A DNA stretch of 14,576 bases from Prasinococcaceae sp. CCMP 1430 (Eukaryota > Plantae > Prasinodermophyta), in contig RQSC01000004.1 of the NCBI GenBank assembly GCA_013416795.1, positions 72,871 through 87,446 of the forward strand, read 5' to 3'. A model generated the notes under the pieces. That model saw nothing but the letters and a program-made list of their open reading frames with translations. It did not search any database and was not told where the DNA came from. The translations under genes were made by a program, and so were the position numbers. This document shows positions 1-14,576 of the stretch, one piece after another. The stretch's first letter is position 1; every line of letters begins with the position of its first letter.

Positions 1-77
<77 letters not shown>

Positions 78-275
78 GCACACACACACACACGGCACAC
101 ACACACACGACATACACACACACGCACTCAGCACACACGCACACGCACGCACACACACACATACATACGCACGCACATGCACACACACTCAGAGCACACA
201 CACACGCACGCACTCAGAGCACACACACACACACGCACTCAGAGCACACACACACACACGCACACGCACACACGC
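1..275. repeat. Compound (CA)n microsatellite with interspersed CACTCAG(AG)CA units, inside an intron of a + strand gene
   Basis: Pure CA run 1-72, then degenerate CA/CACG with recurring (C/G)CACTCAG(AG)CACAC units near 125, 186, 211 and 236; followed by GCTGAC branch point at 281-286. Confidence 0.95.
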
Positions 276-312
276 CAGCGGCTGACGCGCTTCCCCGCCC
301 TCTTCCGCGCAG

Positions 313-441
313 CTTCGCGTGGTGTACTTCGACGCCTCGGGCGAGACGCGCGAGGCGTCGGCGGGCGACGACGGCGGCTCCAGCCAGTGGTGCCGCATGG
401 CGCGCGGCGCCGTGCGGCTCTTCGCGCTCTACTCGGCGTGA
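313..441 (+). CDS. 3' terminal coding exon of an unidentified gene whose upstream exons lie left of the window
   Basis: Branch point GCTGAC 281-286, pyrimidine tract and acceptor CGCGCAG ending 312; phase-0 reading gives [42 protein letters not shown] with strongly G/C-ending codons, TGA at 439-441. Not listed in the ORF track because it has no start codon. Confidence 0.7.
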
Positions 442-660
442 GGCGGCGCGGCGGAGGAGGCGGCGGAGGAGGAGGAGGCGGCGAGGGCGGAGGCCATCCC
501 GTCCGTCGGCGCGCCCCCGCCCACCCCCTCGACCCCTACACCTCACCGCCCGCGCGCGCGCGCCGCGCGGCGCCGGCGCCGGCGGGGAGAGCGAACCTTT
601 CGATGACAATTTTGGCGGACGGTGTGGGGAGCACAGCGCACCGCAGCGCCCAGCGCGCAC

Positions 661-687
661 GCGTGCGGTGTGTGTGTGTGCGTGTGC

Positions 688-733
<46 letters not shown>

Positions 734-747
734 GCGTGTGTGTGTGT

Positions 748-778
<31 letters not shown>

Positions 779-996
779 CGTGTGTGTGTGTGTGTGTGCG
801 AGAGAGAGAGAGAGACAGGGCGCCTCAGCGCATAAGGCGCGCGTGGTGTGTGTGTGTGTGTGTGGTGGAGCGTTTGTGAGAAATCGCCTCAGCGACCAAC
901 GCGCGCGTGCGGTGTGTGTGTATGTGTGTGTGTTATCGCCTCAGCGCCCAATGCGCGCGTGTGCGGTGTGTGTGTGCGTGTGTGCAGTGTGTGTGT
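661..996. repeat. (TG)n / (GA)n microsatellite tract punctuated by a repeated CGCCTCAGCG...GCGCGCGTG core
   Basis: TG runs 661-798, GA run about 800-815, CGCCTCAGCG at 821-830, 885-894 and 937-946, each followed by a 5-7 nt variable segment, GCGCGCGTG and a TG run. Confidence 0.9.
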
Positions 997-1139
997 AGCA
1001 GGGCCTTCGAGGACGGGAGCGGCTGGCACCGCGCGGGCGTCGCGCGCGCGCGCGCGCGAGAGAGAGAGAGACCCGCAGAGAGCGCGCGACCGCGCGCGCA
1101 CGCACTTGCACACCGCGCTTGCACAGCGACGCCTGCGCA

Positions 1140-1221
1140 CGCGCACGCGCATGCAGGGGTGCGCATGCGCACGCACACACACACACACACACACACACGC
1201 ACGCACACTCAGCTACACACT

Positions 1222-1309
<88 letters not shown>
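1140..1309. repeat. (CA)n microsatellite running into an assembly gap
   Basis: Degenerate CACG/CA then pure CA up to the first N at 1310. Confidence 0.95.
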
Positions 1310-1896
1310 NNNNNNNNNNNNNNNNNNNNNNNNNNNNNNNNNNNNNNNNNNNNNNNNNNNNNNNNNNNNNNNNNNNNNNNNNNNNNNNNNNNNNNNNNNN
1401 NNNNNNNNNNNNNNNNNNNNNNNNNNNNNNNNNNNNNNNNNNNNNNNNNNNNNNNNNNNNNNNNNNNNNNNNNNNNNNNNNNNNNNNNNNNNNNNNNNNN
1501 NNNNNNNNNNNNNNNNNNNNNNNNNNNNNNNNNNNNNNNNNNNNNNNNNNNNNNNNNNNNNNNNNNNNNNNNNNNNNNNNNNNNNNNNNNNNNNNNNNNN
1601 NNNNNNNNNNNNNNNNNNNNNNNNNNNNNNNNNNNNNNNNNNNNNNNNNNNNNNNNNNNNNNNNNNNNNNNNNNNNNNNNNNNNNNNNNNNNNNNNNNNN
1701 NNNNNNNNNNNNNNNNNNNNNNNNNNNNNNNNNNNNNNNNNNNNNNNNNNNNNNNNNNNNNNNNNNNNNNNNNNNNNNNNNNNNNNNNNNNNNNNNNNNN
1801 NNNNNNNNNNNNNNNNNNNNNNNNNNNNNNNNNNNNNNNNNNNNNNNNNNNNNNNNNNNNNNNNNNNNNNNNNNNNNNNNNNNNNNNNNNNNNNNN
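1310..1896. other. Assembly gap (587 N)
   Basis: Run of N; flanked by CA and CG dinucleotide repeats that typically break assemblies. Confidence 1.
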
Positions 1897-2059
1897 GCGC
1901 GCGCGCGCCCCGCGCGCCGCCCGCGCGGGCGGACGGGCCGCGCCGACCCGCGATCGCGTGCCAGCATAGCCCGATCCCGTGCTGACGCGCCCGCGGCCAC
2001 GCCTATGCTGCCCCGCGCGTGCTCGTGACCGTTGGCCCCCCTTCGCAATGTCCGGGCAG

Positions 2060-2266
2060 CCGGGCGACACCATGTTCAAGATCGCCACCAAGGCGGGCGT
2101 GTCGCTCGACGCCATGAAGGAGGCCAACCCGATGGAGAACTACGACCAGCTCGTGGCCGGCCAGTCGCTGCACCTGCCCAAGGGCGCCAGCAAGCCCACC
2201 TTCCTCTGGGCGGGCGTCGGCGTGCTGCTCGCGGTTGGCGCCTACCTGCTCTACAAGAAGAAGTAG
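2060..2266 (+). CDS. LysM-domain protein with C-terminal transmembrane helix and basic tail (last exon; an in-frame ATG at 2048 gives an alternative single-exon 72 aa model)
   Basis: PGDTMFKIATKAGVSLDAMKEANPMENYDQLVAGQSLHLP fits the LysM pattern (GDT..IA...GVS...L..AN......L..GQ.L.LP); then FLWAGVGVLLAVGAYLLY-KKK*. Upstream GCTGAC (1981) and acceptor CAG at 2057-2059 indicate splicing. Confidence 0.85.
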   Translation, partial: PGDTMFKIATKAGVSLDAMKEANPMENYDQLVAGQSLHLPKGASKPTFLWAGVGVLLAVGAYLLYKKK

Positions 2267-2382
2267 GGAGGGGAGGGGTCGCGCGCGGCGCGGCCGGGAG
2301 CCAAGCAGGCCCCCGGAGCCCGACGCCCTCGCGCGCCGCCGGCGGCAGCGCCGTCGCGGCCGCAGCTGCGAGGGCAATTTCA

Positions 2383-2387
2383 TGTAA
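2383..2387 (+). terminator. TGTAA (UGUAA) chlorophyte-type polyadenylation signal for the LysM gene
   Basis: TGTAA about 120 nt after the LysM stop codon; UGUAA is the established poly(A) signal in Chlamydomonas and related chlorophytes. Confidence 0.55.
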
Positions 2388-2616
2388 CAACATCGCCGCA
2401 CTCACGAGGAGCGAACCGCACGGGCGCCCGCGAGCGGTGCCTGCGCGCGCAGCCGGTGCCCCGGCAAGGCCGCCCGCCCGGTGTGCGAGCGCGGCTCGCG
2501 CGCGCAGTGCGGCGGGGCAATCGGTAATACCCAGCACGAGAGCTTTACGCCGGGGGCGCCAGCACGCGCGCAGGGGCAGCAGCTGCGGCAGCGGCGGCAC
2601 TGGCGTGCACCGCCGC

Positions 2617-3273
2617 TTAGGCGTCCTTGCCGACGATGGGCTTGGCGCCGTCGTCCTCATCCTTGGGGGTGATGACGCGGATGTTGTCGGGCAGCGGCGT
2701 CTTGGGGCCGGTCTTGCCAGTCGGGTCGTGGTCGAGCATGATCTTGACGTGGAGACCCATCATACCCTGGCGCATGGCGACGTGGCGCACCGCCGAGTCG
2801 ATGTACTCCTTGACGGGGGTACCGGTGGAGATCATGTAGCCGTCCTTGAACTTCATGACCTTGGCGCGAGCGGCGCGCATCTTGCCCGCCACGATCACCT
2901 CGCAGCCCTTGGCGCCCGACTCCATCACGAAGCGCAGCACGCCGTAGCACGCGCGGCGCACGGCGAGGCCGCCGAGCAGCTTGTAGCGCAGCGACTCGCA
3001 CTGCGCCACGGCGCACAGGCCGCGGTTGGCCACCTTCTCGGCGTAGAGCTCGACCGAGCCCTCCGGGAAGTTGAAGCGCTTCTGCACCACGGCGGTGAGC
3101 TCGCGAATGCGGCGGCCCTTCTCGCCGAGCACGTTCTGCGTGCGCGTGGCGCGGATGATGATCTCCGTGCGCATGGGGGTCACGCGGACCTCGACGCCGG
3201 AGTAGCCGTCCTCGGCGAGCTCGCGCATGAGCATCTCGTTGAGCTCGGCGTAGAACACGCCATCGGCGATGAA
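2617..3273 (-). CDS. RPS3: 40S ribosomal protein uS3 (RPS3), exon 2; the short first coding exon (about M...SKKRK) is not visible
   Basis: [40 protein letters not shown]...[17 protein letters not shown]...TPKDE is unmistakable uS3. Acceptor CAG at 3276-3274, branch GCTGAC at 3316-3311 on the minus strand. Confidence 0.98.
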
Positions 3274-3754
3274 CTGAGCGGGTGCGCGACCGTGGGGCAG
3301 GCCAGGCGGCGTCAGCACGAGCACCCACGCGCGCGAGAGAGGGAGAGAGAGACCGCGGGGTAGAGCGCACCCCGCAGCGCACCGCGCCGGACAGGAGACC
3401 GCCCGTCGGTCGAGCGCGCTCCGCGCAGCGGGCGCGCAAGCGGCAGGTGCGGCACGCTGCGTGCAGCTGCTCGCACACGCGCCGCGGTACGGCCCGAGGC
3501 GCGACAGGCGGCCTCGCCTCGCCGCGCACGCCGTAGCGCGTCGCGTGTGCGGGCGCAGGCGCCGGCCGGCGGCCGCGCTTTTTTTTTCCCTCGCGGTTTT
3601 TCGCCGCTGGCTGCCAAAAACCCACGCGCGCGGCCAGCGCGTGCGGGGCGCGCGGGGGCGGCACGCGGGGCGTCTCCGGCGCGCGCTCCTGGCGACTGCC
3701 CGGCGTTGGTGCTTGCACCGTCGCACGGCGCCGCGGATCGCCCCGGGGCGCGCG

Positions 3755-3778
3755 NNNNNNNNNNNNNNNNNNNNNNNN
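3755..3778. other. Small assembly gap (24 N), probably hiding RPS3 exon 1
   Basis: No ISKKRK-coding sequence found in any minus frame between 3276 and 4300; minus-strand sequence after the gap (CGCGCGCC...) would fit a GTG|CGCGC donor. Confidence 0.6.
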
Positions 3779-4128
3779 CCCCCGACACCGCCCATTTCCC
3801 GCTTGCCGCGTTTCGCCCGCGTCGCAACCGCGGCTTCGGAGACTCACGCGAACCCGCCCGCGCGCGCAATTCGCGCGCCGCAAAAAAAAAAGGAGCAAAA
3901 ATGAGGCGGCGGCCGCCCATGATGGAATCCACACTTTTTACGGATTCCTTCTTCTCTTGTACTTCTATTTTAACACATCGTATCTGCAGTGGATTCGTTA
4001 TGGATTCCATCTTTTTCATCTCGATGCGATGTGACGAGGCGGGCGGGGGCGGATGGGGGCCGCCGGCTCGGCGGCCGCCGGCGCGCGGCGGAAGCGCGCA
4101 TTCGATACATTCGAATGCATCCTCTCAC

Positions 4129-4136
4129 AAACCCTA
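4129..4136 (+). promoter_or_regulatory. Telo-box (AAACCCTA) in the divergent RPS3 / 4471-gene intergenic region
   Basis: Exact AAACCCTA in AT-rich intergenic DNA upstream of a ribosomal protein gene; telo-boxes are established in land-plant ribosomal protein promoters. Function here is untested. Confidence 0.35.
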
Positions 4137-4470
4137 TTTGCAGTCATGAAGCGTTTTGAAGAAGGATGTTTGGGGTTCATGCGCGGCCGGGGCGGGAAGC
4201 CGCTGCGCGCGGGAGCAGCGGATAGCCCGCGGAATCGCGGGAGAGCGTACTATTTCGTTCTGCGTTTTGTATTATATTATTCGAGTATTTCGAATTAGGT
4301 AATTGTGTGGATTTGCGGCGCGCGCTGCGTCAGCGGCGTCAGCGGCGTCCTCCCGGCGCAGGCAGGGTGCAGCACTCCGGGGGGGGGGGGGGGGGGGGGG
4401 GGGGAGGGAGCCAGGCGCCACAGCGCGCGCGCGCGCGCAGCTTTTGCCCGGTCCTGTCCGGACCGCCGCG

Positions 4471-5146
4471 ATGGCCGCCGGGATGGCCGCCGCGACGCGC
4501 GGCGCCGCGGCGCGCGGCCGCGCGCGCCGACAACCCGCTCACCAAGCTCGGCAAGAAGCTCGAGCGGCTCGGCGACAAGGTGGACGAGAAGCTGGCCAAG
4601 TGGAAGGGCGAGCGAGAGGAGAAGGAGCTCGTGAAGCGCGCGCGGGAAAAGCAGAGCGCGCAGATCGACAAGGTCTCCGAGGAGCTGTTCGGGGGCGGCC
4701 TCATGGGCAAGCTCGCCGGCGGGCTCTTCAAGAGCGCGTTCAACACGCTGAGCGAGGCGGCGGCGGAGGCGACCAAAGGCGTCAAGGAGGCGTACGACGA
4801 GGCTGCCTTCGCGGTCGAGAACAGCGACGCCGTGCGGGACGCCCTCGGCGCGCCGGTGCAGTGCTCTCCGCCCATGCAGCAGAGCTCCAGCTCGTCCAAC
4901 ATCAACGGTGTGCAGACGCAGAACGTGGGACTGGGCTTCGTCGCGCAGGGCGCTCGCGGTCAGGCGCAGGTGCGCGCCATCTACACGACGGCCGGTGACG
5001 GCTCCGAGCCCAAGCTGGACGTCAAGGTCGTGCTTCCCACGGGGCGCGTCATCGACGTGACCGGGGGGTCCGGGGGCGGCGGCGGGGGCGGCGGGGGCGG
5101 CGGCCAGTACATCGACGTGGACATCATCGACGTGGACTCCAAGTGA
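4471..5146 (+). CDS. Conserved-looking hypothetical protein, probable organelle (plastid) transit peptide plus Coa1/Tim21-like domain; start region frameshifted in this assembly
   Basis: Clear coding frame from about 4526 (ADNPLTKLGKK...AVENSDAVRDALGAPVQCSPPMQQSSSSSNINGVQ...YIDVDIIDVDSK*). 'AV..S..V..ALG.P' resembles Coa1/Tim21-type motifs (from memory, unverified). ATG 4471 (MAAGMAAATRGAAARGRAR) is out of frame across a CG repeat at about 4518-4528. Confidence 0.7.
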
Positions 5147-5385
5147 GGGAAGCCCCCCCTCCGCGCACCCACGTGCGCGCAGACGTCGGGGCGCCCGCCC
5201 CGGCTGTACACTTATTGTCACCATGCAGACGCCATCGCGTGGCGCGCCCTGTGGCGCCGCGCTCCAAGTCGAGGGCCAGGCATGCGCTGGTCGCGCGCGC
5301 GGCGGCCGCCGTCGCCGCGCGGAACGGGCCCCTTCGCGTAATGGCTCAATGATATTAGTCGTCGGTCCGCGGTCCCAGCCGCGCA

Positions 5386-5730
5386 TTAGAAGGGCATGAC
5401 CCGCCTCGCCAGGTACACCAGGAAGCGCGGGCACAGCGGCCGCGCTTGGACCGCGGCGAGCGCGGCCTCCGCCTCAGCGCCTGCGCTCAGCGCGTCGATG
5501 CGCGCGCCGCCATCGGCGCTGTGGAGGATGTCGCCGGCACCACCGCCGGGGGCGGTGCTTTCTTCCCACAGCGCCCCGTACGCCGCGCGGATGATGTCCT
5601 CGATGAGGACGTCCTTTCCGCCCGACATGGGACCCTCGATGATGGGCGAGGTGTGCGTTGCGCCCTTGTACACGCGGCACACCAGCTTGTCTCCTCCGCC
5701 GGCGTCGACGCCCTCCAGCGCGTCCGCCAG
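5386..5730 (-). CDS. ICME: Isoprenylcysteine alpha-carbonyl methylesterase, exon 2
   Basis: Acceptor GCGCAG (5732-5731) after tandem branch GCTGACGCTGAG; LADALEG...YKGATHTSPIIEGPMSGG...LARRVMPF* contains the catalytic His (plant YxGKTHT) and the conserved C-terminal PF. Confidence 0.92.
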   Translation of the reverse strand: MADALEGVDAGGGDKLVCRVYKGATHTSPIIEGPMSGGKDVLIEDIIRAAYGALWEESTAPGGGAGDILHSADGGARIDALSAGAEAEAALAAVQARPLCPRFLVYLARRVMPF

Positions 5731-5881
5731 CTGCGCGCGCGCGCGGCGCGCGTGTGCTCAGCGTCAGCTGGTTGGCGTGGCACGCCAGGCGAGGGAAAAC
5801 AGCCGCGGCCCGCACGCGCGCGCGCGCGCGCGCGCGCGTGCACGCCTGCGTGCGCGCGGAGCGCACAGGTCGTGACCGCAC

Positions 5882-7024
5882 CTTCGTGCACTGGTCGCTC
5901 GGCACGCTCGCGTCGGCGCTGCCCTGCAGCAAGGCGATCTTCGGCAGGTCCCTCGCGTCCACGCTGCCCTCGCGCACGAGCGCGCAGGGGCAGTTCGCGC
6001 GCAGGTCGCCCTCCATGATGCGGGCGAGCAGCTTGGGGTGCAGGCCGTGCTCTTGGAAGTGGCGCACGAGCTCGTCGTCGAGCGAGTACGGCCCGCTCAC
6101 GCCGACCAACGCGCGAAGCGCGCGTGGGCGCCACGCAGCGCGCCCGGCCGCGTGCTCGTCGAGCTCGGCGACCGCCTCCGACAACTGCGGCGCGCCGCCG
6201 TCGCTGTCGGCCACGGCCGCGCGGGGCGAGGAGCCTGAGGAGGCGCTGCGGACGTGGGAGACGTCTGCTCGGTGGCGCTCGGCTCGCACGCGCATGGCCT
6301 GGCGGCACACGGACAGCGCGCTCAGGTGTGCGCCCGCACTCTGCCCGACGAGCACCACGCGCGAGGGGTCGGCGCCCAGCGCTTGCGCATTGCGCAGCGC
6401 CCAGCTCACTGCGGCGGTGACATCCTCCTCCATGGCGCTCACGCTGCCCATCGGGAAATTCCTGTAGTCCACGCACGCCACCACGAAGCCCGCGCACATG
6501 AGCGTGCGCCCCAGGAGCGCCCCCCACGCCTTGTAGCCGATGATCCACACGCCCCCCGGCACGAACACCACCATGGGTCGGCCGCGCCCCTCGCGCGCGC
6601 TGCCGCTGCGGCCCTTCCCGGCCATGCCGTCTTCGCGGCCATTGCCCACGTCCGCGCCGCTGCCGTCATCGCTGCCGCTGTCGCTGTCGGTCACCGCGGC
6701 GACGACGGCGGGGTCGCGCGCGTGCTGCTTGAGCTCCATGGCGTCGGCGCCCTGGGGCAGGTACAGGTCGAGCATGTTGCGGGGGTGGCGCGCGTAGCGC
6801 ACGGAGCGCACCACGAGCGGCGAGGCGAAGTACCACACCACTATGCGCAAAAAGCCCGGCAGCAGGAGCACCGCGAAGGCGACCAGCTGCGCGAGCTTCA
6901 ACAGCCAGAGCGCCCCCGTCGGCACGACGGCGACGGCGAGGCGGACGGCCAGCACGGGCAGCAGGACAATCTCCCTCGCGCGCGCCGCGGCCTCGCGCAG
7001 CGCCCACGCGCCCATGCGAGACAT
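5882..7024 (-). CDS. ICME: Isoprenylcysteine alpha-carbonyl methylesterase (alpha/beta hydrolase), exon 1
   Basis: ATG 7024; GGVWIIGYKAWGALLG, VACVDYRNFP, GADPSRVVLVGQSAGAHL (nucleophile Ser) and GSADASVP (Asp) match plant ICME. Donor AAG|GTGCGG at 5881; 151-nt intron; spliced product about 495 aa. Confidence 0.95.
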
Positions 7025-7090
7025 CGTCGCCGCTCGGCGCCGGTGCGCGCGCGCGTGCGCGCGCGCGCGCGCGCGCATGCTGCCCCCAGN

Positions 7091-7390
7091 GTTGCTCGCG
7101 CAGCCGCTGCCGCTCGAGGTCCGAGTACTCAAGGCACTCCTCTAGCTCGACCAGCTGCTGCACGCGCACAAGCTGGCCGTACGCGCGCTCGTACGACTCG
7201 CCAACAACCGCTGCGAGCTCGGTGGCGATGTAAGCGCGCGCAGAATCGACGTGTGCGCGCGCAGCCTCGAGACGGCCAGATCGCACCGCCAGCACAGCAC
7301 GGAAGAAGTCACCGTCGCTCTGCGAGCCCATGGCAGGCAGGCCAGTCGCCGAGGCCACACTACTGCCCACACGAAGCGGGCGGAGGCTTC
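7091..7390 (-). pseudogene. TOR: Isolated internal fragment of TOR kinase (FAT domain); no start, stop or flanking TOR sequence
   Basis: SDGDFFRAVLAVRSGRLEAARAHVDSARAYIATELAAVVGESYERAYGQLVRVQQLVELEECLEY matches TOR FAT (plant NGTFFRAVL...[34 protein letters not shown]). Ends at the single N at 7090. May be a misassembled piece of the intact gene rather than a pseudogene. Confidence 0.85.
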
Positions 7391-8519
7391 CCGCGTTGAC
7401 GCCGAGAGGCTGCGCCGCGAGCTTGCAGCGCGCCCCACCGTGAGGGCCGTGGAGGAGGCGCGGGAGACAATTCGCATGCTGAAGGGGCTGCTCGATGTGG
7501 AGGTGGAGGCCGCCTTCGACTCGAACGCGGCGAACAGCGCCGGCGGCGAGGGCGCCGGCGCTGACAGCAAGGCGATGGAGGCCGGACTGCGCGAGCGCGC
7601 GCGCAAGTTCCAGGGCGAGGCGCTCGCGCTGCGTCGCGCGCTCGACGACTCCAACGAGGAGCTCACGCGTGCGCACGAGGCGGCGGACGACGCGCGGCGG
7701 CAGGCCGGAGAGGCCGCCAAGCTCGCGGCGAAGCTGGAGGAGGACCTGCGCGTGGCCAACGGCGTCGGCAAGGGGGGCGCGGCCGGCGCGGACGGCGAAG
7801 GGGGTGCGGGCGCGCCGGGCGGCGAGCAGAACGGCGAGCATGGCAGCAGCGCAAGCATGCTCGACGTCGTCGTGGCGCAGCGCGAGCGTTTCAAGGCGAA
7901 GGCGGAGAAGGCCGAGGCCGACCTTGCGGAGCTCCAAGCCGCGCTCGAGAAGGAGAAGGGCCGCACCGCCAAGGCCAAGAAGGACAACGTCGCGCTGTAC
8001 GAGAAGGTGCGCTACCTGGAGTCCTACGGCACGCGCTCCGCGAGCATGGAGCGCGTCGGCGGCGGCGCGCCCGCGCTCGCAGGCGCGCGCAGGGGCCCGC
8101 TCGCGCAGTGCCTGCCGCAGCGCGCTGCCGACCTGGAGGCCGGCGCGGCTGCCGACACGCCGGAGGGGCGCGCGGCGGCAGACTACCGCGCGAAGATGGA
8201 CCCGTTCGCGCAGTTCACGGAGCGCGAGCGCGTCAACGCGGCCCGGCGCCTGCGGCTGCACGACCGCATCGCGCTCAGCAGCGGGCGCTTCCTGAGCACC
8301 CACGCCTTCGCGCGTGCCTTCGTGGTCTTCTACCTGCTCGCGCTGCACGTGTTCGTCGCCTTCGTGATGATGCACGAGGTGGGCGAGCACAGCGCGTACT
8401 ACGACACCACCGGCGCCGAGCTTCCATCGCAGCAGGCGGTGCTCATGCAGAACGCCAACGCCGCCAACGCCGTCGGCGACGGCGCGGGCGGCGCGAGCGC
8501 GGGCGTCTTGGGCGCCTGA
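7385..8519 (+). CDS. CASP: CASP / Coy1 golgin, C-terminal about 375 aa (5' part missing)
   Basis: SMLDVVVAQRERF, KKDNVALYEKVRYLESY, MDPFAQF, DRIALSSGRFL and TM helix FYLLALHVF (conserved intramembrane Tyr and His) match the CASP C-terminal domain; TGA 8517-8519. Left boundary approximate. Confidence 0.92.
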
Positions 8520-8610
8520 GCGGCGCGCCGGGGGAGCCAGGCGAGCGCCTTATATACACATACATATTGTACTTTTTCCGAGGCGCGCGTGCGCCTTCGC
8601 GCGCGGCGCC

Positions 8611-9159
8611 TCAGTTGTCGAGGAAGAGCTTGCGTATGTCGTCGTGCGTCATCGGCGCAAGCGTCACCGGGCAGCGCGCGTGGTCGGTCACGTATCGGTA
8701 CAGGCAGGGGTAGCAGAAGGCGTAGCCGCTCGGCGCCGCCAGGGCGGGGTTCTGGCGGGGTTTCAGGCAGAGCGGGCAGTGCGTGGGCTTCTTCGGCAGG
8801 CCCACGCCCCCATGCGCGGGCCTCATGGCGGGCGGCGGCGGCGGCGGCGCGAGCGCCTTGGAGGCGTTCAGGCGCTCCTCCGCCGAGGTGTACCACCACT
8901 CGAGCACCTTGAAGCCCAGCACGCCGCCGACGAGCGCCACGCGCGCCGAGTCGGCGAGCCAGTGCGCTGCTCGCACGCCCGCCGCCGCGGCTGCGCCGCG
9001 CTTCGCCGCTCGGGCGACGGCTGCCGCGCGCATTGCCGCCCGTCGCACGCCTCCGCGGACCTTTTCCCAGCCAGTCCCGCTCGCTGCATTCCTTCTCTCT
9101 TGTGTGTGCCCGGGGCGCTCGGGGGCGCTCGCCGCTGGCACGCTGTGCGCGAATGCTGA
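8611..9159 (-). CDS. PEX12: Peroxin PEX12, last exon (5' part missing)
   Basis: FKVLEWWY, PPPPP and the degenerate five-Cys RING CPLC...SGYAFCYPC...CPVT are diagnostic of PEX12. Probable acceptor CTAG at 9162-9160; truncated by N at 9171. Confidence 0.95.
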   Translation of the reverse strand, partial: SAFAHSVPAASAPERPGHTQERRNAASGTGWEKVRGGVRRAAMRAAAVARAAKRGAAAAAGVRAAHWLADSARVALVGGVLGFKVLEWWYTSAEERLNASKALAPPPPPPAMRPAHGGVGLPKKPTHCPLCLKPRQNPALAAPSGYAFCYPCLYRYVTDHARCPVTLAPMTHDDIRKLFLDN

Positions 9160-9171
9160 CTAGCGTGCGTN

Positions 9172-10055
9172 TCAGCGCCGGGGAGGTGATGGCGCAGAAG
9201 ATGATCACCGTGCGCCCCGTCATGCAGGTAGGCGACCTCGTTGAGATCCTGCGGACGTGCCAGCACTCGGCCTTCCCGGTGACGGAGCGCCCGCAGGAGA
9301 GGGCCGGCGAAGAGGTGGAGCTGCTGGGGCTCGTCATCAGACCCATGCTTCTCAACATCCTGCACCGTAGGATAGCCTTCGACGCGCCGGACGTCGGGAC
9401 GGGCAGGCCCGGCGCGTCGGACGCGGAGGCGTCGCAGAGCCCGGGAGCTGGCCGCCGCGCCGGCAGGCGCGCCTCGCTGTTCAGCTCCAATGACGAAAGG
9501 GACAGGCTGCTCGAAGCGCTCAAGTCCATCCCTTTCAAGCCCCCGCACGCGGAGGACCTGGTCCTTCAGGGCCACGAGCTGGAGTGCACCATCGACCTGC
9601 GCCCTTTCATGCAGCGCCACCCCTTCGTGGTGCCTGCCGACGCGCGGCTGTCGCGCGCCTACCGCCAGTTTCGCACGCTGGGCCTGCGGCACATGTTCGT
9701 GGCGCCCGAGCGCCCGCGCATCGTGGGCATGCTCACGCGCAAGGACCTCATCCTCGAAAACGCGCAACTCACGCTGCTGGAGAAGGCCGCCGATAGCGCC
9801 AAGTCGGGTGTATCGTCGAGCTACGACCTGCCCTTCGTGCCGTACTACCAAAACACGGAAGGCGACAGACACAGGAGCCGCTCGTACGGCGGAGAGGACG
9901 ACACGGAGGGCTTCGGGGGGCTGAGCGGGGCGCGCGCGCGCTCGCGAGGCGGCGGCGGCGGCGGGAACAGGCGCGGGAGCGGGGAAGTCGAGGGCATCAG
10001 GCTTCAGGAGTTCTCCGACGTCGGGGCATCGTCGCTCGCCAACGTCGACCTCTAG
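9172..10055 (+). CDS. CLC: CLC chloride channel/antiporter, C-terminal CBS domains only (membrane domain missing)
   Basis: (L)SAGEVM...HSAFPV, IDLRPFM...LSRAYRQFRTLGLRHMFV, IVGMLTRKDL are typical CLC CBS1/CBS2 motifs; frame begins right at the N at 9171; TAG 10053-10055. Confidence 0.93.
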
Positions 10056-10069
10056 ACCGTTAAACGTCC

Positions 10070-10074
10070 TGTAA
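10070..10074 (+). terminator. TGTAA polyadenylation signal for the CLC gene
   Basis: TGTAA 14 nt after the CLC stop codon. Confidence 0.55.
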
Positions 10075-10403
10075 CGTGCATGCGCCTACTCACGGCGTGG
10101 CGTGGGGTGGGGTGGGGTGGGGGGCAAGTCCACAGCGAGTCGCGAGCAGCGCCCGTGCTGGACGGGCGCGCGCGCTTTGGGCCCCGCGCCTTGCCATCGA
10201 TTGCATGCCCAAATTACACGGCAGCGAGCGAACACATTTCTACGCGCGCAGAACGCCGGCGACTGAGGTGCTATCCATCAGAAGGCAGCTGCGCGAGGAG
10301 TGGTGCACATGGCGCGGGCGGCCGGCGCGGGCGGCGGGGGTAGGCGGTGAGGGGCGGAGGTGTGCAGGAGAGGAAAGGGGGGAGGGGCGGGAGAGGGGCA
10401 GCC

Positions 10404-10908
10404 ATGGCCGCCAGGGCGGGCCATAACATCGAGCGCCTCGTCAAAGTCAACGAACAGTACGCGCAGGCGGAGGCGTACACGCGCGAGCTGCTCAAGGTGC
10501 AGGGCGTGTCCCAGTGGCACGAGAAGCAGTACCGCGGCGCCAAGCGCGGCTCCCTGCCCGTGCACGAGGCGCTCGCGGCGCCCGATCTGCGCAACGTCAG
10601 GTGCGTTTGGGAGTGCCTACGGTGGGCCCCTGCCCGCCAAGCCCGCGCGCGCTTCGTGCGCGCGCAGCTGGAGAGAGTGACGGCGCTGACGCTGACGCCG
10701 CTCGCTCGCGGCCGGAATCGTCGCGCCGCGCGCCCCCAGGGAGGCCTCGGAGAGCGTCAAGACGATGGCGCTCGAGCTCGCCATGGCGCAGCAACAGGTG
10801 GCCAAGGAGCGCAAGGCGCGCCTCCAGTCGATGCTCCTCAGCGAGGCCGTGCAGTACGACAAGGAGCTCGCCGCGCTCGGCCTCGCCGTCTCAAAGAACC
10901 GCGACTGA
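10404..10908 (+). CDS. CFAP141: CFAP141 (C1orf189 / FAP141) ciliary microtubule inner protein; join(10404..10600,10740..10908), 121 aa
   Basis: Donor AG|GTGCGT at 10601, double branch GCTGACGCTGAC about 10685-10696, acceptor CCCCAG 10739. Spliced protein IERLVKVNEQYAQA...KTMALELAMAQQQVAKERKARLQSMLLSEAVQYDKELAALGLAV aligns by recall to human C1orf189 (VEKMTKVEESFQKA...[39 protein letters not shown]). Confidence 0.8.
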
Positions 10909-11105
10909 GCGCGCAGCAGCCGGGCGCGCGCGAGCGCGGCGAGCGCAGGGGGCTGCCGGGCTACCGGCTCGCGCAGGGGGGCAAGTAACTGCAAGTACCA
11001 TACCGCGCCGTGCCACGCGCGCCGCGGCGGCCGTCTGTCGCGGGCCCTTGCGCGCCGGGCTCACCGCGCGCAGCGAGCGCAGCGCGTGCGCGGGGGCGAC
11101 GACCG

Positions 11106-11150
11106 CTACAGTCCGCGCGACGTGTCATCGGCGACGTGCTGCGTGATGTG
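11106..11150 (-). CDS. CYN: Cyanase, last exon (HITQHVADDTSRGL*)
   Basis: Acceptor CCGCAG at 11152-11151, branch GCTGAC at 11197-11192; the join gives GKFLK-HITQ, matching the plant/algal GK(F/Y)LPH.EQ end; TAG 11108-11106. Confidence 0.8.
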   Translation of the reverse strand, partial: HITQHVADDTSRGL

Positions 11151-11321
11151 CTGCGGTGAGACCCGCCGTGCGCAGCGCGCGGCCAGCTCGAGTCAGCGTC
11201 GGGCGCGCGCGCGTTGGTGCGCGCGTTGGAGGCAGGAGAGCACCCGCGCGCCCGCGCGCCAGCATGCGCGTTGCACTCGCACGCGAACGCACGCGCGCGC
11301 CGGCGGTGGGAGCGTTCTCAC

Positions 11322-11805
11322 CTTCAGGAACTTGCCGTTCATGGTGATGACCACGCGGTCCTCGCCGCTCTTGCCTTGCACCTTCTTCACCGTGCAGTAG
11401 AAGTCGATGGCGCTCATGATGCCGTCGCCGAACTGCTCGCTGACGATGGCCTTGATGGCCTCGCCGTAGAGCGTGATCGCCTCGTACGTGCGGTAGACCT
11501 GCGGGTCCTGCAGGACGGCCGGGTCGAAGCCGCGCATGGGCGTCCGCCGCATCTCGGCGAGGTCCTCGTCGGCGAGGCCCGGCACGGCGCGCAGCAGCGC
11601 CGGCGCGAGCTCGTCCGGCAGCGGCGCTTGGTTGTAGAGCAGCTGCGCGGCGTAGCAGTTGGTCACGCCCAGCGCGGCGCCGATGTCGTCGAAGGTGAGG
11701 CCGGCGGACTCCTTCGCGTCCAGCAGCCTGCCCACGAGCGCCGCGCGCCGCTCCGACGCGCCGCCCCCGCCGCCGAGCGGCCGAGCCACCGGCAGCGGCG
11801 CGCCG
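11322..11805 (-). CDS. CYN: Cyanase (cyanate lyase, CynS family), main exon; 5' end in gap
   Basis: DPQVYRTYEA (catalytic Arg and Glu), EQFGDGIMSAIDF (catalytic Ser), DRVVITMNGKFL; donor AAG|GTGAGA at 11321. Confidence 0.97.
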
Positions 11806-12654
11806 NNNNNNNNNNNNNNNNNNNNNNNNNNNNNNNNNNNNNNNNNNNNNNNNNNNNNNNNNNNNNNNNNNNNNNNNNNNNNNNNNNNNNNNNNNNNNNN
11901 NNNNNNNNNNNNNNNNNNNNNNNNNNNNNNNNNNNNNNNNNNNNNNNNNNNNNNNNNNNNNNNNNNNNNNNNNNNNNNNNNNNNNNNNNNNNNNNNNNNN
12001 NNNNNNNNNNNNNNNNNNNNNNNNNNNNNNNNNNNNNNNNNNNNNNNNNNNNNNNNNNNNNNNNNNNNNNNNNNNNNNNNNNNNNNNNNNNNNNNNNNNN
12101 NNNNNNNNNNNNNNNNNNNNNNNNNNNNNNNNNNNNNNNNNNNNNNNNNNNNNNNNNNNNNNNNNNNNNNNNNNNNNNNNNNNNNNNNNNNNNNNNNNNN
12201 NNNNNNNNNNNNNNNNNNNNNNNNNNNNNNNNNNNNNNNNNNNNNNNNNNNNNNNNNNNNNNNNNNNNNNNNNNNNNNNNNNNNNNNNNNNNNNNNNNNN
12301 NNNNNNNNNNNNNNNNNNNNNNNNNNNNNNNNNNNNNNNNNNNNNNNNNNNNNNNNNNNNNNNNNNNNNNNNNNNNNNNNNNNNNNNNNNNNNNNNNNNN
12401 NNNNNNNNNNNNNNNNNNNNNNNNNNNNNNNNNNNNNNNNNNNNNNNNNNNNNNNNNNNNNNNNNNNNNNNNNNNNNNNNNNNNNNNNNNNNNNNNNNNN
12501 NNNNNNNNNNNNNNNNNNNNNNNNNNNNNNNNNNNNNNNNNNNNNNNNNNNNNNNNNNNNNNNNNNNNNNNNNNNNNNNNNNNNNNNNNNNNNNNNNNNN
12601 NNNNNNNNNNNNNNNNNNNNNNNNNNNNNNNNNNNNNNNNNNNNNNNNNNNNNN
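11806..12654. other. Assembly gap (849 N)
   Basis: Run of N covering the cyanase 5' end and the divergent promoter region. Confidence 1.
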
Positions 12655-12756
12655 GAGAGCGGCGCGCGCGCCCGCGCGGCGGCGGCGCCGCCGCGCGCGT
12701 CCTCTTTTTTTTTCCCTCCCGCTCCCGGCGGAAGCGAGGCATTCGTGGACGGCAAG

Positions 12757-12782
12757 CACACACATACACACACACAAACACC

Positions 12783-12839
<57 letters not shown>

Positions 12840-12853
12840 ACACGCACACGCAC
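12757..12853. repeat. (CA)n microsatellite just upstream of the TK-like ORF
   Basis: CA runs directly visible. Confidence 0.9.
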
Positions 12854-12866
12854 GCGCCGCTCGGGG

Positions 12867-13751
12867 ATGTCGACGAGCGCCAACCTGCCCGAGGTGGCGG
12901 GGGGCTCCATCGACCTGGTGGTGGGGCCGGCGCGCTCGGGCAAGCGCGCCGAGCTGTGGCGCCGCATGCTGCGCCACATGAACGCCAGGCGCCGCTGCGT
13001 GGTCCTCACGCACGACGCGAACCCCGACAGCGTCGAGTACAGCCTCGACCCGCGCCACGCCGACGACCCGCGCGTGTGGGACAGCGACGAGGAGATGGCC
13101 GACAACCCCACGCTCGTCACCGTGCGCACGCCGACGATGCCCGCGTCGACGCTCGCGGAGGCCGACCACCACGTGTGCAAGGGTTTCGACGTCGTCGGCA
13201 TCGACAAGGGGCACCTCTTCGACGACGTCGCCCTGTACTGCGAGAGGTGGGCGAACGTTGGCAAGGTGGTGATCGTCGCGGCGCTGGACGGCGACTACCA
13301 ACGCAAGCCATTCGACGGCGTGCTGCAGCTCCTGCCGCTCGCGGAGGGCGTGGTCAAGCTCAGCGCCGTGTGCGAGTGCTCGGCGACCGCCGCATTCTCC
13401 ATGCGCTTCGTAGCCGCGGACGGCGGCGTCAAGTACCGCGCCGTGTGCCGCCGGTGCCACCGCGACGCCGCCTTGGACGCCGAGAACGTGCCCCCGGGCC
13501 CGCCCGAGGAGAAGACCCCCACTCCCCGCTCTGCGCCGCCGCCCTCCGCCCGCGCGCTGCCCGCGACGCCCCACGCGCCGGCCACGCCGGCCATCGCCGC
13601 CGACCCGTGGCGCCCCACCTCCTCGCCGCCGGCGCGCACGCGGGACACGACGCCGCACGCGGTGCTCAGGCGCAGGGCGCTCGCGGAATCCTTCGAGCGC
13701 ATGCACATCAGCCCGCCCTCCGCCTCGACGCCGGTCCGACACATGCGCTGA
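12867..13751 (+). CDS. Thymidine kinase 1 (TK1/tdk) family protein, 294 aa, with degenerate active site and Pro/Thr-rich C-terminal tail
   Basis: GSIDLVVGP..SGK, VVGID, ANVGKVVIVAALDGDYQRKPF, LLPLAEGVVKLSAVC, KYRAVCRRC follow TK1 order; intact, intronless, GC3-rich ORF. Confidence 0.92.
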   Translation: MSTSANLPEVAGGSIDLVVGPARSGKRAELWRRMLRHMNARRRCVVLTHDANPDSVEYSLDPRHADDPRVWDSDEEMADNPTLVTVRTPTMPASTLAEADHHVCKGFDVVGIDKGHLFDDVALYCERWANVGKVVIVAALDGDYQRKPFDGVLQLLPLAEGVVKLSAVCECSATAAFSMRFVAADGGVKYRAVCRRCHRDAALDAENVPPGPPEEKTPTPRSAPPPSARALPATPHAPATPAIAADPWRPTSSPPARTRDTTPHAVLRRRALAESFERMHISPPSASTPVRHMR

Positions 13752-14060
13752 CTGGCTGGGGCGGGGGCGTCCGCGAAACGCCGCTGCTCTCGTCGGCCAG
13801 AGGACGCACACATGCGGCCACCATCTATCTATACTACAGTCTGCACCACCATCGATGGCACACCGTCGCGGACGGCGGGCGGGAGCGTCGTGCGCCAGAG
13901 ACTGCTGGCATAGTCAACCGAACTCCCTCCGTCGCCCGGCGCGCTCGCGCCCGCGGACGCTCCGAGTTGCTCGGCGGCAGCGGCTCGGACGGCAGCGGTC
14001 GCGCACGCTCGCGCCATTGTGACGACGACGTTTCCTTTTCGCCACTTTGCGTACGGCACA

Positions 14061-14388
14061 GTAGTCTAGAGTGCTAGTCTAGTGCCTACAGCGACGGCGC
14101 CGACGGCCACACCGCGCGCGCACGGCGGCGGCGGCGGCATTGGCAGACCCATCCTCCAGGCTCGGGGCCTAGAGCCTGGTAACCAGGCTCTAGGCTCAGC
14201 TGCAGGTCCCTTCATCTGCCCCCCTTTTTGCCCCGCGTGCCGCGCATCCGGTCTATCACAGCTCGCTAGACTAGTACTAGAGAGAGAGAGCTGTCGCGCC
14301 CGCTCGCCCGCACCATCCACGTGGCACGTGCACGCGCGCCAAATCCACATCCGCCAGCGAGCTCCAGTTTTACTGTAGACTAGACTAC
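14061..14388. mobile_element. Candidate non-autonomous DNA transposon (MITE-like), 328 bp
   Basis: Terminal inverted repeat GTAGTCTAG (14061-14069) / CTAGACTAC (14380-14388), flanked on both sides by ACA (14058-14060, 14389-14391); longer subterminal inverted match; non-coding, CTAG-rich. Confidence 0.5.
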
Positions 14389-14576
14389 ACATTCTCAATG
14401 CACATCATATCTAGCCACGGGAGAGTCAATTTCGGTCGGCGCGCGCGCGTCGCTGATTGAACGCGCTCAGCGAGAAATCATCGGCGCGACGGATGCGGAT
14501 GCTGCGAGACGACGCCACTGCCACAGCGCGCGCGCGCGGCGCGGCGGCCGCCGGGGGCGCGGAGAGGCGGGCGGGG

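Follow-up and report, generated by a model that had tools for sequence, protein, structure and literature searches.

The marine alga Prasinococcaceae sp. CCMP 1430 carries a thymidine kinase gene of the TK1 family in which the residues for catalysis and thymidine binding have been replaced, and which, at a probability of roughly 0.6, represents a lineage-specific duplicate of the alga's canonical cytosolic-type TK1 that has lost catalysis and is now weakly constrained. The gene is a single 294-codon ORF on the forward strand of the window (i.e., the whole 14,576-nucleotide stretch of DNA analysed here), extending from an ATG at 12867 to a TGA at 13749-13751; an initial annotation of this DNA had ended the feature at 13480, but the ORF continues to 13751. 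Dead TK1 domains are already known, and what is new here is the young, unfused form. The features of the gene and its surroundings are collected in Table 1.

Table 1. Features of the dead TK1 gene and of its immediate surroundings (positions are those of the window).
Feature	Position	Strand	Basis
Whole ORF, dead TK1 paralogue (294 codons + stop)	12867-13751	+	ORF call; identical contig in DNA run X1
TK1 domain, residues 13-198	12903-13460	+	Pfam PF00265, 6.8e-33; AlphaFold2 and Foldseek
Degenerate P-loop G20-PARSGKR-A28; Met, Phe, Ser/Thr and Thr changed to Ala, Arg, Arg and Ala; Lys kept	12924-12950	+	alignments
Internal ATG (M34), start of EukProt model P0010	12966-12968	+	first ATG after the possible RNA contig start at 12953
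Rearranged, predicted disordered beta2-beta3 loop: 9-residue insertion with displaced THDA copy, D61-P-R63-H64 (13047-13058), acidic insertion of about 10 residues	13008-13124	+	alignments; pLDDT <50
1-bp deletion (frameshift) in environmental allele L005/L006	13160	+	two assemblers agree, probably one sample
I112-DKGHLF118 in place of IDEGQFF	13200-13220	+	alignments
First zinc Cys pair C169-E-C171; CxC, with one residue fewer than CxxC	13371-13379	+	alignments
Lasso remnant, R180 to Y190; clamp Arg and Tyr kept	13404-13436	+	alignments
Second zinc Cys pair C194-RR-C197	13446-13457	+	alignments
Pro/Ala-rich C-terminal tail; predicted helix, residues 263-278 (13653-13700)	13461-13748	+	AlphaFold2; pN/pS about 1.2
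(CA)n microsatellite	12757-12853	.	sequence; allele-variable; breaks metagenome contigs

The protein matches the Pfam TK profile (PF00265) over its full length (profile positions 1-176 of 176) with 114.4 bits against a cut-off of 20.6 and an E-value of 6.8e-33, and its best solved relative is human TK1 (2orv, E 2.2e-32), with the poxvirus TKs also scoring at about 1e-32. The AlphaFold2 model has a core (residues 11-50 and 90-210) with pLDDT values of 86-95, and Foldseek's top 46 PDB matches all represent TK1 from eukaryotes or poxviruses (target-normalised TM scores, 0.78-0.91). Together with the full-profile match, the superposition of this predicted model on solved TK1 structures agrees with the initial annotation, which had proposed a TK1-derived protein with an intact fold; the AALDG, RKPF and LPLAE..VKL motifs that it listed as remaining are likewise all kept in the alignments. 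Outside of the core, the model predicts disorder for residues 53-86 (pLDDT <50) and for most of the 96-residue tail, in which a helix (residues 263-278) is the exception. The canonical relatives carry a loosely similar C-terminal tail; a destruction box common to these tails was considered and dropped, as RxxL is found in the window protein only.

A search with HMMER, carried out exhaustively, provided 157 TK1 domains for alignment, including 134 canonical ones, and the conserved set was defined as the 45 columns that are at least 85% conserved in the latter. The window protein keeps 36 of these 45 columns and has changed nine, as compared with 45 of 45 kept in its canonical relative P0002. 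The changed columns comprise two of the P-loop (M22A and F23R), one of DxRY (Y64H), the THD His, three of the catalytic motif (E114K, Q116H and F117L), a Gly that disappeared with six deleted residues of the lasso, and an Asp whose column is ambiguous in the alignment. Beyond the nine, the Walker-A Ser/Thr has become Arg (R27; CGC at codon 12945) and the next residue, a Thr, has become Ala. The P-loop consequently reads GPARSGKRA where canonical TK1 has GPMFSGKST, departing from the Walker A pattern GxxxxGK[S/T]. Of the 152 aligned domains with a residue at this position, 148 have Ser or Thr, and Arg occurs, among all 157 domains, in the window's own cluster only. In the catalytic motif, IDKGHL stands in place of IDEGQF: the catalytic Glu, present in 100% of the 134 canonical domains, has been replaced by Lys (AAG at codon 13206), while Gln has become His and the thymine-stacking Phe has become Leu. 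The lasso loop is six residues shorter than in canonical TK1. These P-loop and catalytic replacements, along with a shortened thymidine-binding lasso and the zinc pairs CEC and CRRC, had been read from the letters in the initial annotation, and each was borne out.

The four zinc cysteines (C169, C171, C194 and C197) and the lasso clamps R180 and Y190 are all present, and K26, D113, R63 and F149 have been kept as well. In TK1, Glu serves as the catalytic base, and thymidine is held by main-chain atoms of the lasso and by stacking side chains, with an Arg and a Tyr holding the lasso itself (PMC4433323). It would therefore seem that the protein has lost its catalytic base, its Mg-binding Walker-A residue, its thymine-stacking Phe and the lasso strand whose main chain binds the base, and that it has retained the alpha/beta core along with the zinc site and the clamps of the lasso. 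Given these replacements, and what is established about the Walker-A Ser/Thr and about Glu as the base, it is predicted, with high probability, to be unable to phosphorylate thymidine.

Compared with canonical TK1 as represented by human TK1 (PDB 1XBT, 1W4R and 2ORV; PF00265), to which it is 36-37% identical, the window protein is alike in its predicted two-domain fold, four zinc cysteines, Arg/Tyr lasso clamps and AALDG/RKPF/LPLAE core. It is unlike in its Walker-A Arg, its Lys for Glu, its Leu for the stacking Phe, a lasso six residues short, a CxC zinc pair, two loop insertions and the 96-residue tail.

The two insertions lie on either side of the DxRY remnant, one of nine residues and one, acidic, of about ten. 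The motif had been described as replaced by the acidic insertion, but it survives as D61-P-R63-H64, aligned to human D58-T-R60-Y61. Codon 64 (13056-13058), the Tyr position of the motif, encodes His, Arg or Tyr depending on the allele, and it is the frameshifted allele that has the canonical Tyr. The 9-residue insertion (13008-13034) is located right after strand beta2 and opens with CTC ACG CAC GAC GCG (L-THDA), a near-copy of the stretch that, in the closest canonical type (type A, described below), lies further downstream and codes for the canonical V-THDA motif; the resemblance points to a local duplication or rearrangement. An intron was ruled out as the origin of the loop insertion, since a possible RNA contig and the EukProt gene model are both colinear with the genome and plausible splice sites are lacking.

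All of the words sampled from the sequence were found in 16 public runs from at least 11 studies, one DNA contig (run X1) is identical to the window over 12855-14120, and contigs from four Tara Oceans samples represent alleles that are 96-97% identical and keep every substitution. This agreement upholds the initial argument against sequencing error. The accompanying statement that the gene has no stops or frameshifts holds for the reference and for three alleles, but not for allele L005/L006, which carries a 1-bp deletion. The absence of stops, although real, says little at 72% GC: in simulations, the probability of encountering no stop under neutral evolution was 0.07-0.5, and other reading frames in the region also hold ORFs of more than 370 aa, such that 'no stops' was rejected as a sign of selection. 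Codon-position GC in the ORF is 0.70/0.55/0.97, in line with the GC3 bias noted earlier as normal, and the GC content of intergenic DNA is 0.67-0.70 as against the GC3 of 0.97.

Maximum-likelihood analysis groups the window protein and its alleles with two canonical types, A (P0002/P0013, 265 aa) and B (P0037), in one clade with an SH-aLRT support of 99, and the TKs of green algae, among them Micromonas pusilla and Coccomyxa viridis, lie close to this clade in the tree. The window stem measures 1.23 substitutions per site versus 0.25-0.28 for A and B, i.e., it is about five times longer, and 45 amino-acid changes are unique to the window protein as compared to eight for A and 15 for B. Synonymous divergence is smallest between window and A (dS 0.38, relative to 0.71 for window-B and 0.91 for A-B). 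The window protein and the A type are 47-50% identical, with a nucleotide identity of 79% over the core. In type B, the called genes (L017:3304-4023 and L018:1133-1852) begin inside the P-loop (…IPFIRSGKSS), and this suggests that an intron or an uncalled first exon may split the P-loop codons; the type A and window genes are uninterrupted at that position.

All five assemblies with the dead type (from four samples) also hold the A type. When the window was compared with the A-type contigs for synteny, nothing but the TK core was shared, and the flanks differ: a NUDIX gene lies downstream of the A type and a cyanate lyase gene upstream of the window TK. Since the A type is present in every assembly with the dead type, and at a non-syntenic locus, the two probably represent two loci in one genome. 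The proposal of a TK1 paralogue in the initial annotation thus appears likely, the nearest relatives being canonical TK1 lineages of which one accompanies the dead type throughout. The dead form itself is confined to one species-level cluster; the exhaustive search found no orthologue outside a single 90%-identity cluster, and nothing between 96% and about 50% identity, which leaves no set of orthologues across which a dN/dS below 1, proposed earlier as a check, could be sought.

Two lines of evidence lend partial support to constraint on the dead TK in the past, as substitutions have avoided conserved structural columns and indels have all been in frame. When the test is restricted to sites where A and B agree, the columns changed on the window branch amount to 15% of the highly conserved, 32% of the intermediate and 56% of the variable ones (Fisher p = 0.002), and the conserved columns that did change all lie within the P-loop, DxRY, THD, catalytic or lasso motifs. 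At least five indels have occurred on the branch, and the length of each is a multiple of three, an outcome with a chance of about 0.004 if lengths were random. A GC3 of 0.97 beside a GC2 of 0.55, and the positions of polymorphisms within the domain (see below), count on the same side. On the preferred reading, the ORF remained able to encode a TK1-fold protein for most of the time over which it diverged. Parsimony mapping of changes in the domain gave a nonsynonymous to synonymous count of 48:10 for the window branch against 19:13 (A) and 38:35 (B) for the canonical lineages (p = 3e-4), and omega on the window branch is therefore about 1 or more. Among the four alleles, 18 nonsynonymous and eight synonymous sites segregate, yielding an overall pN/pS of 0.77 (domain, 0.58; tail, 1.18), which is indistinguishable from 1 but above 0.2 (p = 8e-4). 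Within the domain, these polymorphisms cluster at residues 64-71 of the disordered loop and otherwise affect residues 145, 147 and, in the lasso remnant, 183 and 185; the core has none. In the same three samples, 20 segregating sites were counted in the dead gene and three, a small number, in the canonical A type; this sample-matched comparison replaces a pN/pS control that was biased by fetching loci through an identical protein. Where the initial annotation spoke of a 'retained' dead enzyme, the replacement of catalytic and thymidine-binding residues is thus upheld, but the retention is called into question by the branch omega, the allelic pN/pS and the frameshift allele. Constraint at present is weak, and the gene may be dispensable.

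The principal rival to a duplicate that passed through a period of constraint is a functionless one in decay, with its ORF still open because the duplication is recent and 72% GC rarely yields stops. Such decay is possible, although at odds with part of the record: it would account for the branch omega, the allelic pN/pS of 0.77, the frameshift allele, a diversity six times that of the canonical copy, the restriction to a single species cluster and the neutral probability of 0.07-0.5 for an ORF without stops. It would not readily account for in-frame indels throughout, for the avoidance of conserved structural columns, for the clustering of the nine changed conserved columns in the P-loop, DxRY, THD, catalytic and lasso motifs, for a GC3 that rose to 0.97 rather than falling to the intergenic level, or for the existence of a gene model and of possible RNA contigs. 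It is unlikely, in turn, that the dead TK is the species' own TK1 orthologue, with the A type contributed by a co-occurring sister species and the TK activity of the alga itself lost. Neither EukProt nor NCBI contributes a member to the A-type cluster, whereas EukProt lists the dead copy, and only that, for the source alga, and the A type was found in at least 20 samples as opposed to four for the dead type. Against this stand the co-occurrence in five of five assemblies, the absence of synteny on either side and a base composition that is the same overall (GC 0.705 for A-type contigs vs. 0.709 for the dead-type locus), and a microsatellite and a repeat, which limit dead-type contigs to about 1.3 kb, account for how seldom the dead type is recovered.

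A kinase that is still active, with altered chemistry or a new substrate, is the least credible reading. In its favour, residues K26, D113, R63, R180, Y190 and F149 are kept and the predicted fold is intact, but a Lys stands at the catalytic base, an Arg at the Walker-A Ser/Thr, the lasso strand has been deleted, and the Glu is essential for catalysis (PMC4433323). The A type of the same ocean populations, by comparison, is a canonical gene that evolves about five times more slowly, holds about one sixth of the diversity and occupies a separate locus beside NUDIX.

Whether a role at the protein level has survived in this duplicate is evenly balanced. If it has, then by analogy with known systems the most likely role would be that of a non-catalytic partner subunit, i.e., a dead TK1 that assembles with active TK1 and would be to it, in trans, what the inactive domain is to the active one in tandem TKs. 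In the tandem TK of Trypanosoma brucei, as summarised in later articles, an inactive N-terminal TK1 domain pairs as a pseudodimer with an active domain, stabilises the enzyme and raises its affinity for substrate (Ranjbarian et al. 2012, via PMC9190010, PMC10208901 and PMC5098729). Such tandem enzymes offer a precedent for the putative part in mixed oligomers that the initial annotation had suggested. The likeness, on those summaries, lies in a TK1-fold unit without catalytic residues beside an active TK1 unit; the difference is that the T. brucei units are fused in one polypeptide, whereas the window gene is separate and, according to the tree, of independent origin. Tandem TKs have at least two TK1 domains in one polypeptide, whereas the window protein has one domain according to Pfam. 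The part of the window that has been sequenced, which excludes an 849-N gap, holds no second TK domain, and the A type is found on different contigs. A related concept is offered by the AdoMetDC prozyme of trypanosomatids, a dead paralogue that pairs with the active enzyme and is conserved and essential (PMC6221367), although it belongs to a different enzyme family, and the window gene is weakly constrained and its pairing putative.

The initial annotation knew of no described example in algae, and this stands for the unfused form only, dead TK1 domains being known in tandem TKs. Glu-less TK1 domains are found elsewhere in tandem proteins (P0027, P0028, P0030, P0046, P0063 and P0101) and in single-domain ones (P0069 and P0064), and P0032 is also among the double, triple or Glu-less TK1 proteins listed. 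Double and triple TK1 proteins with one Glu-less domain come from metagenomes and from the free-living protist Barthelona sp. PCE (P0046; KAL0234445.1). Glu-less domains often show the Gln to His change as well, and P0069 reads GIDQGHLF and has an acidic loop and a degenerate lasso. Both the tandem and the single-domain Glu-less forms are nonetheless placed apart from the window protein in the tree, and none has Arg at the Walker-A Ser/Thr position; a grouping with P0069 and P0063 on the strength of their shared GHLF is contradicted by the tree, in which the catalytic Glu must have been lost independently at least six times.

Given tandem TKs with an inactive domain and these repeated Glu losses, a free-standing dead subunit joining the TK1 tetramer is a reasonable model, albeit a tentative one that analogy makes conceivable rather than probable. 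The more specific version, in which a free subunit in mixed tetramers with canonical TK1 would regulate the enzyme or raise its affinity, as an unfused counterpart of a tandem TK soon after duplication, is a little more doubtful still. In such a subunit, the Lys and Arg now present at the active site might keep a nucleotide bound without turning it over. Inactive TK1 domains have so far been known only within tandem enzymes, mostly of parasites, in which the active half is tuned by the dead one. A version encoded by a gene of its own, in an alga that is marine and free-living, would mean, if true, that the same arrangement can begin from plain duplication. The identifiable canonical partner and the frameshift among natural alleles make this a young case in which to ask whether dead duplicates gain a role or decay. 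If the gene has no role, it is an ordinary decaying duplicate. It also serves as a warning that, where the GC content of a genome is very high, an open reading frame is poor evidence of function.

Evidence for expression of the dead TK is weak. Among the public runs searched, no run recorded as RNA contains the gene, and the contigs of one run that was guessed to be RNA lie within the ORF only (12953-13599). The EukProt model P0010 (261 aa, 100% identical to the window) starts at M34, and a product from that start, without the P-loop altogether, is possible.

The surroundings of the gene have limited its assembly on both sides. The (CA)n microsatellite ends 14 bp before the TK start codon, and all metagenome contigs of the gene stop within it. 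An 849-N gap (11806-12654) is located 212 bp upstream of the start codon, and the true promoter region is therefore unread. A cyanate lyase gene on the reverse strand (11193-11804; Pfam Cyanate_lyase, 8.5e-30) is arranged head-to-head with the TK gene and enters the gap. Downstream, a short repeat (14091-14142) limits assembly; summed contig depth in DNA run X1 rises there from 42 to 348, and several contigs start or stop within it. Elsewhere in the window, a forward-strand ORF (7146-8516) with a GC3 of 0.91 encodes a CASP C-terminal domain (Pfam PF08172, 9e-40).
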